From an uncultured Bacteroidota bacterium (GTDB lineage Bacteria; Bacteroidota; Ignavibacteria; UBA10030; UBA6906), in contig CAWEKI010000008.1 of the NCBI GenBank assembly GCA_963809695.1, positions 249,739 to 313,738 of the forward strand: 64,000 bases of DNA, written 5' to 3'. Numbering within the stretch: the stretch's first letter is position 1; every line of letters starts with the position of its first letter. The translations under genes and the position numbers were made by a program. Shown here one piece after another: positions 1-64,000 of this stretch. The notes beneath the pieces are model-generated. The model saw only the letters and a list, made by a program, of their open reading frames with translations. It did no database searches and was not told the origin of the DNA.

Positions 1-1
1 G

Positions 2-364
2 GACACCGAAGGAGACGCGCGCTTCCTGGCCGACAAGTGTGCATCGCTCCGGGTGCTGGAAGACCCGGCAGGGAAAATGAACCTGTCCCTTCACGATGTC
101 GGGGGACGGGTGCTGGTGATTTCGCAGTTTACGCTCTATGGCGATGCACAGAAAGGGAATCGTCCCAGTTTCTCCGATGCTGCTCCCCCGTCGGAAGCGG
201 AACCGCTCTATGATCTCTTTGTGGAGAGAATGACGAGTGCTCTTGGTTCTGCGTCGGTGCAGACAGGGGTCTTTGGTGCGATGATGCAAGTGACGATCAT
301 GAATGACGGGCCGGTCACCATCCTGATTGAAAGCAACAAGTCTTCTGATCAACGACTAGAATAA
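2..364 (+). CDS. dtd: D-aminoacyl-tRNA deacylase (5' truncated by window edge)
   Basis: Frame open from position 2 (DTEGDARFLADKCASLRVLED..GKMN); SQFTL, GNRPSF and NDGPVT motifs of DTD. Confidence 0.95.
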   Translation, partial: DTEGDARFLADKCASLRVLEDPAGKMNLSLHDVGGRVLVISQFTLYGDAQKGNRPSFSDAAPPSEAEPLYDLFVERMTSALGSASVQTGVFGAMMQVTIMNDGPVTILIESNKSSDQRLE

Positions 365-375
365 GGAGCAGGACC

Positions 376-1128
376 ATGTTTTCCAGGACCATCCCATGGC
401 TGTCGGCGGCGCTCGTCGTGGTATTCGCTTCCGCAACCTATGCCCAGACCAAATACTCCACCATTCGGTCCGTGCATTTCGATGTGCGGTACATGCAAGC
501 TGTGCCGGAAGCTGAGGCTCAACGGGTGTCGGATCTTCTGCAATCGGACTACGACAGTCTCAAGAACCAGCTCGGGCTGGACGTAAGGGCGAAGCTCGAG
601 GTGCGGCTGTACGATTCGCCCGGGCGGTACCATTCAGAAATCAATATGGGGAGGGAGGTGCTGCCGGCAATGTACGTCCATGGCATTCTTCACGCGCTTG
701 AGCCGTTTCCCCCCGAAGGTTTGGACAAAGCCCTGCGCTATCAGCTTGCGAGAGTCTTCCTGGAACAGACTGCGCAGCATGCCTGCCCGATTTGGCTCCG
801 TGAAGCCTTTGCCATCCATCACTCGGGCAGAATGCTGGATCTTTCCCCACCCGGGTCGGTCGTCGTTACATCGTTTTCCGATCTGAGTCAGGACCTTGAG
901 GAAGCCACAAATCCGGTCGAGCGCAACGACGTGGATTACGTTCTTGGACGCACGATGCAATTCTTTATTGAACGATACGGGGCGCAAAAGGCCTTTGGTG
1001 TGTTCAAAGGATTTGAGGGATCGCTCGCAATTGAGAAAGTCTTCAAGAAAGTCTTCGGAGAGGAATTCCAGGATATCGAGAAGGCATGGTCGAAGTCCGT
1101 CGCAGTCAAGCCGCGCAAACCTAAGTGA
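376..1128 (+). CDS. Secreted protein with degenerate peptidase MA-like (zincin) domain
   Basis: Signal peptide; RBS AGGAG; PIWLREAFA resembles PxWxxEG of peptidase MA-like, but the HExxH position reads RYQLAR. Confidence 0.55.
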
Positions 1129-2084
1129 CCCGGGGAGGCCCTTTGCGGGTGTTGATGTTGTTCCTTGACGGCGTTGGAATTGGGAAGCGCGACCCTGGCG
1201 TTAACGCGTTGATGTCGGCGCGCCTTCCCACTCTGCGCACAATTCTCGGAGGAGAGCTTCCCACGCTCGGCCGGCGTATGGTAGCAGGGTCACAGGCCAT
1301 TGCTCTTCCGCTGGATGCAACGCTCGGAGTTGCCGGCCTTCCGCAGAGCGGCACAGGCCAGACGGCCCTTTTTGCCGGAGTGAATGCCGCCCGTGTTGCA
1401 GGTAAGCACTTTGGCCCCTATCCGTATTCCACGCTCAGGCCGATTATAGAGCGCAGGAACATCTTCAGGCGTTTGCGGGACTCCGGGTACACGGCATGCT
1501 TTGCGAATGCATTCCCGAAAAGATTCTTTGACTACATGAAGCTGCACGGGTCTCGCCTTTCGGTCACGGCCCTTTCCTGCACGGTGACCGGAATTCCGTT
1601 GTTGCGCGGCGCTGACCTCCTTGCCGGGCGAGCTATTTCGGCGGACATTACCAACGAAGGGTGGAAGCATCTCGGGTATCCGGAGATCGGGCCCGTGGAG
1701 CCGGCAGAAGCCGGACGGCGCCTCGCGAAGATTTCCGCCGGACATAGTTTTGTCCTTTTTGAGTACTGGAAGACAGATTATGCGGGGCATTCGCGGAACA
1801 TGGAAGAGGCGATTCGGGTCCTGGAGCGGTTCGACGCAATGCTGGGAGGAGTACTCGATTCTCTTGACTCTGTGCGGACCCTGCTTGTCATCACAAGCGA
1901 CCATGGAAATATCGAGGACATGTCCGTGAAGACACACACGCGGCATCCTGTGCCCTTGATCCTGTACGGGCATAAGCACAGAGAGATCGCCGCGCTGCTT
2001 CAGGAGAAGTCTCACCCATCGCTGCCGCATCTTACTCCTGCCATCATGAAGATTCTCACCGAAAGCCGGCCGAGGCATTCGTGA
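1125..2084 (+). CDS. Alkaline-phosphatase-superfamily metalloenzyme (cofactor-independent phosphoglycerate mutase-like)
   Basis: [33 protein letters not shown] metal-binding motifs. Confidence 0.85.
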
Positions 2085-2111
2085 GGGGACGTGTTTCCCG
2101 GCTCTGCTCCC

Positions 2112-2133
2112 GCCAGGCTTATGCCTGGCATTT
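2112..2133 (+). terminator. Possible weak terminator hairpin after the metalloenzyme gene
   Basis: GCCAGGC-TTAT-GCCTGGC perfect 7-bp stem followed by only ATTT. Confidence 0.3.
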
Positions 2134-2176
2134 GCCACGCTCTTGCCCCGCATCGGGAATTTTTAAGCACACCTCC

Positions 2177-2201
2177 TCGTAAATCCGCCCGTCCCACAGT
2201 A
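2177..2201 (+). promoter_or_regulatory. Putative alternative-sigma promoter/operator upstream of comEC (copy 1)
   Basis: TCGTAAATCCGCCCGTCCCACAGTA; 19/25 identical, ungapped, to 57483-57507; followed by AGGAGG and ATG 2225. Confidence 0.55.
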
Positions 2202-2224
2202 GTAATAGGTAGGAGGAAGGGACG

Positions 2225-4645
2225 ATGCGGTGCGTGAACCATCATTCTCTGCCCGCCTTCAAAATGGGCGTGCTTCTGTGTGCGGGAATTCTCGCGGGCA
2301 GCAGACTTCCGGCTTCAGGCATCTGCCTCGCGCTGCTGGTCGCGCTGTTCGCCTTCGTCTCATTCCTTCTCTTTTTCTTCCTGGTTTTTCATCCCGGTTG
2401 TTCGAAATGGATCCTTACGCTGCTGGCCGCACTCATCTGCTTCCTGGGAGGAGCAGCCAAGATCGCTTCGGATCGTGGGCGGTCTGTCACCTTGCCCGAC
2501 TCTCTTTCCCGTCAGACGCTGGTTGTGGGGTGGATTCAGGAAGCGGCGTCCGTCGTCAATGGCCGGGTCCGGCTGGCAGTGCGGTCGCAGGCCCTCGTGC
2601 GGAATGGAAACCAGAGCCCCTTCCGGGCAAACCTGCTGGTCACGTTGATCCCGTCCGCGCATGACTCCGGATCTCTTCGCCTTGAGTACGGCATGACGAT
2701 TCTTCTGCACGGTGCACTAGAGCCCCCAACGGAAGAACGCAACCCCGGTGAATTCAGCCCGCGCGAGTATTACGAGGCAAACGGGGTATCGCTTTTGATG
2801 ACCGTTCGGGGAGCAGAACGGGTGATCGTGCTCGACAGTGGCGGCGGCTCCTGGCTCATGCGGGCCCTGATTATTCCCGTCCGCCGCGGGATGCTTGCAT
2901 TGATCGACAGCACTGTCGGCGGAGAAGAAGGCGAATTTCTGAAAGGGTTGATGATCGGAGATCGCAACGGGATTTCCCAGGCAACACGGCAGGCATTCGT
3001 CAACTCCGGCGTTGCACACGTTCTGGCAGTGTCTGGTTCGAATGTCGCCGTCGTCGCGGGGATCTTCATGCTTCTGTTCGAACTGTTCAGACTTCCCGGC
3101 AGGATGCGCACGATAGCGGTGCTGGCCGGGCTCCTGGCCTATATGGTCCTGACGGGCAACCAGCCGCCGGTGGTCCGTGCTACGATCATGGCGTTTGTCT
3201 TTTTTCTTGCCAGGCTGTTTCAGCTCAAGAGCAACCCCTACAATGCCATGGGAGTGGCAGTACTCATCGTTCTGGGGATCGATGCGCGGCAGATGTTCGA
3301 CATTGGATTCCAGCTGTCCTTTGGCGCGGTGCTCTCCATCATCTATTTCTACCCGAAGGCGAATGCCTGGATCTCTCTGCTGCCTGCCAATGCCTGGTGG
3401 CAACACGCCATCGTCTGGCTCTCGCGTGTCTGTGCCGTTTCACTCGTTGCGACGTTGGGAACTCTCCCGCTTACCGCGGTTTCTTTCGGAAGGGTGTCTG
3501 TCATTGGAATCGCAGCGAACATTATTGTGATCCCCTCGGTCGAACTGAGCGTGGTGTTGGGCTTTGCCACCGCTTGCGCAAGCCTTGGCAGCCAGTGGGT
3601 GGCAGAGACCTACGCGGCGGTGAACGGTCTCTTACTCACCTGGACCTTGGGGACAATCAAAGCCGCGGGCAACATGTCGTTCGCCTACATTGATACAACA
3701 ACATTCGCTCCGATCGACTCGCTGCCGTTCTATGTCGCCCTCTTTCTCGCGTTTAACCACGCGGGCCGGTCGCTGGTCCACGGTACAATCGCACTCCTTC
3801 TGGCGCTGAATCTTGCGGTGTTTGGCCCTCGTGGCGCCGCCTCAATGATGGGGCGGGGCCTGATGAGGGTGAGCTTTATTGACGTTGGACAGGGGGATGC
3901 TATCCTGGCCGAAATGCCGGAGGGGAAGGCGGTCCTCGTTGACGCCGGACCACGGTCATGGCAGTTCGACGCAGGGGAGAAAATTGTGACCCCGTTTTTA
4001 AAACGCCGCGGGATAACCACGATTGACCTGCTCGTGATCTCGCACGGACACAACGATCACGCCGGTGGTGTGGCGAGCGTGTTGCAGAACTTCCGGGTGA
4101 AACGCGTGGCTGCACTTGGCGGGCTGCCTGCCGCGTTGACCGCCTTGAAAAATTCACGGATGTGTCCCGCCCAATGGTGCGATTCGGTCCATGCCGGGAC
4201 GTTCCTCATGGACTCTTCCAATGCGCGCTTCTATGCCTTCTATCCGTTGGACGTGCGCACTCATGCGGCTGCTGATACCGCGTCGGACAACCGGTGCATC
4301 GTGTTCAAACTGCAGTACGGGGCCGTGTCATTTCTCTTTACGGGCGACGCCGACGCTTCGGCAGAAGCGGAACTCGTTGAGGCCTACGGCACGATGCTCC
4401 GGTCGAGTGTGCTCAAGGCGGGCCATCATGGCAGCAACACAAGCAGTACGGAACGGTTCCTGGAGGCTGTCGGCCCGTCAGCAGTGGTCATCTCTGTTGG
4501 GAGGAACAACAAATTCCATCACCCCTCACCCCGGGTGGTCGAGCGAATCACGGCCAGATGCGGATCACCCGCAAGAACCGACGAGGAAGGTGCGGTCATG
4601 TACGACACCGATGGGATCACGGTTTGGAGGTTCAACTGGCGGTGA
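2225..4645 (+). CDS. comEC: DNA internalization competence protein ComEC/Rec2
   Basis: NPGEF, GVAHVLAVSGSN competence-domain motif, GFQLSF, C-terminal MBL domain (DVGQGDA, SHGHNDHAGG, LKAGHHGS, FHHPSP). Confidence 0.95.
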   Translation: MRCVNHHSLPAFKMGVLLCAGILAGSRLPASGICLALLVALFAFVSFLLFFFLVFHPGCSKWILTLLAALICFLGGAAKIASDRGRSVTLPDSLSRQTLVVGWIQEAASVVNGRVRLAVRSQALVRNGNQSPFRANLLVTLIPSAHDSGSLRLEYGMTILLHGALEPPTEERNPGEFSPREYYEANGVSLLMTVRGAERVIVLDSGGGSWLMRALIIPVRRGMLALIDSTVGGEEGEFLKGLMIGDRNGISQATRQAFVNSGVAHVLAVSGSNVAVVAGIFMLLFELFRLPGRMRTIAVLAGLLAYMVLTGNQPPVVRATIMAFVFFLARLFQLKSNPYNAMGVAVLIVLGIDARQMFDIGFQLSFGAVLSIIYFYPKANAWISLLPANAWWQHAIVWLSRVCAVSLVATLGTLPLTAVSFGRVSVIGIAANIIVIPSVELSVVLGFATACASLGSQWVAETYAAVNGLLLTWTLGTIKAAGNMSFAYIDTTTFAPIDSLPFYVALFLAFNHAGRSLVHGTIALLLALNLAVFGPRGAASMMGRGLMRVSFIDVGQGDAILAEMPEGKAVLVDAGPRSWQFDAGEKIVTPFLKRRGITTIDLLVISHGHNDHAGGVASVLQNFRVKRVAALGGLPAALTALKNSRMCPAQWCDSVHAGTFLMDSSNARFYAFYPLDVRTHAAADTASDNRCIVFKLQYGAVSFLFTGDADASAEAELVEAYGTMLRSSVLKAGHHGSNTSSTERFLEAVGPSAVVISVGRNNKFHHPSPRVVERITARCGSPARTDEEGAVMYDTDGITVWRFNWR

Positions 4646-4704
4646 ACTCAACCCGCACCCCTTTCCCCCCCGGGGCCGGAGGAGAGGGACAAGTTCCAAT
4701 GCGC

Positions 4705-4733
4705 TTGATTCTAGCCCCCCGGTTGGTTATGTT
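4705..4733 (+). promoter_or_regulatory. sigma70-like promoter, probably producing a leaderless mRNA
   Basis: TTGATT-N17-TATGTT; ATG 4741 lies 7 nt after the -10 box, no SD. Confidence 0.5.
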
Positions 4734-4740
4734 TGGTGCC

Positions 4741-5553
4741 ATGGTTACCAAGCGTCATCTCAGGGATCTCCAGGATCTCCGAAAAAAGAAATCGCGTGAG
4801 GAGCAGGGCCGGTTTCTCATTGAGGGGCTGAGAATGATAGAGGAGGCCGCAGAATCCGACTTCGAACTCCAGGAAGTGCTTTTCACTGAGGCTTTCGCCG
4901 GCAGCGAACCGGGACGGAGCATGCTGGAGAAACTCCGCCGAAAAGGCCCCGTCTTGAACGTGATCACCGGGAGGGATATCGAAGCAATCTCTGATACGGT
5001 CACTGCGCAGGGAATCGTTGCCGTAGTGACTGCCCGAGGGTTCGACGTAGAGTCCATGTTGCAGCCCGGCAAGCGTTCCCTGCTTGTGGGACTTGACGCC
5101 GTCGCTGATCCAGGGAACCTCGGATCGATGATTCGAACCTGTGATTGGTTCGGGGTCAACGGGATGGTGATCGGGCAGGACTCCGTCGAACTTTATAACC
5201 CTAAGGTCCTGCGGTCGACCATGGGGGGGATATTCCATCTTCCAATCGTCGAAAACGTGAATCTTCCCACCGTCATCGGTCGCATGAAAAACTCCGGGTA
5301 CACCGTCTATGTTGCAGATGTATCAGGCGAAGTCTACGCCGAAGATGCGCGGTATGCCGATCGGGCGTTCATCATCCTGGGGAACGAGGCGCGCGGGGCC
5401 GCCCCTTCGCTGAAACATTCCGCGGACGTGCGCGTTGCGATCCGCCGCCACGGATTGGCCGAATCCCTGAACGTGGGGGTCGCGTGCGGCGTCCTGCTCT
5501 CGGCTCTCAGGATGGTGTCGGCGGCTGGCGGGCGGAATGTTGTCCATCCCTGA
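4741..5553 (+). CDS. TrmH/SpoU-family RNA methyltransferase
   Basis: DPGNLGSMIRT, LGNEARG, ESLNVGVA SPOUT motifs; start placed at ATG 4741 rather than 4558. Confidence 0.92.
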   Translation: MVTKRHLRDLQDLRKKKSREEQGRFLIEGLRMIEEAAESDFELQEVLFTEAFAGSEPGRSMLEKLRRKGPVLNVITGRDIEAISDTVTAQGIVAVVTARGFDVESMLQPGKRSLLVGLDAVADPGNLGSMIRTCDWFGVNGMVIGQDSVELYNPKVLRSTMGGIFHLPIVENVNLPTVIGRMKNSGYTVYVADVSGEVYAEDARYADRAFIILGNEARGAAPSLKHSADVRVAIRRHGLAESLNVGVACGVLLSALRMVSAAGGRNVVHP

Positions 5554-5569
5554 CAGGAAGGAAGATCGC

Positions 5570-6163
5570 ATGGCGGGTTTGGGAAGGCGTCTCAACGTGT
5601 GGCTGGAACAGTTTGCTTCGCGCCCCTACGCCACGAGCCTGCTCTTTGTTGTCGCATTGATCGAAGGTTCGATCGCTCCTCTCCCGCCTGACATTCCTTT
5701 CATCGCCCTGAGCGTAGCTCGGCCAAGGCGGTCTTTTCTTTACGGCAGTATCTGTATTGCAGGCTCTGCTGCCGGTGCTGTGGCCGGGTACTTCATCGGA
5801 TCGTTATTGTACGAGTCGGTGGGACAAGGCATTGTCGCCTTTTATCACGTCGAGGATCAGATTGCCACATTGCTCCAGCACTACCGGGAGAATGCATGGC
5901 TGACGTTGATCCTTGCAGGCTTCACTTCCATTCCATTCTGTATTTTCACCATCGCAGCGGGCTTTCACCAGACACTTGATCTCGGAACGCTTTTTCTGGC
6001 TGCCCTCGCAGGACGTGCGATCCGCTTCTATCTCCTTTCGGGGATCCTGTTCATTTTCGGGGGAACCGCGCGGCGCGCGCTGGAGCGTTCTCTGATTATC
6101 GTGCCGGTTGTGATGGTAATCCTTCTGGTGCTCGGGTTCGTGCTGGGCAGAAAAGTCCTGTAA
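5570..6163 (+). CDS. DedA/YqaA-family membrane protein
   Basis: IEGSIAPLPPD, GS..GA..GY, AGFTSIPF..FTIAAG, GRAIRF motifs; RBS AGGAAGG. Confidence 0.85.
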   Translation: MAGLGRRLNVWLEQFASRPYATSLLFVVALIEGSIAPLPPDIPFIALSVARPRRSFLYGSICIAGSAAGAVAGYFIGSLLYESVGQGIVAFYHVEDQIATLLQHYRENAWLTLILAGFTSIPFCIFTIAAGFHQTLDLGTLFLAALAGRAIRFYLLSGILFIFGGTARRALERSLIIVPVVMVILLVLGFVLGRKVL

Positions 6164-6167
6164 AACA

Positions 6168-6902
6168 ATGATCAGCAAGGATCGAAAACGACGAACGCAG
6201 GTCTCGCTCGCCCGCATCATTTCAAAACTTGGCGTCGCATCGCGTGCCGAGGCCTGTCGCATGGTCCGGGAAGGGATCATCGAGGTGAATGGCAAGACCG
6301 TCCGCGATCCGGATTGCTGGCTTGACCCTCGCGTGGACCGGATATCGCGGAAAGGGCGGCTCCTCACAAGCCGTGAAAAGATCTACCTGGTTCTGCACAA
6401 GCCTGCCGGCGTCGTGACGACGCGATCGGATGAACGGGGAAGAAGGACAGTGTATGATCTATTGCCCCCGGATTTCCCATGGGTCTTTCCCGTGGGTCGT
6501 CTCGACAAGGAGTCCTCGGGACTCCTCCTTATGACCAATGACACTGCGTTTGGCGAAATGGTGACCAGTCCCGCGGCGAAAGTTGAGAAGAGGTACCGGG
6601 TTGTCCTGAACCGTCCCCTTGCCGGCCCGGACAGAACGCAGATGGAAGCCGGAATGACCCTTTCTAATGGGACTGTTCTGGCCGGCGCGAGTGTGCTTCC
6701 GAAGTCCGGACCGGCGGAGTATGAGATGAGCATCTGGGAAGGGAAGAACCGGCAGATCAGAAGAATGTGTGAAACCCTTGGCTATGAAGTACTGAGGCTT
6801 CACCGTCTCGGTATCGGTGGTATCCGGCTTGGAGGACTGGAAGAAGGGAAGTACAGGAGCCTCGCGCCGAAGGAGCGCACGTCACTACTGACTCACAATT
6901 GA
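6168..6902 (+). CDS. rRNA pseudouridine synthase (RsuA/RluB/E/F family)
   Basis: S4 domain GVASR; HKPAG; VGRLDKESSGLLL; EGKNRQIRRM. Confidence 0.93.
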   Translation: MISKDRKRRTQVSLARIISKLGVASRAEACRMVREGIIEVNGKTVRDPDCWLDPRVDRISRKGRLLTSREKIYLVLHKPAGVVTTRSDERGRRTVYDLLPPDFPWVFPVGRLDKESSGLLLMTNDTAFGEMVTSPAAKVEKRYRVVLNRPLAGPDRTQMEAGMTLSNGTVLAGASVLPKSGPAEYEMSIWEGKNRQIRRMCETLGYEVLRLHRLGIGGIRLGGLEEGKYRSLAPKERTSLLTHN

Positions 6903-6917
6903 ACTGGCATCAGGGCC

Positions 6918-7388
6918 ATGGCCCAGGTTGTTTCGCGCATCGTGGAGGTATGCATCTTCCGTTTCACAGGAGACGCGGTGGAATATCTTTTGCTGAAGCG
7001 GGCAGCGGAGGACCTGCTCTATCCCGGAATATGGCAGTGGGTTACCGGCGCTATCCTGGAAGGGGAAAAATCGGTGGATGCGGCCCTCCGGGAATTCCGA
7101 GAAGAGACAGGGCTGACGGCAGAACGATTGTGGATTGTTCCCCATATAACGATGTTCTATGAATCCGTGCATGACCATGTGCATCTTAATCCCCTCTTTG
7201 CCGTACAGGTGGAACAGGGGGTGGATCCTGTGCTGAGCCCGGAGCATGAGGAGTTTCGTTGGCTGCGGTACGCGGAAGCCCGCCAGCGGCTCGTCTGGCC
7301 GGGGCAACGGGAAGGGCTGGAGATGGTGGAACGTTTCATCGTCAGGGGAGATGAGGGAGCAGGGCTTCTCGAAACCACGTGGAAGTGA
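6918..7388 (+). CDS. NUDIX hydrolase (NudB-like)
   Basis: WQWVTG..LEGE....AALREFREETG NUDIX box; LSPEH. Confidence 0.9.
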   Translation: MAQVVSRIVEVCIFRFTGDAVEYLLLKRAAEDLLYPGIWQWVTGAILEGEKSVDAALREFREETGLTAERLWIVPHITMFYESVHDHVHLNPLFAVQVEQGVDPVLSPEHEEFRWLRYAEARQRLVWPGQREGLEMVERFIVRGDEGAGLLETTWK

Positions 7389-7422
7389 AGAATTGAGCGC
7401 TGAAAGTTAAGAGTGCCTTCCC

Positions 7423-7451
7423 TTGCAAATCAGCGTTGGTTTGCGTAATGT
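7423..7451 (+). promoter_or_regulatory. sigma70-like promoter for pfkB-mtnA-recO-degP
   Basis: TTGCAA-N17-TAATGT in AT-rich intergenic gap. Confidence 0.55.
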
Positions 7452-7498
7452 TACATGTTTGGAACCTATCTGTTAACCTTCAACTTCCGGAGAGACTC

Positions 7499-8413
7499 GT
7501 GAGCGTTCTTGTCGTGGGGTCATTGGCCCTGGATTCCATCGAAACGCCGTTTGGATCGGTCCACGATGCCATCGGGGGATCCGCGACGTACATCTCGGCG
7601 GCGGCGAGCTATTTCGTCAATCCGATACGCGTCGTAGGCGTTGTGGGCGGCGATTTTCCTCGGTCGGCTATCACGTTCCTTGAGGAGCGGAAGGTGGACC
7701 TCGAAGGGCTGCAGGTGATCAAGAATGGGAAAACCTTCCGGTGGTCAGGACGCTATCACTACGACCTGAACGAGCGGGATACCCTGTCAACGGACCTGAA
7801 TGTGTTCGAGAAATTCGATCCCGAAATTCCGGAAAAATACCGCAAGACAAGATGCGTCTGTCTGGGCAACATCGACCCGGTCCTTCAGCTGAAGGTGCTG
7901 GATCAGATGGACAACCCCCGGCTTGTTGTGTGCGACACGATGAATTATTGGATAGACAGAAAAAAAGCGGATCTTCAGAAGACCTTAAAGCGGATCAATA
8001 TCCTGATCTTGAACGACTCCGAGGCCCGGCTGCTGTCGCAGGAGCCAAATCTCATCAAAGCCGGGCGCGTGATCCGCTCCATGGGGCCTCGCGTCGTGAT
8101 CATCAAAAAAGGGGAGCATGGCGCATTGCTGCTCACGGATCAGATGACGTTTTCCGCTCCCGCCTATCCCATGGAGAATATTTTCGATCCCACCGGTGCC
8201 GGAGATTCTTTTGCCGGGGGATTTGTGGGGTGGCTTGCCCGCACGGACGACACCTCCGAGGAGAACCTGAAGCGCGCGGTAATCTACGGGAGCACGCTGG
8301 CCTCGTTCTGTGTCGAAAAATTCAGTGTTGACGGCCTGAAAGATCTCACCTACCTTCGGATTCAGGACCGCTTCCGGGAGTTCCGCGAACTGTCGCGGTT
8401 CGAGGATATCTAA
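7499..8413 (+). CDS. PfkB/ribokinase-family carbohydrate kinase
   Basis: VGSLALD, GGSATY, KKGEHG, DPTGAGDSFAGG; GTG start after GGAGAG. Confidence 0.92.
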   Translation: MSVLVVGSLALDSIETPFGSVHDAIGGSATYISAAASYFVNPIRVVGVVGGDFPRSAITFLEERKVDLEGLQVIKNGKTFRWSGRYHYDLNERDTLSTDLNVFEKFDPEIPEKYRKTRCVCLGNIDPVLQLKVLDQMDNPRLVVCDTMNYWIDRKKADLQKTLKRINILILNDSEARLLSQEPNLIKAGRVIRSMGPRVVIIKKGEHGALLLTDQMTFSAPAYPMENIFDPTGAGDSFAGGFVGWLARTDDTSEENLKRAVIYGSTLASFCVEKFSVDGLKDLTYLRIQDRFREFRELSRFEDI

Positions 8414-8417
8414 AGAA

Positions 8418-9458
8418 ATGGCGACCATTGAATGGGTAGACGGGCAGGTCCGGTTCCTGGATCAGACCAAGCTGCCGCTGAAGGAAACATATGTCGAGAC
8501 CGCGGATGTTGCGCGGCTCGGGGAGGCGATTAAGAAACTTCAGATCCGGGGCGCTCCTGCTATCGGTGTTGCGGCGGCCTTTGGTGTGGTGCTGGCTTCC
8601 CGCAATGCAGGTTCCCCCGGGGAGATGTGGGCCGTCTCCCGCCATGCGATCCGAACTCTTGCCGCGACACGTCCGACCGCAATGAATCTCTTCACGGCTC
8701 TCGACAGAATGTCCCGGATTCTGGAGGCGAGCGAGGCTCTCGGTACAGGGGAGGGGCTGCAAGCTCAATTGCTGGAAGAGGCGCTGGCGATACAACAGGA
8801 GGATGTGGCCGCGTGCCGCGGTATCGGCGAGCTCGGATCCGCCCTGATTCTGCCCGGGTCTTCGGTGCTCACGCACTGCAACGCCGGGGCTCTCGCAACC
8901 GCGGGGGAAGGGACGGCCCTGAGCGTGATCTTTGCGGCAGCCAGAAAACAGTGCATCGTGCGCGTCTACGTGGATGAAACCAGGCCGCTGCTCCAGGGCG
9001 CGCGCCTGACGACCTGGGAACTCATGAAGAACGGGATCGAAACCGTGCTGATCACGGACAGCACGGCAGGCGTGGTGCTTCAACAACAACGTGTTCAGGC
9101 CGTCATCGTTGGAGCCGACCGGATCGCGGCCAATGGGGACACGGCAAACAAGATCGGGACATATTCCCTGGCGGTCCTTGCCGAACGCCATCACGTGCCT
9201 CTGTACGTCGCTGCTCCCGTATCGACTATCGACTTTGCGATCGCTACGGGTGCAGACATCACGATTGAAGAGCGAGCGCCCGAGGAGGTCACCTACATCG
9301 CTGGCACCCGGATCGCCGCCGAAGGCGTCGGCGTCTATTCGCCCGCCTTCGATGTCACGCCGAACGAATTGATCGCCGCGATTGTTACAGAAAGGGGGAT
9401 CCTGACCCCGCCGTTCAGCCAAATGATCGCACAGTTGCGTCTTCAACCCCGCGTCTGA
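8418..9458 (+). CDS. mtnA: S-methyl-5-thioribose-1-phosphate isomerase
   Basis: LDQTKLP, IRGAPAIG, TRPTAMNL, THCNAGALAT, DETRPLLQGARLT, NGDTANKIG, PAFDVTP. Confidence 0.96.
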   Translation: MATIEWVDGQVRFLDQTKLPLKETYVETADVARLGEAIKKLQIRGAPAIGVAAAFGVVLASRNAGSPGEMWAVSRHAIRTLAATRPTAMNLFTALDRMSRILEASEALGTGEGLQAQLLEEALAIQQEDVAACRGIGELGSALILPGSSVLTHCNAGALATAGEGTALSVIFAAARKQCIVRVYVDETRPLLQGARLTTWELMKNGIETVLITDSTAGVVLQQQRVQAVIVGADRIAANGDTANKIGTYSLAVLAERHHVPLYVAAPVSTIDFAIATGADITIEERAPEEVTYIAGTRIAAEGVGVYSPAFDVTPNELIAAIVTERGILTPPFSQMIAQLRLQPRV

Positions 9459-9479
9459 AAGAATCAGTGGCACTGCCTT

Positions 9480-10253
9480 ATGATTGTTACGACCGAAGCG
9501 GTTGTACTGAAATCAATGAAGTACAGGGAGACCAGCCGGATCGTAACGCTCTATTCGCGCCAATTCGGCAAATTCGCCCTGATCGCAAAAGGCGCCCGTG
9601 AACGCAAGAACAGGTTTGGTTCCGCCCTGAACCTGATGAGCCATGTGCAGGCCGTGGTGTACAGGAAAGAGGACCGGGACCTCCAGCTTCTGTCGCAGTG
9701 TGACGTCATCGACTCATTCCGTCATATCTCCGAAGAAATGGAGCGGCTGGCCACGGGCATGGCTGTCGTCGAACTGATAGACGCAGTCACGCACGCCGAG
9801 GAAGAAAATCCGCCCTTGTTCGGGCTCTTGATTCAGACCCTGCATACCATCGACACAGCATCAAGGAACATGGTCAATGCGCTCTACGGGTTCGAAGTGC
9901 GGCTGCTCGATATCCTGGGATTCCGCCCGAACTTCTTTACATGCTTTCATTGTGGCACTCCCATCGACGAGTTTTCCGTCGGCAGGTCGGGTGCCGAACT
10001 GAACGTAAGCTATGGCGGCATTCTTTGCTCACAGTGCTCCTCGCAGGGGATGGGGATCGAGACTGTTTCGGCAGGATCCGTCAAGATGCTGCAACATCTT
10101 CAGGAAGCATCGGACCCGGCATCGATCACGCGGATCACCATGTCGACACAGATGAGAAACGAAGTCGCGGCAACGATGCGCCGCTGCTTGCAGAGCCATA
10201 TTGAAGGTTTCCGCCCGTTGAAATCGGAGAAGTTGTTCTCCTTGTTGCAGTGA
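9480..10253 (+). CDS. recO: DNA repair protein RecO
   Basis: N-terminal OB fold (YRETSRIVTLYS..GK), LGFRP, CxxC/CxxC zinc site. Confidence 0.93.
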   Translation: MIVTTEAVVLKSMKYRETSRIVTLYSRQFGKFALIAKGARERKNRFGSALNLMSHVQAVVYRKEDRDLQLLSQCDVIDSFRHISEEMERLATGMAVVELIDAVTHAEEENPPLFGLLIQTLHTIDTASRNMVNALYGFEVRLLDILGFRPNFFTCFHCGTPIDEFSVGRSGAELNVSYGGILCSQCSSQGMGIETVSAGSVKMLQHLQEASDPASITRITMSTQMRNEVAATMRRCLQSHIEGFRPLKSEKLFSLLQ

Positions 10254-10278
10254 CTCATTCCACACGGAGGTTTGTGCC

Positions 10279-11814
10279 ATGCTCAAGAAGTCTGTCCTGA
10301 CATCGCTGGTTCTCATCTCGGTCGGCATCGTCTTTGGGGCCTTGCTCGTGTCCAATCTCAGCAACGGCGTTGACCTGGGCTTCGCGCGGGGCGGAGACGT
10401 GAAACTCGGCGGACAGACGCCGATCACGAATCAGAACCAGACCGCCAAGGCCTTCAGCGACAATTTCGTGGCTGTTTCGAAAGCGGTCACCCCATCGGTC
10501 GTCGCTATTACGGTGACGACTTCCGGGAAAGAGAAGGGCAGAAGCATGCCCAAAGATTTCTTCCACTTTTTTGGCCCGGATTTCAAACCGCCGGATGAAG
10601 AGCCTTCACAGGGGTATGGTTCAGGAGTGATCCTCACTCAGGACGGGTACATCGCGACGAACAATCATGTGGTGGATGATGCAGACAAGAACGGCATCGA
10701 GGTGGTGATGCACGACAAGATCAGGTACAAGGCGCGATTGATCGGGACAGACCCGTCGACGGACCTTGCGGTCGTGAAGATCGATGCCGCGGGCCTGCCG
10801 GCGGCTGCGCTCGGGAACTCCGACAATGTCCAGGTGGGGGAGTGGGTGCTTGCCATCGGCAACCCGCTGGGGTTGACGTCCACGGTCACGGCAGGGATCA
10901 TCAGCGCCGTGGGTCGGAGCATCAACATCATTCAGACCCAGGGGGGATACGGCATCGAGAATTTCATCCAGACGGATGCCGCCATCAACCCGGGCAATAG
11001 CGGAGGCGCCCTGGTCAACATTAGCGGGGAGGTGATCGGCATCAACTCGGCCATCGCCACGACGAATGCCCGCTACCAGGGGTATGGGTTCGCGGTTCCT
11101 GTCAATCTTCTGAAGAGCGTCGCGGCGGACCTGATCAAAGAAGGGAAGGTGCTGCGCGGATATATCGGGGTCAATATCTCCATGGTGGACCAAACGATGG
11201 CGAACGCGCTTGGCCTCAAAGAAGCCACAGGCGTCCTCGTCAACAACCTGGTGAAGGGGGGGGCCGGTGAGGCCTCGGGCTTGCGTGAAGGGGACGTTAT
11301 TTTGTCCGTGGATGGGAAGCAGGTCAATGCCCCGAACGAGCTGCAAACGCTCGTGGCAACACATCATCCGGGTGATGTCGTCGCGCTGGAGGTGTTCCGC
11401 GAAGGGAAGACCATGCAGAAAAAGGTGACATTGAAGGCGCGGGAAGAGGATACGGTCGCATCCCGGGATAAGGAAGATCAGCCGGAGGAAGAAGCCAGCA
11501 CGCCGGATGTCCCCACGCCCCTCAAGTTCGATAACGTGGGGATCAGCGTACGGGCCCTGACGGCGGAGGAGAAGAAGCAGATGAGCGTGGAACGCGGCAT
11601 CCTGGTGACCGAAGTGAAGCCGTACAGTGAGGCATTCAACCGATTCATTGCGACGAACGACGTGATCGTTGAGGCGGACCGCAAAGAGGTCAATTCTCCG
11701 TCCGACCTGAAGAAGCTCCTCGAAGCACACAAGCCGGGTGATTCCGTGTTGCTGCGGATCAAACGGAGAGACAGCCAACAGATAGGTTTCGCTGCCATCC
11801 AGATACCGAAATAA
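10279..11814 (+). CDS. degP: DegP/HtrA (Do-family) serine protease with two PDZ domains
   Basis: TNNHVV, DLAV, TDAAINPGNSGG catalytic triad; two PDZ domains. Confidence 0.93.
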   Translation: MLKKSVLTSLVLISVGIVFGALLVSNLSNGVDLGFARGGDVKLGGQTPITNQNQTAKAFSDNFVAVSKAVTPSVVAITVTTSGKEKGRSMPKDFFHFFGPDFKPPDEEPSQGYGSGVILTQDGYIATNNHVVDDADKNGIEVVMHDKIRYKARLIGTDPSTDLAVVKIDAAGLPAAALGNSDNVQVGEWVLAIGNPLGLTSTVTAGIISAVGRSINIIQTQGGYGIENFIQTDAAINPGNSGGALVNISGEVIGINSAIATTNARYQGYGFAVPVNLLKSVAADLIKEGKVLRGYIGVNISMVDQTMANALGLKEATGVLVNNLVKGGAGEASGLREGDVILSVDGKQVNAPNELQTLVATHHPGDVVALEVFREGKTMQKKVTLKAREEDTVASRDKEDQPEEEASTPDVPTPLKFDNVGISVRALTAEEKKQMSVERGILVTEVKPYSEAFNRFIATNDVIVEADRKEVNSPSDLKKLLEAHKPGDSVLLRIKRRDSQQIGFAAIQIPK

Positions 11815-11822
11815 CGCAGAAC

Positions 11823-11892
11823 GGGGAATGAGGGAGGGCTTGCGAGCTCTCAGCTCCTGATTCCCCATTTCCTTCTCAATTCCTCATTCTTT
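11823..11892. repeat. Purine-then-pyrimidine hairpin with degenerate ATTCCYC heptamers after degP
   Basis: GGGGAATGAGGGAG pairs with CTCCTGATTCCCC; followed by ATTTCCT, ATTCCTC, ATTCTTT. Confidence 0.4.
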
Positions 11893-12005
11893 GCCCTGGT
11901 GGGCATCGCAGGAGGTCTGCGGCCCTGGTTCGTAATCCCACACCCAACGTGTTTTCCGTGGCAATGGATTTCCTCGGTGCCGTCCGTGTTCGTCTCATCC
12001 CTTCC

Positions 12006-12034
12006 TTGACAATCTGCCTCTTGAATGGTATATT
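12006..12034 (+). promoter_or_regulatory. sigma70 promoter for HNH-trpS-scpAB-rluB
   Basis: TTGACA-N17-TATATT. Confidence 0.75.
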
Positions 12035-12130
12035 TTTAATGTAGAACGGCGATTTTTGAACCATTTACGACAGCAAGGAGGTATAGACGACTTCAGCGCT
12101 CAGGGTCATCGAAACGGTCTCGATGGGAGA

Positions 12131-12634
12131 ATGAACGCGAAGGTTCTGATTCTAAATCAGAACTATGAGCCCATGAGTGTGATCAACGTGAGGAAGGCCA
12201 TCGTGCTGCTGTACCTGGGGAAAGCGGAGCTCGTGGAAGCTTACGACGGCAAGCAGGTGCATAGTGTTTCGGTAGCAATGCCTTTCCCGAGTATTTTGCG
12301 CCTCTCGATGTATGTCAGGATTCCTTACAAGAAAATCATTCTCTCCCGCAAGAACATTCTCCGGCGTGATGGTCACCGGTGCCAGTTCTGCGGGCGGGGG
12401 GATATCCCGCTGACGGTGGATCACGTCATACCGGGATCGCGGGGAGGCGAGGACACATGGGAGAATCTGGTTTGCGCTTGCGTTATCTGCAACAACAGGA
12501 AAGGCGACCGCACACCGGAAGAGGCCCTGATGCCGTTGCGTCGCAAACCCATGCGCCCGAACCATGTGACCTTCATCAGGCATTTCGTCGGCACGCTGAA
12601 CGAGCGTTGGAAACCCTACCTGTTCCTCCACTGA
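12131..12634 (+). CDS. HNH endonuclease family protein
   Basis: VLILNQNYEP, RRDGHRCQFCG, TVDHVIP.SRGG..TWENLVCAC..CN..KG. Confidence 0.92.
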   Translation: MNAKVLILNQNYEPMSVINVRKAIVLLYLGKAELVEAYDGKQVHSVSVAMPFPSILRLSMYVRIPYKKIILSRKNILRRDGHRCQFCGRGDIPLTVDHVIPGSRGGEDTWENLVCACVICNNRKGDRTPEEALMPLRRKPMRPNHVTFIRHFVGTLNERWKPYLFLH

Positions 12635-12674
12635 CCTCTTTTTTCTCCTGCTTGCTCTACGTGAAAGGTAGCCT

Positions 12675-13658
12675 TTGAAGGATAAGACGATTCTCAGCGG
12701 CATGCGGCCGACGGGAAAGCTGCATTTGGGTCACCTGGTCGGTGCCCTGGAAAACTGGGTCGCCCTTCAGGGGGAATTCCACAATTATCACCTGATCGCA
12801 GACTATCATGCGTTGACGACGAACCTGGATTCGTCCGGCATCTTTCAGAATTCAATGGACATGGTCATCGACTGGCTGGCCGCGGGCATTGATCCGAACG
12901 AAAGCCCGATCTTCCGCCAGTCGCAGATCAAAGAACACACGGAGCTTCATCTGATCTTCTCGATGCTCATCACCGCGGCCCGGTTGGAACGCAACCCTGC
13001 GGTGAAAGAGCAGGTACGGGATCTCCATATCGAGAATGTCAGCTACGGGCATCTCGGATACCCGGTCCTTCAGGCGGCGGATATTCTCCTGTACAAAGGG
13101 GACCTCGTCCCGGTTGGGGAAGACCAGGTGCCGCATGTGGAGATCTCCCGTGAGATTGCGCGCCGGTTCAATGCACAGTATGGCACCGTTTTTCCGGAGC
13201 CGAAACCGAAGCTGACGAAGTTTGCACGCCTTCCCGGCCTTGACGGGATGGACAAGAAGATGAGCAAGTCGGCGGGGAACACGATCCTGCTCTCGGATCC
13301 CCCGGAGAGCATCCGGGCGAAAATGCGGACGGCGGTGACCGATCCGCTGAAGGTCCGGAAGAACGACCCCGGCAGGCCCGATATCTGCCTGGTCTATGTG
13401 TATCATCAAAAGTTCAATCCTGCCGGGGTTGCCGACGTCCGAGCCGGCTGCATGAGCGGAGCCCTGGGCTGTGTGGAATGCAAGGCGCGCATTGCCGGAG
13501 CGATTGCGGAACAGCTGGGACCTTTTCGGGAAAAGCGCGCACATTTTGAGTCACATCCCGGAGAGGTGCGGCAAATCCTGGAGGACGGGGAACGCAAGGC
13601 GCGTACCCGGGCGGAAGCAACGATGGCCGAAGTCAGGAAGGTGATGAATCTTGGGTAG
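12675..13658 (+). CDS. trpS: Tryptophan--tRNA ligase
   Basis: SGMRPTGKLHLGH, YPVLQAADIL, VPVGEDQ, KMSKS. Confidence 0.97.
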   Translation: MKDKTILSGMRPTGKLHLGHLVGALENWVALQGEFHNYHLIADYHALTTNLDSSGIFQNSMDMVIDWLAAGIDPNESPIFRQSQIKEHTELHLIFSMLITAARLERNPAVKEQVRDLHIENVSYGHLGYPVLQAADILLYKGDLVPVGEDQVPHVEISREIARRFNAQYGTVFPEPKPKLTKFARLPGLDGMDKKMSKSAGNTILLSDPPESIRAKMRTAVTDPLKVRKNDPGRPDICLVYVYHQKFNPAGVADVRAGCMSGALGCVECKARIAGAIAEQLGPFREKRAHFESHPGEVRQILEDGERKARTRAEATMAEVRKVMNLG

Positions 13659-13661
13659 ACC

Positions 13662-14408
13662 ATGTACAGAGTAAAACTCACGGACTTCGAAGGGCCGCTC
13701 GACCTCCTGCTGTTCTTCATCAAGCGGGATGAGCTGGACATCACAAATATTCCCATTGCGCAGATCACGCAGGAGTATCTGGATTCCCTCCAGCTCATGG
13801 CCTCGCTCGACCTCGAAGTGGCCGGGGATTTCATTGTCATGGCCGCGACGCTGATGCAGATCAAGGTGCGGATGCTGCTGCCGCGTGATGAGAATGCCGA
13901 GACGGAAGAAGACCCGCGTGCCGAGTTGGTGAGGCGGCTCATCGAGTACAAGCGCTTCAAAGAAATGTCGCAATCCATGTCCACGATGGAGGAACAACAA
14001 CGCAAGGTCTATTACAGGAAGTTCTTCCACGCCGATACCCGCATCCAGCCGGATGACGACGTGGACAACGAAACGCTGAAGGACATCTCCCTGTTCAACC
14101 TCATTGCTGCCTACAAGACCGCGATGGACCACATGCCGAAAAAAGTGGTCCACGAGGTCACCCTGCTGCCTGTCACGATCGACGAACAGATCAGCTTCGT
14201 CATGGACTATCTGCGTGTCCACGGGACTGGCACGCTGCTGAACGTCGTGGGGCACATGACCGAGAAGGTGCGCATCGTGGTGACGATCATTGCGATCCTC
14301 GAGCTCACGAAGAACAAAGTCATCACGCTGAGCCCTCTCGACGGCGGAAACGATATCATGATCCGCCCTGCGCCGCATATGCACACGTTGAAGGTGGCGA
14401 CCGCATGA
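13662..14408 (+). CDS. scpA: Segregation and condensation protein A
   Basis: FEGPLDLLL, AATLMQIK, EDPRAELVRRLIEY, AILEL. Confidence 0.95.
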   Translation: MYRVKLTDFEGPLDLLLFFIKRDELDITNIPIAQITQEYLDSLQLMASLDLEVAGDFIVMAATLMQIKVRMLLPRDENAETEEDPRAELVRRLIEYKRFKEMSQSMSTMEEQQRKVYYRKFFHADTRIQPDDDVDNETLKDISLFNLIAAYKTAMDHMPKKVVHEVTLLPVTIDEQISFVMDYLRVHGTGTLLNVVGHMTEKVRIVVTIIAILELTKNKVITLSPLDGGNDIMIRPAPHMHTLKVATA

Positions 14409-15163
14409 CTGCACAGCAGGCCCCGCCATTTTCCGGAGTGGCGGACGAGAAAGAAATCATCGAAGCCTTGTTCTTTGCGACCGACGAGCCGCTCACGCTG
14501 AAGCAGGTCATCGACATCTTCGGCGATGCCGAGGAATCGGACAGGAACAGGAGGGTTACCCCGGAGCTGATCCTCTCGATCATTGAAGATCTGAACAAGG
14601 AGTACAGCGAGAGCGGCCGTACCTTCAGGATCGTCAAGATCGCGGGCGGATATCAGTTTGCGACGCAACCGCAATTCGGCATCTGGCTCGGCAGAATGGT
14701 GCGGGAGAGATCCAAGCGCAAGCTCTCCGTTTCCGCCCTCGAATCGCTGGCGGTCATTGCCTACAAGCAGCCAGTGACGAAGCCGGAGATCGAGGCGATC
14801 CGCGGGGTCAATGCCGACTACGTCCTGCATTCCCTTCTGGAACGCAATCTTGTTGCGATCGTTGGAAGGGCGGCCACTCCCGGGAGGCCCCTGCTGTATG
14901 GCACAACGAAAGAATTCCTGAAACACTTCGGCATCAACGATCTGTCGGAGCTGCCGAAGCCGAGAGAGATCAATGAGCTGATGGCCGAGGCGGAGTTCGA
15001 GGTCGAGAAACGCATGCTGAAGGAGCTGGAAGAGAAACGGGGGGAGGAGGAGGAAGGGACTGACGACCGTGTTGTGGGGCGAATCGAGGCCGGCGGGGTG
15101 AAGGGTGAAGCGGAGAATGATCTGCCGGGAGTGGATGAATTGACGAAGGATACCGACGTATGA
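14405..15163 (+). CDS. scpB: Segregation and condensation protein B
   Basis: IEALFFA, GGYQFAT, LESLAVIAYKQPVT..EIEAIRGV, GRPLLYGTT..FLKHFG. Confidence 0.95.
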   Translation: MTAQQAPPFSGVADEKEIIEALFFATDEPLTLKQVIDIFGDAEESDRNRRVTPELILSIIEDLNKEYSESGRTFRIVKIAGGYQFATQPQFGIWLGRMVRERSKRKLSVSALESLAVIAYKQPVTKPEIEAIRGVNADYVLHSLLERNLVAIVGRAATPGRPLLYGTTKEFLKHFGINDLSELPKPREINELMAEAEFEVEKRMLKELEEKRGEEEEGTDDRVVGRIEAGGVKGEAENDLPGVDELTKDTDV

Positions 15164-15921
15164 AGCGGCCGGTGAAAATAGAGCCCGAGGGGGTTGTCAG
15201 GATCAACCGCTATCTCAGCATGTGTGGCGTCGCATCGCGGCGGAAGGCCGAAGATCTCGTGTTGGAGGGAAAGGTGGAGGTCAATCATCACGTTGTGACC
15301 GACCTGGCAACAAAGGTTCGCCCCGGCATCGACAAAGTGTTCGTTGAGGGGAAGCAAGCGGTCCGGGTACGCGATTTCCTCTATCTGGCGATGAACAAGC
15401 CCAAGGATACGATTACCACCTTGAGCGACGAGCGAGGACGCACCACGGTGATCAGCCTCCTTAAGTCCAGGCAGCGCGTCTTTCCGATCGGCAGGCTTGA
15501 CAGGAACACCACCGGGGTCCTGCTGTTCACGGACGACGGCGAGTTTGCCAACAGGTTGATGCATCCGAAATTTGAAGTGCCCAAGTCTTACCAGGTGACC
15601 CTGGACAAGGCCCTGGCGCCCGAACACCGCGACCAGCTGCGCAAGGGCGTGCGGCTGGAGGATGGTCTCACGGCTCCAGCTGAGGTGTACGTCCTCCCGC
15701 ATGCCAGAGGAAAAGAGATCGGGATCATTATTCATGAGGGACGAAATCGGGAGGTGCGCCGGATGTTCGAGCACTTTGGCTACACGGTGATCAAGCTTGA
15801 CCGCGCGGCGTATGGGCCGGTCACGAAAGAAGGGCTTGCCCGCGGCGCAACCCGCAGCCTGACCCGCTCGGAGATCCGTGCGCTGCGTGCTCTGGCAGGC
15901 ATCGACGAACCCACAGGTTGA
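15160..15921 (+). CDS. rluB: Ribosomal large subunit pseudouridine synthase B-like
   Basis: RINRYLS.CGVASRR, GRLDRNTTG, EGRNREVRRM; canonical position after scpAB. Confidence 0.9.
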   Translation: MKRPVKIEPEGVVRINRYLSMCGVASRRKAEDLVLEGKVEVNHHVVTDLATKVRPGIDKVFVEGKQAVRVRDFLYLAMNKPKDTITTLSDERGRTTVISLLKSRQRVFPIGRLDRNTTGVLLFTDDGEFANRLMHPKFEVPKSYQVTLDKALAPEHRDQLRKGVRLEDGLTAPAEVYVLPHARGKEIGIIIHEGRNREVRRMFEHFGYTVIKLDRAAYGPVTKEGLARGATRSLTRSEIRALRALAGIDEPTG

Positions 15922-15953
15922 CCCGGGTGAACTCATACCGATGAGGAACTCCC

Positions 15954-17018
15954 ATGGCAGACAGACTCCGAGCACTCTTGTTGCTCGCACTTCCTCCCTT
16001 GCTTGCGTTCTCTTGTTGCCCGTCGACGTACAAAACAGTCTATCCCGCGCTCTCGGACGGTGCGTACGATTCCGAATTCCCGTACAAGTCGAGCTCTCAT
16101 CAGCTCGAACAGATCATGGAATCGGTGAAGCGCATCAGCTGCATTGCGTACTACAAGCTGTACGCGTTTCGGGCGGAAGAAAAAATCAGGCTCCGCGACG
16201 TGACGCCCGATCTGCTCGAACGGTATGAAAAGACCTCGGTCTTCACGAACAACGCCACGTCCGGTACGGCAACGGTGATCCTGTCCTCCGGGAAGAAACT
16301 GGCCCTTCTCACGTGTGCCCACGTGGTCGGATTCCCCGACACGCTGGTGACCTACCACCTTGACGCCGACCGGCGGAGGACGGACAATGTCGCAAGTATT
16401 GCATTCAAGAAACGCCAGTCCAATTTTGCGGCTATGCTTCCGGAGGGGGGCGACATGGGAATCCTGGCCATCGACCATGAGGCTGACCTCGCAGTACTGG
16501 GAATAGAGCTCAACGCGGTTCCCTCCCGGCCCATTCCCGCTTTCCATTATCCTCTCGGCAGCGCAAAGGAACTTGACTGGGGGGCGTTCGTGTACCTGTT
16601 CGGCTATCCCTCCGGATATAAGATGGTGACGAAAGGGATCGTCAGCAGCCCCAACAAGGACAAGTATGGCACTTTCCTGATTGATGCGGTTTTTACCCGG
16701 GGATTCAGCGGTGGGATCTGCCTTGCCATACGGGACGGCATTCCGAATTTCGAACTCGTCGGCATGGTGAAACTCGTCTCGGCCCACTCGTCCTACGTTG
16801 TTACGCCCGGCAAAGATTATGGAAGCGAGGAGTTTGACTCATCGGTGCCCTACAGGGGAGATGTTTTTGTGGAGCGGAAGACGGAAATCGAATACGGCAT
16901 CACGCAAGCCATCCCCGTGGAGAAGATTCGGGAATTCCTGGAGGAAAACTCCGCCCTGCTTGCCAACAAAGGATATCCCGTGACAGGTCTGATGGAATCT
17001 CCACCGAAAGGTTTGTGA
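15954..17018 (+). CDS. Trypsin-like serine protease, probable lipoprotein
   Basis: Hydrophobic signal ending LAFSCC; LTCAHVV, DLAVL, GYP, RGFSGG triad. Confidence 0.8.
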   Translation: MADRLRALLLLALPPLLAFSCCPSTYKTVYPALSDGAYDSEFPYKSSSHQLEQIMESVKRISCIAYYKLYAFRAEEKIRLRDVTPDLLERYEKTSVFTNNATSGTATVILSSGKKLALLTCAHVVGFPDTLVTYHLDADRRRTDNVASIAFKKRQSNFAAMLPEGGDMGILAIDHEADLAVLGIELNAVPSRPIPAFHYPLGSAKELDWGAFVYLFGYPSGYKMVTKGIVSSPNKDKYGTFLIDAVFTRGFSGGICLAIRDGIPNFELVGMVKLVSAHSSYVVTPGKDYGSEEFDSSVPYRGDVFVERKTEIEYGITQAIPVEKIREFLEENSALLANKGYPVTGLMESPPKGL

Positions 17019-17146
17019 TCCATGTCCAGCAGAGCGCTTTTTGCCGACCATTCAGCGAAATTCTTGCGTGGAGCAGACGACCACAGACACTCCATGCATC
17101 TGGATTGCACCCCACTTCCCATCACATCCTTCATGAGGGTCCAATA

Positions 17147-17809
17147 ATGCAGGAACCGGTGTCAACGTTGTTCTCCGATTCTGATCGTGAGCGTGTCTCC
17201 GTGGCGGTTCGCCAGGCGGAAAGCAAGACATCTGGGGAGATTGTTCCGTATATGGTCGGGCGGAGCGACAATTATGAGGAGGCCGAATGGCGATGCGGCG
17301 CCCTGTTGGGAGCGGTAACCCTGGCGGCTTTTTCGATCATATACAGCTACACGTCGATCTGGCTTCCGCTCAGCGTTGCTGAGCTAGTCATCGCCGTTCT
17401 GCTGGCCGGCGGGCTCGGTGTCGTTCTGCCCAAGATCCTCGCACCGCTCAAACGCGTGTTCGCGGGTCACCTCCTGATGCAACGGCGCGTTGCGCAGCGG
17501 GCTGCAGAGGCCTTCGTCAGTGAAGAAGTGTTCGAGACGAGAGAACGCACAGGTATCCTGATCTTTCTGAGCATCCTCGAGCGCAAGGTTCTTGTCCTGG
17601 GAGACTCCGGCATCAATGCGAAGGTCAAACCCGGAGATTGGGACGACATCGTCAAGCGCATCGTGTCCGGGATGCGGTCGGGCAAGCCTGTCGAAGGACT
17701 GATCGATGGTATTGCGCAGTGCGGCGCGCTTCTGCAAAAACATGGCGTTGCTCTCCGACCGGACGATACCGATGAACTCTCGGACTCTCTCCGCACGGAC
17801 GAAAAATAA
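17147..17809 (+). CDS. TPM (DUF477) domain membrane protein
   Basis: AESKTSGEIV, T.ERTGILIFLS..ERKV.VLGD.GI, DDTDELSD C-terminus. Confidence 0.85.
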   Translation: MQEPVSTLFSDSDRERVSVAVRQAESKTSGEIVPYMVGRSDNYEEAEWRCGALLGAVTLAAFSIIYSYTSIWLPLSVAELVIAVLLAGGLGVVLPKILAPLKRVFAGHLLMQRRVAQRAAEAFVSEEVFETRERTGILIFLSILERKVLVLGDSGINAKVKPGDWDDIVKRIVSGMRSGKPVEGLIDGIAQCGALLQKHGVALRPDDTDELSDSLRTDEK

Positions 17810-17811
17810 CC

Positions 17812-18460
17812 ATGCGCCGATCCCCGGCTTTCCGCCATGCATCTGCGGCCCTCCTGATTCTGGTGCTGGCTGCGTCTGCTCTCCCCACGGAAATTCCTTA
17901 TCGCTCCCGGAGAGTGAACGACGCCGCCGAAATTCTCTCCGCATCGATGGTTTTCTCCCTTGAGTCTCTCTTGAAGAGTACTCTATACGGGTGGTCGACT
18001 CCTGGAAACTTGGCCAATAGGGGAAGGATAACGGCGTCCTCCTGCTTGTGGCCCGCGATGACCGTAAGGTGAGGATCGAAGTGGGGCGAGGGCTTGAGGG
18101 GGACCTGCCCGACATCACGTGCGATTCCGTCATCAGGAAACAGATTCTGCCTCGGTTCAAGGATGGAGACTACGATGCCGGCGTGACCGATGGAATCCAG
18201 GCCATCCTGGGCGCCATGGGCGATCTCTGGGGGCGGATATTTGCCTCAGTGATCTTCCTGGTTGTGGTTGGGGTTTTCACGGGTGCCGCGCTCTTCACAA
18301 AGGGGGTGCTTCGTGGTTCCTGGCGTGTATGCACTGGGATTCCTGGCGCAAAATACTGGTTTGGCACGAGTGCTGCCGGAATATCGTTCCAGAGAAGGAT
18401 GTCAGTTTCTCCGGGGGAGGAGGAGGGTTCTCGGGAGGGGGAGCGTCAGGAAGTTGGTAA
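17812..18460 (+). pseudogene. Disrupted YgcG/TPM-domain gene
   Basis: RVNDAAEILS..LESLLK, then frameshifting deletion to EYSIRVVDSWKLGQ-TAG(18018-18020)-GKDNGVLLLVARDDRKVRIEVGRGLEG, further frameshift to SGGGGGFSGGGASGSW stop. Confidence 0.85.
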
Positions 18461-18523
18461 CCAGGAACAACTTCCGGGTGCGACTCACGTATACTACAGA
18501 AGCTTATTGATTCAGGAGCACTC

Positions 18524-20959
18524 ATGGCACACCGCTTTCTGAAAGGCAACGGCTCCGTCATTCTCCTCGGCGTGGCCGGTGCTTTGCTCTTTGGTTTTCT
18601 TTACAGCCGGGTCAGTCCCGCTGCCTCGGTGGACATGCAATACAGCCGGGGCCAGATCATGGAGCGATCCCGCGCCTTCCTGCTCGGGTTGGGCTATGAC
18701 CTGAAGGACTATCAGCAGGATGCGTGGGTTGGCCTGGAAGGGCAGACGCACCTGTACCTTCAAACCCGTGTGGGGATGGATCGTGCGAATGCTATGGTCC
18801 GTTCGGACAGTCTCCCCGCCCATCACTGGTTTGTTTTATGGTACGATGCAGCGTTCCCCCAGAGTCAGAATCCTGAGACCTTCCGTGTCTGGATGACGCT
18901 GGGGGGACGTGTGCTCGGGTTTGAGCATATCATCGACGACTCAGTCGGAAGACCATCCGTCTCACCTGCTGAGGCGAAAACCATGGCTGAGAATTTTCTG
19001 GTGGCGCAGCGCATCAATCTGCAGGAATACCAACTCAAGACCTCGTCCGACACAAAGCAGCGGGGGCGCACGGACTACCGGTTCGTCTGGTCCAAACGGG
19101 ACACGCTTGCCGAGCAGGAGCTCTGGCTCAGGATCCAGGGCAATGAGGTGGGAGGCTACCGGACGACGCTCGTTCTGCAAGGGGATTTTCAGCGCGAATA
19201 CAGCGATACCTTTACCAAGATGACGTTTATCGTCACTGCCTCCTTTGCTGCGCTCTTCCTGCTCTTCTTTTTCATCGTCGTGCTGTTCCTGAAAAAGTAC
19301 CACGAAGGGGAAGTGGGGACCCGCACGGCGGCTTTGGTGTTTATCGGATTGTTTGCGGTATCCGTCCTCTCAACGCTCAATCAGTATCCAGTCCTGGGTG
19401 CGTCGACGCAGATAGGCGACCTGAACAAAGCGAATGTGCGGCTGGTGATCTTTGGAATGGACGTGTTCATCGTGCAGGTCTTCTTCAGCGTCATGGTCTT
19501 CGCCGCGTGGAGCGTGGGGGAATCTTCCTCGCGCAGCACATGGCCTCGAAAGCTCACGGCGGTAGACAGCACACTCTTCCGGAAATTCTTCACCGCGGAT
19601 GTGGGGGAGGGAATTCTGCGGGGATATGCATGGGGACTGGGAATGCTCGGGCTCTTTGCCGCCGCCAGCTACGGCCTGACCCGGTTTGCGGGAGTGTATC
19701 TCCTCCCGACGGAAGTCTCCGGGATCGCGGAAGCGTATGTCCCGGCAGCCCAACCGGTCCTCGCCGGCTTCACCGGAGCCGTTACATGCGAAATTATCTA
19801 CCGCCTCTTTTTCATATCCTTTTTGAGCGAGTGGCTCAAGAAACGCTGGCTGGCCGTTCTCGCCGCTGGCGTTATTTGGACGGTGACAGCGTATGCCCTT
19901 TGGTCCGTGCCCTTCGGCCATCCTCGCCCTGGCCTCTACCTTGGGATTCTCCTGCTCTTCGGCCTCGCCTTCGGTTACCTTTTTTTGCGCTATGACCTGA
20001 TCACGACGATCATGGCGAATTTTGTGGTCATCTCCCTGAATGCCGCAATCCCGCTCTTTTCCTCTCAGGGGGCATACTTTGTGCCGGTCCACTGGGAGGT
20101 TGTCGGGTTCCTTGCGCTACCCCTGGTGGTTGCCGTGCTGGGCTTCGTCAAGCAGCAGCGATTCGAATTCACGCTCGAGACTATGCCTCAGCACATCAAG
20201 CGGATCAGTGAGCGGGAGCGCATGGCGAAAGAACTGGAGATCGCGCGCAGCGTGCAAATGAGTCTGCTTCCCAAGGCCAACCCCAGGGCCGAAGGATATG
20301 ACATCGCTGGCATCTGCATTCCTGCGCTTGAGGTGGGAGGGGACTATTATGATTTCGTGACGCTGGGCGGTTCAAGAATAGGGATTGCCATCGGTGATGT
20401 CTCCGGAAAGGGCGTCCCTGCGGCAATCTATATGACGCTGACGAAAGGAATCCTGCAGTCGCACGCGGAAGACAACATTTCGCCCAAGCTCGTGCTGAGC
20501 AAGGTGAACAGCCTGATGTATCGGACGATTGAACGGAGTTCGTTTGTCAGCATGTTCTACGCGATTCTGGATGTTCAACAGAGAACCATCAGGTTCGCTC
20601 GAGCCGGCCAATGTCCGGTGATTCTCACCCAACATGCTGACCATGAGGGCTCATTTCTCACTCCCAAGGGCATGGCTCTTGGGCTCGAGATGGGAAAAGT
20701 GTTCGATGCGGTCCTCGAAGAGCAGGAGGTGCGCCTGCAATCCGGCGAAGTACTGGTGTTCTATACCGATGGCTTCACCGAGGCCATGAACAAGCGGGAG
20801 GAGGAATTTGGAGAGAAGCGCCTTGTGGAGGCTGTGTCCCGCCATCGGACTCAACCCGCCGCGGAGCTTATCCGGCGCATCTGCGAAGACGTGAGTGCTT
20901 TCACCGGCGATGCAATTCAGCACGATGATATGACAATGGTGGTGGTAAAGGTTTCATAA
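18524..20959 (+). CDS. Multi-TM sensor fused to SpoIIE/PP2C protein phosphatase, with degenerate CPBP-like membrane domain
   Basis: ELEIARSVQMSLLP, EVGGDYYD, GDVSGKGVPAA, YTDGFTEA, DDMT; about a dozen TM segments; CEIIYRLF resembles CPBP EExxxR. Confidence 0.88.
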   Translation: MAHRFLKGNGSVILLGVAGALLFGFLYSRVSPAASVDMQYSRGQIMERSRAFLLGLGYDLKDYQQDAWVGLEGQTHLYLQTRVGMDRANAMVRSDSLPAHHWFVLWYDAAFPQSQNPETFRVWMTLGGRVLGFEHIIDDSVGRPSVSPAEAKTMAENFLVAQRINLQEYQLKTSSDTKQRGRTDYRFVWSKRDTLAEQELWLRIQGNEVGGYRTTLVLQGDFQREYSDTFTKMTFIVTASFAALFLLFFFIVVLFLKKYHEGEVGTRTAALVFIGLFAVSVLSTLNQYPVLGASTQIGDLNKANVRLVIFGMDVFIVQVFFSVMVFAAWSVGESSSRSTWPRKLTAVDSTLFRKFFTADVGEGILRGYAWGLGMLGLFAAASYGLTRFAGVYLLPTEVSGIAEAYVPAAQPVLAGFTGAVTCEIIYRLFFISFLSEWLKKRWLAVLAAGVIWTVTAYALWSVPFGHPRPGLYLGILLLFGLAFGYLFLRYDLITTIMANFVVISLNAAIPLFSSQGAYFVPVHWEVVGFLALPLVVAVLGFVKQQRFEFTLETMPQHIKRISERERMAKELEIARSVQMSLLPKANPRAEGYDIAGICIPALEVGGDYYDFVTLGGSRIGIAIGDVSGKGVPAAIYMTLTKGILQSHAEDNISPKLVLSKVNSLMYRTIERSSFVSMFYAILDVQQRTIRFARAGQCPVILTQHADHEGSFLTPKGMALGLEMGKVFDAVLEEQEVRLQSGEVLVFYTDGFTEAMNKREEEFGEKRLVEAVSRHRTQPAAELIRRICEDVSAFTGDAIQHDDMTMVVVKVS

Positions 20960-20968
20960 GGGAATGCG

Positions 20969-21451
20969 ATGGCCCGGAGTGCTCTGCTTGTCATACTGAT
21001 CTCCCTCTCCTGCGTCGGGTGCGACCAGTTCACGAAGAGCCTCGCGCGGGAAGATCTGGAGCCGGGCCGGCCGGTGACCTACTTCGGTGGTTTCGTCCGT
21101 CTCCAGTATGAAGAGAACCCGGGAGGAATGTTGAGCGTTGGATCGGAGTTCCCTGAATCGCTCCGCTTCTGGGTGTTTACTGTGACCGTCGGTCTGTTCC
21201 TTCTCGGTATCCTCTTCGTGGTCTGCACGCATCCGAAGCTTGCTGTGGGAGACCGGCTGGCAGCCGCCTTGATCGCCGGTGGAGGCTTCGGGAACCTGAT
21301 TGACCGTCTCCTGTATGACGGAAGCGTGATCGACTTCCTGAATGTCGGTCTTGGGCCGATCAGGACGGCGGTTTTCAACATTGCCGATGTGGCCGTGCTG
21401 ACCGGTGCGGGGCTTTTGCTGTTGAGGCACCTGCGAAAGGTCGGTGTCTGA
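20969..21451 (+). CDS. lspA: Lipoprotein signal peptidase II
   Basis: DQFTK, NPGG, GGGFGNLIDR, VIDF, FNIAD. Confidence 0.93.
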   Translation: MARSALLVILISLSCVGCDQFTKSLAREDLEPGRPVTYFGGFVRLQYEENPGGMLSVGSEFPESLRFWVFTVTVGLFLLGILFVVCTHPKLAVGDRLAAALIAGGGFGNLIDRLLYDGSVIDFLNVGLGPIRTAVFNIADVAVLTGAGLLLLRHLRKVGV

Positions 21452-21530
21452 ATTTCATAGAGTTGGCTACTGCTTCACCCGTATGTGGCATACTCCACAT
21501 CTAAGACCACAATCAAGTCCTGGTTGCCCT

Positions 21531-21956
21531 GTGCCTAGAACAAAACTCGAACTCCCCGCCAGCTTCGCATTTTCTACTGAGATCCCCATCCGCATCACCG
21601 ATATCAACTACGGCGGGCACCTCGGAAACGATTCACTCCTTTCGCTGTTGCAGGAGGCAAGGCTCCGGTTCCTGCAACACCATGGTTACTCTGAGAAAGA
21701 CGTGGAGGGAAGGGGACTCATCATGCTTGATGCAGTCGTCCTGTACAGATCGGAGGCATTTTACGGCGATGTCCTTCGCATCGAGGTTGCCGTGGCCGAC
21801 GTTGGCGCTCATGGTTGTGATCTGCTCTATCGTGTCACACAGAAGGAGTCCGGCAGGGAGGTGTCCCGCGCGAAGACCACGATAGCATTCTTCGACTATG
21901 CGAAGCGCAAAGTGGTCGAAGTCCCCGATGGCTTTCGCGCCAAGTTCCCCTCTTGA
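21531..21956 (+). CDS. Acyl-CoA thioesterase (4HBT hot-dog fold)
   Basis: IRITDINYGGHLGND..EAR; GTG start. Confidence 0.9.
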   Translation: MPRTKLELPASFAFSTEIPIRITDINYGGHLGNDSLLSLLQEARLRFLQHHGYSEKDVEGRGLIMLDAVVLYRSEAFYGDVLRIEVAVADVGAHGCDLLYRVTQKESGREVSRAKTTIAFFDYAKRKVVEVPDGFRAKFPS

Positions 21957-22086
21957 ATGGTTGTTTGCCCCCTTGACATTCAATTCAGGGAACGTTAATT
22001 AAGTACTAGCTGAAATCCTTGCGTGCTTCCAGTACGAGGAGGGGGTGTTGTTTACTGTCCACTCCAACAAACTCAAGGAGGCTTCG

Positions 22087-23124
22087 ATGAACGCACATCT
22101 GAGAGTGATCGCCAGATTGTGTTTGCTTGTTGCAGTGACCACGAACGCTCAAGTCTTGCTCGCTCAGTCCATCCCTTTGCTCCAAGGTGAATTGAATGTC
22201 TTTATCGATTCGACGGCAAGCTACACCATCAACGTAACACCGACGGGGACGGTATACGGCAAGAGAGTTGACTGGTTCCCCGTGACGTCTTACGGTGGAT
22301 ATAGCGTCTCAACTGCTTTTTATGGAAACCATGTTGACAGGTCGGGCGGTCCTGGGGATGGACTGCCAGTAATTGGATACGCACTCTATAAAATCCAGTA
22401 TGAGGAATGTAGGCTATATGTCGACTTTCGGGACGGCGATTACCAAACGAGTGCGTATTCAAACTACGACCTCTTCATTGAATACTTTCCATCGATCGAA
22501 AGATTCGTGCGGACCGATGTCACGCCTCGCAGAGTATTCAATCTTCATGATACGGTCGGCATTTGGGAGAATGGGAACAAGTCCAGCGGGAGCTCTCGAG
22601 TCCCAGTGACCGTCAGGAACTCCTACAATGGGGGGTATGGCGGCACGGTAGTGATCGATCAGAATACCTGCTCCTCCCCCTGCCAGACCATCTGGAGTCT
22701 TGGCAATCATGTGATCGCTGCCCCTGCCATCCAAGGAGGGGCATGGGTCTTCGATCACTGGAGTGATGGAGGGGGGCAGACCCATACCGTCGATGTAGGA
22801 GTAGCGCAATTCGCCAACACATATACGGCATACTACAGGCACGAGCTATCGGGTCCGGAGAGTGCCGGGTCCACGCTCGTGAGCTATCCCAACCCATTTA
22901 ATCCTTCCACTTGGATCAACTACTCACTCCAACACAGAGGGCATGTCCGGCTCTCTGTTGTTGACGTTTTGGGCCGAGAGGTTTCCGTGCCGGTGGATGA
23001 ATTCGAAGAGGCCGGCCCGCATCGCGTGATGTTTGATGGCTCCGGCTTCTCATCGGGTACTTACTATTGCCGGCTCAACGAACGAGGCGGATTGAAGGAG
23101 ATTCGTATGCTACTGACCAAATAA
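22087..23124 (+). CDS. T9SS type A sorting-domain secreted protein
   Basis: Signal peptide; WVFDHWSDGG InlB-B-repeat-like segment; C-terminal YPNPFNP..DVLGREV..SSGTYY CTD; RBS AAGGAG. Confidence 0.85.
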   Translation: MNAHLRVIARLCLLVAVTTNAQVLLAQSIPLLQGELNVFIDSTASYTINVTPTGTVYGKRVDWFPVTSYGGYSVSTAFYGNHVDRSGGPGDGLPVIGYALYKIQYEECRLYVDFRDGDYQTSAYSNYDLFIEYFPSIERFVRTDVTPRRVFNLHDTVGIWENGNKSSGSSRVPVTVRNSYNGGYGGTVVIDQNTCSSPCQTIWSLGNHVIAAPAIQGGAWVFDHWSDGGGQTHTVDVGVAQFANTYTAYYRHELSGPESAGSTLVSYPNPFNPSTWINYSLQHRGHVRLSVVDVLGREVSVPVDEFEEAGPHRVMFDGSGFSSGTYYCRLNERGGLKEIRMLLTK

Positions 23125-23137
23125 GGATGGAGGGGTT

Positions 23138-24796
23138 ATGAGACGCGGTCTGCTTGTACCAGCACTCTTCGCGGTGGTAATCACATCCCATGCGACGGGG
23201 CTAAATGACTCCATCCACGAGTCCCCTTCCCAGACAGAAACCATGGTGCGTGCAGTATTCAAACGATCAGCCTGGCTGGATGTGAGCCGGGTCAAAATTC
23301 ACTTGAACAATAGGGGATCGCTGGATAACAACGCTCCTGGGGGATCAGGCGGAGCATTCTGGCCGGACACTACAGACCCTTACGGGAACGTGTTACTCTA
23401 TGACTTCGGTCCTTGGATAGTGGGCAAACTCAATGGGATTCCCAAGATGGGACTCTCACAGTGGGGCACATCCTATTCACCCGGTCCAGTCATCAGTGGT
23501 CAACCAGCGCTTACCGCTCAACCGGCTGATTCGCTTCGCTACAGGCTCTACAAGATCACGAAGGGAGACGATGCTGCCTCCAATCCGGACTACCGAGATT
23601 GGCCAAGTGATCTAGGTGCTCCGCTGGACACTCAAGGCAAGCCACGCCTCTACGGTGAGCAGACCGTCTGGACTATCTTCAATAACTTGGACACGCTGGC
23701 CCCTTCAAACTGGTGGCGATCCCATATGCCCTTGCCGGGGCTTCCAGTGGAAATCCAGGAAACGGTCTATGAGCAGAGGGTAGATGATTCCAACGCGGTT
23801 CTAGGCAATGTTGCATTCATCGAGTGGACCATCGTCAACACAGGAGATGTGCCGATTGAATCAACTTACGTTTCTCTTTGGGCCGATGTCGATTTCAACG
23901 GTACTACGGACAACCGTCCAGCTGTTGATACGGTCAACCAGTTGGGCTATTGCTGGCAGTTCTATAATACGGCCTACCATACGCTTCCAAGAGCCGTGGG
24001 TTTTGTCTGGCTCTACGGACCGAGCGTTCCCAGCGTCGGCAGCCAGGCAATCTTTAGGGGAAACCATCGTCCCGACTACAAAAACCTTCCCTTAAGCTCC
24101 TTCTGGGGTATACAGGATGATTCCTTCCAGGATTCTTCGTTCAATGGGCCGTCCTATTCGATGGGCACGGCCTGGAATATCGCCCGGGGATTCGATAAGG
24201 CAGGGAACCCCATCGTGGATTCCGCCACCCATCAGATCACAAAATTCCCTTATAACGGAGACCCCGTGAAAGGTTCCGGCTGGCTCTGTCCGTTTAGTAG
24301 CGGCGGGGCTGGCTTCAACATGTTCTCAGGGCCCTTCACCATGGCTCCCCATGATACACAGTGGGTGATGGCAGCAGTCATCCCAGTGAATAGCTCGGAT
24401 CACCTAGAGTGTGTGCGGCTTTTACGGGAGCATGCGGCTACGCTCCGGGCGATGTCCTACGGGACGTTGGTGGTCTCTTCGGTGCCCGGTGGAGACCCTG
24501 CATTGCTCCCCACTCGAACGGCGATGGAGCAGAACTATCCTAACCCGTTCAATCCCAAAACGGTGATCAAGTACACGATAGGAGGGAATGGGGGTGAGGG
24601 AGAGGGGAATAATCATGTGTCTCTTGTCGTATATGATGTCCTGGGCAGGCAAGTGGCTATTCTGGTCAACGAGAGAAAGGCTCCTGGCGAGTATGAAGTA
24701 ACCTTCGATGGCTCGGGGCTTTCGAGCGGGGTCTATTTCTGCAGATTGGAAGCGGGAGTTTTTGTTGGGTTGAAAGAGCTCCTTCTAGTTCGATAA
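23138..24796 (+). CDS. T9SS type A sorting-domain secreted protein
   Basis: Signal peptide; C-terminal QNYPNPFNP..YDVLGRQVA..LSSGVYF CTD. Confidence 0.88.
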   Translation: MRRGLLVPALFAVVITSHATGLNDSIHESPSQTETMVRAVFKRSAWLDVSRVKIHLNNRGSLDNNAPGGSGGAFWPDTTDPYGNVLLYDFGPWIVGKLNGIPKMGLSQWGTSYSPGPVISGQPALTAQPADSLRYRLYKITKGDDAASNPDYRDWPSDLGAPLDTQGKPRLYGEQTVWTIFNNLDTLAPSNWWRSHMPLPGLPVEIQETVYEQRVDDSNAVLGNVAFIEWTIVNTGDVPIESTYVSLWADVDFNGTTDNRPAVDTVNQLGYCWQFYNTAYHTLPRAVGFVWLYGPSVPSVGSQAIFRGNHRPDYKNLPLSSFWGIQDDSFQDSSFNGPSYSMGTAWNIARGFDKAGNPIVDSATHQITKFPYNGDPVKGSGWLCPFSSGGAGFNMFSGPFTMAPHDTQWVMAAVIPVNSSDHLECVRLLREHAATLRAMSYGTLVVSSVPGGDPALLPTRTAMEQNYPNPFNPKTVIKYTIGGNGGEGEGNNHVSLVVYDVLGRQVAILVNERKAPGEYEVTFDGSGLSSGVYFCRLEAGVFVGLKELLLVR

Positions 24797-24895
24797 TTGG
24801 CAGGCTTATGGCATCGTTTCCAGGGAATCGTTGCAGGGGTCCAGGTGTTGAGAAGGTGCCCTAGGATTTCCACTCAAACTTCCTTGGAGGTTCCC

Positions 24896-25561
24896 TTGTC
24901 GAGCAAGACCATCAAACTCACCAGCAGGCTCTACCAGTACCTGAAGGATTCCTCTCTGCGGGAGCCCGAGATCCTCCACCGCCTCCGGGAGGAGACCCGG
25001 CGGTCTACGGATGACCCCGGGATGCAGATCAGCCCGGAACAAGGGCAGCTTATGAACCTGCTGGCCCGTCTCGTCAATGCGAAGAAAGTGCTGGAGGTCG
25101 GAGTGTTCACGGGTTACAGCTCACTCAGTGTCGCCTCTGCTCTTCCGCCTGACGGCAGACTCATCGCCTGCGATGTGAGCGAAGAATGGACCTCGATTGC
25201 CCGGAAATACTGGAAGGAAGCCGGCGTGGCAGACAAGATCGACTTGCGGCTGGGTCCTGCACTGCAAACGCTCGATGGACTTCTCGCCAACGGAGAGGCG
25301 AATTCTTTTGATTTTGCCTTCATCGATGCCGACAAGAAAAATCTCCCGCTCTATTATGAAAAAGTTCTCGAGTTATTGCGCCCCGGAGGGCTGCTCGGCA
25401 TTGATAATGTGCTCTGGTCCGGAAGGGTCGCTGACCCACGCGTCCGAGACAAAGATACGATCGCCATCCGCAAACTCAACAAGCAACTCCACGAAGACCC
25501 GCGCATCCACCTGAGCATGCTGCCGATTGGAGATGGGTTCACGCTCGCGTCAAAGAAATGA
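24896..25561 (+). CDS. Class I SAM-dependent O-methyltransferase (caffeoyl-CoA OMT-like)
   Basis: MQISPEQGQ, LEVGVFTGYS, FDFAFIDADK, DNVLWSG; TTG start after GGAGG. Confidence 0.92.
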   Translation: MSSKTIKLTSRLYQYLKDSSLREPEILHRLREETRRSTDDPGMQISPEQGQLMNLLARLVNAKKVLEVGVFTGYSSLSVASALPPDGRLIACDVSEEWTSIARKYWKEAGVADKIDLRLGPALQTLDGLLANGEANSFDFAFIDADKKNLPLYYEKVLELLRPGGLLGIDNVLWSGRVADPRVRDKDTIAIRKLNKQLHEDPRIHLSMLPIGDGFTLASKK

Positions 25562-25680
25562 CCCCTCGACTCGCTTGGGCCTAGCGCTCCTCCGCTCGCT
25601 CAGGATTACGAAAATCATAGTTGCTGGACCTTGTGATCCTGAGCGAGTGCCGAGGACCTCCTTCGGCACGAGTCGAAGGA
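25562..25680. repeat. REP-like extragenic palindrome
   Basis: CCCTCGACTCG..CTCGCTCAGGATTAC / GTGATCCTGAGCGAG..CGAGTCGAAGGA inverted arms; internal GTGCCGA..TCGGCAC hairpin. Confidence 0.75.
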
Positions 25681-25709
25681 TTGTTTTTCTCCCCTATTCT
25701 GCCTATTTT
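25681..25709 (+). promoter_or_regulatory. sigma70-like promoter for lysS operon
   Basis: TTGTTT-N17-TATTTT directly after the REP element. Confidence 0.45.
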
Positions 25710-25740
25710 TCCCCGATAATCGATCACTCCGGAGACCCTG

Positions 25741-27252
25741 GTGGAACAACAAAACGAAGCGCACGAACTCAACGAGCTCATGAAGCGGCGCCGTGAGGAG
25801 CACGATGCGCTGAAGAACGCAGGTATTAACCCCTATCCGTATGCATTCGACAGAACGGCGTACTCACGAGAGATCCTGGAATTGTTCAAAGACGATCAGC
25901 CACAGCGGGATGTGGCGATCGCCGGCCGGATCATGTCTCTGCGGCGCATGGGGAAAGCCTCCTTTTTCCATCTTGAAGATCCGCAAGGGCGAATACAGAT
26001 CTACCTTCGCAAGGACGATCTCGGAGCATCCTATGACGCGTTCAGGCTCATGGACATCGGCGACATCGTCGGGGTCGAAGGGTTCGTGTTCAGAACGAAG
26101 ATGGGGGAGATTTCCGTTCATGCCCGCTCGCTGACGCTACTGGCGAAGTCGCTCCGGCCCCTGCCGATCGCGAAAGAAAAGGTGGACGAGCAGGGAAACA
26201 AAACCGTCTATGATCCGTTCTCGGACAAGGAACTGCGGTACCGGCAGCGGTACGTGGACCTCGTCGTCAATCCTCAGGTGCGGGAGGTATTCGTCAAGCG
26301 AAGCAAGATCATTGCTGCGATCCGGAACGTTCTGAACGAGCGGGGATACCTGGAAGTTGAAACGCCGGTATTGCAGCCGCAGTATGGAGGCGCATTTGCA
26401 CGTCCGTTCATCACGCACCATAACGCCCTGGATGTTGACCTTTACCTGCGGATTGCGGATGAACTCTACTTGAAGCGGCTGATTGTCGGCGGATTTGAGG
26501 GAGTGTACGAGTTTGCCAAGGACTTCCGGAACGAAGGGATGGATCGCAGCCACAACCCCGAGTTCACGATGCTCGAGGTCTATGTTGCGCTGAAAGACTA
26601 TGTCTGGATGATGGGCCTTGTGGAAGGGATGCTCAGCACTGTGGCACATGCGGTGAATGGCTCTCCGAAGGTCCAGCATGGCTCCCGCCTGATCGATTTC
26701 ACGCCCCCCTGGAAGCGTCTGACCATGTTCGACGCGATCAAGGAGCATGCCGGTGTGGATATCTGCGGGATGGATGAGGCCGCCCTCAGGACCGCCGCGA
26801 AATCGCTTCACGTCGAGGTCAAGGCGACAGACGGAGCGGGAACGATCATCGACGAGATCTTTAGCGCAAAGGTCGAACATCACCTGATCCAGCCAACGTT
26901 TATCATGGATTATCCTCTCTCTATGTCGCCACTTGCGAAGCGGCACCGGACGGAGGAAGGGCTTGTCGAGCGGTTTGAGGCGTACTGCAACGGGCAGGAA
27001 ATCTGCAATGCATTCAGTGAGTTGAATGACCCGGTGGACCAGCGTGCCCGCTTCGAAGAACAGATGCGGAACCGGGCCCGTGGAGAAGAAGAAGTACAGC
27101 CACTGGATGAAGACTTCCTGCGCGCGCTCGAGTATGGCATGCCGCCGACTGCGGGATTGGGGATCGGCATCGATCGACTCACCATGCTGATGACCGGACA
27201 GGACTCCATTCGCGACGTGATTTTCTTTCCGCAGATGAAACCTGAGAAGTAG
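25741..27252 (+). CDS. lysS: Lysine--tRNA ligase (class II)
   Basis: [56 protein letters not shown]. Confidence 0.98.
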
Positions 27253-27255
27253 CCG

Positions 27256-29781
27256 ATGCCAAGGCACACACCCAGGCCTTTCATTGCCGGTGTCCTGGTA
27301 GCGTGGTCGTCTCTTGCCATAGCGGGCACCACCGGAATTCTGGAGGGGACCGTCCGCGACAAGCGCACCGGTGAGCCGCTCCCGGGCGTCAACGTGATGC
27401 TCTCCCAGAGCAGGATGGGCACCACGACTGATGCCGACGGAAAGTACATGATCCAGGGTGTCCGGGCCGGGACGTACGAAGCACGCTTCAGCCTTATCGG
27501 CTACAGATCCTATCTCGTGCAGAATGTCATTATCAATGCTGATCTGAGAACCCGCCTGAATGTCGCCCTCGAGTCGGCCGAACTTCAGCTCGACGAGGTG
27601 ACTGTCGTTCAAGAAAAGCCTCTCATTCAGAGGGACGTTACCGGCACGACGTACATCATGTCGGGGGATGAGATCACTTTGCTTCCCGTGGATCGCAGCA
27701 CCGATGTCCTTCACCTGAAAGCAGGAGTGACAAGCGAAGGGAATGTCCGGGGAGGGAAGAGCACGGAGGTCCGCTACCTGGTCGATGGGTTGCCGGTTCA
27801 AGATGTCCTGTCGGGAGAGCTGAGTGCTAACCTGCCGACCAGCTCGATTACCAGCCTCACGATGTATACGGGAGGATTCGAAGCGGAGTACGGCAATGCG
27901 CTCTCCGGCATTGTCAATATTGTCACCAGAACGGGGTCCGACATACACCGCTGGTTCGTGCGGGGAGCGAAGGATGATCTTTTCATTGGCGACCAGAACA
28001 GCAAGACGAATGAGTTTGAACTCTCCGCGTCCGGACCGATCCTGGCAGGGAAGGCCTACTATCTTGCCGCGGTGAACGGCTTCTTTACCGGCACCCGATG
28101 GTGGCAGGATTTTCAGTACTACTACAGTATGCCGACCGACAAGACCATCAATGGTTTTGGCAAGGTCGACTACAACCCTAAGCCAGCGCTCCGCCTTGGC
28201 ACGCAGTTACTCTACTCGCACCATTCGTGGCACGACTACGAATTCAACTGGCGGTACAATCTTGCCGGCCTCCCGCCGGAAACGAGAACGTCGTACCGTG
28301 TTGCTGCAACGCTCTCTCATACGCCAAGCAACAGCTTTTTCTATACCGCGAGCCTCAGCTGGCTCCATGTGGTTTCCCAGATCGGTGCAGGAAATAAGAC
28401 GGACCTGGAATCCGCTGTTCCGTATCAGTATGATTTTTTTCTCCGGTTCATCGAATCCGGGCAACGCGCATGGTGGAGCAAATCCACGCAGAACAACACC
28501 ACAGGACGGCTTGATGCCACATGGAAGACGGGCGACGTGAATTTCCTCAGGTTCGGTGGGGAGATGACGCTGTATAATCTTTCCTCTGACATCGTGAAAT
28601 ATGAACCACGCAAGACCTTCTTTGGCATGCCGCTCGTTGACGAGCCTCAACTCAATTACAGCAGCAGCTATCTCTACAAGCCACGCGCCGGTGCCCTGTA
28701 TGTCCAGGACAAGCTGGATGTGTCGTCGGAAGGCGCACTCGTAACGGCCGGACTGCGGTACGACTTTCTGAACCCCCGGGCCAGCCGCCCCGCGATTGAG
28801 GCAATTCCTGTAGCAGATTCTGCGTACAACTTTCCGGTGGAAGCATTCGTACCAGCCTCCATCAAGCAGCAGATCAGCCCCCGCTTTGGCGCTGCATTTC
28901 CGATCGTGGAAAACGGCTACCTCTACCTCAACCTGGGCTGGTATTTTCAATATCCTCTGTTCGAATATCTCTACTCGGGACTGGATCGCGTGGGTCTCGC
29001 CAAGGGCATGAGCGCGATCACGGGAAATCCGGACCTGGAACCCGAGCGAACCACAATGTGGGAGATCAGTTTCAAATACAGCCTCCTGCAGAATATCGTA
29101 GGGTCCATCACCTATTTCCGGAAAGAAACATCCAACCAGATCGACTCAAAGACCTTCATTCCGGGGGACAGTAAACTTGCAGGAAACTTCGGCTTTGCAG
29201 AGTATGTGAACAATCCATACGCGGACGTCACGGGTCTTGAGATCGTCTTCTCCCGCGACCGGGGAGAGTGGCTGACCGGGGAGATTTCGTACACCTACAT
29301 GGTTGCTGAAGGCACGAGCGGAAGTTCATACGATGGTTTCTACATTGCTCAATACGGCCTGCCGCCGGCAGTCCGAACATTTCCGTTGAGCTGGGATCAA
29401 CGCCACTCGCTAAAAGCGAATCTCTCTTTCCAGTCGCCATCGGGCTTCGGCGTCCGGATCCTGACCGACTGGCATTCTGGACTTCCGTATACAAACTATC
29501 CCACAAGTACGGGGTATGACCAGATTGTCGGCGGTCGGTTTTCCGAGAACAATGCCCGGATGTCAGAGTACTTCAACATGGACATGAAGATCGAACAGCG
29601 ATTCACTCCATCGTGGTGGCCTTCCTCGTCGCTCTCGGTCTATCTCGATATCAGAAACGTTCTGAACGACGAAAATGTTAAATGGATGGATTCCAATGGA
29701 CGCGTTGGAGGAGAGCTCGGGGACCCATCGGGATACTTTACCGGCCGGAGGACGCGCCTTGGTGTGCAAGCAGAGTTCTAA
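27256..29781 (+). CDS. TonB-dependent receptor with N-terminal carboxypeptidase-like regulatory domain
   Basis: GEPLPGVNV, VRGG, GGFEAEYGNALSGIVNI plug, NPDLEPE, C-terminal Phe. Confidence 0.9.
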   Translation: MPRHTPRPFIAGVLVAWSSLAIAGTTGILEGTVRDKRTGEPLPGVNVMLSQSRMGTTTDADGKYMIQGVRAGTYEARFSLIGYRSYLVQNVIINADLRTRLNVALESAELQLDEVTVVQEKPLIQRDVTGTTYIMSGDEITLLPVDRSTDVLHLKAGVTSEGNVRGGKSTEVRYLVDGLPVQDVLSGELSANLPTSSITSLTMYTGGFEAEYGNALSGIVNIVTRTGSDIHRWFVRGAKDDLFIGDQNSKTNEFELSASGPILAGKAYYLAAVNGFFTGTRWWQDFQYYYSMPTDKTINGFGKVDYNPKPALRLGTQLLYSHHSWHDYEFNWRYNLAGLPPETRTSYRVAATLSHTPSNSFFYTASLSWLHVVSQIGAGNKTDLESAVPYQYDFFLRFIESGQRAWWSKSTQNNTTGRLDATWKTGDVNFLRFGGEMTLYNLSSDIVKYEPRKTFFGMPLVDEPQLNYSSSYLYKPRAGALYVQDKLDVSSEGALVTAGLRYDFLNPRASRPAIEAIPVADSAYNFPVEAFVPASIKQQISPRFGAAFPIVENGYLYLNLGWYFQYPLFEYLYSGLDRVGLAKGMSAITGNPDLEPERTTMWEISFKYSLLQNIVGSITYFRKETSNQIDSKTFIPGDSKLAGNFGFAEYVNNPYADVTGLEIVFSRDRGEWLTGEISYTYMVAEGTSGSSYDGFYIAQYGLPPAVRTFPLSWDQRHSLKANLSFQSPSGFGVRILTDWHSGLPYTNYPTSTGYDQIVGGRFSENNARMSEYFNMDMKIEQRFTPSWWPSSSLSVYLDIRNVLNDENVKWMDSNGRVGGELGDPSGYFTGRRTRLGVQAEF

Positions 29782-30355
29782 CCTCCTGATCATAACGTCG
29801 TGGGTGCTTTTCTGTTCCGGCTGCGACGAGTCGCTGCCCCCGAGGTCGGAGCCAACACAGGTCATCATGGCTTCGGTCGCACCGCCGTATGCCTACATTC
29901 CGGTTCAGGATGGCGTGCCGACGGGCACAGAGGGATTTCTCACCGCATCGCTCACGAATATTTATGATGATGTCCTTCAAAAGGAAGCGAACATCGGGGG
30001 AAGCATCGACGTGTGGCTTGCCGACAATCCTCAGGTGCACAGGACAATTCTTCTTACTGCCAGGGACCTTACACACCCCAGCCTGGACGGAAAGCTCCTT
30101 ACTCTGAAACCCGGGGAAGCCGCGCGAGTACTTGCCGCCTGGGATCAACGGACAGATGAAGGGATCCCTTTCTGGAATTACGTCCATCGCACGCATATCG
30201 TGAATGCCACGAACGACTACTATGATACGGATCCTATCGAGTTTGTCGCCCAGGCATCCATTCAAGTTTTTGCAAATGTCCAGCCCCGTACAAGTCCTGC
30301 CATTCATTACACCACCATGTACCGGTTGTTCGGGAATATCGATGCGAATGATTAA
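29762..30355 (+). CDS. Hypothetical lipoprotein
   Basis: Hydrophobic stretch and lipobox FCSG-C(DESLPP); start uncertain (GTG 29762 overlapping the receptor stop). Confidence 0.6.
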   Translation: MCKQSSNLLIITSWVLFCSGCDESLPPRSEPTQVIMASVAPPYAYIPVQDGVPTGTEGFLTASLTNIYDDVLQKEANIGGSIDVWLADNPQVHRTILLTARDLTHPSLDGKLLTLKPGEAARVLAAWDQRTDEGIPFWNYVHRTHIVNATNDYYDTDPIEFVAQASIQVFANVQPRTSPAIHYTTMYRLFGNIDAND

Positions 30356-32480
30356 TACTGTCTTTGCCGTCCATAATCACCAGCCGATAGGAAACTTCGA
30401 AAACGTTTTCGAAGAGGCGTACCGGCTTTCGTACAAGCCGTTCATCGATGTTCTGGAGCGGCACCCGTCTGTGAAGTTCACACAACACTGGACCGGGACC
30501 CTGCTGGAATGGTTGATCCGCACACACCCCGAGTTGGTCGAGCGGATGAAGTCGTTGGTGAAACGTGGCCAACTGGAATTACTTACGGGCGCCTACTACG
30601 AGGCAATTCTAGCGGTGATCCCCGAGCGGGACAGGATCGGGCAGATCAAGAAGTTGACACACACCATTCAATCGACGTTCGATTTTACCCCTCGGGGGAT
30701 GTGGCTCGCCGAGCGGGTGTGGGAGCAACATCTGGTGGGGTCTCTTGCAAGGGCAGGTGTGGAGTTCGTGATGGTGGACGACACCCACTTCCGTCACGCC
30801 GGCCTCAAGGATCGACAGCTGCTTGGCTATTATACGACCGAGGAGGAGGGACAGGTCCTGAAGGTGATGCCGATCGACAAGATGCTTCGTTATACCGTTC
30901 CCTTCAGGCCCTTGACGGAAACTCTCGACTATTTCGGAAGTGTCGCTTCGGAGGACGGCCAACGTGTGGTCATCAATGCTGATGACGGAGAGAAATTCGG
31001 GGTGTGGCCCAAGACCCACAATTCCGTGTACGAACAGGGGTGGCTTGAGTCATTCTGTGATATGCTCGAGGAGCAGAGCAGCTGGATAAGAACCCTGCAC
31101 CTGAGTACGGTGGTCGACACACTTCCGCCCCAGGGCCGCATTTATCTCCCTGCGGCTTCTTATTCGGAAATGATGAAGTGGGCCTTGAATTCCGTCTCGT
31201 TCCTGGACCTGGAACGGTTTGAGCGTCAGCTCGAGGAGCACCACCTGCTCGAGCCCAATGCGATGTTTGTGCGGGGCGGGTACTGGCGAAATTTTCTGGC
31301 CAAGTATCCCGAGTCCAATCACATGCACAAGAAAATGCTCCGCATCGCGCACCGCGTCCGGGATGCCACTGCAACGGGCGAAACGATCCCTGAGCCTCTC
31401 CTCGAAAAGCTCTGGGCCGGGCAGTGCAATGATCCCTACTGGCACGGGGTGTTTGGAGGCCTCTATCTTCCGAATCTGCGCCTCCCGGTCTACCGCAGCC
31501 TGCTCGACGCTGAAGGACAGCTCGACAAGCTTCAGGCGCGTTCGTCCATTCGTGTCGAAGAGCTGGATTTCGACTGCGATGGTTTCCCCGAGATCGTTGT
31601 CGAATCTCCCACGCTGGATTTCTGCATAGCCCCGAGGTTTGGGGGGAGCCTGCTGGAGCTCGACGTCAAACCCGCGAACGTCAACTTGATTGATATCGTC
31701 AGCAGGAGGGAAGAGGGATATCACCGCCGACTACGGGAGGACGCACTGAATACGCTCCTGCACGGCAGCGAGCCAGTTGAGGTCAAGGAAAAGGGGCTGG
31801 AGCGTCATCTGCACTTTGACTGGTACCGGCACGGGTCGCTCATTGACCATATTCTCGGGGAAGGGACATCCCTCCAGTCTTTTGCGGCCTGCAATTATCC
31901 GGAGCTCGGCGACTTTGTCAACCAACCGTATGCAGCGGAGGTCATAAGCAACGGGAGCGCGATAGCGGTGAAACTTGCGAGGGAAGGGGGAATTTGGAAG
32001 GACGGGAGACGGCATGCCATCGCGGTCCGGAAGGAGCTGCTGTTTGCCCTGGGGGGAAATGAGTTCACTGTGGAATACCAGATCGCCAACCTGGAAAAAC
32101 AGCCGGTTGACATCTGGTTCGGCGTCGAATATGCTGTCGGGTCGATGGCCGGCGATGCGCCTGACCGGTATTATGATATTGAAGGAAAGACTCTACACGA
32201 CAGGCGCTTGCGCAGTGCCGGTGAAGAGGGAAACGTGCGTACGTTCCGTCTGGTGGACGAGTGGCTCCGGCTGCAGACGGTATTTGCGGTTGACACGCCA
32301 GCAACACTCTGGCGGTTCCCGCTCGAAACCGTGTCGCTTTCCGAAGGAGGATTCGAGCGCATCTATCAGGGATCGATCCTGCTGTTGCATTGGCGTTATC
32401 GCCTGCCGGGCAACGGAGAAGAATTCCGGTTCCGTTGCACCCAATCCACCTCAACCGTACAGACACCGGCACAGCCGTGA
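30348..32480 (+). CDS. GH57 alpha-amylase/4-alpha-glucanotransferase
   Basis: HNHQP, GMWLAERVWE, DDGEKFG, AGQCNDPYWHGVFGGLY, SEGGFERIYQG. Confidence 0.93.
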   Translation: MINTVFAVHNHQPIGNFENVFEEAYRLSYKPFIDVLERHPSVKFTQHWTGTLLEWLIRTHPELVERMKSLVKRGQLELLTGAYYEAILAVIPERDRIGQIKKLTHTIQSTFDFTPRGMWLAERVWEQHLVGSLARAGVEFVMVDDTHFRHAGLKDRQLLGYYTTEEEGQVLKVMPIDKMLRYTVPFRPLTETLDYFGSVASEDGQRVVINADDGEKFGVWPKTHNSVYEQGWLESFCDMLEEQSSWIRTLHLSTVVDTLPPQGRIYLPAASYSEMMKWALNSVSFLDLERFERQLEEHHLLEPNAMFVRGGYWRNFLAKYPESNHMHKKMLRIAHRVRDATATGETIPEPLLEKLWAGQCNDPYWHGVFGGLYLPNLRLPVYRSLLDAEGQLDKLQARSSIRVEELDFDCDGFPEIVVESPTLDFCIAPRFGGSLLELDVKPANVNLIDIVSRREEGYHRRLREDALNTLLHGSEPVEVKEKGLERHLHFDWYRHGSLIDHILGEGTSLQSFAACNYPELGDFVNQPYAAEVISNGSAIAVKLAREGGIWKDGRRHAIAVRKELLFALGGNEFTVEYQIANLEKQPVDIWFGVEYAVGSMAGDAPDRYYDIEGKTLHDRRLRSAGEEGNVRTFRLVDEWLRLQTVFAVDTPATLWRFPLETVSLSEGGFERIYQGSILLLHWRYRLPGNGEEFRFRCTQSTSTVQTPAQP

Positions 32481-33202
32481 GAACAACCATAATCATTCCC
32501 ACTTTGAACGAGGAAAAGCTCCTGGAGGGCATGCTGCTCCAATTTTCTCCCGAAATTGTCAAACGCCATGATGTGGAGGTGATCGTCAGCGACGGTGGGA
32601 GCACTGATCGGACGCTCGAGATCGCCCACCGCCTTGCACACAAGGTCGTGGAGAATCAGGACCGTGTGCGGCAGACGATCTCCATAGGGAGGAACGCGGG
32701 TGCCGCGCAGGCTGCCGGAGACGTGCTGGTGTTTCTCAACGCCGATACGCTTATCAGCGACGTGGATCGCTTCTTTGTGACGCTCAAGGCCGAAATTGAA
32801 ACCCCCGAGGTGGTTGCTCTTACCTGCAGCGTGCTCGTATTCCCACAGGAGGAACGGTTAATCGACGTGCTCTTCCACCGGTTCTACAACTGGTTCTTTT
32901 ACATGATGAACCGTGTCGGGATGGCGATGGGAAGAGGGGAGTGCCATATTATCAAGCGCCCCGTGTTCGAGGAAGTGGGCGGATATGCCACCGGTATTGC
33001 CGCGGGAGAGGACTACGACATGTTCCGGCGGCTGCAAAAGGTCGGGAAAGTGAAGTTCTTGAACGATTTGGTTGTGTACGAATCCCCCCGGCGGTACCGT
33101 CAGTTCGGATATGCCTACGTCACGGCCTCCTGGTTCTTGAATTTCCTTTCCGTTTTCTTTCTTCACCGCTCCATTTCCGACCAATGGAAGCCGGTTCGGT
33201 AA
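32477..33202 (+). CDS. Glycosyltransferase family 2
   Basis: IIIPTLNEE, SDGGSTD, RNAGA, FLNAD, GED, SPRR. Confidence 0.9.
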   Translation: MRTTIIIPTLNEEKLLEGMLLQFSPEIVKRHDVEVIVSDGGSTDRTLEIAHRLAHKVVENQDRVRQTISIGRNAGAAQAAGDVLVFLNADTLISDVDRFFVTLKAEIETPEVVALTCSVLVFPQEERLIDVLFHRFYNWFFYMMNRVGMAMGRGECHIIKRPVFEEVGGYATGIAAGEDYDMFRRLQKVGKVKFLNDLVVYESPRRYRQFGYAYVTASWFLNFLSVFFLHRSISDQWKPVR

Positions 33203-33205
33203 AGT

Positions 33206-33234
33206 TTGACTTTCGGGCCGATTTTCGATACTAT
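33206..33234 (+). promoter_or_regulatory. sigma70 promoter for ctpA operon
   Basis: TTGACT-N17-TACTAT. Confidence 0.7.
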
Positions 33235-33271
33235 ATGTATTCATAAGCAGAAAGTGAGAAGGGAAATCCTC

Positions 33272-34888
33272 ATGCGTAAAAGGTTTTCGCTCCCGACGCT
33301 TGTCGGGCTGATTGCGGTAAGTCTCCTGGCAGGCGCCACACTCAACCACGTGTTTTCCGGCGACAACCTGCTGGAGCAGGTGAGAAAGATCACGGATGTC
33401 CTCAGTGTGACGGAGAAGTACTATGTGGAGGATGTGGATACACAGAAGCTTACCGAAGCGGCCATCAACGGTATGCTCGGGCAGCTGGATCCGCATTCTG
33501 TGTACATTCCGGCAAGCCAGATGCAGCGCGTTACCGAGGAATTTCAGGGGAGTTTTGAGGGGATTGGCATCGAATATCAAGTTCTGAACGACACCCTCCT
33601 GGTTGTTTCTCCCATAGTCGGCGGGCCAAGCGAGGCGCTCGGCATCCAGGCAGGAGACAAGATCGTCAAGATCAATGATTCCTCGGCTGTGGGTATCACT
33701 CAGGAAGGGGTCCAGAAAAAGCTGCGTGGACCCAAGGGGAGCAAGGTCCGCGTAGCTATCGTCCGCGCCGGGATCAGTTCGCTCTTGGACTTCGACATCA
33801 TCAGGGACACCGTCCCGATCTATACGGTGGATGCCGCATTCATGGTCGATGATCAGACGGGCTACGTGACCGTCACCCGATTTGGGGCGAAAACGCATGA
33901 TGAATTCCTCGAGGCCATGTCCAAGCTGCGCGCCGCCGGAATGAAGAAGCTCGTGCTTGATCTGCGCGGGAATGCCGGCGGGTATCTGGAGCAGGCGTTC
34001 AAGATGGTGGATGAGCTCATGCCGCAGGGAAGGAAGATCGTGTTCACGAAAGGGCGGCGTCCTGAAGCCAACGACGAATATATTTCCTCGGGAGCGGGGC
34101 GGTTTGTGGACCTCACCCTGGTGGTTCTGGTGAACAACGGCTCCGCCTCGGCGAGCGAGATCGTTGCTGGTGCGGTGCAGGACTGGGACCGGGGCCTGAT
34201 CGTCGGCGAGACAACGTTTGGCAAAGGGCTCGTGCAGCGCCAATTCGACCTGAAGGACGGTTCGGCGTTCCGCCTCACGACTGCACGGTATTATACTCCC
34301 AGCGGCCGCCTGATCCAGCGTCCGTATGGAGCGGACAAGATGAAATACCAGCTAGAGGCTTTCGAGCGCACCGAGACCGAGGGGGAGAACATCACCCACT
34401 CGGCGGAAAAGGATTCGAGCCGGCCGGTGTTCAAGACCATGGGCGGACGCGTCGTCTATGGAGGCGGTGGGATCACGCCGGACTATATTGTGAAAGCGGA
34501 GCGTCTGAATGAATACACCGTTCAGTTGCGCAGCAAGCTCATCTTCCTGCAATATGCCGAAAAGTATCTCGACCAGCACGGTACGGAAATTAAAGTCAAG
34601 TATGCCAAGGATCCGCGCTCGTTCGTTCGCAACTTCGAGGTGAATGCCGCAATGCTGGACGATCTGCTTGCCCTGGCCAAAGAAAAGAAAGTGGAGTTTA
34701 ATAAGGACCTGTACGAGAAAGACCTTCGGTTTATCAAGGCTTTCACCAAAGCGTATATTGCGCGCAGCCTGTGGGGAAACGAGGGGTCGTCCCGGGTGAT
34801 GCTTATGGAAGACGTGCAATTCAAGAAGGCGGAAACCCTCTTCCCGGAGGCCGAAAAGATCTCAAAGAATCTTACCCAGTTACGATAA
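33272..34888 (+). CDS. ctpA: Carboxyl-terminal processing protease (S41A)
   Basis: LDPHS, PDZ GIGI, LDLRGNAGG, SASASEIVAGAVQD, TFGKGLVQ, YYTPSGR. Confidence 0.93.
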   Translation: MRKRFSLPTLVGLIAVSLLAGATLNHVFSGDNLLEQVRKITDVLSVTEKYYVEDVDTQKLTEAAINGMLGQLDPHSVYIPASQMQRVTEEFQGSFEGIGIEYQVLNDTLLVVSPIVGGPSEALGIQAGDKIVKINDSSAVGITQEGVQKKLRGPKGSKVRVAIVRAGISSLLDFDIIRDTVPIYTVDAAFMVDDQTGYVTVTRFGAKTHDEFLEAMSKLRAAGMKKLVLDLRGNAGGYLEQAFKMVDELMPQGRKIVFTKGRRPEANDEYISSGAGRFVDLTLVVLVNNGSASASEIVAGAVQDWDRGLIVGETTFGKGLVQRQFDLKDGSAFRLTTARYYTPSGRLIQRPYGADKMKYQLEAFERTETEGENITHSAEKDSSRPVFKTMGGRVVYGGGGITPDYIVKAERLNEYTVQLRSKLIFLQYAEKYLDQHGTEIKVKYAKDPRSFVRNFEVNAAMLDDLLALAKEKKVEFNKDLYEKDLRFIKAFTKAYIARSLWGNEGSSRVMLMEDVQFKKAETLFPEAEKISKNLTQLR

Positions 34889-34898
34889 CGTTCACTCG

Positions 34899-35705
34899 AT
34901 GAGGGATTCCAGACGCTTCTGCGTTGTACTCTTCCTGATTGCCGCGATCGTCCCTTGGGCAATGCTCTTTGGCCAGGCTCCTCCCCCTTCGCACGTGCTG
35001 TCAGAGGGGGAGGAGTTGACCTACAACGTGCGTTACGGTTTCTTCAACTTGGGTAGTGTTCGGATCCGCACCATCCAGCGTCAGGCATCGGGGTCAACCG
35101 TTGCGTATGACTGCAAGGCGCTGATCAATTCGTATCCCAAAGTCCCGTTCGTGGACCTGCATGCGACGTACGAGAGCGTCATAGACACGACGATCTACTC
35201 CCACCATTTCGTCGGAAAGACGAAGCAGGACGACTGGTGGAGTTTTTCCCGTTATTCGTTCGACTCTCCCAACCGGCGCGTCATCATTGAAAACGGGCAG
35301 CAAGACACGCTCATCACCACGCGCGACACCGTCAGCGTCGAGGGGGTGTACCAGGATGGTCTCTCCCTTTTCTTTTTTGCCCGGGATCGGCTGTTTGCCG
35401 GCAAGTCGATCGACATTCCGTGTGTGGTGACCGAGAAAAAGGTTACCACGCACATCAATTTTGACGGCAGACGGGACAAGGTGGAGATCGATGCCGTGGA
35501 TTATCCGGTGGACGTCGTGGGCTTTGACGGATCTGCAGACTTTGTGGGGATCTTCGGGCTTACCGGCGACTTCGACGGCTGGTTCAGCAACGATGAGGCG
35601 CGTGTACCCATCCTGGCGAAGATGAAGGTGATCATCGGGAGCGTCACCATCGAGCTTATGCAATGGAAGCGTCCCGGATGGAATCCGCCGCGGGCGAAAG
35701 ATTGA
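34899..35705 (+). CDS. DUF3108-like secreted protein
   Basis: Signal peptide; GEELTYNVRYG, WFSNDEARVP motifs. Confidence 0.7.
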   Translation: MRDSRRFCVVLFLIAAIVPWAMLFGQAPPPSHVLSEGEELTYNVRYGFFNLGSVRIRTIQRQASGSTVAYDCKALINSYPKVPFVDLHATYESVIDTTIYSHHFVGKTKQDDWWSFSRYSFDSPNRRVIIENGQQDTLITTRDTVSVEGVYQDGLSLFFFARDRLFAGKSIDIPCVVTEKKVTTHINFDGRRDKVEIDAVDYPVDVVGFDGSADFVGIFGLTGDFDGWFSNDEARVPILAKMKVIIGSVTIELMQWKRPGWNPPRAKD

Positions 35706-35715
35706 GCCCGAGCCG

Positions 35716-36180
35716 ATGAGACTCATCGAACACCATGGCGTGCATCCAGAGGTCCCTCCGTCCGCGTTTGTGGCCGAAGGGGCCTGCCTGATTGGCCAAG
35801 TGACGCTGGGACGGGACTCCAGTGTCTGGTTCAACGCGGTGCTTCGCGGTGACATCAACGGCATCCGCATCGGCGACCGATCCAACGTTCAGGCTGTGAT
35901 TCACGGCTGTGAGCTTTGTGATGGTTCACTGATCGGCATGGGTGCCGTCGTGTTGGACGGCGCCAGGGTCGGTCCGCAGGTGCTGGTTGCCGCCGGAAGT
36001 GTCGTGCTGGAGAAGAGTACTATTCCCGAAGGCATGCTGGCGGCCGGCGTTCCGGCACGCATTATCCGTCCTCTTACCGGGCAGGAACGAACTTCCCTGC
36101 TCGGGTCTGCCCAGCACTACGTCGAGTATGCACGCAGCTATCAACGCCAGTCCACTCCGGGAGATCCCTCATGCGCGTGA
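35716..36180 (+). pseudogene. Gamma-carbonic-anhydrase/YrdA-family gene with in-frame internal deletion
   Basis: SVWFNAVLRGDIN.IRIGDRSNVQ joins directly to AVIHGC; the usual D..lH...IG..VTvGH segment is absent. Confidence 0.65.
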
Positions 36181-37067
36181 AATTCTGGGGAACACGCGGG
36201 TCGCTTCCCACCCCCGGGAAGCAAACTGTTCGTTACGGTGGAAATACCCCGTGCGTGGAAGTACGCCTGCCGCATGACGAGCTGGTGATCTTTGACGCGG
36301 GAACGGGCATCCGCGGGCTGGGCGATGCGCTGATGACACGGGGAGAATCTGTCAAAGCCTTCCTGGCGATCACGCATCCGCACTGGGATCACATTCAGGG
36401 CTTCCCGTTCTTCAAGCCGGTGTTCATCTCAGGGAATGAGTTTACCATTATCGGAGCTGAGTCAAAAGGGGTGACGCTGCGGCAGATGATCGCGTCGCAG
36501 ATGGACAAGGCGTATTTCCCCGTGCAGCTGAACGAGTTGAAGGCGAAGATCAACTTCCACCCGGTCAAAGAGGAAACGATCCGCGTCTTCAATGCCGGCC
36601 TGTCATCGATCTACGTGAATCACCCGGCATTTGCCCTCGGATACCGGTTGTCGATCGCAGGGCGGTCCGTAGTCTACATCAGCGACAATGAACCCTTCGA
36701 CCGCGAGGTGGCGAAGTCGCTGCGAAACGTGGACAAGAATGTGGTGGCGCGATATCTTGAAGTCCGCGGCGATCCGAACCAGAGGATCTTTGATTTTGCC
36801 CGGGGCGCTGACGTCCTGATTCATGATACGACATACACGCCGGAAGAATATGTGAACCATGTCGGCTGGGGGCACTCTCACTACTTGTTCTCGCTCAAGA
36901 TTGCGGATGAAGCAGGGGTAAAACAGCTGGTCCTGTTCCACCACGACCAGACGCACGATGATGAGAAGGTTGATGAAATCGTGCAGAAGTGCAGGAAGGA
37001 GATCAAGACCCGCGGTTACAGATTTGAGTGCATTGCCGCTGCAGAGGGACTTGAGCTTCAGTGGTGA
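36171..37067 (+). CDS. MBL-fold metallo-hydrolase
   Basis: FWGTRGS, YGGNTPC, DAGTG, THPHWDHIQG, GWGHS, LFHHD. Confidence 0.92.
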   Translation: MRVKFWGTRGSLPTPGKQTVRYGGNTPCVEVRLPHDELVIFDAGTGIRGLGDALMTRGESVKAFLAITHPHWDHIQGFPFFKPVFISGNEFTIIGAESKGVTLRQMIASQMDKAYFPVQLNELKAKINFHPVKEETIRVFNAGLSSIYVNHPAFALGYRLSIAGRSVVYISDNEPFDREVAKSLRNVDKNVVARYLEVRGDPNQRIFDFARGADVLIHDTTYTPEEYVNHVGWGHSHYLFSLKIADEAGVKQLVLFHHDQTHDDEKVDEIVQKCRKEIKTRGYRFECIAAAEGLELQW

Positions 37068-37068
37068 C

Positions 37069-38451
37069 TCCGGGCTGTTTTGCTTTGAAGTCCTTATCTC
37101 TGATGGAGTTGGTGAAGTTCTCCTCTGACACCAGAGCATAGGGCTTTGCATGGGAAAAAAATCATCTCTGTCGTTGTCCCCGTTGTCAGGCCTCCCGCAT
37201 CAAGTGCAACGGTCACCGGGTGATCCGAGAGCTTGACGTTGGTCGAGAACGGTTGCTCAAGGTTCAGAGGTTTCAGTGCACCCGCTGTGGGACGAGCTTT
37301 ACTTCCCGGGGTGCTGGGCGGCGCCATCCGTGGTACAGTTCGGCGTTTGGCTGCGAGGTCACCCGGCGCCACATCGAGGGGGACAGCTACCGGGTGATCG
37401 GGCGGATGATTTACCGCGAGACGTTGCGCAAGATTGCTGCGACCCGTCTGCAGGCGATAGTGGCCGCAGTTGCTGAACGGTGTAGAAGCCCCTGGGAGAT
37501 GAGTGAGGAACTGAAGCCGCCGAAGTGGCGGGGGATCCTGGCCGTAGACGAGAAGAAGATCCCGGTAAGCCATGGGGGTGAGCTCTGGTGCTACGAGGCG
37601 ATCGATCTCTCTGGCGATGTGGTCCACTGGCGGGACGTCGCCGAGTGCTCGGTCACGGAGGCGATCGCCTTCCTGGAGGAGGTCAAGGCGTTAGGTTACA
37701 AGTGCGTTGCGATCACCAGCGATCTGGACACGGTCTTGACGCTGGCCATCGAGGCGGTCTATCCCAAAATTCCGCACCAGTACTGCATAAAACACGCCCT
37801 GGCGATCCTGGAGAAGATCTTGGGCTACCACCTGAGCGAACGCCGGAGGCGACAGCAGCGGGGCCAACTGCGCACGAGCTTCGAACGGCTGCCCTTGAAG
37901 AAAGGTCTCTACCTCGTGCGCGCCAGCAAGCAGTTTGTGGAGCAGTGGCGCGAGAGCCGAGGCGGGTCGAAGAAGGCGCGCGAGATCGCCGCCCTGCGCG
38001 AGCTGTGCCAGCAAATTCTCACCGCCCCAACGCAAGTGATCGCCCTCGACATGCTCCGCACGCTGCGGCATCGGCACTCGAGTGAGACCGTGCGCAAGTG
38101 GAAGGCGATCGCGTTTCTGGAGCGGCACTGGATGCGTCTGATGGCTCACCACCACACAAGCGGACTGCCGCGGACCAACAACATGGCCGAGACGTTCAAC
38201 AAGCAACTCATGCGCCGGCTCAAGACCCTCGAGCACTTCGGCCACCGCACGACGGCCGTCAACTACATGAAGCTCTTGGTCGCATACTTCAGGCTCAAGC
38301 CCTATACCGATTGCCGCAAAGGACGCAAGCATCTCAACGGCAAGAGTCGCCTTCAGGCCGCCGGCGTCAAACTCGCTCCGCAAGACTGGCTCAAGGCATG
38401 TCTCAAAATCTAAGGAAAATCAGCAACCGCAGGACGACACGCTTTCCGGGC
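37069..38451 (+). mobile_element. Insertion sequence, Mutator/IS256-like, flanked by TCCGGGC direct repeats
   Basis: TCCGGGC at 37069-37075 and 38445-38451 brackets a single transposase gene; no convincing terminal inverted repeats. Confidence 0.75.
37150..38413 (+). CDS. DDE transposase with N-terminal Zn ribbon (start out of frame)
   Basis: CPRC..KCNG..QRFQCTRC Zn ribbon; LAVDE, ITSD, HQYCIKH (CxxH), RTNNMAE; frame open from 37142 but nearest ATG 37150 is offset by one base across an A7 run. Confidence 0.85.
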
Positions 38452-38459
38452 CGGCTCGC

Positions 38460-38488
38460 TTGACAATCACTCAATTGCTGGCTATATT
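38460..38488 (+). promoter_or_regulatory. sigma70 promoter for the hypothetical-ybeY-smg-topA-xerC operon
   Basis: TTGACA-N17-TATATT. Confidence 0.8.
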
Positions 38489-38496
38489 GCCCCCGC

Positions 38497-38705
38497 GTGC
38501 CATATCGACGTTCTCTGGCTCTTCTTCACATTGCCCGGATCACGTCGAAATGGCACTGTTCCCTTGCCATTCAAGAGTCCAGGAGACACCAGATATATTG
38601 AACCAGTTGCCATTCCAATGGGCGCAGGCTACGCAGGGAAAAGAGTGCCACTCCAATTTCTTCAGCACCGCTCAGAACACTGACGGAAGAAATTGAAGTG
38701 GCACT
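38497..38705 (+). ncRNA. Putative structured 5' leader or small RNA (unknown family)
   Basis: Starts at the expected TSS; hairpins 38497-38556 and 38645-38704 (each 60 nt, 15- and 19-bp stems with 1 mismatch); central TTCCCT..AGGGAA stem. Confidence 0.45.
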
Positions 38706-38747
38706 GGTTTGTCGTATTATTCGATGCCAAGTTTTTCCGAGGGGACT

Positions 38748-39239
38748 ATGCCATTTGCATTCAAGGCTTCCGACATAAAAAAGCTGGAGAAGCTGTTCGG
38801 GACGGCGGCGAAACTAAAGGGTTCGAACTACCGGTTTGAGATTGGTGCCGCGGATCCGCGGCGGAAGCTGGCGCTGGAAATCTACACACAGATTCCGATC
38901 GGGAAGCAGAGAGGCAACCTCATTTCGGTCTACACGCAGAGCGCGCATCTCCAGCTGCATTTTTGTTCAGGCTATGTCGTCAGCGAAGTCCTGGGGGAAG
39001 CGACATTCGTGGGGGAGCAGGGTGGAAAGCTCTCGGGACTGATCATCGAAAAGGACGGAGGATGCTCCCTCTATGCGAACGTCGACCGGTCGCTGGTCTC
39101 GGGAGACTTCACGCAGCTCGGTCCTGAGGTGATGCTTTCCGGCATTGCACTTTCATTGACCGATACCATTCTCGAGTCAACCGAAGATGCAGCGAGGGTC
39201 GAAACGGTGACGCCCCGCAAGGCGCGCGCCCGCCGATGA
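38748..39239 (+). CDS. Hypothetical protein
   Basis: ATG after GAGGGG; typical codon usage; overlaps ybeY start; no family recognised. Confidence 0.75.
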   Translation: MPFAFKASDIKKLEKLFGTAAKLKGSNYRFEIGAADPRRKLALEIYTQIPIGKQRGNLISVYTQSAHLQLHFCSGYVVSEVLGEATFVGEQGGKLSGLIIEKDGGCSLYANVDRSLVSGDFTQLGPEVMLSGIALSLTDTILESTEDAARVETVTPRKARARR

Positions 39240-39688
39240 TGATCGACATTGTTAATGCGCATCCCAGGTACCGGGTGCGCCGTGCCCCGGCGATCCGTTG
39301 CGTCCGGGGGGTTGTCAACAGTGCCCGGCGGTCGCGAGGCGCGATCACGGTGGTGTTATGCGATGACAGGACGAGCCGGAGGTTGAACCGCCGATATTTG
39401 GCCCATGACCGCCCGACGGATGTCATCGCCTTTCCCCTCGGCGAGGGATCGAACCTCGAGGGGGAAATCTATGTTAATCTTGATAGAGCCCGGCGTCAGG
39501 CTCGGGCATACAACGTCACGGCGGCAAACGAAACTGCGCGCCTGATTATACACGGAACCCTGCATCTTTTGGGGTATGACGACCGTACGCGGGCAAAAGC
39601 CAGGCGCATGAAGGCTCGCGAAGACCTTCTGGTCAGTCACCTGGCTGGAATGGTGAAAAAGGAGAGGGATGAAAGAAAAAGTCGTTGA
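39236..39688 (+). CDS. ybeY: rRNA maturation endoribonuclease YbeY
   Basis: LNRRYL.HDRPTDVIAF, GEIY, IHGTLHLLGYDD, M...E. Confidence 0.92.
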   Translation: MMIDIVNAHPRYRVRRAPAIRCVRGVVNSARRSRGAITVVLCDDRTSRRLNRRYLAHDRPTDVIAFPLGEGSNLEGEIYVNLDRARRQARAYNVTAANETARLIIHGTLHLLGYDDRTRAKARRMKAREDLLVSHLAGMVKKERDERKSR

Positions 39689-40127
39689 GATTCTGATCTT
39701 CATCATGTCGGAGATCCAGGAGAACAAGCGGCTTAGCGAAATCGATCTGAACGATCTGCGGAACAAGGGGTATACGCAATCTGAGATCAGCGCCGCGTTC
39801 AGCTGGATCTATGACCATATGCACGTGTCACAAACCGGAGCTTCTCAGCGGATTGCTCCTGCGCTCGGCTCCCGGAGAATTCTTCATGATGCAGAAAAAC
39901 TGATGCTCTCGCGCGAAAGCCAGGGCTACCTCATTCAATTGCGGGAGCTCGGCCTGCTCAATGATACCGATCTTGAGAGCGTCATTGAACGCGTCATGGT
40001 CGCCGGGTATGAGAAGTTGACCGTAGCGGAGCTGCAGGAAATCGTTGCGTCGGTGCTCTTCTCCCGGGATAGCGGGGATGACGCGTCACGCCGCACAATG
40101 CTGAACAGTGGGGACACGATACACTAA
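39669..40127 (+). CDS. smg: DUF494/Smg family protein
   Basis: EILIFIM, GY..SEI..AFSW, RI....E, GYL..L...GLL....E.VIER; upstream of topA. Confidence 0.8.
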   Translation: MKEKVVEILIFIMSEIQENKRLSEIDLNDLRNKGYTQSEISAAFSWIYDHMHVSQTGASQRIAPALGSRRILHDAEKLMLSRESQGYLIQLRELGLLNDTDLESVIERVMVAGYEKLTVAELQEIVASVLFSRDSGDDASRRTMLNSGDTIH

Positions 40128-42502
40128 TGGCAAAACGCAAAACCAAGTACACCGAAACACCATCTTCAGATCAGCCAGTCGTTGCATCAGCGGAGAAACC
40201 TGCCAGGAAGACACGGAGAGCCCCGGCCGCGGCCGACCCGAACGGCCGTTCACTGATCATCGTGGAATCGCCTTCGAAAGCCAAAACCATCAACAAGTAT
40301 CTTGGCTCCGATTACGTCGTCGAAGCGTCGGTGGGGCACATCAAGAACCTGCCGAAAAGCAGGATCGGGATCGATGTCGAGGGAGGCTTCATCCCTGAGT
40401 ACGAGACCATCAAGGGGAAGGACGAGGTCGTCGCACGGCTGCGGAGCCATGCGGCCCACGCCTCTGTCGTCTACCTGGCGACTGACCCGGACCGTGAAGG
40501 CGAAGCCATCGCATGGCACATCGCCAAGGAGATCGAAGATGGCAACCCGAAGATCTTCCGGGTGATGTTCCATGAAATCACCGAGCGCGGCATCGCGGAA
40601 GCTATGCAGCACCCGCTGAAGATCGACCAGAACCTGGTGGATTCTCAGCAGGCCCGGCGCGTGATGGACCGGCTGGTGGGATACAAAATCTCTCCCTTCG
40701 TCTGGAAGACCGTCTTCTACGGCCTTTCCGCGGGACGAGTGCAATCCGTCGCCGTCCGGCTGATCTGCGAACGCGAAGAGGCTATTAACTCGTTCATTCC
40801 TCAGGAGTACTGGTCGATCATCGGGGAATTTCGCTCGAACGGGAGCGAACCATTCCTGGCGAAACTCTTCAAAGTCACGGGGGAAGATCCCAGGATCAAC
40901 GATGCGACGACGGCCGAGGGGTATGTACGGAATATCCGGGAGCAGAGCTACAGCATCGCCGATATCCAGAAGAAGCCTGTCAGGCGAAATCCCCCCCCGC
41001 CCTTCATCACCAGTACACTCCAGCAGGAATCGGCACGGCGGCTCCGGTTCCAGGCGAAGCGTACCATGATGCTTGCGCAAAAGTTATACGAGGGGGTGGA
41101 GCTCGGGGACGAGGGCCGCGTCGGGCTGATCACCTATATGCGCACGGATTCCACCCGTCTCAGCGACGACGCCGTCAAGGACGTCCGTGAGTACATCTAT
41201 GCCAACTACGGGAAGGAATATGTCCCGCATGAGCCGCGCTTGTTCAAGAAAGGGAAGAGCTCGCAGGATGCGCACGAAGCCATCCGACCGACCTCGATGA
41301 AGCATTCCCCGAAGGCGGTCCGCAAATATCTGGAGAAAGAGATGTATGAGCTGTACGAGCTGATCTGGAACCGGTTTCTTGCCTGCCAGATGAGTGCCGC
41401 CATCTTCGAGCAGGTCACGGTGGATATAATGGGGGGAGACTATCTCTTCCGTGCCACCGATTCGATCCAGCAGTTCCGGGGATTCCTCCAGATCTACGAT
41501 GACCTGGTTGACGAGGCGGAAAAGCAGAACGGTTTGGACGAAGATCCGGTTTCAAAGCTACCGACGGGGCTGAAAGCGGGAGAACGAGCGGAGTTGACGA
41601 ATGTCTTTCCCAATCAGCATTTTACTAAGCCGCCTCCCCGCTACACGGAGAGCAGCCTGGTGAAGGAGCTGGAAGCGCTCGGGATCGGACGTCCCAGTAC
41701 CTACGCGCTGATCGTGGACACGATCCAGGCCCGAAAGTATGTGGAGCAGCGCGAGCGTAAGCTGTACCCGACGTCGCTGGGGATCGCCGTCAACCGGATC
41801 CTGGTGGAACATTTCCCGCATCTTTTCAACGTGCAGTTCACCGCGCGTATGGAAGAGGAACTCGACACCATTGCATCCGGCAAGAGCACGTACCGGCGCG
41901 TGATGGACGACTTCTATCATCCTTTCATCAGGGATCTGGAAGGAGTAGACAAGAAAAGCGCGGCCATTAAGAAGTCGCTGCAGGAGCCGACGAACGAAGT
42001 GTGCGAGATCTGCGGCAAGTCGATGATCATCAAGTGGGGGCGCAACGGCCGGTTTATGGCATGCAGCGGCTATCCTGCATGCAAAAACACCAAGCCGCTT
42101 CCCGAAGAGCAGGAGCAGACGAAGCACGTCATCGGAATGAAGTGCGAGTTGTGCGGCGGCAACATGGTGGTGAAGGGGGGAAAATTCGGCGCGTTCCTCG
42201 GCTGCTCGAACTATCCGACGTGCAAGAATACGAAGCCGATCTCCATAGGGATGAAGTGCCCGAAGTGCAAGGATGGCGATGTCATTGAGCGGAAGACGAA
42301 GCGCAAGCGGATCTTCTATGGCTGCTCGCGCTATCCCGACTGTGACTTTGCCTCCTGGGAAAAACCTGTCGCCCGCGCTTGCGACACCTGCGGGAATCCG
42401 TACCTGGTCCAGAAGTATACTCAAAGCCGGGGCGAATACCTGGTCTGCCCCTCCTGCAAAGCTGAGATTGCGAAGGAAGAACCGCAGGCGGCCGCCGGGT
42501 AG
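40127..42502 (+). CDS. topA: DNA topoisomerase I
   Basis: IVESPSKA, ATDPDREGE, SAGRVQS, ITYMRTDS, GIGRPSTY, C-terminal C4 zinc fingers. Confidence 0.98.
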   Translation: MAKRKTKYTETPSSDQPVVASAEKPARKTRRAPAAADPNGRSLIIVESPSKAKTINKYLGSDYVVEASVGHIKNLPKSRIGIDVEGGFIPEYETIKGKDEVVARLRSHAAHASVVYLATDPDREGEAIAWHIAKEIEDGNPKIFRVMFHEITERGIAEAMQHPLKIDQNLVDSQQARRVMDRLVGYKISPFVWKTVFYGLSAGRVQSVAVRLICEREEAINSFIPQEYWSIIGEFRSNGSEPFLAKLFKVTGEDPRINDATTAEGYVRNIREQSYSIADIQKKPVRRNPPPPFITSTLQQESARRLRFQAKRTMMLAQKLYEGVELGDEGRVGLITYMRTDSTRLSDDAVKDVREYIYANYGKEYVPHEPRLFKKGKSSQDAHEAIRPTSMKHSPKAVRKYLEKEMYELYELIWNRFLACQMSAAIFEQVTVDIMGGDYLFRATDSIQQFRGFLQIYDDLVDEAEKQNGLDEDPVSKLPTGLKAGERAELTNVFPNQHFTKPPPRYTESSLVKELEALGIGRPSTYALIVDTIQARKYVEQRERKLYPTSLGIAVNRILVEHFPHLFNVQFTARMEEELDTIASGKSTYRRVMDDFYHPFIRDLEGVDKKSAAIKKSLQEPTNEVCEICGKSMIIKWGRNGRFMACSGYPACKNTKPLPEEQEQTKHVIGMKCELCGGNMVVKGGKFGAFLGCSNYPTCKNTKPISIGMKCPKCKDGDVIERKTKRKRIFYGCSRYPDCDFASWEKPVARACDTCGNPYLVQKYTQSRGEYLVCPSCKAEIAKEEPQAAAG

Positions 42503-42524
42503 TGCCATTGCATCACGGGACGTC

Positions 42525-43439
42525 ATGCAAGAATACGTCGAAGCGTTTCTTCGCCATCTGAAGCTGGAACGGAACTATTCTCCGCGCACGCTCGCATCCT
42601 ACGGGGATGACCTGCGCAATTTCCTGGATTTCCTGGACCGCCGGACCGCTGGCGCGGGTGCGCTTTCGCCCGCGGCTGTCGACCGCCAACTTCTCCGCGC
42701 CTTCCTCAGAGATCTCCTGGGTCTCGGCTACGCCAAGCGCTCCATCGCCCGTAAGCTGGCCTGTCTCCGCTCGTTCTTCCGGTATTTGAAGAAGACCGGT
42801 GTTGTGCAGGCTTCCCCTATGGCCACAATCGTCTCCCCCAAGCTCGACCGCCGGCTCCCGCACTTTCTTGATGAAGACAGCATGCGCAGGCTGATGGATC
42901 AACCTGACGGCGCAACGCCGCAGGGGATGCGGGATCGCGCTCTGCTCGAGCTGTTGTACAGCACCGGCATCCGGCTGAGCGAGCTGATCGGCCTCAATCT
43001 GCAGGACATGGAGATGAGCGGCGGGACGATCCGGGTGCTCGGGAAGGGAAACAAGCAGCGGATTGTGCCTTTCGGACGCCCTGCGAGACGAGCGTTGGAG
43101 GCGTACCTTTCCGTCCGCGCGTCACTGGTGGGAAAAGCGCCGCCGGGCACCCTGTCGGCCGAACCCGTGTTTCTCACCGTGCGCGGGAAGCGCATGAATC
43201 CCAAGGGAGTCAATGTGCTGGTCGGGAAGTATATCAGCCGGGTTTCCGAGATCGAAAAGAAAAGTCCGCACGTCATCCGGCACACCTTTGCGACACACAT
43301 GCTGGACCGGGGAGCGGACCTCCAGGCGGTGAAAGAACTCCTTGGACATGAAAGCCTTTCAACCACACAAATCTACACCCATGTCAGCGTCGATCGATTA
43401 AAGAGCATCTACTCCCGGGCTCATCCGAAAGCCGGTTGA
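42525..43439 (+). CDS. xerC: Tyrosine recombinase XerC
   Basis: RDRALLELLYSTGIRLSEL, GKGNKQR, PHVIRHTFATH, LLGHESLSTTQIYTH. Confidence 0.93.
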   Translation: MQEYVEAFLRHLKLERNYSPRTLASYGDDLRNFLDFLDRRTAGAGALSPAAVDRQLLRAFLRDLLGLGYAKRSIARKLACLRSFFRYLKKTGVVQASPMATIVSPKLDRRLPHFLDEDSMRRLMDQPDGATPQGMRDRALLELLYSTGIRLSELIGLNLQDMEMSGGTIRVLGKGNKQRIVPFGRPARRALEAYLSVRASLVGKAPPGTLSAEPVFLTVRGKRMNPKGVNVLVGKYISRVSEIEKKSPHVIRHTFATHMLDRGADLQAVKELLGHESLSTTQIYTHVSVDRLKSIYSRAHPKAG

Positions 43440-43471
43440 GCAGGGTCTCACGTAACGGAAAGGAATGACCC

Positions 43472-43804
43472 ATGCACATCAAGTTTACAGCTCGCCACTT
43501 CCGTGCTCATGTCGAAATCAAAGAGCATGCAATCGAGATGGTGAAAAAGCTTGATAAGTTCTATGACGGGATCGTTACCGCGGACATCATCCTGAGCTAC
43601 GAACGCGCGACCAAAAGCGTGAAGTCTGCGGAGATCAACCTTCATGTGTATGGCGGGGTTCTCACGGCGAAGGAAAAATCAGAAGACTACGTCAAGTCCA
43701 TCGATGCCGCTGTGGAAAAGCTCGTCCAGCAGCTCACGAAGTACAAGACGAAACTGCACGCCAAGGACAAGGGAAAAGTCCGTGAGATACAGGAGAAATT
43801 CTAG
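43472..43804 (+). CDS. raiA: Ribosome hibernation factor RaiA/HPF
   Basis: ARHF, KLDKF, AEINL, SIDAAVEKL..QL.KYK. Confidence 0.9.
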   Translation: MHIKFTARHFRAHVEIKEHAIEMVKKLDKFYDGIVTADIILSYERATKSVKSAEINLHVYGGVLTAKEKSEDYVKSIDAAVEKLVQQLTKYKTKLHAKDKGKVREIQEKF

Positions 43805-43837
43805 CATCGGCATTCATGGCACTCCACAGGAGACCCT

Positions 43838-44845
43838 ATGAAAATCGACAAGACCCGCGAGACCAGGAAAAAAAGCTTCACCGTGGGATTCCTGTTCGAG
43901 GCGACCGCAGACCGCTTCAAGCTGAAAAAGCTGAACGGTGAGAACGGGTTCGAGAACCAGATACGGGATAAGAACCTCAATCGCCCGGGGCTGGCGCTCG
44001 CAGGCTATCTGGATCTTTTCACCTATGACCGGGTCCAGATCATCGGCAATACCGAGATCCGGTACCTCAGTTCCCTGCAACCGGCGCAGCGGACTCAGGC
44101 GTTCACCAGGTTGCTGGACTACCACATGCCGTGCATTGTTCTCACCAACAACAACAAGCTGCATGAGAGCCTGCTGGAGGCGGCCGCGGCAAAGAACATC
44201 CCGGTGTTTGGGACACCGTTCGAAACAACCAAGATTGTTTACTTCCTTGCGGATTTCCTCGATGACCAGTTCTCTCCCCAGGTGGTCGTTCACGGCTCCC
44301 TGGTGGACGTCTACGGCGTCGGGGTACTGCTGACCGGCCGTTCCGGGATCGGCAAGAGCGAAATCGCCCTCGACCTGATCGAGCGGGGACATCGGCTCGC
44401 CGCCGATGATGTTGTCATGATTACCCGGAAGGGTGAAGGCATTCTCATGGGTGCGGGGACTGATCTGGTCAAGCACTTCATGGAAATCCGCGGGCTTGGA
44501 CTGCTTGATGTCCGGAGCATGTTCGGGATTCGCGCAATCCGTTATCAAAAGCGGGTGGAAGTGGTGGTAGAACTGGAGGAATGGAAAGTGGACCAGGAAT
44601 ACACCCGAACAGGACTCGATGATCAGAGTATCGCTATCCTGGACGTCGAGGTTCCACTGGTAAAACTCCCGATTTTCCCGGGGAAAAACGTCACCGTGAT
44701 TACGGAGGTGATCGCCCTCAACTACTTATTGAAACACTACGGTTACGATGCTGCCAAGGAGTTTGCAAAACGGCTGGAAGGGATGATTGGCCAGAAAAAG
44801 AAAGGGAACAGGGTCATTAATTACTTCGAGCACGATTTTGAATAG
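43838..44845 (+). CDS. hprK: HPr kinase/phosphorylase
   Basis: NRPGLALAG, HGSLVDVYGVGVLLTGRSGIGKSE, GHRLAADD, MEIRGLG. Confidence 0.96.
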   Translation: MKIDKTRETRKKSFTVGFLFEATADRFKLKKLNGENGFENQIRDKNLNRPGLALAGYLDLFTYDRVQIIGNTEIRYLSSLQPAQRTQAFTRLLDYHMPCIVLTNNNKLHESLLEAAAAKNIPVFGTPFETTKIVYFLADFLDDQFSPQVVVHGSLVDVYGVGVLLTGRSGIGKSEIALDLIERGHRLAADDVVMITRKGEGILMGAGTDLVKHFMEIRGLGLLDVRSMFGIRAIRYQKRVEVVVELEEWKVDQEYTRTGLDDQSIAILDVEVPLVKLPIFPGKNVTVITEVIALNYLLKHYGYDAAKEFAKRLEGMIGQKKKGNRVINYFEHDFE

Positions 44846-44889
44846 CTACAGGCTCGTTTGTATTTTTTTCAAAATGTTTCCTTTTTTCC

Positions 44890-44935
44890 TTGACAAGTCG
44901 GTGAATATTCTTTATTATGGCGAAAGATTTCGCCA
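44890..44935 (+). promoter_or_regulatory. sigma70 promoter with palindromic operator over the start site
   Basis: TTGACA-N17-TATTAT, overlapped by TGGCGAAA-GA-TTTCGCCA (44918-44935). Confidence 0.7.
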
Positions 44936-45062
44936 GTAAGCCCTCTCGCTGTATTCCATGCTTGGCACGGGGTGTGTGCCACAATCTCCGTCCAGATTTT
45001 CAATTTTCGACGTGTTCGGTCGACTCACTGCAGACATACGCAGGCAGACCAAAGGTCTTTTT

Positions 45063-46019
45063 ATGTTGAGGAACATAAAATTCTTCGTTGTCTCCAGCAG
45101 GTCTCTTGATTTCCGCGAGATCAGGTTTTTCAAGACCAAGCTTGTGGGCTCGGGTTTGGTCCTTGGCCTTGTGACCGTGGTCTGCATTCTCCTGGTGAAT
45201 TTCCTACTGAATGATATTCTGGGGATCGGCATGGATCGGATCAATCTTCTGAGTGCTGAGAACCAGGTGCTGAAAGAGCAGGTACGAGGCATGGGGCAGA
45301 AGATGGCAATGGTCCAGCGAACACTGGAAGGCCTCGCTGCCCGGGGGAATGAATTGCGTTTGATGGTGGATCTCTCCAAGATCGACGACGACACCCGCTC
45401 CGCTGCCATCGGGGGTGCCACCGCGCCTGCCGCGAATGCATTCCTTACGGGCGAAGCGGCTGCGGTTCTCTCTTCCTCACAGGCACTCATTGAACAACTC
45501 ACGCGGGAGATCAAGCTGCAACAGGCGAGTTATGAAGAGATCTCCAAGCGCGTTGAGTATAACAAGGGGTTCTTCGGCCACCTGCCTGCGATCAAGCCCA
45601 TGGCCGGTCCCTACTCGGTCAACGGCTTCGGGATGCGCGTGCATCCGGTCCTGCGTGTGTACAGGATGCATGAGGGCATCGACATCGTGAACGACGTCGG
45701 GACCAATGTGTATGCAGCGGGGGATGGCATTGTGCATTTCGCCGGACGTACGGCGGGTGGCTACGGCGTTGTGATCGAGCTCTCCCATGGGTACGGCTAT
45801 TCTTCGCTCTACGCCCATCTCGACAAGGTTCTTGTCCGTCCCGGACAGTCCGTTCGGCGGGGGGAACTTATAGCAAAAAGCGGACGTTCAGGTTTAGTGA
45901 GCGGACCGCATCTTCACTTCGAAGTGCGGCGCGACGGAAGAAAACAGAATCCTGTTGACTTCTTCTTCGACGATGTCCAGGCTGCCCGGTATCGGGCGCA
46001 GCTTGCATCGATGCATTAG
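45063..46019 (+). CDS. M23-family metallopeptidase
   Basis: N-terminal TM and coiled coil; FGMRVHP, MHEGID, LYAHL, GPHLHFEV, NP. Confidence 0.93.
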   Translation: MLRNIKFFVVSSRSLDFREIRFFKTKLVGSGLVLGLVTVVCILLVNFLLNDILGIGMDRINLLSAENQVLKEQVRGMGQKMAMVQRTLEGLAARGNELRLMVDLSKIDDDTRSAAIGGATAPAANAFLTGEAAAVLSSSQALIEQLTREIKLQQASYEEISKRVEYNKGFFGHLPAIKPMAGPYSVNGFGMRVHPVLRVYRMHEGIDIVNDVGTNVYAAGDGIVHFAGRTAGGYGVVIELSHGYGYSSLYAHLDKVLVRPGQSVRRGELIAKSGRSGLVSGPHLHFEVRRDGRKQNPVDFFFDDVQAARYRAQLASMH

Positions 46020-46056
46020 CCTGATGCAATCTCAAACGCAACGTGAGAGGTGAGAG

Positions 46057-46281
46057 TTGATCTGGACAATGGAATTAGCCTCCTACCTGGATGATGCTCC
46101 ATGGCCTGCCACGAAGGACGAACTGATTGATTACGCGATCAGGACTGGCGCGCCGGTGGAAGTCGTCGAGAACTTGCAGGAGCTGGAAGACAGCGAGGAG
46201 CCGTACGAAAGCATGGACGAAATCTGGCCGGATTATCCGACCGACGAGGATTTTTTCTTTGAGGACGAAGGCGAATACTAA
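46057..46281 (+). CDS. DUF2795-family small acidic protein
   Basis: WTMELASYLDDAPWPATKDELIDYAIRTGAP.EV.ENLQ..EIWPDYP typical of Bacteroidota/Chlorobiota. Confidence 0.88.
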   Translation: MIWTMELASYLDDAPWPATKDELIDYAIRTGAPVEVVENLQELEDSEEPYESMDEIWPDYPTDEDFFFEDEGEY

Positions 46282-46327
46282 CCCCTCGTGCGTTTGATTT
46301 TCGTCCGTGAATTCGCTACAATTATAT

Positions 46328-46352
46328 CCCAACCAAGGCGGTTGGGTTTTTT
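46328..46352 (+). terminator. Rho-independent terminator
   Basis: CCCAACC-AAGGC-GGTTGGG followed by T6. Confidence 0.75.
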
Positions 46353-46420
46353 ATTGGTCGCCGGTAATCCTGAATAGAATCACCGTCCTCGTGCTTTTTT
46401 TGGTGTGGACCCATCCTCTT

Positions 46421-48565
46421 TTGGCTCTCGAGCGCAGGGCATTCCTCGTTCGCGCTGCCGTGCTTGCCGTCCTCCTCACGGCCGGGGTACCGCATCTCCT
46501 CGGCGCCGATGATCCCGACGACCGGGAGCAACAGAGCGGCAGGTCGGAAATTACCTCTCTCCGGTTCGAGGGGAATGAAACGCTCCCCACGTCAGAACTG
46601 CGCCCGGTGCTTGTCACCCGGGAGACTCCCGGATTTTTCAGCAAATTCCTCTATACCAGTATCAGCGAGAAACTGGGGAGACAGAATGAATACTATGACC
46701 CGGTCACCTTCGCCGGCGACATCGAGCGGCTGAAGAAGTATTACAAGAACCGGGGGTTCCTTGACGTCAGCATCGATACCCAGCTCGCCTTTTCCATGCA
46801 TGAGTCGTCCGTGGACATCACGGTCATTCTCCATGAAGGGTACAGGTCGATCATTGACACCCTCACCTATAGGGGCATCGTCGATGCCCCCACCACGATC
46901 TGGCAGGATATTCTCTCGTCTCCCAGGATCGCCCGCGGGGATCCGTACAACAGCCTCCTTCTGGAAGAAGAAGTCAAAAGGGTCCTGCGCATCTTCAACG
47001 ACACCGGCTACCCGAACGCGGTCTTTGTCCGGGACAGTTCTGCCGCGACGCACTATGCGAGCACGCACGACTTCTCCGTGGTCCTGACCTTCGCCCCCGG
47101 GAAACGCTATCTGTTCGGTCCAATTTCCATCCGGCAGGAGACGGACTCCCTCCACCATACGCCCAAACGAGAAGATATTACCGACGACATCATATTGCGC
47201 CACCTGGACTATAAACCCGGGGATTTCTACAGCCTTGACAAGCGCATCAGCAGCGAGAAAAACCTGAACCGGCTCGGCGTGTTCGACCTCCAGAAGATCA
47301 ACACGATCATCCCTCCGAACACGGACACCTCCATCTCTGTGCCGAGCTTCATCACCTTTCGTCCTCGCGACAAGCATGAGCTCGCCCCCGAACTGATCGT
47401 CAGCAACGAAAACAGTGCCTTCAACCTCGGCGCGGGACTTGCGTACAGCAACCGGAATTTCCTGGGAGGGGCACGGATCTTCAGCACCTCCCTGCGGTTT
47501 CGCACGCAGACACTGGGACAGTTCCCAAACTATTTTGTTACCAGCAGCGATGCGATTGCGAATCTTGACCTGACCTTCGAGCTGCTGCAGCCATATATCT
47601 TCACCAACAAGATCAAGGGCACCTGGTCGTTCTCCTTTATTATTGAGAAGCAGCTCCCGTACCGCCTCAATATTGCGCGAAACAAGCTCGGCGTGACCAG
47701 CAGGTTTGCAGAATATACCACCGGGTTTTTGGACTGGACGCTGGAAGCGGTCGATCAGAAGTTGAATCCCAACTTCCACGGCGATCCCAGCGATCCGGAT
47801 ATCGCAGAACAGCTGAGGCTGTTGTCGGCCTACCCGAAACAACTGAATTCCATCCTTGCGTACACCTTGCAGCGCGACCGTACGAACGACGTCTTCTCCC
47901 CGTCGGAAGGTTTCATTCATTCCTTCACGGTGGAGGAAGCAGGGATTCTTCCCATGACACTGAAGAACCTGTTCAAGCGCCTGCCGTTCACCCAGTTCTA
48001 CATGGTGAGCGCGGTTGGCCGGTGGTATTCCGATCTCACGACGCACCGCTTTTCGATCCTTGCCTTTAAACTCAAAGCCGCCCTGGAGGGGAAATGGGGG
48101 GAATCCCGTTCCGACACCTCGCGCCTGATCCCTCAAACGTACCGTTTCTATGCCGGCGGCAGCGGAAGCTTGCGGGGTTGGAACTCCAGGGAATTGATCG
48201 CGCATGCGGATCCACAACTGGCCCAACTTGGCGGAAACCTGTTGCTCGAAGGAAGCGTGGAGCTGCGTACGGCGCTCCTGCAAAACCTGCATGACGGCCT
48301 GTTCGATAAATTCTGGATCGTCCAATTCGTTGATGTCGGAAATCTCTGGCCCGAGACCCGCGACTTTCGCTATCAGGAGATTGCCATCGATGCAGGCCTG
48401 GGGCTTCGTTATGACACGTTCTTGGGGCCGTTTCGCATCGACTGGGGGTTCCGCATCTATAACCCCATGGAGCCTGTCGGGCAACGCTGGATCACCCAGC
48501 GGAAGCTCTTTGGGCAGACATTCAAGGAGGGAGTGTTTCACTTTGGCATCGGGCATGCGTTCTAG
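46421..48565 (+). CDS. BamA/TamA-family (Omp85) outer-membrane protein
   Basis: POTRA repeats (FEGN, YYKNRGF), RFYAGGSGSLRGW, GLGLRY, GPFRIDWG, HFGIGHAF; start uncertain (46307-46421). Confidence 0.9.
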   Translation: MALERRAFLVRAAVLAVLLTAGVPHLLGADDPDDREQQSGRSEITSLRFEGNETLPTSELRPVLVTRETPGFFSKFLYTSISEKLGRQNEYYDPVTFAGDIERLKKYYKNRGFLDVSIDTQLAFSMHESSVDITVILHEGYRSIIDTLTYRGIVDAPTTIWQDILSSPRIARGDPYNSLLLEEEVKRVLRIFNDTGYPNAVFVRDSSAATHYASTHDFSVVLTFAPGKRYLFGPISIRQETDSLHHTPKREDITDDIILRHLDYKPGDFYSLDKRISSEKNLNRLGVFDLQKINTIIPPNTDTSISVPSFITFRPRDKHELAPELIVSNENSAFNLGAGLAYSNRNFLGGARIFSTSLRFRTQTLGQFPNYFVTSSDAIANLDLTFELLQPYIFTNKIKGTWSFSFIIEKQLPYRLNIARNKLGVTSRFAEYTTGFLDWTLEAVDQKLNPNFHGDPSDPDIAEQLRLLSAYPKQLNSILAYTLQRDRTNDVFSPSEGFIHSFTVEEAGILPMTLKNLFKRLPFTQFYMVSAVGRWYSDLTTHRFSILAFKLKAALEGKWGESRSDTSRLIPQTYRFYAGGSGSLRGWNSRELIAHADPQLAQLGGNLLLEGSVELRTALLQNLHDGLFDKFWIVQFVDVGNLWPETRDFRYQEIAIDAGLGLRYDTFLGPFRIDWGFRIYNPMEPVGQRWITQRKLFGQTFKEGVFHFGIGHAF

Positions 48566-48595
48566 CACCACTTCTTGGGGGGGAATGAAGCAGGC

Positions 48596-49714
48596 ATGAT
48601 CTGGCCGCGCGTCATAGGACAACAACGGGTCAAGGCAACGCTGCTGAGCGCCCTCCGGACCAGGCGTCTTGCGCACGCCTATTTGTTCTACGGGGGAGAA
48701 GGGGTGGGAAAAGATGCCATGGCGCTTGAGCTTGCACGTGTGATCCACTGCGAACGCGGGGGAGAAGAACCCTGCGGTGTGTGCACGTCCTGTCTTCATT
48801 TAGACACTCTCCAACACCCGGATGTGCATCTCGTCTGCGCACTTCCTGTGGGTAAAGGAGAAGATAAAGAAGACAGCCCGACTGCGAAACTCTCCGAACA
48901 GGAGATTGACACGATCCAGGAGGAGTTGAGGCAAAAAGGGGCCGATCCGTACCATCGCATCACCATTCCCCGGGCAGGCATTATTAAAGTCAACAGTGTC
49001 CGGACCGTGCGCCGGGAGTCGTCCATGAGCACAACCGACAGGCGGCGGAAGGTTTTTGTCATCTCCGACGCGGATCGCATGGGCGACGAGGCGGCCAACA
49101 CGCTGTTGAAGACCCTGGAGGAGCCGGCCGGCAACACCATGCTCATTCTTACCACCGCGCATCGCGATGCGCTTCTTCCCACCATTCTCTCTCGCTGCCA
49201 GAACGTCCGCTTCGACCGGTTGACGGAGCAAGAGATCCGCACCGCGCTGGTTGAGCGTAAACGAGTGGATGCCCGGCAGGCGGAGCTTGCTGCCCGCCTT
49301 GCCGATGGAAGCTACACTCGTGCGCTCTCCCTTCTCACGGAAGACGTCGATCAGTGGAGACGCGACGTGCTCGCGTTCGTCCGGAGCGCGCTTGCCAACA
49401 ACGTGTCGTCACTCATGCAGGCCGTGGAGAAGGTCACCGACCTGAAGGACCGGGTACTGGTAAACCGTTTTCTTGTGCTGCTCCTCATGTGGTTCCGGGA
49501 TGCGCTGGTGCTCATGCACGGAGGTGTGATCATCAACGTGGATCAACAAGAGGACCTGAAAAGGTTCCTGGTGAAGTTCCCGCATGCCGACCTCCTCCAG
49601 GCCCTCGCCCATGTCGAAAAGGCTATTTCCCTTGTCGAAAGAAACGTGTACATTAAGCTCGTGATTCTGAACCTCGCCATCCGACTGAAGGCGGACATCC
49701 TGCACACGGAATGA
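48596..49714 (+). CDS. holB: DNA polymerase III subunit delta'
   Basis: AHAYLFYG..GVGK, C..PCG.C.SC, HPD, AANTLLKTLEEP, LPTILSRC. Confidence 0.93.
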   Translation: MIWPRVIGQQRVKATLLSALRTRRLAHAYLFYGGEGVGKDAMALELARVIHCERGGEEPCGVCTSCLHLDTLQHPDVHLVCALPVGKGEDKEDSPTAKLSEQEIDTIQEELRQKGADPYHRITIPRAGIIKVNSVRTVRRESSMSTTDRRRKVFVISDADRMGDEAANTLLKTLEEPAGNTMLILTTAHRDALLPTILSRCQNVRFDRLTEQEIRTALVERKRVDARQAELAARLADGSYTRALSLLTEDVDQWRRDVLAFVRSALANNVSSLMQAVEKVTDLKDRVLVNRFLVLLLMWFRDALVLMHGGVIINVDQQEDLKRFLVKFPHADLLQALAHVEKAISLVERNVYIKLVILNLAIRLKADILHTE

Positions 49715-49720
49715 ACGATC

Positions 49721-51787
49721 ATGATTGATGCCCAGCGCATTCTTGTCACCGCGGCTCTCCCGTACGCCAATGGCCCGATTCACCTTGGGCACCTTGCCGG
49801 AGCGTACCTCCCGTCGGATATCTACGTGCGATTTCAGCGGCTGCGGGGACGCGAGGTGGTCTACATCTGCGGATCCGACGAGCATGGCGTTCCGATCACC
49901 CTTACGGCGGACAAGGAAGGCGTTTCGCCTCACGTGGTCGTGGACCGTTACCATGAGATGAACAAAGCTGCCTTCGCGCAATTCGGCATAAGCTTTGACA
50001 ACTATTCCCGCACCAGCCTGCCGATGCACCACCGGACGGCCCAGGAATTCTTCGTTGAATTCCACCGGCGGGGAATCCTGAAGGAGAAGAAGGAAAAGCA
50101 GTTCTACGACGACCAGGCAAACATGTTTCTCCCGGATCGGTACGTCGAAGGGACCTGCCCGGTCTGTGGCAACCCGGACGCGCGCGGAGACCAGTGCGAA
50201 AAATGCGGTACGTACCTGAACCCGATGGAACTCATCAATCCCCGTTCCAAGATTACCGGACGTACCCCGGTGGTCCGTGAGACGTCGCACTGGTATTTTC
50301 CCCTCGGCGACTATCAGGCCAGGCTCGAAGAGTACATTCGGAAGGCGGATGCGCAGGACGGCTGGAAGGAAAATGTGCTGCAATATTGCCGCGGGTGGTT
50401 CAAGGACGGCCTTCAGGACCGGGCGGTGACGCGGGATCTGGATTGGGGGGTGAAGGTCCCGCTGCCGGGATACGAAAACAAGGTCATCTATGTCTGGTTC
50501 GACGCGGTGCTTGGATATATCTCCTCGTCCAGAGAATGGTCGGAGAAGATCGGCAAACCTGAAGAATGGAAGAAGTTCTGGCTTGACGCCGGGACAAAAT
50601 ACGTCGCGTTCATCGGGAAGGATAATGTCGTTTTTCACTGCATTGTCTTCCCGGCCATGCTCATGGCATGGAACGAGGGGGACCGCCCGGAGAAGTATGT
50701 CCTGCCCGCAAACGTCCCGGCGAATGAATTCCTGAACTTCGAAGGGGAGAAATTCTCGAAGAGCCGTGGATGGGGCATTGACGTCAGGGATATCCTGGCC
50801 CGCTATCCCGCCGATCCGCTCCGGTATTACCTCGCGGTCTCGCTCCCGGAATATCGCGACTCGGATTTTACGTGGAGGGATTTTCAAGCCAGGACGAACA
50901 ACGAGCTTGCGGACATCCTGGGGAATTTCGTGAACCGCACCCTTGCATTTGCGGCGCGGACGTTCAAGGGTGTCGTGCCGGAGCGGAAGGAGCTTGCACC
51001 GCTTGACCTGGCGATGGAACAGACGCTCTCCAGAATTCCCGCTCTGGTGGCTGAACAATTCGAGCGGTACCGGTTCCGCGAGGGGGTGCTCGAAATCATG
51101 AACCTCGCCCGGGCCGCCAACAAATATTTCAATGACAGCGAGCCGTGGAAGACGGCGAAGTCCGATATTGACCGGTGCGCCGCGGCGATCAACACCAGCC
51201 TTCGCGTGGCTCGTGCCCTGGCAATTCTGGCCTCTCCGGTGATTCCCTTCTCCTGTGAAAAGATCTGGAGAATGCTGAATCTTCCCGGCGAAGCCGCGAA
51301 GCAGTCATGGGATTCGGCCGCCGGGTCGGAGATCCCCCCCGGCCATCAGCTCGGAACCGCGGAGATTCTCTTCATAAAAATTGAGGACGACGTGATCGAA
51401 GATGAGTTGAAGAACCTGGGGCAGCCAGCTCCGGCCGCCCCCCCGAAAGAGCCGGAGAAGCAGGCCATCACGATGGATGAGTTCAAGAAGATCGATCTCC
51501 GTGTGGCCAGAGTGCTGGGAGCCGAGAACGTGCCAAAATCGCAAAAGCTGTTAAAGCTCCAGGTGGAAATTGGTGCCGAAAGACGGCAGGTCATAGCCGG
51601 CATAGCCCAGCAGTACACGCCGGAGGAATTGGTCGGCAAATCTGTCGTGGTTGTGTTCAACCTCCAGCCCACACGGTTGATGGGGCAGGAATCGCAGGGA
51701 ATGTTGCTGGCAGCGTCGGATGGGGCCGGGAAGCTGGTCTTCATTACACCATCGGCTGAGATACCGAGCGGGAGCGTGGTGAAGTAA
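49721..51787 (+). CDS. metG: Methionine--tRNA ligase
   Basis: ALPYANGPIHLGH, YVWFDA, KFSKS, C-terminal tRNA-binding domain ESQGMLL. Confidence 0.98.
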   Translation: MIDAQRILVTAALPYANGPIHLGHLAGAYLPSDIYVRFQRLRGREVVYICGSDEHGVPITLTADKEGVSPHVVVDRYHEMNKAAFAQFGISFDNYSRTSLPMHHRTAQEFFVEFHRRGILKEKKEKQFYDDQANMFLPDRYVEGTCPVCGNPDARGDQCEKCGTYLNPMELINPRSKITGRTPVVRETSHWYFPLGDYQARLEEYIRKADAQDGWKENVLQYCRGWFKDGLQDRAVTRDLDWGVKVPLPGYENKVIYVWFDAVLGYISSSREWSEKIGKPEEWKKFWLDAGTKYVAFIGKDNVVFHCIVFPAMLMAWNEGDRPEKYVLPANVPANEFLNFEGEKFSKSRGWGIDVRDILARYPADPLRYYLAVSLPEYRDSDFTWRDFQARTNNELADILGNFVNRTLAFAARTFKGVVPERKELAPLDLAMEQTLSRIPALVAEQFERYRFREGVLEIMNLARAANKYFNDSEPWKTAKSDIDRCAAAINTSLRVARALAILASPVIPFSCEKIWRMLNLPGEAAKQSWDSAAGSEIPPGHQLGTAEILFIKIEDDVIEDELKNLGQPAPAAPPKEPEKQAITMDEFKKIDLRVARVLGAENVPKSQKLLKLQVEIGAERRQVIAGIAQQYTPEELVGKSVVVVFNLQPTRLMGQESQGMLLAASDGAGKLVFITPSAEIPSGSVVK

Positions 51788-51790
51788 AGA

Positions 51791-52000
51791 GAAAAACGCG
51801 CAGCAAAAGGCGAACACGGTGAACACGGAGAAGGCAAAGGGCCGCGCAGAGAGACAGAATATCGAGGTAGAGGCAAAATCAACATCGTGGTTTAGCTCTA
51901 CTGTGAGCCCGCCGGCTTTTCCTCATTGCCTAAATGCCTTCTCTCCATGGCCCCCTTGAGTGCTCTGTATCCTGTATGCTCCTCTTTTCCTTGCGTTTTC
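51791..52000. repeat. Long degenerate inverted repeat (purine-rich then pyrimidine-rich arm)
   Basis: AAAACGC/GCGTTTT and GAGAAGGCA/TGCCTTCTC pairs; tandem GAACACGG x2. Confidence 0.45.
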
Positions 52001-52019
52001 GGTGTTCCAAGCGTATCTT
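51991..52019 (+). promoter_or_regulatory. sigma70-like promoter
   Basis: TTGCGT-N17-TATCTT. Confidence 0.55.
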
Positions 52020-52041
52020 ATACTGTATACGACAGTTCTTT

Positions 52042-52557
52042 ATGAGAAATGTTTACCCGGTTTTTGTCCTGATGCTCTTTGGCGTGCTTGTATTCCCGGG
52101 TTGTGACGAGGGAATTCAGGCACCGCCGGAGAATTCCGCCGCTGGGGGCCCGCGGGTGAGCGGCTTCAGCGGCACGATCAGATACAAGAATTGGCCTCCC
52201 CCGGACAGCCTGGTCGATCTTCGCTTGGTTGCTTTCACGCAGTTTCCTCCCACGAACATTGTCGCTGATGCCCTCACGGGAAAGGCGATCGTGTATCCGC
52301 CGATCGGCCAGTCCTCGCTCCCATTCAATGTTGACACAGTCCACTATTTTGTGCCCGCCGTTGCCGGCGTATACCCGTACGTCGTCGTGGCCCAACAGTA
52401 CGGGTCGAATGTGTTTCAGGACTGGCGGGCAGTGGGGCAGTACGATCTTGACACCAACCTCGCAGTCCCGTCGGCCATCCAGGTGCCGACGGATGATACA
52501 TTGAAGCATGTCGACATCAACGTCGATTTTTCCCACCGTCCACCACAGCCCTTCTGA
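52042..52557 (+). CDS. Hypothetical lipoprotein
   Basis: Signal MRNVYPVFVLMLFGVLVFPG-C(DEGIQAP); stop overlaps receptor start (TGATG). Confidence 0.75.
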   Translation: MRNVYPVFVLMLFGVLVFPGCDEGIQAPPENSAAGGPRVSGFSGTIRYKNWPPPDSLVDLRLVAFTQFPPTNIVADALTGKAIVYPPIGQSSLPFNVDTVHYFVPAVAGVYPYVVVAQQYGSNVFQDWRAVGQYDLDTNLAVPSAIQVPTDDTLKHVDINVDFSHRPPQPF

Positions 52558-54725
52558 TGAGATCATTCCTCGTCATCTGGATCCTTTCATTAGCGACTGC
52601 CGCAGCGCAGACCGGAGTAATTACCGGGCGTGTCACGGATATGCGCTCGGGCGAGCCTCTTCCCGGTGTGAACGTCCTGGTGCAGGGCACGCTTCGCGGA
52701 GCCGCGACGGATACCAGCGGCAGGTTTTCCATTCAGGCGGTCCGGCCCGGAACATACACCCTTTCGTTTGCACTGGTGGGGTACAAGCGAGAGATGCGCT
52801 CCGGAGTCCCCGTCACCGAAGCGAAGGCGATCGACCTTGTCGTGCAACTCTCCGCCGTGGCAATTTCAACGGAGCCTGTTGTGGTGACGGCAAGTAAGCA
52901 CGAGCAGTCGTTCCAGGAAGTGCCCGCAAGCGTTTCTGTGCTTGATGCTGCGGGCCTGGCGTATCGCAATGCCGTCACGGTGGACGAAGCATTGCGTTAT
53001 GTGCCCGGGGTGAACATGACGTATGACCAGGTGAACATTCGCGGCTCAAGTGGTTACAGCCGCGGGGCCGGGAGCAGAGTGTTGCTTCTGGTGGACGGGA
53101 TTCCGCTGTTGACCGGGGATACAGGCGAGCTGAATTTTGAGTCAATTCCGACCGGCCAGATAGACCGGATCGAAGTTGTCAAGGGGGCAGCGTCAGCGCT
53201 GTACGGGTCGAGTGCCCTGGGGGGTGTCATCAACGTGATCACCCGCCGGGTTCCTGATGACCCTGAAACACGGATTCGTGCGTATGGAGACATGTACGCC
53301 AAGCCGTCATTCAGTCAATGGGACTGGAGCGGGGGTACCAGGTTCCAGGGGGGAATTTCGGCGAGCCACTCGCGCCATATCGGGCCGGTGGGGCTCTCGT
53401 TGTATGCTTCTCGCATGACTGATGACAGCTACCGTCAGAATGATTGGAAAAAGCGTACAAACCTGGCGTTGCGGTCGGACGTTGGTCTCTCGGCAGACGA
53501 CGTTCTGTCGGTCACCGCCAACTATCTTAATCAATACCGGGGGGCATACCTGTACTGGAAGGATCTGGCTCACGCGCTTGTGCCACCGGATGCCTACCAG
53601 GGTGAAACGATCCATTCCACAAGGTTCTACACGACCGCGATCTACACGCACACGATTGCACCCAGCGCATTGGTGACCACGCGGGCGCTCTGGTTCAAGA
53701 ATCGCTTCACGGATACCCTCGGTGACCGCGTGGATGAATCGAAATCGGACGTGTTGCGCGGCGAGGTCCAGGTTTCCTGGTTGCCGACGGATCGGCACAT
53801 TCTCGCGTTTGGAGTGGAGGGAAATTACGATCAAGTGAGGGCAAGCCTGTTCGGCAACCATCACGGCGGTGGCGGAGCGGCCTACGCTCAGGACGAAATG
53901 ACGCTTTTCGATCCGCTCCGGCTGACACTTGGTGCCCGCTTCGATATCCAGTCGCTAGATTCCATGGAGACCAGCTCACAGTTCAACCCGAAAGCTGCTC
54001 TTGTCTATGCGCTTGCTGCCGGTACGGCCCTTCGCGCCTCTGTGGGGAGAGGATTCCGCTCACCCACGGTTGCGGAAGCATTCACGAGCACGAACATCGG
54101 GGGCTTCACCATCGTTCCGAATCCTGCGTTGAAGCCCGAGCGGAGCATCTCTTACGAGGTGGGAGCAAACCAGGTCCTGGGCGAGAATGCGGTCATCGAC
54201 CTTGCTCTCTTCCAAAATGATTTCTGGGACCTCATCGAGACCGGTTTCAATGCACAGGGACAAGGGCAGTTCAGCAATGTGACACGAGCCCGGATCAGGG
54301 GCCTCGAATTCTCCTCCCAGCTCCAGTTTTTCAAAAGGGCTCTTTCCTGTGAACTCAGCTATACCTATATTGATCCCAGGGACCTCACAGCGAACGATGT
54401 TCTCAAGTATCGCCACCGTCATATCTTCTATCTCTCGGCCGTCGGGCATGTCAGCCTCTTCTCGCTCGGAGTGGACTTTCGCTACCTCAGCAAGATGGAA
54501 AAGATTGACCAGGAATTCGTTACTCTTGGCATCATCAAGAACGGGGATGTGGTCGTGCCTATCAAGGTGGTTGACCTCCGGCTTGGGGCGGATCTCTCCT
54601 TCGTGGGCGTTCCTTTGAATGCCACATTCAACATCAATAATATCTTCCAGTACAACTACGTCGAACTGATCGGCAATATGGCTCCCCCCAGGACGTTCAT
54701 TCTGACGCTCGAAACCCGCTTTTGA
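52557..54725 (+). CDS. TonB-dependent receptor (BtuB/CirA-like plug)
   Basis: VVVTAS, IRGSSG, IDRIEVVKG..SALYGSSALGGVINVIT, NPALKPE, C-terminal Phe. Confidence 0.92.
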   Translation: MRSFLVIWILSLATAAAQTGVITGRVTDMRSGEPLPGVNVLVQGTLRGAATDTSGRFSIQAVRPGTYTLSFALVGYKREMRSGVPVTEAKAIDLVVQLSAVAISTEPVVVTASKHEQSFQEVPASVSVLDAAGLAYRNAVTVDEALRYVPGVNMTYDQVNIRGSSGYSRGAGSRVLLLVDGIPLLTGDTGELNFESIPTGQIDRIEVVKGAASALYGSSALGGVINVITRRVPDDPETRIRAYGDMYAKPSFSQWDWSGGTRFQGGISASHSRHIGPVGLSLYASRMTDDSYRQNDWKKRTNLALRSDVGLSADDVLSVTANYLNQYRGAYLYWKDLAHALVPPDAYQGETIHSTRFYTTAIYTHTIAPSALVTTRALWFKNRFTDTLGDRVDESKSDVLRGEVQVSWLPTDRHILAFGVEGNYDQVRASLFGNHHGGGGAAYAQDEMTLFDPLRLTLGARFDIQSLDSMETSSQFNPKAALVYALAAGTALRASVGRGFRSPTVAEAFTSTNIGGFTIVPNPALKPERSISYEVGANQVLGENAVIDLALFQNDFWDLIETGFNAQGQGQFSNVTRARIRGLEFSSQLQFFKRALSCELSYTYIDPRDLTANDVLKYRHRHIFYLSAVGHVSLFSLGVDFRYLSKMEKIDQEFVTLGIIKNGDVVVPIKVVDLRLGADLSFVGVPLNATFNINNIFQYNYVELIGNMAPPRTFILTLETRF

Positions 54726-54769
54726 GAAAGCTCCTCACGCCCGCCTGAATGGACCCTGCCACCTGCTTT

Positions 54770-54798
54770 TTGCATCTTCCGCCCCCTTTTCGTAAAGT
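54770..54798 (+). promoter_or_regulatory. sigma70-like promoter for tatD fusion
   Basis: TTGCAT-N17-TAAAGT. Confidence 0.5.
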
Positions 54799-54818
54799 AT
54801 AAGATATCTCAACCATCT

Positions 54819-56226
54819 ATGTTTGTCGATTCACACGCACATATTACTGCGGACGCATTTGCATCTGACCGCGACGAAGTGATCCGGAGAGCCGTGGATG
54901 CGGGGGTGGAGTACATCATAAATCCCGGAACGGATCTCGAAGACAGCCGTAAGGCGGTGGAGCTTGCTGACAAACACCCCGGCGTATTTGCCTGCGTTGG
55001 GTACCATCCGCACGAAGCAAGCAAGGCAAGCGAGAAATCGCTGCTGGAAATTGAAGAGCTCAGCAAGCATCCCAAGGTCGTTGGCATTGGAGAGATCGGC
55101 CTGGATTTCCATTACAACTTCTCCCCTCCCGATAGACAGGAAGCCATTTTCATCGAGCAGATCAAGATCGCTCAGCGGCGCAACCTTCCGATTGTCATCC
55201 ACACCAGGGAGGCTATGGAGCTCTACGCTGCGCATCGTGGAAGGCGCGATTGCGCAAAACGGAACGTCCTGGCGGGCGCCGTCTCCCGCGGCACGAAGCC
55301 GACACGGCGCGCCCCGTGGGGTTTTCCATTGCTTTCCCGGTGATGTTGCCCTGGCATGGAAGGTGATCGACATGGGTTTCTTCGTCTCACTTCCAGGCAT
55401 TGTCACTTTCAGGAATAGCGGGAACGCTGCCCGAGTGGCGGCGGAGATATCGCCCGAGCACCTGTTGCTGGAAACAGACAGTCCCTATCTCGCTCCGGTC
55501 CCTCATCGGGGAAAGCGCAACGAGCCGGCGTTCCTTCCGTTGATCGCCTCGCGCATCGCCGAATTGCAGGGTCTGCGTGCAGACGATGTCGGCCGGGCGA
55601 CGAATTACAACGTCTTTCAGTTGTTCGGCATCGGTTCGGTTGGGGCGCCGCAGATCACCTACAGATTGAAGAACTCCCTCTACATCAATCTGACGATCAG
55701 GTGCAATGCCGATTGCGTCTTTTGCGACAGGAAGGGGGAGGCCGTCATCAAAGGCAACAACCTTCGGATTGAACGGGAGCCGACGGTGGAGGAAGTGATA
55801 GCGGAGATTGGGGATCCCACACGATACGAGGAGATCGTTTTCTGCGGATACGGCGAGCCGACCATCCGGCTGGAGGATCTCAAGCAGATTGCGCGGCGGG
55901 TGAAGGAGATGGGAGGCAAAACACGACTCAACACGGATGGACACGGAAGTGTCATCAACAAAAGGAACATTGTTCCGGAGCTTGTGGGGCTTCTTGATGC
56001 TGTATCAATTAGCCTGAACACCACCGATCCCGATCAATACGGCCGCCTGATGAGGATCAACGGTGCGGTCTTCTTCCCCGCGATGATGGAATTCGCCCGT
56101 GAGGCCGTCAAGAGTCTGCCACGCGTGGTCCTGACGGTGGTGGATCTCGAAGAGGTGGACAAGGAAAAGGCAAGGCGCTTGGCGGAGGAGATCGGGGCGG
56201 TCTTCTATCAGCGGCCGTATTTTTGA
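54819..56226 (+). CDS. tatD: TatD DNase fused to TatD-associated radical SAM domain, interrupted by a +1 frameshift near 55221
   Basis: DSHAH, GYHPH, GEIGLDF, IHTREA in frame 1; GVFHCF, LETDSPY, RGKRNEP, then CNADCVFC, FCGYGEP, NTDG in frame 2. Confidence 0.85.
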
Positions 56227-56280
56227 GTAGTTGCCACTGATGGGGCGGAGGATCCCCATTCCTCATGGATCAGAAAAAAA

Positions 56281-57183
56281 CTACTCCTTCTGGCTGTACT
56301 CTTCGTACGTTTTCAGATGGGCGGGGTCGATGTTCGCAAGCGTGTTGTAGACCGACTTATCCGGATTCTTCACAAAGAGGTCGGCGAGCTCCATGTACTT
56401 CGTGTCGAAGAACGCCTTGATCACCTGGTTTCTCGGGTCTGAGAGTCGTTTGATCTTCCCGATGATCTCGATAGCCTGAATAATGTTGTTGTATGCCTTC
56501 TCCGGCGCGAAGGCTAAAGAGTCGAGGCCCGTGAAGTGATATCTCCAGGACGCTGCGCGCACATGCTCGTATGCCGGAGAGAGGAGCTCGTTGATGAGTT
56601 GAAGGCGGCTATACCCGCTCGTGGTCTGCTGCCATCCCGGGTCTCCGCTGGACCGGCCAAAGTTCGCGATGTCAGCGGCTTTCTGAAACATCGGGGTCCC
56701 GGAGAGCTTTTCGAACGTGTCGGAATCGTACCCTACGACCAGGTACATGTAGAAGTCAAGAAAGCTGGTCAGATCATTGTAAGAATATGCGTTATGATTG
56801 ATTGGTCTCCCTTTGATGTAGGTGAATTGCCACGAATCGTCCATCAGACGCAAGACAACGCTGCTCTTTTTGGAGCCGTAGATAGGTCTCTGGCTTCCCA
56901 CAAAAACCTGCGCTAAATACTTGTTATCTCCCTGAACCCTCTGGACAAAAATGTCCAGGGTGCATTTCACTTTGTCCGGGATGTTCTCCGCACCCCACTG
57001 GTAATTGTTCACATACTCCCTGATGTCAGAAGCCAGGTCGCGCAACTGATCTTTGTTGGTTGTCGACACAGCCTCGTAATTGACGTTCACGGTGCAGTCC
57101 ACCCGTTGAGCCGAAAGCTGGGCACTGACAAAAAACATGAGCGCTGTCAGCGAAATCAAGATGACCGTGGATTTTCCTGGCAT
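56281..57183 (-). CDS. DUF4835-family protein (T9SS-associated PorD-like)
   Basis: Signal; C.VNVN, VGSQRPIY.S, D..W.F.Y, LTSFLDFY.Y...GYD.DTF...GT, FF.TK..E, DP.H...Y. Confidence 0.8.
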   Translation of the reverse strand: MPGKSTVILISLTALMFFVSAQLSAQRVDCTVNVNYEAVSTTNKDQLRDLASDIREYVNNYQWGAENIPDKVKCTLDIFVQRVQGDNKYLAQVFVGSQRPIYGSKKSSVVLRLMDDSWQFTYIKGRPINHNAYSYNDLTSFLDFYMYLVVGYDSDTFEKLSGTPMFQKAADIANFGRSSGDPGWQQTTSGYSRLQLINELLSPAYEHVRAASWRYHFTGLDSLAFAPEKAYNNIIQAIEIIGKIKRLSDPRNQVIKAFFDTKYMELADLFVKNPDKSVYNTLANIDPAHLKTYEEYSQKE

Positions 57184-57238
57184 GGCGTTTCCTCAGATAA
57201 CTGAGAGAATGATAGAAGGAGCAGGAAGACTCATGACC

Positions 57239-57267
57239 AATATATTACTTTTGCCTGAACTGGTCAA
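57239..57267 (-). promoter_or_regulatory. sigma70 promoter for DUF4835 gene
   Basis: Minus strand TTGACC-N17-TATATT. Confidence 0.65.
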
Positions 57268-57482
57268 GGAAGGAGGACGATTATGTGGCCAAGTGTATCA
57301 TAAATATCGGATAACGAATTATGCCTGTTGGAGTTACGGTGGTCCGCGCGCGAGATTGGCGGGATATGCGTGGATGATTCCTGGACCTCCTCATGATGCT
57401 GTCCTGACACCGCTTTGATGCTTGCCGGAGGTTGATGCCAGCCTCCTCGCTTCATCAATGCCAGGAAAATCTTCGACCCCCT

Positions 57483-57507
57483 TCGTAAATTTGCCCTCCC
57501 CGCTGTA
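57483..57507 (+). promoter_or_regulatory. Putative alternative-sigma promoter/operator (copy 2, shared with comEC)
   Basis: TCGTAAATTTGCCCTCCCCGCTGTA; 19/25 identical to 2177-2201; followed by AGGAGG. Confidence 0.55.
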
Positions 57508-57524
57508 TATAAGAAAGGAGGGAT

Positions 57525-58355
57525 GTGGCCAACTCGATGGGAAGACACGTTTTATCGGCACTCTTGCTCATCTGTTTACCGGCCGAGGCCGCGTTCGAAC
57601 ACACTCCGCGCGGTGGTCGGGCTGTTGGATTGGGAGGGGCCACGGTTTCGGTCGAAGGAGATCTCTGGGCAGCCTTCATCAACCCATCCTGCCTCTCAGC
57701 AACGCATGGAACCACTGTGGCCGCGGAATATCTCCCGGGGTTCTTCGGAATGTCGGAGCTCAAGCGGGGAGCGATCTCACTCAGCAGCACGGTTCCCATT
57801 GGCACACTCGCGCTCTCGATGTCGGGATTTGGCTTCAGCCTGTATCGGGAGGTGAGCGTGGGACTCGCCGTGGCCCGTGCATTGAACGAACGAGCTGTCC
57901 TGGGGATCGGCATCAACTTCTATGCGCTGACGATCCAGGGGTACGGCAGTGACCAGACGGTTGGGCTGGATTTCGGCGTGCTGGTTCACATCACCCGGGG
58001 AATCTCTTACGGCTTTGCCCTGGACAATCTGAACCGGCCAACGATAGGAAGCGAAAAGGAGGCTCTTCCTCAGACGATGCGGATGGGGATCAGCGTGCGG
58101 CCGCTCCCGAATGCACTTGTCGCGCTCAGTGGAGAGAAAGATAGCCATCACCCTTTTGGACTCGCCATCGGATTGGAATATTTCCTTGAAGATGTAGTAA
58201 CGCTTCGTCTCGGAGCCGGGAATGATCCCTCGAATCTCGCCGTCGGAATTGGCATACGGACATCGCTGCTCTGCATGGACTACGCATACACCATGCATCC
58301 GGATCTTGGCGGGACGCATTGTATCTCAGTGTCCTTTGTCCTTCCCTGGCCATGA
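57525..58355 (+). CDS. PorV/FadL-like outer-membrane beta-barrel protein
   Basis: Signal peptide; GGRAVGLGGA and NP motifs; alternating beta strands; LRLG, DYAY..HPDLG; start may be ATG 57537. Confidence 0.65.
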   Translation: MANSMGRHVLSALLLICLPAEAAFEHTPRGGRAVGLGGATVSVEGDLWAAFINPSCLSATHGTTVAAEYLPGFFGMSELKRGAISLSSTVPIGTLALSMSGFGFSLYREVSVGLAVARALNERAVLGIGINFYALTIQGYGSDQTVGLDFGVLVHITRGISYGFALDNLNRPTIGSEKEALPQTMRMGISVRPLPNALVALSGEKDSHHPFGLAIGLEYFLEDVVTLRLGAGNDPSNLAVGIGIRTSLLCMDYAYTMHPDLGGTHCISVSFVLPWP

Positions 58356-60334
58356 CGCTCTTCGACTGTCGGCGGATTCCGGCCCTCGTGCCCGGGTTGG
58401 CGGCTTGCTTCGGCAGCCTGGCGTTGGCGCAAGACCAGGTTCCGGACACCGTCTTGTTTGGAGTCCCGGCAGAGCGTTTCTTCGAGCTTATTGATGACGA
58501 GGAGGCGTCTTCGAACGTTGCCGAGACGCTCGCATGGCTTCATGAGAACCCGATCGACCTGAACAGCGCGCAGCGGGAGGACCTCCTGCTCATTCCGGGG
58601 GTGACGGGCGAAGATGCAGACGCGATTCTGCGCGCCCGCGAACGCGAGGGACAATTTGCGTCAGTGGAGGCAATCCAATGCATCCCCGGGGGAAAAGAGC
58701 TGCTTGCAGGAATTCGCCCGTATCTCTTCGTCCAACACACGGACGCTGGCAACGCCGGGAACCGGATTCCTGCTGCCATCGTCTCTTGGCGCTTGTCCGG
58801 TCTTTTACCCGGGGCGGCAACCCCTTCCGATCCCGACATGCTCGGGAGCCTCACCAGATCACTCTCACGCGTCGCTTTAAGACTCTCTGAACATGTCAAG
58901 GCCGGCGTTCTCTTCGAGAAGGATGCGGGGGAGCGAGTACGCGATGGGTTTCTCTCGGGTTACTTCTCGTTTCATGGCAACGGGCTGATCGAACAGGTCG
59001 TTATTGGAGATTTTACCGCGGAAGCCGGGCAGGGGCTGGTCCTCTGGCGTGGGGCTGATGGCGGCAGAAATGGGGATCTGGTTGGTGGGATCCGCAAGTC
59101 CGGCGCTCGATTGGTCCCGTATCACCTGGCCGATGAAGCCCATTATCTGCGGGGTGGGGCGGTCGCTTTGAAGAGCAAGTTCTCGGCGGTTACTGTGAGG
59201 TGCTTGCTCTTGGTGTCACGAACACCGCTTGCTGCAAGCGTCAATGACCAGGGTGAGGTGACAAGCTTTTATTCCAGCGGCCTTTACAGAACGGCTGCGG
59301 AGATGGAAAAACGAAGCCGCGTGCATGAATTCCTTGCGGGAACTCGTTTCGAATGCGGTGTCCGGGGGAAAGGTACCATCGGCCTCACCTATTACCGTTC
59401 TGTATTCGATCGGGGAGTGAAGCCAGGTTCGCACTTTGGATTTACAGGGGAGAAGTCCGAAGTTGCAGGTGGAGATTTCAATATCACGCTAGGGGGTGCT
59501 GCGCTCTTTGGAGAAATCGCTCGGTCGGTTGAAGGAGGAACGGCCTGGACAGCAGGCGCGGTGATGCCTCTCGATTCTACGGCAAGGGTAAGCATCTCGT
59601 ACAGGGACTATTCAATGCATTTCAACAATCCCCACGCACGCGCCTACGGAGTGCAGGCAAATACAACCAACGAGCGCGGCATCGCCATCGGTTGGTCAGT
59701 GCGTCTGGCCCGGGCAATTGTACTTCATGGCTACGCCGATCAATGCAAGATACCGGGGAGCACCTACACCAGCTTGCTGCCCCACACTGCGAACGATTTC
59801 CTGGTCGAGGTTACCGCGCTGCCGATCCCAGATATGCGCTTCTCTCTGGCTCTCCGTTTGCGCAACTCGGAAATCATGCAGGCGGGCCCGGGGTCTCCTT
59901 CAAGTCCTTCAAGTGTTCAGGGGAATCGAGACAGGAAGAGTGCAAGATTCGCTGCCCTGATGGAAATGTCCTCCCATCTTGAGGCGAAGACAAGAATCGA
60001 GCACGTGGAATCCCGATTGTCCATGTCGAGCCGGGTGGACGAAGGGAACATGGCGTCCCAGACATTCTCCTTTGACGCCACGGGAATGGCGTGCGAGTGT
60101 GGCGTGACATTCTTCGAAGCGGACTCATACGATGCACGTCTCTATGATTATGAAGGGAACGTACGCGGATTCGTGCCCAGCCCGCCCTTGTACGGCAGAG
60201 GATCCCGGTGGCATGTGTTGTTCTCCTGGTCGTTGCCTGTCTCCATGCGCCTTGCGGGAAAATATGCTGTGACGTTGCGGGAAAAGAACCCGGTGGCGCG
60301 GGAACTTGTGATACAGGCGGAACTGCGCTTCTAG
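58352..60334 (+). CDS. Helix-hairpin-helix (ComEA-like) domain fused to a large outer-membrane beta-barrel
   Basis: NPIDLNSA..EDLLLIPGV....A.AI...RE..G.F.SVE HhH motif; EKDAGE, GQGLVLW; C-terminal IQAELRF beta-signal. Confidence 0.85.
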   Translation: MTLFDCRRIPALVPGLAACFGSLALAQDQVPDTVLFGVPAERFFELIDDEEASSNVAETLAWLHENPIDLNSAQREDLLLIPGVTGEDADAILRAREREGQFASVEAIQCIPGGKELLAGIRPYLFVQHTDAGNAGNRIPAAIVSWRLSGLLPGAATPSDPDMLGSLTRSLSRVALRLSEHVKAGVLFEKDAGERVRDGFLSGYFSFHGNGLIEQVVIGDFTAEAGQGLVLWRGADGGRNGDLVGGIRKSGARLVPYHLADEAHYLRGGAVALKSKFSAVTVRCLLLVSRTPLAASVNDQGEVTSFYSSGLYRTAAEMEKRSRVHEFLAGTRFECGVRGKGTIGLTYYRSVFDRGVKPGSHFGFTGEKSEVAGGDFNITLGGAALFGEIARSVEGGTAWTAGAVMPLDSTARVSISYRDYSMHFNNPHARAYGVQANTTNERGIAIGWSVRLARAIVLHGYADQCKIPGSTYTSLLPHTANDFLVEVTALPIPDMRFSLALRLRNSEIMQAGPGSPSSPSSVQGNRDRKSARFAALMEMSSHLEAKTRIEHVESRLSMSSRVDEGNMASQTFSFDATGMACECGVTFFEADSYDARLYDYEGNVRGFVPSPPLYGRGSRWHVLFSWSLPVSMRLAGKYAVTLREKNPVARELVIQAELRF

Positions 60335-60405
60335 AGTTCGTCATTCTGCGCAAGTCTCAACTCCTGTGTTTGCCTTCTCCAGAGCACTCTGGCTCTTTCA
60401 CTTCG

Positions 60406-60434
60406 TTGCTCACAACCCCGCTTTGGCTTATATT
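60406..60434 (+). promoter_or_regulatory. sigma70-like promoter
   Basis: TTGCTC-N17-TATATT. Confidence 0.55.
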
Positions 60435-60459
60435 CCCCTCAGAAATCCGGAGTACGCCA

Positions 60460-60693
60460 ATGGAGCTTCAAACGGGTCTTTGCGCTGTGCGGTCCTGGCA
60501 ATGGTCGGACCGGGATTCTCTTGTCAAGCACGGCAACAATCGCAAGATCTGGATCAATGTCCTTGACCGGTTTCCCTATCCCTACAGAAAGGAGGATGTG
60601 AAGCGGATCTCGGCGGAGATCGGCTATTGGCTTGGGGAGAAATTCTGGGGAAAAGAGATCACGACTGCTGCTCTTCGAGCCGTGACCCGGTGA
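60460..60693 (+). pseudogene. RimJ/RimL-type GNAT acetyltransferase remnant
   Basis: RSW..SD...LVKH.NNRKIW....DRFPYPY joins directly to EDV.R.SAEIGYWLGE.FWGK.ITT.AL; central part and C-terminal half missing. Confidence 0.8.
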
Positions 60694-60733
60694 GTGACGT
60701 TGTGCCGAAGGAGATTTTTCCCTATTTTATAAT

Positions 60734-61855
60734 ATGAGCGCCAAGAAGCGGATTGTTGTAGCAATGAGCGGTGGTGTGGACTCTTCAGTCGTCGCAGCCA
60801 TGCTGGCAACTGAGGGGCACGAGGTCATCGGGATCACCATCAAGACGTATGCCTACGAAGATGTGGGTGGTAACAGCGGGAATGAAAGCAGCTGTTGTTC
60901 GCTGGATGGCATCAACGACGCGCGTGCCGTTGCTGCCCAATTCAACTTTCCCCACTACGTCCTGGACTTCGCCGAACCGTTCAACAACGCGGTAATCGAG
61001 GACTTTGTTGCGGAATACATGCGCGGCAGGACCCCCAATCCATGCGTCATCTGCAATCGGAAGATCAAGTGGGAAGAATTGATCAGGAAAGCCGAGGCCC
61101 TCGGGGCCGACTGCATTGCAACCGGTCACTATGCGAAACTCCGCCGAATTCCGGAAACGGGGCGTTTTGTGATTTCCCGCGGCCGCGACGGAGGCAAGGA
61201 CCAATCCTACGCCCTCTGGGGTCTCACCCAGGCATCTCTTGCGCGAACCCTTTTTCCCCTTGCAGAATACATGAAGCCGGAAGTCCGCGCGCTCGGCGCG
61301 AAGCTTGGGGTGGCCGTTGCGGGAAAAGGGGAAAGCTTCGAGATCTGCTTCATCCCTGACAACAACTATGAGCGGTTCCTCAAGGAGCGTATCCCGGGGT
61401 TGGAGCGGAAAGTGGCGGGAGGAGATATCGTTCAGGACGGCCGCGTCGTGGGACAACACCGCGGTTTTCCGTTCTACACGATCGGCCAGCGCCGGGGGAT
61501 TGGCGTTGCGATGGGAGAGCCGATGTATGTGACCGGGATTGACCCCCGGAACAATCGGGTAGAGGTTGGGAATGAGAAAGCACTCTATCATACCGGGCTC
61601 GTCGCGCGCAGTGTCAACATGGTGAAGTACGAGCACTGTCCGGTCGGACTCCGCGTCAATGTGTGCATTCGTTACAAGGACAGCGGCGGAATGGGGATGG
61701 TGGAAGAGCTGCCAGACGGCCGGTTGAACGTACTGTTTGATGAGCCCCGGCGGGCCATTGCTCCGGGGCAGTCCGCCGTACTCTATGAGGGGGATGATCT
61801 GGTTGGCGGGGGAGTGATCGACCAGGTACTCGGCGATGCTCCCGTCTCGTCCTGA
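60734..61855 (+). CDS. mnmA: tRNA-specific 2-thiouridylase MnmA
   Basis: AMSGGVDSS, GRTPNPC..CN, ATGHYA, KDQSY, ES.EICF, YTIGQRRG, APGQSAV. Confidence 0.97.
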   Translation: MSAKKRIVVAMSGGVDSSVVAAMLATEGHEVIGITIKTYAYEDVGGNSGNESSCCSLDGINDARAVAAQFNFPHYVLDFAEPFNNAVIEDFVAEYMRGRTPNPCVICNRKIKWEELIRKAEALGADCIATGHYAKLRRIPETGRFVISRGRDGGKDQSYALWGLTQASLARTLFPLAEYMKPEVRALGAKLGVAVAGKGESFEICFIPDNNYERFLKERIPGLERKVAGGDIVQDGRVVGQHRGFPFYTIGQRRGIGVAMGEPMYVTGIDPRNNRVEVGNEKALYHTGLVARSVNMVKYEHCPVGLRVNVCIRYKDSGGMGMVEELPDGRLNVLFDEPRRAIAPGQSAVLYEGDDLVGGGVIDQVLGDAPVSS

Positions 61856-61902
61856 AATGCTTCGATTCAGGGCCTGTCAAATCTCAGACGTTTTGCCAAG
61901 GA

Positions 61903-61935
61903 TGACGGCGGCAAGGATATCTCCCACCGCCGTCA
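61903..61935. terminator. Hairpin between convergent mnmA and Ehr operon
   Basis: TGACGGCGG-N15-CCGCCGTCA 9-bp stem, no U tract. Confidence 0.35.
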
Positions 61936-62781
61936 CTTCAGCCTGCCCAGCGCGAGCAGAATGCCGTGCAGCAGTGCTTCAGGACGGGGAGGACAGCCCG
62001 GGATATAGACGTCCACCGGAACCACAGTGTCGACTCCGCCGCAGGAGGCATAACTTTTTCCAAATATCCCTCCGCTGATGGCACAGGCGCCCACCGCCAC
62101 CACAAGCCGGGGCTCGGGCGTGGCCTTATACGTCTCTTTCAGTGCAAGTTCCATATTCCGCGTCACCGGCCCCGTCACAAGGAGCATGTCGGCATGGCGT
62201 GGTGACGCGACGAAGTGAATGCCAAACCGCTCAATGTCGTAGATCGCATTGTTTAGCGCAGTGATCTCGACTTCGCAACCGTTGCAGGAGCCGGCATCGA
62301 CCTCCCGTATCTGGAGTGACCGCCCGAACCATTTGTCCACCTTCGCTTTGACCTCCGCACCGATGTCTTCCAGGCTCCGTTTTTCGCCGGCTGTTCCCTG
62401 CGTTGCCATCTGCAGGAACTGCATCCTGCCATCGTTCAGCTCTCTGTACAGCGCTCGTGTCGTGAGCGCGTCCTTCCGCGCGGTGGCGAGTTGATACTCA
62501 TTGCTGAGCGTGATCGCATCCGGACATGCGTCTTCACATGCGCCGCAAAAGATGCACGAGCCGTATGAAAGAGTAAGGAGCTTGTCGGCCTCTTTGCCAT
62601 CGAGGTCCCGCAGGGTGATCGCATCGGTGGGGCAAGCGTCTGCGCACTCTCCGCACGCGGTGCACCGCGCAAAGTCGATCATGGGTGTACCGCGGAATCC
62701 CACCGGAGGCGCCGAAGCCTCATCCGGGTACGGCCTGGTCACCACCCCGGTGCGAATGGATTGTCGCAAGATCTTGAACAT
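61933..62781 (-). CDS. Hydrogenase-4/Ehr small subunit (NuoB/HyfI-like) fused to N-terminal 2[4Fe-4S] ferredoxin (NuoI/HyfH-like)
   Basis: CTACGECADACP and CIFCGACEDACP; VDAGSCNGCE, SPRHAD, GACA..GG, PGCPPRP. Confidence 0.92.
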   Translation of the reverse strand: MFKILRQSIRTGVVTRPYPDEASAPPVGFRGTPMIDFARCTACGECADACPTDAITLRDLDGKEADKLLTLSYGSCIFCGACEDACPDAITLSNEYQLATARKDALTTRALYRELNDGRMQFLQMATQGTAGEKRSLEDIGAEVKAKVDKWFGRSLQIREVDAGSCNGCEVEITALNNAIYDIERFGIHFVASPRHADMLLVTGPVTRNMELALKETYKATPEPRLVVAVGACAISGGIFGKSYASCGGVDTVVPVDVYIPGCPPRPEALLHGILLALGRLK

Positions 62782-62787
62782 GTCCTG

Positions 62788-64000
62788 TTATCGGTCGTTG
62801 CCGGAATATGAGAGATTGAAGCTCTTATTGATCACGGGAAAGTCAGGCACGATGTTATTCTGTACGGCGGCCGGTATCGCCCTCCAGTTATGAAATGATG
62901 GATCGGTGATCTTCCATCTGCCGATCGAACCGACACGGTCGGTTTTTACCCAGTGCACAATCTCGCCGCGCCAGCCTTCGACATAACCGAGCGCATGCCG
63001 GTTCGGGGGAATGACATGGGCTCCGGGCGTTCGGAACGGCTCTGCCTCATGTTGCCGCACCAACTGCTCCAGCATGCGGAAGGACTGTTCGATTTCGTGA
63101 ACCCTGACATTCAATCGTGCCAGCACATCGCCCTGCAGTTGATGCGCCACCGTGAACCTCAAATGCGGATAGGCGCAATGGGGATGATCGCGGCGCAGGT
63201 CTCTGTCGATTCCCGATGCGCGCCCTGCCATTCCAACAATGCCAAGGCGAAACGCATCCTTCTGGCTGAGGCGTCCGGTCGTCTCGAGGCGATCAATCAC
63301 CGAGGAGCTCGATTGTACGAGTGCAACGAGTTGCCGGAAGTCGTCGTGTACATGTACGGTGGTGTCCCGGAACGCCTGTCGTTTCTGCAGCGTGTCCTCG
63401 ATTTCGCGCCGGATTCCTCCGATGGCAGCCATGCCGCGCAGGAGGCGGCTACCCGTGAGTACCTCGTTCAGCCGCATCATGTCCTCTTTCAACCGAAAGG
63501 CCGTCGCGGCGCCGGTCGGAAATCCAATATCCAACAACAGCGCGCCGGTGTCGCCGATGTGGTTGAAGAGCCGTTCCAGTTCGAGCAACATGGTTCTGAT
63601 GACAATGGCTCGCATTGGAGGGGTAATCCCGGCCAGGCGCTCGATGGCATGGCAGTAGGCAAGCGCATGACCAAATGACGTGTCTCCGGAGACCCGCTCG
63701 GCGAGAAAAACGCACTTCGCCGGTCTGGTTCCCTCGGCAATCTTCTCCGTGCCTTTGTGGGTGTAAAAGAGCTGTACGTCCAGTTTGATGATTGGCTCGC
63801 CGGCCACGCTGAATCGAAAATGCCCCGGCTCGATGATTCCGGCATGCACGGGGCCTACCGGGATTTCGAAAATCCCTTCTCCTTCCACACGAGGAAAATC
63901 AAGCTTCCCGGCGACACGCGAAACGATGGATCGCGCATCGAAATCCTGCAGCATTGGGAGGACATCCTCGGGCCAGTCTGGATGAGATGCGAGAGGATGA
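62788..64000 (-). CDS. Ehr/hydrogenase-4-like large subunit (NuoCD/HyfG-like) lacking NiFe ligands; 5' truncated by window edge
   Basis: VGPVHAGIIEPGHFRF, ERVSGD..H in place of RxCxxC, DPSF.NW, DFPVINKSFNLSYSGND in place of DPCxxC; frame open to the window end. Confidence 0.92.
   Translation of the reverse strand, partial: HPLASHPDWPEDVLPMLQDFDARSIVSRVAGKLDFPRVEGEGIFEIPVGPVHAGIIEPGHFRFSVAGEPIIKLDVQLFYTHKGTEKIAEGTRPAKCVFLAERVSGDTSFGHALAYCHAIERLAGITPPMRAIVIRTMLLELERLFNHIGDTGALLLDIGFPTGAATAFRLKEDMMRLNEVLTGSRLLRGMAAIGGIRREIEDTLQKRQAFRDTTVHVHDDFRQLVALVQSSSSVIDRLETTGRLSQKDAFRLGIVGMAGRASGIDRDLRRDHPHCAYPHLRFTVAHQLQGDVLARLNVRVHEIEQSFRMLEQLVRQHEAEPFRTPGAHVIPPNRHALGYVEGWRGEIVHWVKTDRVGSIGRWKITDPSFHNWRAIPAAVQNNIVPDFPVINKSFNLSYSGNDR

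Follow-up and report, generated by a model that had tools for sequence, protein, structure and literature searches.

The window analysed here is a 64-kb stretch of DNA (G000:C8:249739-313738) from the 4.48-Mb metagenome-assembled genome G000 (12 contigs, 98.6% complete), which comes from an uncultured bacterium of soil and wetland. Near the start of the window lies comEC (2225..4645, + strand), encoding an 806-aa protein with DUF4131, Competence, and metallo-beta-lactamase domains (Pfam PF03772, 1.2e-58); its Shine-Dalgarno sequence AGGAGG occupies 2211-2216 (+). Upstream of comEC we find a 25-nt motif (copy 1, 2177..2201, +; two-block PWM score 27.8). It opens with a -35-like TCGTAAA (2177-2183, +), followed by a C-rich spacer, and a -10-like AGTAGTA (2198-2204, +) starts inside the 25-mer. 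An A/T tract resembling an UP element (2158..2167, +) lies at -20 to -10 from the first T of the motif, and the 21 sites used to train the PWM are A/T-rich there too. A putative transcription start, which is an inference only, is placed at 2208..2211 (+), near motif position 34.

The second copy (57483..57507, +; score 45.6) stands before an operon encoding two outer-membrane proteins. Its -35-like TCGTAAA is at 57483-57489 (+) and its -10-like TGTATAT at 57504-57510 (+); an A/T tract, read from the sequence, precedes it (57464..57473, +), and an AGGAGG follows at 57516-57521 (+). The putative transcription start (57514..57517, +) falls at the first base of this AGGAGG and is inferred from leaderless sites described below. 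The first gene of the operon (57525..58355, +; alternative start ATG at 57537) encodes a small outer-membrane beta-barrel of the PorV/PorQ type with 276 aa (NCBIfam PorV_fam 3.5e-16, under its cut-off; weak Pfam matches to TraF_2 and PorP_SprF). The second (58352..60334, +; the ORF opens at 58319) encodes a protein of 660 aa from its ATG, ending in LRF, in which an N-terminal helix-hairpin-helix (HhH) domain of the ComEA type is fused to a large beta-barrel (Pfam HHH_3 2.4e-7; NCBIfam comEA models under cut-off). The divergent DUF4835 gene (56281-57183) has a promoter of the housekeeping type, TTGACC-N17-TATATT (57239..57267, - strand), which provides an internal contrast to the motif; the same element is present in most of the relatives' loci.

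An earlier reading of the DNA without database searches, hereafter the first-pass annotation, had described the two sites as copies of one non-housekeeping promoter, and its description of the window held. Both 25-mers that it reported are present at the coordinates given above, on the + strand. They align without gaps at 19/25 positions, as it had claimed; in 200 shuffles of both upstream regions, no pair of 25-mers shared more than 17 positions, so that 19 was never reached. Both sites end 9-10 nt 5' of AGGAGG (claimed as about 10 nt), and each is preceded by GGAA and an AT-rich tract (2155-2167 and 57464-57473). The claimed absence of a TTGnnn-N17-TAnnnT promoter was also confirmed: TTGnnn-N16-18-TAnnnT is absent from the + strand of both upstream regions, and the only match in them is on the - strand (57267-57239). 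No third copy had been seen by eye, which is correct for the 64-kb window (≤3 mismatches); the whole genome has more.

In the genome as a whole, CGTAAA-N14-TGTA has 18 matches, and each of the 13 other spacers in the range 8-21 has 0-5. We built a PWM from 21 sites and used it in a two-block scan. Its profile comprises an A-then-T tract at -20 to -10, a C-rich block, and T1-C2-G3-(T/G)4-A5-A6-A7, followed by a C-biased spacer, G20, T22-G23-T24-A25-w-T27-A28, cATATA, and a G-rich stretch; the family form is an A/T tract, a C-rich block, and TCGnAAA-N14-TGTAwTA. At a score of ≥18 there were 44 raw matches, compared to 1 in the reversed sequence, and at ≥12 there were 64, compared to 10. Merging shifted versions left 38 (≥12), 33 (≥15), or 26 (≥20) distinct sites, and 29/38 have the exact spacer. 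The motif is a real genome-wide family with rigid spacing. The longest open frame over a site was tried as an intergenic measure and proved uninformative, because downstream frames run across the sites.

The target gene of a site was defined as the first same-strand ORF of ≥50-60 aa after it and was searched for domains with Pfam or NCBIfam models; with gene calls based on ORFs alone, the start codons carry some uncertainty. Besides comEC and the barrel/HhH operon, the motif precedes comM (PF01078, 1e-101), recA (PF00154, 3e-137; a site outside the PWM training set), an operon in which a PGM/PMM gene is followed by dprA (PF02481, 3.8e-75), and a gene for a 194-aa DprA-like protein (PF02481, 2.9e-6, below cut-off) with a UvrD-like helicase gene after it. 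For comF, there is a weak site 60 nt upstream in G000 (score 8.6) and a strict-pattern site in G001, a genome of the same genus. The sites of comEC, the HhH operon, comM, and the DprA-like gene belonged to the PWM training set, and these four are therefore not independent discoveries. Among the genes for envelope proteins, the motif lies upstream of those for a T9SS lamin-tail protein (LTD + CHU_C), a MauE/DoxX-HlyD fusion, a DUF2851 protein, and a small OMP barrel. The loci most similar to ComM, out of at least 80 related ones, are from Ignavibacteria/Chlorobiota MAGs (59-66% identity), which gives only a rough placement of the lineage.

The first-pass annotation had inferred a natural-competence regulon from comEC and the HhH operon, and comM, recA, PGM-dprA, comF (weakly), and the DprA-like gene now support this inference. 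Of the DNA-uptake genes it had singled out for a genome-wide scan, dprA, comF (weak), and comM were positive, and ssb, radC, and the pilin genes were negative. In G000, ssb has a TTGACA-type promoter in place of the motif, and neither radC nor the small ComEA-like gene carries the motif. The secretin/T2SSE/pilin clusters (C3:76-96 kb and C7:371-385 kb) gave no regex match and no PWM site; co-regulation of type IV pilus, pseudopilus, or secretin genes through the motif is not met in this genome. The regulon is unlike most described competence regulons in missing ssb, radC, the pilus genes, and the small ComEA-like gene.

About half of the sites stand before genes without a known role in transformation. 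Four 23S_rRNA_IVP four-helix-bundle genes, two GIY-YIG genes, three to four Y1_Tnp genes, and one ORF6N gene are among them. When the genomic copies of these families were collected with tblastn, a site was found within ≤300 nt of 4/11 four-helix-bundle, 2/4 GIY-YIG, and 4/6 Y1_Tnp copies. The further targets are GT4, GH2, and disulphide isomerase genes and genes for unknown proteins of 146, 269, and 409 aa; some of these are probably false positives. An EndoIII-like gene lies behind one target.

The first-pass annotation had made its promoter depend on conservation before orthologues of comEC and the HhH-barrel gene. Before comEC this failed in part, as the motif is kept only within the genus: it occurs in 2/19 genomes whose upstream region was read, namely G000 and G001 (comEC 73% identical), and in the 17 others comEC abuts or closely follows an upstream PF01676 metalloenzyme gene. 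Before the HhH-barrel gene it held in several genera, with regex matches at the barrel/HhH operon in G001, G007, and G017 and near matches by eye in G009 and G014. Sites in G001 precede comEC, comF, and the DprA-like, DUF2851, PGM, LTD, MauE-HlyD, and four-helix-bundle genes; those of G017, a genome of a different genus, are found before the barrel/HhH operon, the DprA-like gene, and a gene homologous to that of the 269-aa unknown protein. The strict pattern TCGNAAA-N14-TGTANTA has 12, 9, 9, and 3 matches in G000, G001, G017, and G008, respectively, and 0-2 elsewhere; it was dropped as a cross-genome pattern because it is too genus-specific.

Across 31 genomes, we searched for TCGnAA-N16-GTA in the 250 nt that precede the barrel/HhH operon, comM, the DprA-like gene, and recA. 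The pattern was present in 22/80 regions on the forward strand versus 0/80 on the reverse strand; its background is 104 occurrences on both strands of G000, or ~0.003 per region. Before recA, the site lies at a fixed 41-51 nt from the gene in six genomes of five genera (G000, G001, G007, G008, G009, and G014) and 90 nt from it in G004; counted to the ATG, the distance in the six is 44-51 nt. Several genera keep the motif before recA, comM, the DprA-like gene, and the HhH operon.

One target locus encodes a divergent ECF sigma factor (G000:C4:38945-39601, outside the window), a 219-aa ORF whose product probably has 180 aa from Met40. It matches Sigma70_r4 (2.6e-12), Sigma70_ECF weakly, and TIGR02937 with 57.2 bits versus a cut-off of 42.9 (residues 63-212). 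The genome scan with Pfam Sigma70_r2 misses this gene. None of the 14 Sigma70_r2-positive genes in G000 has the motif within 500 nt upstream, so no autoregulated sigma factor was found among them; the C4 sigma surfaced when ORFs beside motif sites were annotated. The sigma ORF has a variant site, ACAAAAAA...TTGTATTACAAT, 233 nt upstream, and a strong site overlaps its 3' end, before genes for a 270-aa protein and a TPR-CHAT protein. The N-terminus of the former is conserved, its C-terminal part is TPR/YfiO-like, and it has a single hydrophobic helix; the latter has at least 879 aa and a signal-peptide-like start. In a phmmer search against PDB sequences, the sigma factor and the TPR-CHAT protein gave generic ECF and TPR matches only. 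That the sigma factor autoregulates is inferred from sequence alone, its own locus carrying the motif.

Among the 31 genomes, orthologues of the C4 sigma (E ≤1e-37, 35-46% identity) were found only in G007, G008, G009, G014, G016, G017, and G028; the remaining genomes have paralogue-level matches only (E >1e-9). In all eight loci examined, the gene order is sigma factor, anti-sigma-like protein, and secreted protein, and the ORF following sigma (253-318 aa) combines a conserved N-terminus with a single hydrophobic helix. In G000, G009, G017, and G028, the sigma gene has motif sites upstream or at its 3' end; in G016, G042, and G043, coordinates place such sites at the sigma locus.

The motif co-occurs with this sigma factor. 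TCGnAA-N16-GTA is present in 15/24 regions of sigma-bearing genomes and in 0/38 regions of sigma-lacking genomes that are ≥90% complete. Incomplete sigma-lacking genomes have it in 7/18 regions, all of them in G001, G002, G004, and G011 (7/8 of the regions of these four), where no sigma orthologue was found despite the motif. These four genomes are 61-87% complete, so the sigma gene is possibly unassembled and its absence cannot be judged. Of the 54 family genomes that are ≥90% complete, 22 have the sigma factor (10/22 genera). The looser pattern TCGNAAA-N15-GTANNA, which is noisy (by chance ~4-15 matches per genome), has 237 matches versus 139 control matches in these 22 genomes and 220 versus 235 in the 32 others (one-sided Mann-Whitney p = 0.003; related genomes are not independent). 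Genomes G049-G051 of genus g17 have an excess of pattern matches without a sigma match and speak against the split. In genomes without the sigma factor, the same target genes have promoters of the housekeeping type, and this one family shows the regulon being wired and unwired.

We modelled the complex of the sigma factor (residues 56-219) with the first 85 residues of the 270-aa protein. The score was 0.76, compared to 0.01 for the best of three controls; the runs agreed in at least 80% of contacts, the pLDDT of the partner was at least 71, and the contacts fall on the sigma-2 and sigma-4 parts. The pass mark is reached by 58/80 solved complexes and 2/110 mismatched pairs, although these counts apply only roughly here because we used our own alignments. 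Since solved sigma/anti-sigma complexes exist, the pass may reflect likeness to them and is not proof. The model predicts that the 270-aa protein is an anti-sigma factor that binds the C4 sigma.

These observations make it likely that the motif is the core of an ECF-type promoter (group 4 of the sigma-70 family) serving a regulon of DNA uptake and recombination, that is, of competence; there are no transcript or expression data, and the label "competence" is based on gene content alone. A search for sequencing runs containing this DNA returned 24 DNA runs and no RNA run. The motif reads GTAA-n15-(T/C)GT and has the ECF-like signature of AA at -35 and GT at -10. The claim of a shared non-housekeeping promoter in the first-pass annotation is supported by the fixed spacer (29/38), by this ECF-like layout, and by the difference from the adjoining TTGACC-N17-TATATT. 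Its further suggestion of an ECF or alternative sigma factor is supported by the divergent ECF sigma with its predicted anti-sigma, by the motif at the sigma factor's own locus, and by the co-occurrence across genomes; recognition of the motif by this sigma factor remains an inference. Six sites in G000 are followed, exactly 9 nt from GTA, by an ATG (motif positions 34-36) with which an ORF of 73-564 aa begins, and the arrangement recurs at two sites in G001. From these sites, we infer that transcription starts near motif position 34 and yields leaderless mRNAs; for comEC and the HhH operon, this would put the start on the first bases of AGGAGG.

The mechanism that we propose would operate as follows. 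The promoter would consist of the A/T tract, the C-rich block, the -35-like TCG(T/G)AAA, a 14-nt C-rich spacer, and the -10-like TGTAwTA, with transcription probably starting ~9 nt past GTA, and it would be read by the lineage-specific C4 ECF sigma. The co-transcribed single-pass anti-sigma would hold the sigma factor at the membrane, with the secreted TPR-CHAT protein encoded alongside. A signal sensed outside the cytoplasm, itself inferred, would free the sigma factor, possibly via the CHAT protease, by analogy with the DdvA protein discussed below. The freed sigma factor would then turn on comEC, comF, comM, PGM-dprA, recA, and the genes for the DprA-like protein and UvrD-like helicase. It would also turn on the PorV-like/HhH-barrel operon and the genes for the lamin-tail protein, DUF2851, and the MauE-HlyD fusion, as well as the small GIY-YIG, Y1-transposase-like, four-helix-bundle, and ORF6N genes.

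The most serious alternative keeps the promoter and the sigma factor and assigns them a different role: recA, helicases, nuclease-like genes, and the uptake channel would be induced for repair, defence, or nutrition, that is, in response to DNA damage, to phage or foreign DNA, or to use DNA as food. Nuclease-like and transposase-like genes and genes of unknown role are numerous among the targets (GIY-YIG, Y1_Tnp, bAvd-like four-helix bundles, ORF6N, EndoIII-like), the pilus genes, ssb, and radC stand outside the regulon, and the closest sensor architecture, DdvS/DdvA (ECF sigma + TPR-CHAT anti-sigma), controls a phage-defence island (PMC11506125). However, comEC, comF, dprA, comM, and recA are the canonical transformation set, the first four of these have no established role beyond DNA uptake and processing, and transformation of Riemerella anatipestifer requires exactly ComEC, ComF, DprA, and RecA plus an HhH protein (PMC8459023). 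Furthermore, the SOS boxes of Bacteroidetes, GGA-N5-TCC and CTAA-N5-TTAG, are unlike the motif (PMC8565304). We consider this alternative unlikely. A LexA/SOS operator was ruled out separately: besides the mismatch to both boxes (PMC8565304), only the -10 half of the motif is palindromic, and only in genus g1, and the targets other than recA are uptake genes (the comparison did not extend to polymerase or uvr genes).

It could also be argued that TCGnAAA is an activator site at -35 that recruits the housekeeping sigma to a weak -10 element, TGTAwTA, in a control of the ComK or Sxy/CRP-S type, with the C4 sigma merely one of the targets. This would agree with the finding that 0/14 Sigma70_r2-positive genes have the motif upstream, with the single position that separates TGTAAT from TATAAT, and with the UP-element-like A/T tract typical of strong housekeeping promoters. 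Against it, the upstream element is a single asymmetric heptamer, neither a dyad nor a direct repeat; its spacing to the -10 element is rigid (29/38 exact); the motif shows the AA/GT pattern that marks ECF promoters; and it co-occurs with one ECF sigma whose locus carries it. A G at the would-be position -11 is not known to be compatible with the usual housekeeping -10 element. This reading appears very unlikely. A repressor operator (TGTAwTACA, a 4-1-4 palindrome), or a mobile cassette with small selfish genes that came to lie before comEC and the HhH operon by chance, can be all but dismissed. In its favour, positions 22-30 read TGTA-w-TACA in most G000 sites, and the motif is on 4/11 four-helix-bundle, 2/4 GIY-YIG, and 4/6 Y1_Tnp copies. 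However, the TACA half is not kept in other genera (GTAGTAA, GTATGAA, GTAACGA), where TCGnAA and GTA are kept, and the flanks beyond the motif are dissimilar between copies. The fixed distance to recA in six genomes of five genera indicates orthologous conservation and not insertion.

Under the preferred reading, an ECF-type promoter of a competence regulon, the uptake genes would have a dedicated sigma factor, and the regulon would therefore be comparable in operation to the competence regulons of Firmicutes that depend on alternative sigma factors, the switch here being an ECF sigma/anti-sigma pair. In those bacteria, streptococcal ComX/SigX and SigH of Staphylococcus and Lactobacillus sakei (PMC3364868) likewise are alternative sigma factors that direct comEC, comF, dprA, and recA via a shared element. 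In contrast, the system described here couples an ECF-type sigma to an anti-sigma in the membrane and to a TPR-CHAT protein, includes no pilus or pseudopilus genes, ssb, or radC, and belongs to a diderm lineage on the Bacteroidota/Ignavibacteria/Chlorobi branch. The Firmicutes element is the cin-box, which is unlike TCGnAAA-N14-TGTA. No NCBIfam equivalog for factors of the ComX or SigH type matched above its cut-off. One cis element also joins uptake and processing genes, including comM, dprA, and comF, in the Sxy/TfoX-CRP (CRP-S) and ComK systems; these are activators that work with the housekeeping sigma on dyad-symmetric sites, and their regulons include type IV pilus genes.

The closest known system in architecture is DdvS/DdvA of Myxococcus xanthus, which shares an ECF sigma, a transmembrane anti-sigma, a TPR-CHAT sensor, and an autoregulated sigma locus (PMC6061681; PMC11506125). 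Its regulon is different: a CBASS/CRISPR defence island, compared to DNA-uptake genes here. DdvS promoters read GTAA-n16-CGT, with AA and GT as key bases (PMC6061681), and the spacer of our motif is one base shorter. The periplasmic part of DdvA is itself TPR-CHAT (PMC11506125), whereas here the CHAT protein is separate and secreted, and the outer part of the anti-sigma is short and TPR/YfiO-like. A phmmer search against PDB sequences returned chains of neither DdvS nor DdvA (E up to 0.01).

In Riemerella anatipestifer, transformation depends on ComEC, ComF, DprA, and RecA, together with HhH, outer-membrane, and surface proteins outside the classical pilus machinery (PMC8459023). The same functional classes are found in both of these gene sets from the Bacteroidota branch; however, the HhH protein of R. 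anatipestifer is predicted to be periplasmic, whereas here the HhH domain is fused to a large outer-membrane barrel. We infer from the comparison of classes, without homology data, that the gene set resembles a pilus-independent uptake route. The relevant sections of PMC8459023 mention no regulator or shared promoter, and the same paper calls the uptake machinery of the Bacteroidota group "unique" and largely unknown. For Bacteroidota, Ignavibacteria, and Chlorobi, the literature searched, mostly titles and abstracts, described neither a regulator nor a promoter of competence, and no ECF-controlled competence regulon; within these limits, the first-pass remark that no such description was known for the lineage held.

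A bolder reading, which we put forward only tentatively and on balance do not favour, is that the regulon encodes a complete pilus-independent DNA-uptake machine of four parts, with an ECF sigma switch and a set of domesticated small genes. A T9SS-exported lamin-tail surface protein would bind the DNA, and the HhH domain fused to a barrel of at least 22 strands, paired with the PorV/PorQ-like barrel, would pass it through the outer membrane. ComEC and ComF would import it, and DprA, the DprA-like protein with the UvrD-like helicase, ComM, and RecA would integrate it. As the switch, the secreted TPR-CHAT protease would act on the anti-sigma and release the ECF sigma, and the policing or processing of incoming DNA would fall to the GIY-YIG, Y1, and four-helix-bundle genes, as domesticated elements. 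That the bacterium is actually transformed is inferred here as well.

A regulon with a candidate sigma factor, anti-sigma, and sensor makes both the sensing of competence and the passage of DNA through the outer membrane without a pilus directly testable. It also provides new candidate uptake proteins, namely the HhH-barrel protein, the PorV-like barrel, the LTD protein, the DUF2851 protein, and the DprA-like/UvrD pair. For the HhH-barrel protein, a search of assembled genome contigs returned no relative. Its AlphaFold model (pLDDT 82.7, pTM 0.80) has helices at residues 40-124 and strands forming a continuous barrel at 142-659. The best Foldseek matches in the PDB are outer-membrane barrels of 22-24 strands (BtuB, FhuE, ushers, MtrB) with TM values of 0.35-0.45; these matches indicate the fold class only. 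Look-alikes in the ESM Atlas are Bacteroidota clusters without names. Among 22 loci of relatives examined by tblastn, 21 have the barrel gene next to the HhH gene, and these 21 are all the loci with a barrel match.

The PF01676 metalloenzyme gene and comEC are separated by a 140-nt spacer only in genus g1 (window 1125-2224, compared with relatives' loci L003-L020), whereas in 17 other genomes comEC abuts or overlaps the 3' end of the metalloenzyme gene. The spacer is where the putative ECF promoter lies. This arrangement suggests that comEC was once co-transcribed with the metalloenzyme gene and that a promoter was later acquired between them. A housekeeping-type promoter, TTGACC-N17-TATATT (window 57239-57267, minus strand), precedes the divergent DUF4835 gene and is kept in most genomes of the order (loci L063-L084); canonical sigma-70 promoters are therefore in use in this lineage.

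The motif also precedes the dprA operon in both the source genome (G000:C9:563469-566200, locus L166) and its congener G001 (locus L058). In each, a phosphoglucomutase/phosphomannomutase gene follows the motif, with dprA directly behind it. Finding dprA in an operon with such a gene is unexpected.

Two motif targets encode acidic proteins of unknown function, P0001 (146 aa, G000:C9:152038) and P0002 (269 aa, G000:C6:476379), which have a conserved central block in common. A homologue of P0002 is a motif target in another genus as well (G017, locus L041), and an EndoIII-like HhH-GPD gene lies after the P0002 gene. Genes for four-helix-bundle (23S_rRNA_IVP-like) proteins are found immediately 3' of comM (G000:C8:407978, plus strand) and after the P0001 gene (G000:C9:152629); such genes are therefore also second genes in regulon operons.

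Beyond the family, a single sigma orthologue was found, in the relative G028 (G028:C70:761-1285, 46% identity); the reading frame of this orthologue contains an in-frame TAA. Despite this, the locus retains both the motif at the 3' end of the sigma gene and the anti-sigma-like gene. This copy could be decaying, mis-assembled, or the product of a transfer.

The strong motif site at G000:C10:398539 (plus strand, score 26.3; locus L040, about 301-420) has no ORF of at least 60 aa within 150 nt. A purine-rich stretch with imperfect repeats lies 3' of the site and may be a non-coding RNA transcribed from this promoter. For a top-10 site at G000:C9:126157 (plus strand, locus L024), the sole ORF following is of 65 aa with a TTG start; the next clear gene, encoding a PEMT/ICMT-like methyltransferase, starts 416 nt from the site. 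In its flanking sequence, the C9:126157 site is similar to the motif site at C9:202050. Elsewhere, paired motif copies spaced 90 nt apart (G000:C10:10748 and 10838, plus strand, locus L028) have a single GIY-YIG gene downstream.
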